From positions 1 through 15,556 of the forward strand of contig JBHHUM010000049.1 in the NCBI GenBank assembly GCA_046861645.1: 15,556 bases of DNA, in the 5' to 3' direction. The translations under genes were made by a program, and so were the position numbers. The stretch is from Fidelibacterota bacterium. GTDB taxonomy: Bacteria > Fidelibacterota > Marinisomatia > Marinisomatales > UBA2128. Position 1 is the stretch's first letter. Each line of letters opens with the position of its first letter. Under the pieces are notes generated by a model. It saw nothing but the letters and a program-made list of their open reading frames with translations. It was not told the DNA's origin and did no database searches. Positions 1-15,556 of this stretch are shown in pieces.

Positions 1-582
1 TTTAGAAATCATAGCGATGCAAATCATACTGACGGAGAAGCTGACAGCATCGATGGTAAAAAGGTGGGTAAGACCCACCCAGGCGAAAAGTGCTCCTGCC
101 AATACCGGACCGGAAAGATGAGCAAGTTGTCCTGATGTGGAGATAAAAGCGTTGGCAGAGGTGAGGTTTTCAGGTTTCACCAAGCTGGGGATGAGGGCAT
201 CACGGGCTGGGTAAAAGAGCGTTCCGAAAGTGGAGACTGTGAATGCGATAAGACCAATGACAATGGGCTCTGTACCACCTGTCATTAGGTAGGCTACTAA
301 GGATCCAACAAATATCATACGGGAGATGTCTGAAAAAATCATAACCCTCCTCCGGTCAAACTTGTCGCCTACTACTCCAGCCGCCAGGCTGAACAGTACG
401 GCGGGAAGATAGGCACTGACAGCCACCAGTGACGTGGAGGTTTTGGAACCGGTGAGCTCCAGGATCAACCAAGGTAAAGAAATCTGGTAGATAGCGTCAC
501 CTGCGTGAGAGATGATGTGACCCAACCACAAGAGAAAGATAGGCTTGTTGATGGTTTGGAGTCCTGTTTTAATATTAGACAT
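1..582 (-). CDS. MFS transporter (DHA3/MefA/EntS-like), N-terminal half; runs off the left edge
   Basis: Not in the ORF track. Manual translation from ATG at 582-580 is open to base 1: MSNIKTGLQTINKPIFLLWLGHIISHAGDAIYQISLPWLILELTGSKTSTSLVAVSAYLPAVLFSLAAGVVGDKFDRRRVMIFSDISR...FYPARDALIPSLVKPENLTSANA. It has MFS motif A (GxxxDKxxRR) and successive TM helices. Confidence 0.9.
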   Translation of the reverse strand, partial: MSNIKTGLQTINKPIFLLWLGHIISHAGDAIYQISLPWLILELTGSKTSTSLVAVSAYLPAVLFSLAAGVVGDKFDRRRVMIFSDISRMIFVGSLVAYLMTGGTEPIVIGLIAFTVSTFGTLFYPARDALIPSLVKPENLTSANAFISTSGQLAHLSGPVLAGALFAWVGLTHLFTIDAVSFSVSMICIAMISK

Positions 583-659
583 TGAGCGGAATTTGAATCC
601 CCTTCGTTAGATATCAAATTGAAATTGGTTTTTTCTGAGAAATGGGGCAGGGAAAACGT

Positions 660-688
660 TTCGTATTTGCTGAATGTGGGATTAAATT
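660..688 (+). promoter_or_regulatory. Possible sigma70-type promoter for the ferredoxin gene
   Basis: TTCGTA (660-665), 17 bp spacer, TAAATT (683-688) in the AT-rich divergent intergenic region. The match is weak. Confidence 0.3.
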
Positions 689-749
689 CACTGGAACTTT
701 TATTAAGGTAAGCTCTTTAATCGGATCAAAAAGTCAATAGGAGGAAAAG

Positions 750-1037
750 ATGACCTATATTATCTGTGAACCTTGTGTGGGTGTCTGTGATACGGCCTGT
801 GTTGATGTCTGTCCTGTGGACTGTATTCATCCCACCAAGGATGAATGGGATGAGAAAGGGTACGATGAAGATAATCTGGAAGGGAAGCAGCTCTATATTG
901 ATCCAGAAGAATGTATTGATTGTGGAGCATGTGAACCAGAGTGCCCGGTTGAAGCCATCTTTGAGGAAAGTGAAGTTCCAGAAGAGTGGGATTCATTTAT
1001 TGACAAGAACTATACCTACTACGGACAATCCCGCTAA
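750..1037 (+). CDS. fdxA: Dicluster ferredoxin (7Fe FdxA-like, [3Fe-4S]/[4Fe-4S] or 2x[4Fe-4S])
   Basis: Motifs CVGVCDTACVDVCPVDC and CIDCGACEPECPVEAIF; very acidic; strong RBS AGGAGG at 739-744. Confidence 0.93.
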   Translation: MTYIICEPCVGVCDTACVDVCPVDCIHPTKDEWDEKGYDEDNLEGKQLYIDPEECIDCGACEPECPVEAIFEESEVPEEWDSFIDKNYTYYGQSR

Positions 1038-1060
1038 GTAGCAGGCAACATTAGGATATC

Positions 1061-1097
1061 GAGCGGTTGTTCTGATGAGCAACCGCTCTTTATGTTT
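1061..1097 (+). terminator. Rho-independent terminator after the ferredoxin gene
   Basis: GAGCGGTTGTTC-TGAT-GAGCAACCGCTC forms a 12-bp stem (one G:U) with a 4-nt loop, followed by TTTATGTTT. Confidence 0.8.
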
Positions 1098-1113
1098 GGA
1101 TGGATAAATATTT

Positions 1114-2262
1114 ATGACCAGTGAAGAAATAAAAGATTTATTGAAAGAAGTGAAATATCCCGGTTTCAGTCGCGATATTGTTTCCTTTGGGATTATTAAG
1201 GATATTCGCACTCTGGGAGATAAAGTGGAAATAGATCTCCAGATTACCTCTCCCAGCGAAGAGACAAGATCGGCGATCAAGTCCGGAGTGGAAAAAGTGC
1301 TGCTTGAGAAAGGTGGATTTGCTTCCGTAGAAGTGTCAATGAGGGGTGGGACTTCAAGTACTCAACGGCAGATGCCTGCGGGGAGTCCTCCTCCGACCAT
1401 TGCCCTGCCGGATATCAAATATACCATAGCTGTAGCCAGTGGGAAGGGAGGAGTAGGTAAATCCACTGTGGCAGTTAATCTTGCTGTGGGTCTGGCACTT
1501 GCCGGCAACCGCGTGGGGCTGCTTGATCTGGATATCTATGGGCCCAGTCTTCCGATTTTGATGGGTTTGAACGAACGCCCTAATATGACTGAACAACGGA
1601 AATTAGTCCCTTTGCAAAAACATGGAATTAAACTGATGTCATTTGGTTTTCTCAGTGGTAACGAAACCCCTGTAATCTGGCGGGGTCCCATGGTAGCCAG
1701 AATGACAGAACAATTCTTCACAGATGTGGAGTGGGGTGAACTGGATTACCTGATAATGGACTTGCCCCCAGGGACCGGTGATATTCAACTTACCCTGACT
1801 CAACGCCTACAACTCGCAGGGGCTATCATCGTTACTACTCCTCAGGATTTAGCTGTATCTGATGTACGCAAAGGGGCGGATATGTTTGGTAAGGTTAATA
1901 CACCGGTATTGGGAGTCGTAGAGAATATGTCCGGATATGTGCTTAACGGAGTGGTACGTGATGTTGCTGGTCAGCCAATGGGAAATGTTTCCCTTTCAAT
2001 TCCTGGAAAGAACGGTTCTTCAACTGTAAAAACAGCTGCTGATGGACAGTTTAGCTTGGAGGTAGATCTCTTTAAACGTGGGGGGGGATTGGCGGAAAGC
2101 AGTCGTTTGGATGTCCCTTTACTTGGTGAAATTCCAATTTCCCTCGAACTGATGGTATCGTGTGATGAAGGTGTTCCACTGGTGCTTAAAAATCCTGATT
2201 CACCTGCTGGTAAAGTTTTTAAACATATGGTGGCTAAAGTGGAAGATGTATTATCTGGCTGA
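1114..2262 (+). CDS. apbC: Mrp/ApbC (NBP35 family) P-loop ATPase, Fe-S cluster carrier, with an N-terminal DUF59/FeS_assembly_P-like domain; atypical, lacks CxxC
   Basis: Deviant Walker A GKGGVGKST, DLDIYGPS, WRGPM, DLPPGTGD, TTPQ and GVVENMS; N-terminal VKYPGFSRDIVSFG domain. Confidence 0.93.
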   Translation: MTSEEIKDLLKEVKYPGFSRDIVSFGIIKDIRTLGDKVEIDLQITSPSEETRSAIKSGVEKVLLEKGGFASVEVSMRGGTSSTQRQMPAGSPPPTIALPDIKYTIAVASGKGGVGKSTVAVNLAVGLALAGNRVGLLDLDIYGPSLPILMGLNERPNMTEQRKLVPLQKHGIKLMSFGFLSGNETPVIWRGPMVARMTEQFFTDVEWGELDYLIMDLPPGTGDIQLTLTQRLQLAGAIIVTTPQDLAVSDVRKGADMFGKVNTPVLGVVENMSGYVLNGVVRDVAGQPMGNVSLSIPGKNGSSTVKTAADGQFSLEVDLFKRGGGLAESSRLDVPLLGEIPISLELMVSCDEGVPLVLKNPDSPAGKVFKHMVAKVEDVLSG

Positions 2263-2278
2263 TCTTACTTTTTTGTAA

Positions 2279-3061
2279 ATGCTCCTGACAACCATTTCAA
2301 TACTTACCTTTAATTTATTTGGTGCCATGTTTCCCCTGTTATTCTGGTCGGTTAACATGCAACCATTGAATCAGGGGTTTCATCGCTTTATTCTCGGTTT
2401 GAGCAGTATCATAAGTGGGGTAGGGGTCATATTTGTCTGGTCGATGGTCAACTCGATCAGTATGAATGTTCGTATTGGAACATTAGTCTGGTTAATCTCC
2501 CTGTTAGCAGTAACTATATTTTATTGGCATCGACAGAGGATTCACAAGTGGGTGATTACCATTCCTTCACTATTAGGTATCCTGGCTTTTTATAGAGTGT
2601 TGAACGATATGATTTCAGGTGATATTGAACTGTTTGGGGTTTCTTTGCTGGGAGGACTCATTCTCTGCAGCGCTCTATTTGCCATGATATTAGGGCATTG
2701 GTATCTCAATGTAGTTTCCCTGCCTATCAGTCTGTTAAAGTCATCGGTTAAGTTTCTACTGTTGGTTGTAATAGTAAGGATTCTCTGGGATACGGGGTTT
2801 ATTTTTATGGGGAAAGTCCTCTATAATGGTATGCCCCTGTCTATGTCACAATTTATGCGGACATTTGATGGGTTTTTCCTTTTTTTTGCTCTTTTCTTTG
2901 GGACTCTTTTGCCTCTGGTACTTGGGATATTAACCCTTAAGACCATAGCCATTCAGTCGACACAATCTGCTACAGGTCTGCTGTATGTTATCGTTATTGC
3001 TGTGGTTATGGCGGATTTGTTTTACAAGTATTATCTGGTGCAGGTAGAGTTGCCCTTGTAA
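2279..3061 (+). CDS. Uncharacterised polytopic membrane protein (about 8 TM), motifs AMILGHWYL and TQSATGLLY
   Basis: 260-aa ORF with about 8 hydrophobic segments; 16 bp after apbC and 1 bp before the next gene. Confidence 0.8.
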   Translation: MLLTTISILTFNLFGAMFPLLFWSVNMQPLNQGFHRFILGLSSIISGVGVIFVWSMVNSISMNVRIGTLVWLISLLAVTIFYWHRQRIHKWVITIPSLLGILAFYRVLNDMISGDIELFGVSLLGGLILCSALFAMILGHWYLNVVSLPISLLKSSVKFLLLVVIVRILWDTGFIFMGKVLYNGMPLSMSQFMRTFDGFFLFFALFFGTLLPLVLGILTLKTIAIQSTQSATGLLYVIVIAVVMADLFYKYYLVQVELPL

Positions 3062-3062
3062 A

Positions 3063-3473
3063 ATGTCTATTTCAGTTGGGAAGGAATGTAGCCAGTGTGG
3101 TCACTATTATCACTTAATCAGAGAAGCGGAAAATGTAGTAAAATGTCCTCACTGTGGTGACGAGACAACAATTGATGTTGGTTTTACTGAGAAGTTAAAG
3201 GGATGTCCATTTTGTCATAGCAGGCAGTTTTATAAACGTAAGGATTTCAACCAGGTTTTAGGGTGTAGTATCGTAATTATTGGCGCTGTTCTGGTTCCTT
3301 TCACCTACGGTTTAAGCCTGCCGATTCTGATCATAATCGATTGGATACTCTATCATCGTTTTCCAGACGTGGTGGTTTGCTATCGATGTGGCGCTGAGTA
3401 TTACGGGTTGGTTCACATTCCAGAGCACATTGAGGGATTCGATCATCATATAGGGGAATTGTACGAGAAATGA
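3063..3473 (+). CDS. Small membrane-anchored protein with four CxxC motifs (zinc-ribbon / metal-binding)
   Basis: C9xxC12, C28xxC31, C48xxC51, a hydrophobic stretch at about aa 65-97, C106xxC109 and C-terminal FDHH. Confidence 0.82.
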   Translation: MSISVGKECSQCGHYYHLIREAENVVKCPHCGDETTIDVGFTEKLKGCPFCHSRQFYKRKDFNQVLGCSIVIIGAVLVPFTYGLSLPILIIIDWILYHRFPDVVVCYRCGAEYYGLVHIPEHIEGFDHHIGELYEK

Positions 3474-3501
3474 TAGAATTGGTTGTGGGGTAAAGGGAAA
3501 C

Positions 3502-3530
3502 TTGACAATCGTGAATTCGGCACTTAATTT
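3502..3530 (+). promoter_or_regulatory. Sigma70-type promoter for the uppS-rseP operon
   Basis: Perfect -35 TTGACA (3502-3507), 17-bp spacer, -10 TAATTT (3525-3530), in the 79-bp gap before uppS. Confidence 0.65.
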
Positions 3531-3552
3531 GGCAAGCTGAGCTGGTGCAAAT

Positions 3553-4296
3553 ATGAAGGAAGAAGAACTGCGAGAAGTAATCGAGGTTAACGGGAACATT
3601 CCCCGTCACATTGCCATTATTATGGATGGTAATGGCAGATGGGCTAAATCGAAATCGCTTCCCAGATTAGCTGGTCATCGGGAAGGGATAAATTCAGTCC
3701 GAGAGATTACCCGGGTCTGCGGTGAACTGGGTGTTGAATATCTGACGCTTTATACTTTCTCCAAAGAAAATTGGGCCAGGCCGAAATCAGAAGTTTCCGC
3801 TTTAATGAAATTGCTGGTAGAAACGATTCGCAGGGAAGTTGATAATCTTATGAAAAATAATGTGCGGCTACAGGTCATCGGGCGGATAGCAGATCTTCCT
3901 GAAGCCCCCAGGAAAGCATTGCAGGAAGGGATAGAACTGCTTCGTAATAATACAGGACTTAATCTTGTTCTAGCCCTGAACTATGGCGCCAGAACCGAAC
4001 TTCTTGATGCTGTCCTCGCTATTTGCAGAGATATAGAAAAAGGGGACTTTACTGTAGACCAGTTGAATGAAATTTCTTTTCCAAAATACCTCTATACTGC
4101 GGGGATTCCTGATCCGGATATGATTATTCGAACCAGCGGTGAATATAGAATAAGCAATTTCCTGTTATGGCAACTTGCCTATACTGAGATTTATTTTACT
4201 CCTGTCTTCTGGCCAGCTTTCCGAAAGTGTGAACTTTACGAAGCTATTATTGATTATCAGAACCGAGAAAGGCGGTTTGGAAAGGTTAGTGAATAG
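3553..4296 (+). CDS. uppS: Undecaprenyl diphosphate synthase (cis-prenyltransferase)
   Basis: Motifs HIAIIMDGNGRWA, FSKENWARP, NYGAR, IRTSGEYRISNFLLWQ and RERRFG. Confidence 0.97.
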   Translation: MKEEELREVIEVNGNIPRHIAIIMDGNGRWAKSKSLPRLAGHREGINSVREITRVCGELGVEYLTLYTFSKENWARPKSEVSALMKLLVETIRREVDNLMKNNVRLQVIGRIADLPEAPRKALQEGIELLRNNTGLNLVLALNYGARTELLDAVLAICRDIEKGDFTVDQLNEISFPKYLYTAGIPDPDMIIRTSGEYRISNFLLWQLAYTEIYFTPVFWPAFRKCELYEAIIDYQNRERRFGKVSE

Positions 4297-4313
4297 ATGA
4301 AGGAGGTAACCGA

Positions 4314-6686
4314 GTGATCAGAAATTTTAGGTTCGCAGGAGTTGTCTGGCTTTTGTTTACTGTTTTGGAAGGACAAGCTGCCGATAGAATTACGCTATTG
4401 GGTGTAGAGGTATTGGGTAATCGGTATGTTTCGGATATCTATATTCAACGAACGTCAGGTTTGGTTATTGGCAAGGAAATCCTTCCTGGTGATTTTGGTA
4501 CAGCAGTGAGGAAATTGTGGGACTCAGATGCTTTTGCTGATGTTCAGATTACCCTCGATGAGGAAACCGAAGAGGGCATCTATATTGTAATAGAGGTCGT
4601 AGAAAATCCAGAATTAGAGGAAATAGAATTTGTTGGTGGAAAGAAAAAACAGAAGGAAATCAAAGAGGATTTGAACCTCTATAGTGGGATGAGAATTCCT
4701 CCTCATCTTTTAACTGAAATTGAACAGAAAATAAAGGAGATGTATGCCGAAGATGGCTTTCTTTTAGCTGAAGTAACTGCGGAGTTGAGAGATGGTGAGA
4801 CCGAGGGTCGTAAAAATCTCCTTATTACAATCGATCCCAAAGATAAAGTAAAAACTCGAGACATCAGGTTTTCAGGAAATGAAGCGTTTTCTGACAGAAA
4901 ACTCAGGAAGCAATTAAAAGAGACTAAAATTCAAAAGTGGTACCTGTTCTGGCGTTCGAATTTTGATGCAAAGAAATACGACGAAGACAAAGGTTTACTC
5001 ACGGATTTTTATATGAACAATGGTTACCGAGATTTCAGTATTAGTTCCGATACTGTCTATTACTCTGAAGATGAGCGAGGTTATGTCATAGAGATTAATG
5101 TCGAAGAGGGTAATCAGTATTATTTTCGGAATTTCTCATGGACAGGAAACACCATTTTCAGTGAGGAACAGCTCTTTTCACGACTTAATATCCAACCCGG
5201 TGATTTATATAACCAGGAGGAATTTAATCTTGCTGTTTTCGATCGTGTCCAGGGAGCCTATATGGACGATGGTTACATTTACAGTCAGATAGTACCGGAA
5301 ATAGCTCCCATAGGTAGAGATTCTCTGGACATTACCTTCAGCATTACCGAAAACAATCAGGTTTCTGTTCGCAAAATAGATATTGCCGGTAACACTAAAA
5401 CAAGGGAAAATGTAATCAGGCGTGAATTGAAGATTATGCCGGGTGACATTTTCAACCGTGAACTACTCATGCGCAGCGCCCGAGAGATCATGATCCTCAA
5501 TTATTTTGCTGATGTAGTCCCGGATGTTGTTCCCGTGGATGAGGATGAGATCGATTTGCGAATTACTGTGGAAGAAAAGGTGTCTGACCAGGCTACAGCC
5601 TCGATCGGTTTTGCAGGGGAATACGGCATTACAGGTGGTGGGTCGGTTGAGTTCAATAATTTTCTAGGGAAAGGCCAGCAGCTCGCTTTCCGCTTCCAAC
5701 AGGGGGCACAGAATGTAAACAGTTATTATTATGGACAGGGACAGGCTGCCCGCTATCGCCAGTTTTCATTTAGTTTTGTGGATCCCATGGTTAATGATAC
5801 CCCTGTTCTGATAGGATTTTCGACCTTTTATTATCTCCGGGGGAGAAATAGTTCCTACTATGGTTTACCCCTTGATCGCGAGGTTATTGGTGGTTCGATA
5901 CGTTTCGGCAAGCGGCTCAAATGGCCGGATAATTATTTCCGGTCCACCTGGGTTCTGCAAGGAACTCGGAAATCGTACAGAGGTTCGGAAGAAGACCTCC
6001 AGAATTACGTTAGTGGCTTCAGAGAAACTAACGGTCTTAGCATTGGACAGGTGATTAGCCGTGATAGTCGAAATCACCCCGAGTTTCCATCGGTGGGATC
6101 GGTTTTTAATTGGTCCTCAACGATTTCTGGTGGACCCTTGCAGACACCTCTGTTTAATGTCCATGAAAATTTTCATAAACACGTATTTCGCTTTGATTGG
6201 TATGCTCCGGCATTCTGGAAATTTGTCCTGGCAAGCTCATTACAGTTTGGAGCTATTAAGGAAATACCTACAAAAGGAGTCGAGCGATCTATTATTCCAG
6301 TGGACGATCGCTTCATAATGGGTGGTTCTGGAATTCCCTACGGCACAATGTTACGTGGTTACGTTGATAATACTGTTGGACCTTATAACGGTAGGCCGAT
6401 AGGTGGACAGGTAATGATGAAATATTCTGCTGAGTTTCGCATGCGGTTTTCAGATAATCCTACCGTATATGGTCTACTATTTGCTGAGATGGGAAATGTC
6501 TGGGAAGATTTTGCAGAGACAGATATTTTTGACCTGAAACGGTCGGCAGGAGTGGGGATCCGAATGTTCATGCCTATGGTTGGTATGTTGGGATTTGACA
6601 TGGGTTATGGTTTCGACGATGTACGTGCCACATCTGAATCACCTGAAGGGTGGCGTTTCCACGTACTGTTTGGAATGCCCTTTTAG
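4314..6686 (+). CDS. bamA: Outer membrane protein assembly factor BamA
   Basis: Signal peptide, POTRA repeats (GNTKTRENVIRREL), barrel motif LRGY, C-terminal beta-signal ending in F; RBS AGGAGGT at 4301-4307 before a GTG start. Confidence 0.96.
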   Translation: MIRNFRFAGVVWLLFTVLEGQAADRITLLGVEVLGNRYVSDIYIQRTSGLVIGKEILPGDFGTAVRKLWDSDAFADVQITLDEETEEGIYIVIEVVENPELEEIEFVGGKKKQKEIKEDLNLYSGMRIPPHLLTEIEQKIKEMYAEDGFLLAEVTAELRDGETEGRKNLLITIDPKDKVKTRDIRFSGNEAFSDRKLRKQLKETKIQKWYLFWRSNFDAKKYDEDKGLLTDFYMNNGYRDFSISSDTVYYSEDERGYVIEINVEEGNQYYFRNFSWTGNTIFSEEQLFSRLNIQPGDLYNQEEFNLAVFDRVQGAYMDDGYIYSQIVPEIAPIGRDSLDITFSITENNQVSVRKIDIAGNTKTRENVIRRELKIMPGDIFNRELLMRSAREIMILNYFADVVPDVVPVDEDEIDLRITVEEKVSDQATASIGFAGEYGITGGGSVEFNNFLGKGQQLAFRFQQGAQNVNSYYYGQGQAARYRQFSFSFVDPMVNDTPVLIGFSTFYYLRGRNSSYYGLPLDREVIGGSIRFGKRLKWPDNYFRSTWVLQGTRKSYRGSEEDLQNYVSGFRETNGLSIGQVISRDSRNHPEFPSVGSVFNWSSTISGGPLQTPLFNVHENFHKHVFRFDWYAPAFWKFVLASSLQFGAIKEIPTKGVERSIIPVDDRFIMGGSGIPYGTMLRGYVDNTVGPYNGRPIGGQVMMKYSAEFRMRFSDNPTVYGLLFAEMGNVWEDFAETDIFDLKRSAGVGIRMFMPMVGMLGFDMGYGFDDVRATSESPEGWRFHVLFGMPF

Positions 6687-6763
6687 GGTCGGACATTCGT
6701 AAATTAACTGTTAAGGAAAGAATCATTTCGCCCCCCAAGTTATCAAGTAAATAGGAGGAAGAT

Positions 6764-7288
6764 GTGAAAATAGTGAAAAGAACCCTTATATTTTTGGGTA
6801 TAATAGTTTTACCTATGACCCTGACGGCACAAAAGATTGCCTATGTGCAAGTCCAACGGGTATTGGGAGAGTGGGAAGAGTATGGAGAAGTGGCTCAACA
6901 ACTTGAGCTCGAACTCAGAAAAGCTCAATTTGAGTTTCAGGCCATGACGTCCCGACTGGACAGTTTACAGAATGTATTTGAAGCGCAGCAACTGATGAGT
7001 TCACCTCAATGGCGTCGAGAGAAGGAGGCAGAAATTGTCGAACTTCAGAAGCGAGTACAGGAATACCAAATTAATCAAACGGATGAATTCAGTAGAAAGC
7101 AGACCGAAGCCGAGGGGCCGCTTCTCGAACGATTTCAAATCGCTGTACGAAAAGTAGCTGATGAAAAGGGTTATGACCTTATTTTTGACGCTGCGGCACT
7201 ACTTCATGCTGAACAGGTCTTTGACGTGACAGAAGATGTTCTATACGAGCTTCGTCGTGGTGAGCAAGCGAAATCTGACGGGAATTGA
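6764..7288 (+). CDS. skp: Periplasmic chaperone Skp/OmpH
   Basis: Signal peptide, then KIAYV, a coiled-coil body, GYDLIFD and DVTEDVL; follows bamA; RBS AGGAGG at 6753-6758. Confidence 0.92.
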   Translation: MKIVKRTLIFLGIIVLPMTLTAQKIAYVQVQRVLGEWEEYGEVAQQLELELRKAQFEFQAMTSRLDSLQNVFEAQQLMSSPQWRREKEAEIVELQKRVQEYQINQTDEFSRKQTEAEGPLLERFQIAVRKVADEKGYDLIFDAAALLHAEQVFDVTEDVLYELRRGEQAKSDGN

Positions 7289-7291
7289 TTC

Positions 7292-8314
7292 TTGTCAACT
7301 CTCCGTGAACTGGCCTCTCTAGTAAATGGTGAGGTAGTAGGTGATCCTGATGTAGAAATTACCGGGGTAGCTGAAATCCAGGCCGCAAAGCAAGGTTCCA
7401 TCACCTTTCTTTTACACAAAAAATATCATTCTTATCTCGAGTCAACCGATGCTTCCGCAGTGGTAGTAGATCAAGAAGAAACCATGGGAAATACTAATTT
7501 GTTAAGAGTGGATAATCCCCATCTGGCCTTTGTTAAACTTTTGGCACATTTTGCACCTCCAGTTCCTTATGAGGGCGGGGTGCATCCAACTGCTGTCATA
7601 GACCCCTCGGCTAAGATTGGTGATAGCGTTTCTATTGGACCATTTTCCGTCATTTCGCCAGATAGTGTGATAGGTTCTAATGTCATCTTGGGAGCCCATG
7701 TAGTTGTGGAAGAGAAAGCAGTAATCGGTGCTGGTTCACAGATTGATAACGGGGTGATAGTAGGTCGTGAGTGTCAATTAGGTTGTAAAGTTATAGTTCA
7801 AAGTGGATCAGTCATTGGTTCTTATGGATTTGGTTATGTCACTGAAAAGGATGTTCATCTCAGGGTTCCACAGCTTGGACGTGTCTTAATAGGTGACGAA
7901 GTTGAGATCGGTGCTAATTGTACCATTGATCGGGGGACGATAAGTGATACCGTCATTGGCAAGGGCACGAAACTCGATAATCTGGTTCATATTGCTCACA
8001 ACGTACGCATCGGTAAAGGATGTTTGATTACCGCCCATGTGGCGATAGCCGGCAGCACAGTTATCGGAGATTATGTAGCATTCGGAGGTCAGTCCGGTGC
8101 GGTGGATCATGTCGTGATTGGTGATCGAGCTCAAATTGCCTCCCGAGGAGGGATCACAAAATCTGTTCCCGGGGGGAAAATCTATTCGGGGATGCCTGCA
8201 CGAGAAGCCCGAGAGCAAAATAAAATTGATGCCTACTTGCACCGTCTCCCAGAATTAATGAAGAGAATACGAGAGTTGGAACGGGAAGTGGAGAAAGCAA
8301 AAAGAAAAGAATGA
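7292..8314 (+). CDS. lpxD: UDP-3-O-acylglucosamine N-acyltransferase
   Basis: N-terminal uridine-binding domain, hexapeptide repeats, GFGY, PQLG, EIGANCTIDRG and KLDNLVHIAHNV; TTG start. Confidence 0.97.
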   Translation: MSTLRELASLVNGEVVGDPDVEITGVAEIQAAKQGSITFLLHKKYHSYLESTDASAVVVDQEETMGNTNLLRVDNPHLAFVKLLAHFAPPVPYEGGVHPTAVIDPSAKIGDSVSIGPFSVISPDSVIGSNVILGAHVVVEEKAVIGAGSQIDNGVIVGRECQLGCKVIVQSGSVIGSYGFGYVTEKDVHLRVPQLGRVLIGDEVEIGANCTIDRGTISDTVIGKGTKLDNLVHIAHNVRIGKGCLITAHVAIAGSTVIGDYVAFGGQSGAVDHVVIGDRAQIASRGGITKSVPGGKIYSGMPAREAREQNKIDAYLHRLPELMKRIRELEREVEKAKRKE

Positions 8315-9246
8315 ATATCAAACAGCAGACTATTGCTTCCTCCATAAGCTGTTCTGGTGTTGGGCTTCATACGGGTCTGAAGTGCAAACTCACTTTTCGC
8401 CCTGCTTTGGAAAACAGCGGGGTGAATTTTGTTCGAACTGATTTAAAGAATGAATCAGCTATTCCGGCTGATGTCGCGCATGTCGTGGATACTGCACGTG
8501 GTACCACCCTATCCCGGAAGGGAGTAATAGTCCGGACAATAGAGCATGTATTGGCTGCTTTGGCAGGTCTTCAAATTGATAATGTTACCATAGAACTTAC
8601 TGCAGAAGAACCGCCTATAATGGATGGAAGTGCCCTCCCCTTTGTGAAGCTTATACTTGAGGCTGGTGTCACCGTACAGGCTGCAGACAGAGAGCTGTTA
8701 GAAGTTGACCGGCAAGTAGTGGTAGAGGATACTGATCATGGCAATAGAATTGAAATCAAACCGTATCGGGAGTTTCGTATCAACGGAAGCCTTGAGTATA
8801 ACGAAGGTATTCTCGCTCCCCAGACAGTATTATTAGAACGAATTGAAGATTTTTCTGAGGAGATTGCACCTGCCCGTACTTTCGGTTTTCTCAGTGAATT
8901 AAAGGAATTGAGGAGAGCCGGACTTGCACAAGGGGGCAGCCTTGAGAATGCGGTAATTTTTGTAGATAGATCAATCAATGACCAGCAACGCAATGAACTG
9001 GCGGAGATGTTCGGTGAAGATGAAGAAAATTTAATCGGAAGTAATGGTATTTTGAACCTTGGTGGACTGAGATTCCCTGATGAACCAGTTCGGCATAAAG
9101 TGCTCGATCTTGTAGGAGACTTGATGCTTTTGGGAAGCCCGATACGGGGGGAGATCACAGCTCAAAAGATGAGTCATGCCCTGAATGTTGAGTTTGTGAA
9201 GAAATTGAGGCAGGAATACCCGCAGAAAAAGGAGGCAATAGCGTGA
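8311..9246 (+). CDS. lpxC: UDP-3-O-acyl-N-acetylglucosamine deacetylase
   Basis: Motifs QQTI, GVGLHTG, TIEH, PIMDGSA, IAPARTF, GGSLENA, RHKVLDLVGDL and HALN; ATGA overlap with lpxD. Confidence 0.96.
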   Translation: MNIKQQTIASSISCSGVGLHTGLKCKLTFRPALENSGVNFVRTDLKNESAIPADVAHVVDTARGTTLSRKGVIVRTIEHVLAALAGLQIDNVTIELTAEEPPIMDGSALPFVKLILEAGVTVQAADRELLEVDRQVVVEDTDHGNRIEIKPYREFRINGSLEYNEGILAPQTVLLERIEDFSEEIAPARTFGFLSELKELRRAGLAQGGSLENAVIFVDRSINDQQRNELAEMFGEDEENLIGSNGILNLGGLRFPDEPVRHKVLDLVGDLMLLGSPIRGEITAQKMSHALNVEFVKKLRQEYPQKKEAIA

Positions 9247-9695
9247 AAGAAAAGGTATCCTACGGAATTAACCAGATCATGGATATTATGGCTCATCGAT
9301 ATCCGATTTTACTATTAGACAGAATTGTGGAGATCGAACCAGGTAAAACCGTCATCGCCATTAAGAATGTCACTGCCAATGAGCCCTACTTCCAGGGGCA
9401 TTTCCCCAATAGACCAGTTATGCCGGGTGTTCTTATCGTAGAAGCTATGGCTCAGGCGGGAGGCTTTTTGATCCTCAATACCGTAGACGATCCTCTATCG
9501 AAGAATATGTTTTTTGCCTCCATTGAAAGAGCCCGTTTTCGGAAACCGGTTATTCCTGGTGACCAACTTAGAATGGAGCTTAATCTGGTGAAGTACCGAC
9601 TGAATACCTGTAAGATCACTGGAGTAGCGTATGTTGATGGTGAAGTGGTAACGGAGATAGCTTACACCGCTTCCATAGTACCGCGGGAGGTTTGA
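9243..9695 (+). CDS. fabZ: 3-hydroxyacyl-ACP dehydratase
   Basis: Motifs HRYPILLLDR, KNVTANEPYFQGHFP and PGVLIVEAMAQ; RBS GGAGG at 9231-9235 and GTGA overlap with lpxC. Confidence 0.96.
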   Translation: MKEKVSYGINQIMDIMAHRYPILLLDRIVEIEPGKTVIAIKNVTANEPYFQGHFPNRPVMPGVLIVEAMAQAGGFLILNTVDDPLSKNMFFASIERARFRKPVIPGDQLRMELNLVKYRLNTCKITGVAYVDGEVVTEIAYTASIVPREV

Positions 9696-10471
9696 ACATT
9701 TCTCAACGGATTCACCCTACAGCAATTGTTGCTACATCTGCTTCCCTTGGTAAAGAGGTGGAAGTTGGGCCATATTCTATCATTGATGATAGGGTTACGG
9801 TGGGTGAGGGTTGTCGGATCAGCAATCATGTTACCCTTCGCTCTGGGACCACCCTGGGGGAGAATTGTACGGTTTTTCCAGGAGTCGTTATAGGAGAAAT
9901 TCCTCAGGATTTGAAATTCCAGGGGGAAGATTCTGTCGTAGAAATTGGTTCTAATGTTATCATTCGAGAGTATGTTACTATCCATCGGGGCAGTGCCACT
10001 CGAGGTAAGACAGTTATCAGTGATGGTTGTTACCTGATGGCTTATGCACATGTGGCCCACGACTGCTTTATTGGAGAGGAAACTATTCTGGTCAATGGCG
10101 TCCAACTGGGTGGCCATGTGGATATCCTTGATCATTCCTTCTTAGGTGGGCATGTCGTCGTACACCAATTTTCAAAAATTGGGTCTTTTGCTTTAATTGG
10201 GGGAGGCTATCGGGTGGTGAAAGATGTCCCACCTTATATCATTGCTGCACGAGAACCACTCACTTTTAGTGGAGTCAACGTAGTGGGTCTTAAGCGGGTA
10301 GGTTTTTCTAACCAACTTATCCGTAACCTGAAAGAAGCTTTTCGTCTTCTGTACAGGTCCTCACTGAATACCTCTCAGGCTTTGGAAGAGATCCGTAGGA
10401 CGATACCTGAATCAGTAGAGATCAGTAACGTTCTAAGTTTTGTGGAAAACAGTGAACGCGGCATTATCTAA
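9692..10471 (+). CDS. lpxA: Acyl-ACP--UDP-N-acetylglucosamine O-acyltransferase
   Basis: Motifs IHPTA, hexapeptide repeats, PQDLKF, IREYVTIHRG, HVAHDC, VHQF, DVPPY and GLKR. The exact start is uncertain (TTG 9692). Confidence 0.96.
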   Translation: MNISQRIHPTAIVATSASLGKEVEVGPYSIIDDRVTVGEGCRISNHVTLRSGTTLGENCTVFPGVVIGEIPQDLKFQGEDSVVEIGSNVIIREYVTIHRGSATRGKTVISDGCYLMAYAHVAHDCFIGEETILVNGVQLGGHVDILDHSFLGGHVVVHQFSKIGSFALIGGGYRVVKDVPPYIIAAREPLTFSGVNVVGLKRVGFSNQLIRNLKEAFRLLYRSSLNTSQALEEIRRTIPESVEISNVLSFVENSERGII

Positions 10472-11198
10472 GTTTATCTTCCTGGGCCAATTAACATTTC
10501 TGTTTGTTTCGTCTCTCGGAGCTCAGGTTCCCGATTATGATCTAAATCCCTGGATTGGTGATGGTTTTGATGAAAAGGCTGATCGATTTTTCAAACTTTT
10601 AGCCGTGCAAACAACTTCAATACGTACATCAGTTAGTAGTGAAGAAGGTCGGATGGTGATGGGGTTGCAATTATCAAGTGCCATTTCATCTGGAAAAGGG
10701 AATATGGGGTTTATCAGAGGCAAAGGTGGTATCTTTCCCGTTCTGGAAGGGAACTTCTGGGTCGCACGTAATTTGAGGCTACACGGGACATTCTCCGGTT
10801 TCAGTTCAGCGAACGATTTAGTGTTTTCCAGTAGCTACGGTTTTGCTTATCAATCAGGTGGAGATAGAGCGAGAGGCAGGTGGGCATTTTCTTTTCTTCG
10901 CAGCAGACTGGAGGGACCTGAGGATCTATTTTTCAAAAGCATTGTAATGAGCACGGGTCGCAGGATAAATTACCATAATCTAAGATTGACCCTGGGAACT
11001 GGAATCGTTTTATACAATAGTGGACTTCACATCTCAGGTGTGGATGAAGATTCATTTCCTAAACGAATGGAAGGAGCAGTGGGCATGTTTACCTTGCGTG
11101 GTGATACTATGATTGCTTCTAACATAGAAGCAGGATTGGAATTACGTCTAAGTCCTAAATGTTTCTCTCTGACCCTGGGTTTATACAAGATTCTGTAA
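10452..11198 (+). CDS. Hypothetical exported protein, probable outer-membrane beta-barrel
   Basis: Signal-peptide-like N-terminus (…FLFVSSLGA/Q) and many amphipathic beta-strand patterns (LRLHGTFSGF, FSSSYGFAY, LRLTLGTGIV, AGLELRL, FSLTLGLY). Start is GTG 10452 or TTG 10440; overlaps the lpxA end, and its TAA overlaps the dxr ATG. Confidence 0.65.
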   Translation: MNAALSKFIFLGQLTFLFVSSLGAQVPDYDLNPWIGDGFDEKADRFFKLLAVQTTSIRTSVSSEEGRMVMGLQLSSAISSGKGNMGFIRGKGGIFPVLEGNFWVARNLRLHGTFSGFSSANDLVFSSSYGFAYQSGGDRARGRWAFSFLRSRLEGPEDLFFKSIVMSTGRRINYHNLRLTLGTGIVLYNSGLHISGVDEDSFPKRMEGAVGMFTLRGDTMIASNIEAGLELRLSPKCFSLTLGLYKIL

Positions 11199-12364
11199 TG
11201 TCAAAGCGGGTTTCAATTCTCGGTTCCACCGGTTCCATTGGGCAAAATGCCCTTACGGTAGTAGAACACCTGGGAGACGAATTTGAGGTCTGTTGTCTTA
11301 GTGCTGCCCGTAATAGTGCGGTTCTTATAGAACAGGCTAGAAAATACAAACCGGCTGCAGTCGCTCTGGTGAGTCCCGCCGCTGCTGGAGAAGTCAGGGA
11401 ATCTCTTTCCGGCAGTGGTATAGAGGTTTTATCCGGAAGGGAAGGTTTACTGGAACTTGCCTCTCGGGATGATGTAGATATCGTTTTGAATGGATTGGTG
11501 GGAAGTGCCGGCATGGAGCCAACTGTTCGAGCCTTGGAATCTGGAGTAGATGTGGCTTTGAGTAATAAGGAAAGTCTTGTCATGGCCGGTGAACTGATCG
11601 ACATGATCAAGAAGAAAACAGGAGCTACAATTTATCCTGTTGATAGTGAACACAGTGCCATCTGGCAATGTTTGCAAGGCGAAGATCAGGCCAATATTAA
11701 GAAGATCATTCTAACAGGTTCTGGTGGGCCGTTCCGAACAAAGCCCCTGGAAGAGTTTTCAGAAATCACCGTCGAAGAAGCGTTACATCATCCGAATTGG
11801 AAGATGGGTAATAAAATAACCATTGATTCAGCTACTATGATGAATAAGGGATTGGAAGTCATCGAAGCACACTGGCTCTTTGCCGTAGAACAACGTCAAA
11901 TCGACATTGTGGTACATCCCCAATCCATCATTCACAGTATGGTGGAATTCAGGGATGGTTCCGTTAAGGCGCAGTTAGGCTTGCCGGACATGAAGCTCCC
12001 CATCCAGTATGCCCTCACCTACCCGCAAAGGATGGACTTAACCTGGGAGGAGACCTACTTCACGGATATTACTTCTTTGACATTTGAGGAACCTGACCTC
12101 GTAAAATTTCCATGTATTCGCTTGGCTTTCGAGGTGTTGGAGAGGGGAGGATCAGCCCCGGCGGCTCTGAATGTGGCTAATGATAATAGTGTTTCTGCAT
12201 TTTTGGCCGGAAAGATTTCGTTTACAGACATTCCTGCTCTTAATGAGGAAGCTGTTGCCGAGCACAATTGGACTAATCATCCAGATTTGGATTATCTTCG
12301 GAAGTTAGAAGAATGGGGACAAGAATTTATATCCAATAAAATCAACGAAGTGGCGGTGATATGA
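11198..12364 (+). CDS. dxr: 1-deoxy-D-xylulose 5-phosphate reductoisomerase
   Basis: Motifs LGSTGSIG, NKESLV, PVDSEHSA, TGSGGPF, HPNWKMG, DSATMMNKGLE and HPQSIIHSMV. The true start is probably ATG 11198 (TAATG overlap) rather than 11159. Confidence 0.97.
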   Translation: MSKRVSILGSTGSIGQNALTVVEHLGDEFEVCCLSAARNSAVLIEQARKYKPAAVALVSPAAAGEVRESLSGSGIEVLSGREGLLELASRDDVDIVLNGLVGSAGMEPTVRALESGVDVALSNKESLVMAGELIDMIKKKTGATIYPVDSEHSAIWQCLQGEDQANIKKIILTGSGGPFRTKPLEEFSEITVEEALHHPNWKMGNKITIDSATMMNKGLEVIEAHWLFAVEQRQIDIVVHPQSIIHSMVEFRDGSVKAQLGLPDMKLPIQYALTYPQRMDLTWEETYFTDITSLTFEEPDLVKFPCIRLAFEVLERGGSAPAALNVANDNSVSAFLAGKISFTDIPALNEEAVAEHNWTNHPDLDYLRKLEEWGQEFISNKINEVAVI

Positions 12365-13536
12365 TAACAATTTTAGCTATTATTTTTGTTTTAGGTATTC
12401 TTGTTTTTGTTCATGAGTTAGGACACTTTTTTGCGGCTCGGTCTGTGGGTGTACGAGTAGAGCGTTTTTCTCTGGGATACCCTCCTAGATTAGCGACTTT
12501 CACGCCCACTGAAGAAGGTTGGATATTCCAGCTTTTTTTCTATCGCAAGAATGAGGTGGGCAAGTGGGAGTGGGGCCCTGTTCTCAAGAAGACTTTAAGT
12601 AGGATTCCGCGGAAAGCTACTGAAACTGAGTATTCCATCGCTTTGGTGCCCTTAGGAGGTTATGTGAAAATGGCAGGGACCATTGATGAGAGTCTGGAAG
12701 ATGAAATCACCGGAGCACCTGATGAATTATCTTCCAAGAACCGGTTACAACAGGGATGGGTCATGTCAGCAGGGGTGATGATGAATTTAATCCTGGCGGT
12801 GCTCATTTATGCTGCTGTCAGTTGGGGTGAAGGAGTGATGACCCCCGTTGATGAAGAGCCCATCGTAGGTACCCTTTCGGAAGGTCTTCCCGCAGACAAC
12901 ATTGGTATTCAAGCCGGGGACAAAATAGTCAGTATTGGCTCTGAGGATATTCATACCTGGGAACAGATGACGTCGTTGATCCATGCCAGTCCCAGAGATA
13001 CCTTGTTAATTTCGTGGCTTCGGAATGAAACCCTTTTCACTGCAAGTGTAGTTCCCATCGGGGTAAAGGATGTCTGTGATTGTCAGGTCATGGAGTTGGG
13101 CTTTATCGGGATTGCTCCGGTAACCGTGGAGAAAGAAATAGGACTTATAGAGGCTATTTCAATGGGATTATCAATAACCGGAAAGAATGTCAGTAAAATA
13201 TATAATTCAGTCTGCGCCCTGGTAACTGGTAATGCTCCCTTCAGTGATTTGGGAGGACCCATTTTAATTGCTCAGATGGCGGGAAAGTCTGCCCGTGCAG
13301 GATTTCTGTCTCTGCTGCTTTTCACAGCATTTATCAGTATTAATTTAGCTTTTGTTAATATCCTGCCAATTCCGGGGTTAGATGGCGGGCATCTGTTATT
13401 GGTCCTCTTAGAGGGGTTGGTACGACGGAAATTCTCGGTAAAAGTCCGGATTCGGATTCAACAAATTGGAATGGCCTTTCTGTTATTGTTAATTCTGTCA
13501 GTGATTTATAACGATATCGCCCGAATCCTCAATTAA
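12361..13536 (+). CDS. rseP: RIP metalloprotease RseP (M50 family, one PDZ domain)
   Basis: Motifs HELGH, PLGGYV, AGVMMN, a PDZ segment (GIQAGDKIVSI), GPI and NILPIPGLDGG; ATGA overlap with dxr. Confidence 0.95.
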   Translation: MITILAIIFVLGILVFVHELGHFFAARSVGVRVERFSLGYPPRLATFTPTEEGWIFQLFFYRKNEVGKWEWGPVLKKTLSRIPRKATETEYSIALVPLGGYVKMAGTIDESLEDEITGAPDELSSKNRLQQGWVMSAGVMMNLILAVLIYAAVSWGEGVMTPVDEEPIVGTLSEGLPADNIGIQAGDKIVSIGSEDIHTWEQMTSLIHASPRDTLLISWLRNETLFTASVVPIGVKDVCDCQVMELGFIGIAPVTVEKEIGLIEAISMGLSITGKNVSKIYNSVCALVTGNAPFSDLGGPILIAQMAGKSARAGFLSLLLFTAFISINLAFVNILPIPGLDGGHLLLVLLEGLVRRKFSVKVRIRIQQIGMAFLLLLILSVIYNDIARILN

Positions 13537-14246
13537 GGGCTGATTTTTTTTAACAACATAGTCATGGAGCCGAAAGTTGATTTGGTTTCAATTTTAACAG
13601 GCAGTCTTCGTTCGTCATCTGTTAGCCAGATGCGCATATCGCCTTTCTGCTTAAATAGAGTTTTACCTTTTCGATACGGTTCAATCACCAGACATTGAAA
13701 GCGACCCGCCGGTACGCGAACATTCTCTTTTCTATGAACAATGATTTGAAAATCGACAAACTGGTTATTGTCGTAGGTGACAAAAGAGAGCTGCTGCCCG
13801 ACTTTCAATTGAATTGAGCGCAGGTAGTAAAACAGGGAAAAGGGATCACGTATTACAGAGTTGATCGGTAAAACTTCATTTCCAGACGTAACAGTAGAAT
13901 CTTTATAGTTAACGTAGGCTTTTAGCTTATAGCGATAACTTCCCTCGTGAATATTTTTTTTCAGTTGACGTGTGAAAAGTCCTTCCTTATCCAACCAACT
14001 GTTCACCCGGTCTCTTACGTAAAAAAGGGGATCCACAAAGCGGTTACTTTTTGCCGTATAGCGAATGTGGTAGGTAGGATTACCGTTAATTTCCTCTTCA
14101 CCAATAACTTTTAACATGGCACTGCCTGCTTTGATAATATTGACCTTTAGATCATATTCCAGTGTTTCTCCTATGCTGAAAGGAATATCACCCGCTGATA
14201 TTGAGGTGATCATTCCCAGACTTAACATGGTAAGTACCTTAGACAT
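13533..14246 (-). CDS. Exported DUF3108-like protein
   Basis: Signal peptide, PFSIGETLEY, DPFSLFYYLR, VRVPAGRFQC and IWLTDDERRLPVKI, a pattern typical of DUF3108 proteins. Confidence 0.8.
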   Translation of the reverse strand: MSKVLTMLSLGMITSISAGDIPFSIGETLEYDLKVNIIKAGSAMLKVIGEEEINGNPTYHIRYTAKSNRFVDPLFYVRDRVNSWLDKEGLFTRQLKKNIHEGSYRYKLKAYVNYKDSTVTSGNEVLPINSVIRDPFSLFYYLRSIQLKVGQQLSFVTYDNNQFVDFQIIVHRKENVRVPAGRFQCLVIEPYRKGKTLFKQKGDMRIWLTDDERRLPVKIETKSTFGSMTMLLKKISP

Positions 14247-14823
14247 CGGTCTTTCCTCTTAAAATATGAACCATATCTCCTGTCAAATCAATGAGCGTGG
14301 ATCCCTTGGAAGAAGTAGGGATACCAGCGGCGATTAACAAATCGAATTCGCCGTCAAATTCCTTTGCTATCTCTTCAGGACTGTTTAGTGGAGGTTTTCC
14401 TGTCCGGTTTACACTGGTGGAGGTGATGGGGAATCCAAGTTTCTGTGTCAGAGCGGTAGGGAACGGGTGGTCGGGAATACGGGTTCCAATGGACTTCTGT
14501 GTGCCCAGGATGTGCGGAGAAATATCGGATTCACAAGCAGGTAGGATGAGTGTCACTGGCCCGGGTAGATACTTATTAATCTCGGTAGCATGCAACTTTG
14601 GAATTTTGGCATACACTTTTAACATTTCCCAATCTCCCACAACAATGCTCCAAGGTCCTGAACGACCTTTAATAGTGACGAGCTGTGCCACGGCAGCATC
14701 ATTCCGGGCGTCAACACCAAATCCATACAGTGTGTCAGTGGGATAAATGAGCACTCCTCCTGAGCGTATAACATCGGCAGCCTGCTTCAGACTTGCAGGG
14801 TTATCTATTTTGACGATACTCAC
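14239..14823 (-). CDS. tsaC: L-threonylcarbamoyladenylate synthase (YrdC/Sua5 N-domain only)
   Basis: Motifs YPTDTLYG, KGR, PGPVT, GTRIP, STSVN and STLID; GTG start. Confidence 0.92.
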   Translation of the reverse strand: MSIVKIDNPASLKQAADVIRSGGVLIYPTDTLYGFGVDARNDAAVAQLVTIKGRSGPWSIVVGDWEMLKVYAKIPKLHATEINKYLPGPVTLILPACESDISPHILGTQKSIGTRIPDHPFPTALTQKLGFPITSTSVNRTGKPPLNSPEEIAKEFDGEFDLLIAAGIPTSSKGSTLIDLTGDMVHILRGKTDV

Positions 14824-14887
14824 CTTTTTTGATTTTCAATTTTTTTCTCTTCGTCTTGGCCTTCGCCTCTGCTTTTGTCTCTACCAC

Positions 14888-15556
14888 TCACTTCAATCTT
14901 CTTACTTCTCCCTTTCTCCCCCATACCCCTTCTACATTACTCAGAGGCTGTGTCTTCCATCTCCTGTGAAACCAGAAGTACTGTTCCGGGTGCTCCCAAA
15001 TCATCTCTTCCAGCTTAGACGCAATTTTCTGTGTAATGGTTTCCACTGTGTCATCGGAAGTGACTAATATTCGCTCGAATGTAATGTGATAATGGGAATG
15101 TCTGTCCATCCGGCAGAAGGCAGTAATCAGCGGCGCCCCGGTTTTAAGGTGGAATACGGCAGGTCCCCGGAAAGCTGAAGCCGGCCGGCCTAAGAAATCC
15201 ACGAAAACGCCGCTTTTCCGGGCATCCTGATCAGCCGCCAGTCCCAAGATACCACCCCTGGCAACAACTTTCATCATCTCGTGGGTCGATGACCCGGCGT
15301 AGAGAGGCGGCAAAGCCATCTTCGATCGCCACTCCACAAAGAAACGGTTAGCCCCCTTGTTCTTCTGCCGACGGATTACCGGCGTGAAACTGTAACCTTT
15401 GCGGCTGAACCAGATCGGGAAGATCTCCCAGTTCCCGAAATGACCGGTCAGGAGGATCATCCCTTGCTTCGAGTCCGGCGATTCCAAGGAATCTTCACCT
15501 TCCACTGAGACGATACGTTCCAAGTCGAGCGTCTCCACCCGGAGGGTGTCAAGAAT
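14888..15556 (-). CDS. lpxL: Lipid A late acyltransferase / lysophospholipid acyltransferase (LpxL/HtrB family), 5' end beyond the window
   Basis: Catalytic motif HFGNWE, ADQD, VFVDFLG and PEQYFWFHRRWK. The frame stays open from 15538 to the window edge (ILDTLR), so the gene is partial. Confidence 0.88.
   Translation of the reverse strand: MLDTLRVETLDLERIVSVEGEDSLESPDSKQGMILLTGHFGNWEIFPIWFSRKGYSFTPVIRRQKNKGANRFFVEWRSKMALPPLYAGSSTHEMMKVVARGGILGLAADQDARKSGVFVDFLGRPASAFRGPAVFHLKTGAPLITAFCRMDRHSHYHITFERILVTSDDTVETITQKIASKLEEMIWEHPEQYFWFHRRWKTQPLSNVEGVWGRKGEVRRLK

Follow-up and report, generated by a model that had tools for sequence, protein, structure and literature searches.

The two membrane-protein genes of this locus, encoding a 260-aa protein with a GHWYL motif (the GHWYL protein) and a 136-aa cysteine-rich partner, form a conserved pair, and this pair is the real unit. 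The best explanation, which is given a probability of about one half, is that it constitutes an accessory module, facing the cytoplasm, that serves the assembly of the octahaem b6-type Rieske/cytochrome b complex. The pair is found inside the b6-type operon, or co-occurs with it, in several phyla, and is therefore likely to help in assembling that complex. Among the titles listed in literature searches, none describes the pair, and figure S1 of PMC5600118, which depicts operons, may draw these genes.

The window, i.e. the whole stretch of DNA analysed, consists of 15,556 nt of contig JBHHUM010000049.1 from a Fidelibacterota bacterium (GCA_046861645.1), for which no plasmid match was found. The block of interest spans positions 750..3473 (Table 1). 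As an earlier note on this DNA had described, four genes lie in the same orientation, the ApbC has no CxxC motif, the 136-aa protein carries four CxxC motifs and FDHH, and the 260-aa protein carries GHWYL. The gaps between fdx, apbC, the GHWYL gene, the partner gene and uppS are 76, 16, 1, and 79 bp, respectively. To the same note, the block looked like a unit of its own; the tight coupling of the two membrane genes is clear, but a terminator-like hairpin parts fdx from apbC, and a functional unit with ApbC is not upheld by the data below. A related hairpin motif is present in 24 of 28 fdx-apbC spacers of relatives, and the ferredoxin transcript is likely to be terminated separately from that of apbC. 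The fdx-apbC order is found in Marinisomatota both with and without the pair, and the ferredoxin is a conserved neighbour in Marinisomatota only. The separate uppS promoter that had been claimed is plausible as a candidate: TTGACA is present at 3502-3507, followed by the -10 candidate TAATTT, whose match to only half of the consensus positions explains why a promoter scan did not call it. That scan yielded 10 promoter-like sites in the stretch, versus 9.8 in shuffled sequences.

Table 1. Features of the block and its flank (positions in the window)
Feature	Position	Strand	Evidence
Two-cluster ferredoxin, FdxA-like, 95 aa	750..1037	+	Pfam Fer4 and NCBIfam FdxA matches
Terminator-like hairpin (intrinsic type), 12 pairs then T-rich tail, between fdx and apbC	1061..1088	+	
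Mrp/ApbC-family P-loop ATPase, 382 aa	1114..2262	+	PF10609, E 3e-90; PF01883, E 7e-10
Beta-rich insert, 44 residues (274-317), in apbC	1933..2064	+	Alignment; PF13620; AlphaFold strands
GHWYL membrane protein, 260 aa	2279..3061	+	AlphaFold, fold matches, conservation
Cys-rich CxxC partner, 136 aa	3063..3473	+	Alignments; Atlas lead to LITAF-like clusters
Candidate sigma70 promoter for uppS	3502..3530	+	Perfect -35, 17 nt, -10 3/6; read from sequence

Among 80 closely related loci, the partner gene lies directly 3' of the GHWYL gene in 79, and the 80th stops at a contig edge. The pair is located behind apbC in 30 of these loci (Marinisomatota), in a respiratory operon in 48, and in both in none; apbC is absent within 7 kb in 50. 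The respiratory operon encodes a Rieske protein, cytochrome b6, subunit IV, an octahaem cytochrome c, and an aa3 oxidase, and the usual slot of the pair is between the octahaem cytochrome and oxidase genes. Operon-linked records are titled Omnitrophota, Planctomycetales, Spirochaetia, Poribacteria, and Calditrichaceae. In the present genome, the operon is on contig C67 and the slot is empty, with 70 bp between cytochrome c and the next gene. Across 80 distant metagenome loci, apbC adjoins the pair in one; the expectation that the pair would stay beside apbC across genomes was thus not borne out. Distant homologues adjoin many unrelated genes, with Fe-S genes commoner than haem genes. In most of 12 Calditrichota-type loci, as well as in L122 and L138, ccmE/ccmF are found 2-4 genes downstream. 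A quick tree (92 rows, the careful search being unfinished) did not place the apbC-linked rows in one group, and support for the respiratory group was 33. Apparent fusions of 350-420 aa in six GC-rich loci were rejected as upstream extensions in another frame.

Co-occurrence was assessed in four phylum samples (514 genomes), namely Marinisomatota and three others centred on genomes G151, G153, and G152; all four centre genomes had been selected for carrying the GHWYL gene. An intact GHWYL gene is accompanied by the complex, as judged by a subunit IV ortholog, in 36 of 39 genomes, often unlinked (32 of 35 without the centre genomes), although kin are not independent and each sample may reflect one or two gains. 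By sample, the values are 14/16 (Marinisomatota), 5/6 (G151), 16/16 (G153), and 1/1 (G152), and in the G151-sample exception, G261, a cytochrome b ortholog (72%) lies at the end of a contig. Conversely, 435 of 438 genomes without a subunit IV ortholog are also without an intact GHWYL gene. In 15 of the 16 G153-sample genomes, the GHWYL and complex genes are on different contigs; all five genomes tested have the partner, in an unlinked position. Three Marinisomatota without the complex retain only a decayed GHWYL copy from which the motifs and the partner have been lost. An intact pair is carried by G099, which belongs to the same genus and is 97% complete, and by G127 (95%), but orthologs of subunit IV, the octahaem cytochrome, and cytochrome b were found in neither. 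No GHWYL gene was found in 40 of the 76 genomes with a subunit IV ortholog (10 Marinisomatota, and 26 and 4 in other samples), and the pair is therefore accessory rather than obligatory. Strict tracking of the oxidase was considered and rejected, as several cox-bearing operons are without the pair. The co-occurrence of pair and complex could result from a shared aerobic lifestyle.

Neither membrane protein could be placed in a characterised family, in agreement with the earlier note. For the GHWYL protein, there was no NCBIfam match and one sub-threshold Pfam match, a family profile had no matches among PDB sequences, and Foldseek returned nothing at E 0.001 or better (best, ActF at 5e-3). However, its AlphaFold model (pLDDT 96) has eight long helices in two four-helix bundles, and VIA-align Z scores of 17.7 to CydA, 16.1 to ActC, 15.4 to ActF, and 13.8 to PsrC predict an NrfD/PsrC/ActF/CydA eight-helix fold, which by itself does not indicate a function. 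Grouping at 50% identity divides the family into about 1,500 clusters; DmsC is matched by one of 58 distant members (E 2e-7), and the Atlas gives a TM of 0.83 between the GHWYL protein and a DmsC-labelled cluster. Positive-inside counts predict an N-out topology, by which the patch of His140 and TQSATG would be on the cytoplasmic face. The invariant residues are L138, G139, H140, and L143, and Q229, T232, G233, and Y236. On helices 6 and 8, R167, D/E246 (84 of 86 sequences), and K/R250 (72 of 86) would occupy the periplasmic half.

The partner has an N-terminal zinc-ribbon-like CxxC pair, C48xxC51, a hydrophobic hairpin with an invariant D93, and C106-Y-x-C109. C48, C51, C106, and C109 are invariant in 86 of 86 partners, with a median spacer of 54; the N-terminal pairs are missing in several members and are thus dispensable. 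Family searches gave only short zinc-ribbon matches, and the partner profile only weak zinc-ribbon matches in PDB. In its cysteine pattern, the partner resembles the zinc-anchored hairpin of LITAF, which PMC5095921 describes as zinc-stabilised and monotopic, although PF10601 matched 0 of 86 members at E 0.001. A complex prediction with both membrane proteins and two Zn scored 0.10 (mark 0.32), with controls not folded, and speaks neither for nor against an interaction.

If the pair assists assembly, then haem c_n is the most likely cofactor to be handed over, and about half of the probability given to the assembly role is placed on this version. According to a passage of Dibrova 2017 (PMC5600118, section 11), insertion of c_n takes place from the n side, and the system responsible in organisms other than cyanobacteria 'remains a mystery'. 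A search of this genome found neither CCB1 nor CCB2/4 (a Synechococcus control was positive), and no CCB Pfam match was obtained among 58 GHWYL-family and 86 partner-family members. A CxGG motif occurs in the ortholog cytochrome b wherever it was read, including complex-bearing genomes without the pair. Haem would be held at the cytoplasmic membrane surface by His140 and the adjoining Trp/Tyr, and passed to cytochrome b at its CxGG cysteine; the partner would be anchored there by a zinc-closed hairpin and would dock the apo-cytochrome or keep it reduced, and the buried R167, D/E246, and K/R250 of the GHWYL protein would move a proton. The pair is tentatively suggested as a first candidate for the missing non-cyanobacterial c_n attachment machinery, in which an NrfD-fold, cytoplasm-facing haem chaperone or lyase and a LITAF-like zinc protein would travel with b6-type complexes across phyla.

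Other explanations were weighed against this assembly role. The pair could instead be a station, tethered to the membrane, at which iron or Fe-S clusters are delivered or repaired; it would serve the Rieske protein ahead of Tat export as well as further Fe-S enzymes of aerobes, and its Cys pairs would bind Fe rather than Zn. An Fe-S-related gene is at most three genes away in 25 of the 71 distant loci with neighbours (IscA 9, NadA 10, MqnC-like radical SAM 10, Rieske ferredoxin 4, Rrf2 3), or in 37 if SOD and Fur-rubrerythrin are included, but these counts stem from a handful of repeated contexts, carry no background rate, and include IscA genes that are frequently on the opposite strand. Additionally, apbC and the ferredoxin adjoin the pair in Marinisomatota, and an endonuclease III-type gene occurs in L198 and L199. 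However, this genome encodes SufB/D, a NifU-type scaffold, and an A-type carrier on C34; several members do without the N-terminal Cys pairs; and the pair tracks one respiratory complex, whereas Fe-S proteins are in all genomes. A delivery station is thus considered unlikely.

Somewhat less probable again is a structural role, in which both proteins would belong to a bc-aa3 supercomplex as subunits and the GHWYL protein would be ActF-like, quinone-free, and possibly proton-conducting. ActF and ActC are among its top fold matches, the pair genes lie between those for complexes III and IV, and R167, D/E246, and K/R250 are placed at a site, the periplasmic half of helices 6/8, at which NrfD-like subunits possess a half-channel (PMC8076601). 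Yet pair and operon are unlinked in Marinisomatota and in 15 of the 16 G153-sample genomes, where the GHWYL and partner genes are also apart from each other, and many oxidase-bearing operons are without it. An adaptor for membrane-protein quality control, which would pass misassembled respiratory subunits to proteases, is improbable. A stand-alone Lon substrate-binding-domain gene adjoins the pair or the partner in 6 of 71 distant loci and in L200, a Lon-type neighbour is recognised by sequence likeness in most of L237-L244, and trypsin-PDZ and M17 aminopeptidase genes also recur, but such neighbours are absent from all 80 close locus maps, and the invariant His/aromatic patch would better fit a cofactor site.

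The ApbC itself has a deviant Walker A, the Mrp/ApbC family profile, and an N-terminal FeS_assembly_P (DUF59-type) domain; its top Foldseek match is ApbC 8ZKC, its NCBIfam ApbC score is 265 bits (under the 348 cut-off), and no Mrp-type gene other than its own was found in this genome. It contains one Cys in total, and several orthologs have none. In alignments, the 11-residue CxxC hairpin is replaced by a 44-residue beta-rich insert (AlphaFold strands at 265-280, 293-298, 301-306, and 312-317) that weakly matches the first half of PF13620 CarboxypepD_reg (positions 2-43 of 82, E 2e-4, below cut-off). CxxC-less Mrp proteins also occur in Bacillus and actinobacteria. Extracts from PMC6345978 and PMC8593673 describe the CxxC of Mrp/ApbC/Nbp35 proteins as bridging the Fe-S cluster, and the earlier note proposed that the two membrane proteins supply the missing ligands in trans. 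Of the 29 readable ApbCs in the 30 apbC-linked loci, 27 are without CxxC. However, in regions that were hand-picked rather than randomly sampled, CxxC-less ApbC also occurs without the pair (L084-L093, 10 regions in which apbC runs straight into uppS, and G140), and CxxC-positive ApbC occurs both with the pair (L066/L094, L067, L097) and without it (L095, L096, L098). Since all four combinations occur, ligand supply in trans is unsupported, and loss of the CxxC is shown to be independent of the pair. Despite the tight spacing here and a contact made possible by the predicted cytoplasmic position of the conserved faces, the trans-ligand model is very improbable and is largely refuted by gene distribution, with ApbC in 140 of 151 phylum genomes versus an intact pair in 16, and apbC missing near most close loci. 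ApbC is a neighbour of the pair, and it is a gene arrangement of Marinisomatota that puts the pair behind apbC. What endures of the proposed metal/Fe-S module is an undescribed, tightly coupled membrane pair, for which iron-cofactor handling for a membrane enzyme is still the likeliest role, but not the link to ApbC.

The assembly reading offers a concrete two-gene candidate for a step that the passage of PMC5600118 treats as unresolved in bacteria without CCB proteins. It names candidate residues (H140, Q229, Y236, R167, and D246 in the GHWYL protein; C48/C51/C106/C109 and D93 in the partner), and natural controls exist in operons with and without the pair and in decayed copies. Were another cofactor involved, the pair would still represent the use of an NrfD-fold protein outside an NrfD-type complex, with a LITAF-like bacterial protein as its partner. 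A separate point is that in an order of marine bacteria the only ApbC retained appears to be poor in cysteine; this would suggest that Mrp has a function for which no bridging cluster is needed.

In comparison to known systems, the pair would share with CCB/System IV (CCB1-4; cyanobacteria and chloroplasts) the membrane side and the type of target, namely a short, CxGG-bearing cytochrome b (PMC5600118). It differs in having two genes rather than four, in giving no CCB Pfam match, and in not being obligatory.

NrfD-like subunits (NrfD, PsrC, DmsC, ActC, ActF; PF03916, PF04976) have 8-10 helices in two four-helix repeats, a P-side quinone site in helices 1-4 (with His/Asp/Tyr, and Ser in helix 2), and a mid-membrane Arg/Lys gate in helix 8 (Arg395 in ActC), and their genes accompany one for a peripheral Fe-S subunit of the NrfC type. 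The GHWYL protein shares the two four-helix bundles (Z 13.8-16.1), the predicted N-out topology of PsrC, and a basic residue late in helix 8 (K/R in 72 of 86), a possible counterpart of Arg395. In contrast, under the predicted topology, the 86 family sequences have no periplasmic polar position in helices 1-4 that is at least 70% conserved, the invariant patch is on the cytoplasmic side, and the partner is a Cys-rich hairpin protein; among annotated recurring neighbour families, no NrfC-type four-cluster or molybdoenzyme subunit was found beside the GHWYL gene. CydA is the highest fold match (rmsd 3.6 over 251 residues), but identity to CydA/CydB is 11-12%, the GHWYL protein is only 260 aa with one invariant His, at the cytoplasmic end of helix 5, and no cydB partner was seen. 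Relative to Salmonella ApbC, Cfd1, and 8ZKC, the ApbC has in common the deviant Walker A, Walker B, ENMS, and the DUF59-type domain, and carries the beta insert in place of the cluster-bridging CxxC. Finally, the partner shares with LITAF/CDIP1 (PF10601) two Cys knuckles around a hydrophobic stretch and predicted cytoplasmic ends, and an Atlas lead (0.84) connects it to LITAF-like clusters; however, its hydrophobic stretch is ~34 residues with a Pro-Gly turn, as opposed to 22 in LITAF, and it is a bacterial protein with an extra N-terminal zinc ribbon.

The pair of membrane genes, the GHWYL-protein gene and its Cys-rich partner, is best read as a so far undescribed module accessory to a b6-type complex. 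Scanning genomes with an alignment of 46 sequences gave at least 561 confirmed relatives among at least 599 candidate stretches; in the best 80 loci, which were retained as close loci, the partner lies directly 3' of the GHWYL gene in 79, and the 80th stops at a contig edge. The unit is these two genes. An earlier note had tied them to apbC, and this adjacency is not general: only 30 of the 80 (three incomplete at one end) have the ferredoxin (fdx)-apbC-pair-uppS arrangement, in Marinisomatota wherever the record is titled, whereas respiratory genes accompany the pair in 48. The full respiratory form reads HEAT repeat, Rieske, short cytochrome b, subunit IV, octahaem cytochrome c, pair, CarboxypepD_reg protein, cox1, cox3, cox4, cox2. 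No close locus combines both contexts; two have neither, with a subunit IV ortholog elsewhere in both genomes.

Of 514 genomes sampled from four phyla, 76 have the core of this bc operon. Of 151 Marinisomatota genomes, 16 carry an intact GHWYL gene, and the partner is present in precisely these; 14 of them have the subunit IV ortholog, itself present in 24 of the 151 (E < 1e-100; two weaker matches at 1e-11 left uncounted). The ortholog is present in 5/6 GHWYL genomes of a sample centred on G151 (title Omnitrophota; 31/131 overall, five weaker matches uncounted), 16/16 around G153 (Calditrichaceae; 20/81) and 1/1 around G152 (Spirochaetia; 1/151). Pooled, 36 of 39 genomes with an intact GHWYL gene have the ortholog and 435 of 438 ortholog-free genomes also lack the gene, a co-occurrence for which Fisher values are overstated because all four centre genomes were selected as carriers of the gene and related genomes are not independent. 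One exception by subunit IV (G261) does have the cytochrome b gene and, as a fragment, that of the octahaem cytochrome, both at ends of contigs; in pair-bearing G099 and G127 none of three complex orthologs tested was found, and these are either true exceptions or assembly gaps. Within the Calditrichaceae sample, GHWYL gene, partner and bc operon lie at three separate places, and the partner occurs in 5/5 tested GHWYL genomes and 3/4 bc genomes without a GHWYL match, being absent from the one genome with neither. Three Marinisomatota without the complex carry a decayed GHWYL copy on a long branch, with no partner; L138, G139, Y142, T228, G233 and Y236 are gone, and one has His at aligned position 140. 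These homologues, behind apbC (L099, L100, L101), are full-length with frames still open, so that a residual role is possible.

The source genome has its own respiratory operon with the pair slot empty (see table). On its contig C165 (L082) lies another Rieske/short cytochrome b/subunit IV/multihaem cluster, the cytochrome b of which has no CxGG cysteine. CxGG occurs in the ortholog cytochrome b of all 26 close loci readable by the motif pattern, in 31 of the 32 operon regions fetched (only the C165 paralog lacks it) and in another 8 of 8. In L229, L230, L231 and L236 the Rieske gene follows the octahaem cytochrome instead of preceding cytochrome b, and four other fetched operon regions have no Rieske gene nearby. 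A homologue of the operon's opening HEAT-repeat gene follows the pair in L147, L152, L167, L169 and L177.

The AlphaFold model of the GHWYL protein has eight helices (pLDDT 96) and matches CydA (Z 17.7), ActC (16.1), ActF (15.4) and PsrC (13.8) over nearly the whole chain, against a helical-bundle background of about 13; in the Atlas, TM is 0.83 to a cluster with DmsC in 31%. Lys+Arg counts of 1.8-2.4 in loops 1-2, 3-4, 5-6 and 7-8, and 0.4-1.1 in the others, predict an N-out topology. This would place the residues invariant in 86/86 sequences (L138, G139, H140, L143, Q229, T232, G233, Y236) where helices 5 and 8 end on the cytoplasmic side, and R167, D/E246 and K/R250 in the periplasmic half. 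In the partner, a hydrophobic hairpin lies between two Cys knuckles; C48, C51, D93, C106, Y107 and C109 are invariant (86/86), and the first two CxxC are missing from several members. A stand-alone Lon substrate-binding-domain gene lies beside the partner or pair in L237-L244, L119, L126, L131, L145, L161, L193 and L200, and is possibly a third component of the module.

According to parts of PMC5600118, the CxGG cysteine binds haem c_n, insertion operates from the n side, and the insertion system in bacteria without the cyanobacterial/chloroplast maturation system (CCB) is unknown; a family search of the source genome did not find CCB1 or CCB2/4. The pair would be an assembly module handing haem c_n to the CxGG cytochrome b, a reading that fits the His/aromatic patch predicted to face the cytoplasm, the Cys-rich cytoplasmic partner and co-inheritance with the complex. 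We put the assembly role at a probability of roughly 0.5, with haem c_n as the cofactor taking about half of that. An obligatory role is opposed by 40 of the 76 ortholog-bearing genomes, which have no GHWYL gene.

Other readings share the remaining probability, as the genes beside distant members suggest more than one role. Of 80 distant metagenome loci, 61 leave 450 bp or more for a following gene, and in 30 of these it is the partner; neighbours include ccmE/ccmF, stand-alone Lon substrate-binding domains, ordinary housekeeping genes and, in 25 of 71 loci, Fe-S genes. The last favour Fe-S or iron delivery, which we consider unlikely; the source genome has a separate SUF-type set. That the two proteins are structural subunits is slightly less likely again. 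A part in quality control is improbable.

The earlier note's proposal that ApbC works with the pair, which could supply ligands in trans, is very improbable, and its ApbC-centred reading falls, as pair and CxxC occur in all four combinations. The observation itself holds: CxxC, the established bridging-cluster ligand in ApbC-type proteins (parts of PMC6345978 and PMC8593673), is missing, and the alignment shows, between ENMS and the conserved F-x-x-G-G, 44 residues in place of 11 in a CxxC-type ortholog. The insert forms beta strands in the model and weakly matches half a CarboxypepD_reg domain. CxxC is missing in 27 of 29 readable ApbCs from the 30 apbC-linked loci and present in two. Twenty further apbC regions, hand-chosen from the phylum sample and not a random draw, comprise CxxC-less ApbC without the pair (11; in ten uppS follows directly, in the other the contig stops), with a decayed GHWYL copy (3) or with the pair (1), and CxxC-positive ApbC with the pair (2; L094 and L066 come from one genome) or without it (3). 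CxxC loss tracks lineage, not the pair. The half beta-sandwich-like insert replaces the CxxC hairpin across the source genome's order (L083-L093, L099-L102), also in small 0.8-1.1 Mb genomes, and several insert-bearing ApbCs have zero Cys. Two inserts might pair across the dimer, replacing the bridging cluster.

Translations bear out the four ORFs and their motifs, and the tight spacing is confirmed (gaps of 76, 16 and 1 bp, then 79 bp to uppS). Those homologues that carry a name belong to Marinimicrobia/Fidelibacterota, which puts the window in Marinisomatota. Fdx is probably terminated separately, because a hairpin lies between fdx and apbC and a related motif occurs in 24 of 28 relatives' spacers. 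The stem is near-identical across genera, beyond expectation for a plain terminator, and may be a regulatory element. The promoter proposed for uppS has a perfect -35; its -10 matches only 3/6, and a promoter scan did not call the site.

Features of the window and of the source genome's respiratory operon
Feature	Sequence	Position	Strand	Remark
fdx	window	750-1037		two-cluster ferredoxin
hairpin	window	1061-1088		12 pairs, T-rich tail
apbC	window	1114-2262		Mrp/ApbC ATPase
ApbC insert	window	1933-2064		44 residues
GHWYL gene	window	2279-3061	+	260 aa
Cys-rich partner	window	3063-3473	+	136 aa
uppS, bamA, skp, lpxD, lpxC, fabZ, lpxA	window			3' of pair; from translations
lpxC, fabZ	window	8311-9695		separate genes; one ~469-aa protein at same place in L008, L017, L043
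HEAT-Rieske-cytochrome b6-like-subunit IV-octahaem cytochrome c-CarboxypepD_reg-Rrf2-cox1-cox3-cox4-cox2-CtaA/CtaB	G000:C67 (L081)	2103-16422		respiratory operon
empty pair slot	G000:C67 (L081)			octahaem gene ends 8604, next starts 8675

No earlier description of the pair was found in the openly accessible article texts searched; the Rieske/cytochrome b locus described in PMC5317091 is a different one, with no bearing on the pair. The GHWYL protein shares its fold with NrfD-like subunits but has no conserved polar residue at their quinone site (as described in part of PMC8076601; 86 sequences, predicted topology), and it departs from them in partner subunit as well. The partner's layout, Cys knuckles around a hydrophobic stretch, resembles that of LITAF (portions of PMC5095921), yet no partner member matches the LITAF Pfam family. 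Likewise, the pair would work as CCB does, yet is not homologous to it, and its proposed link to c_n attachment is directly testable.
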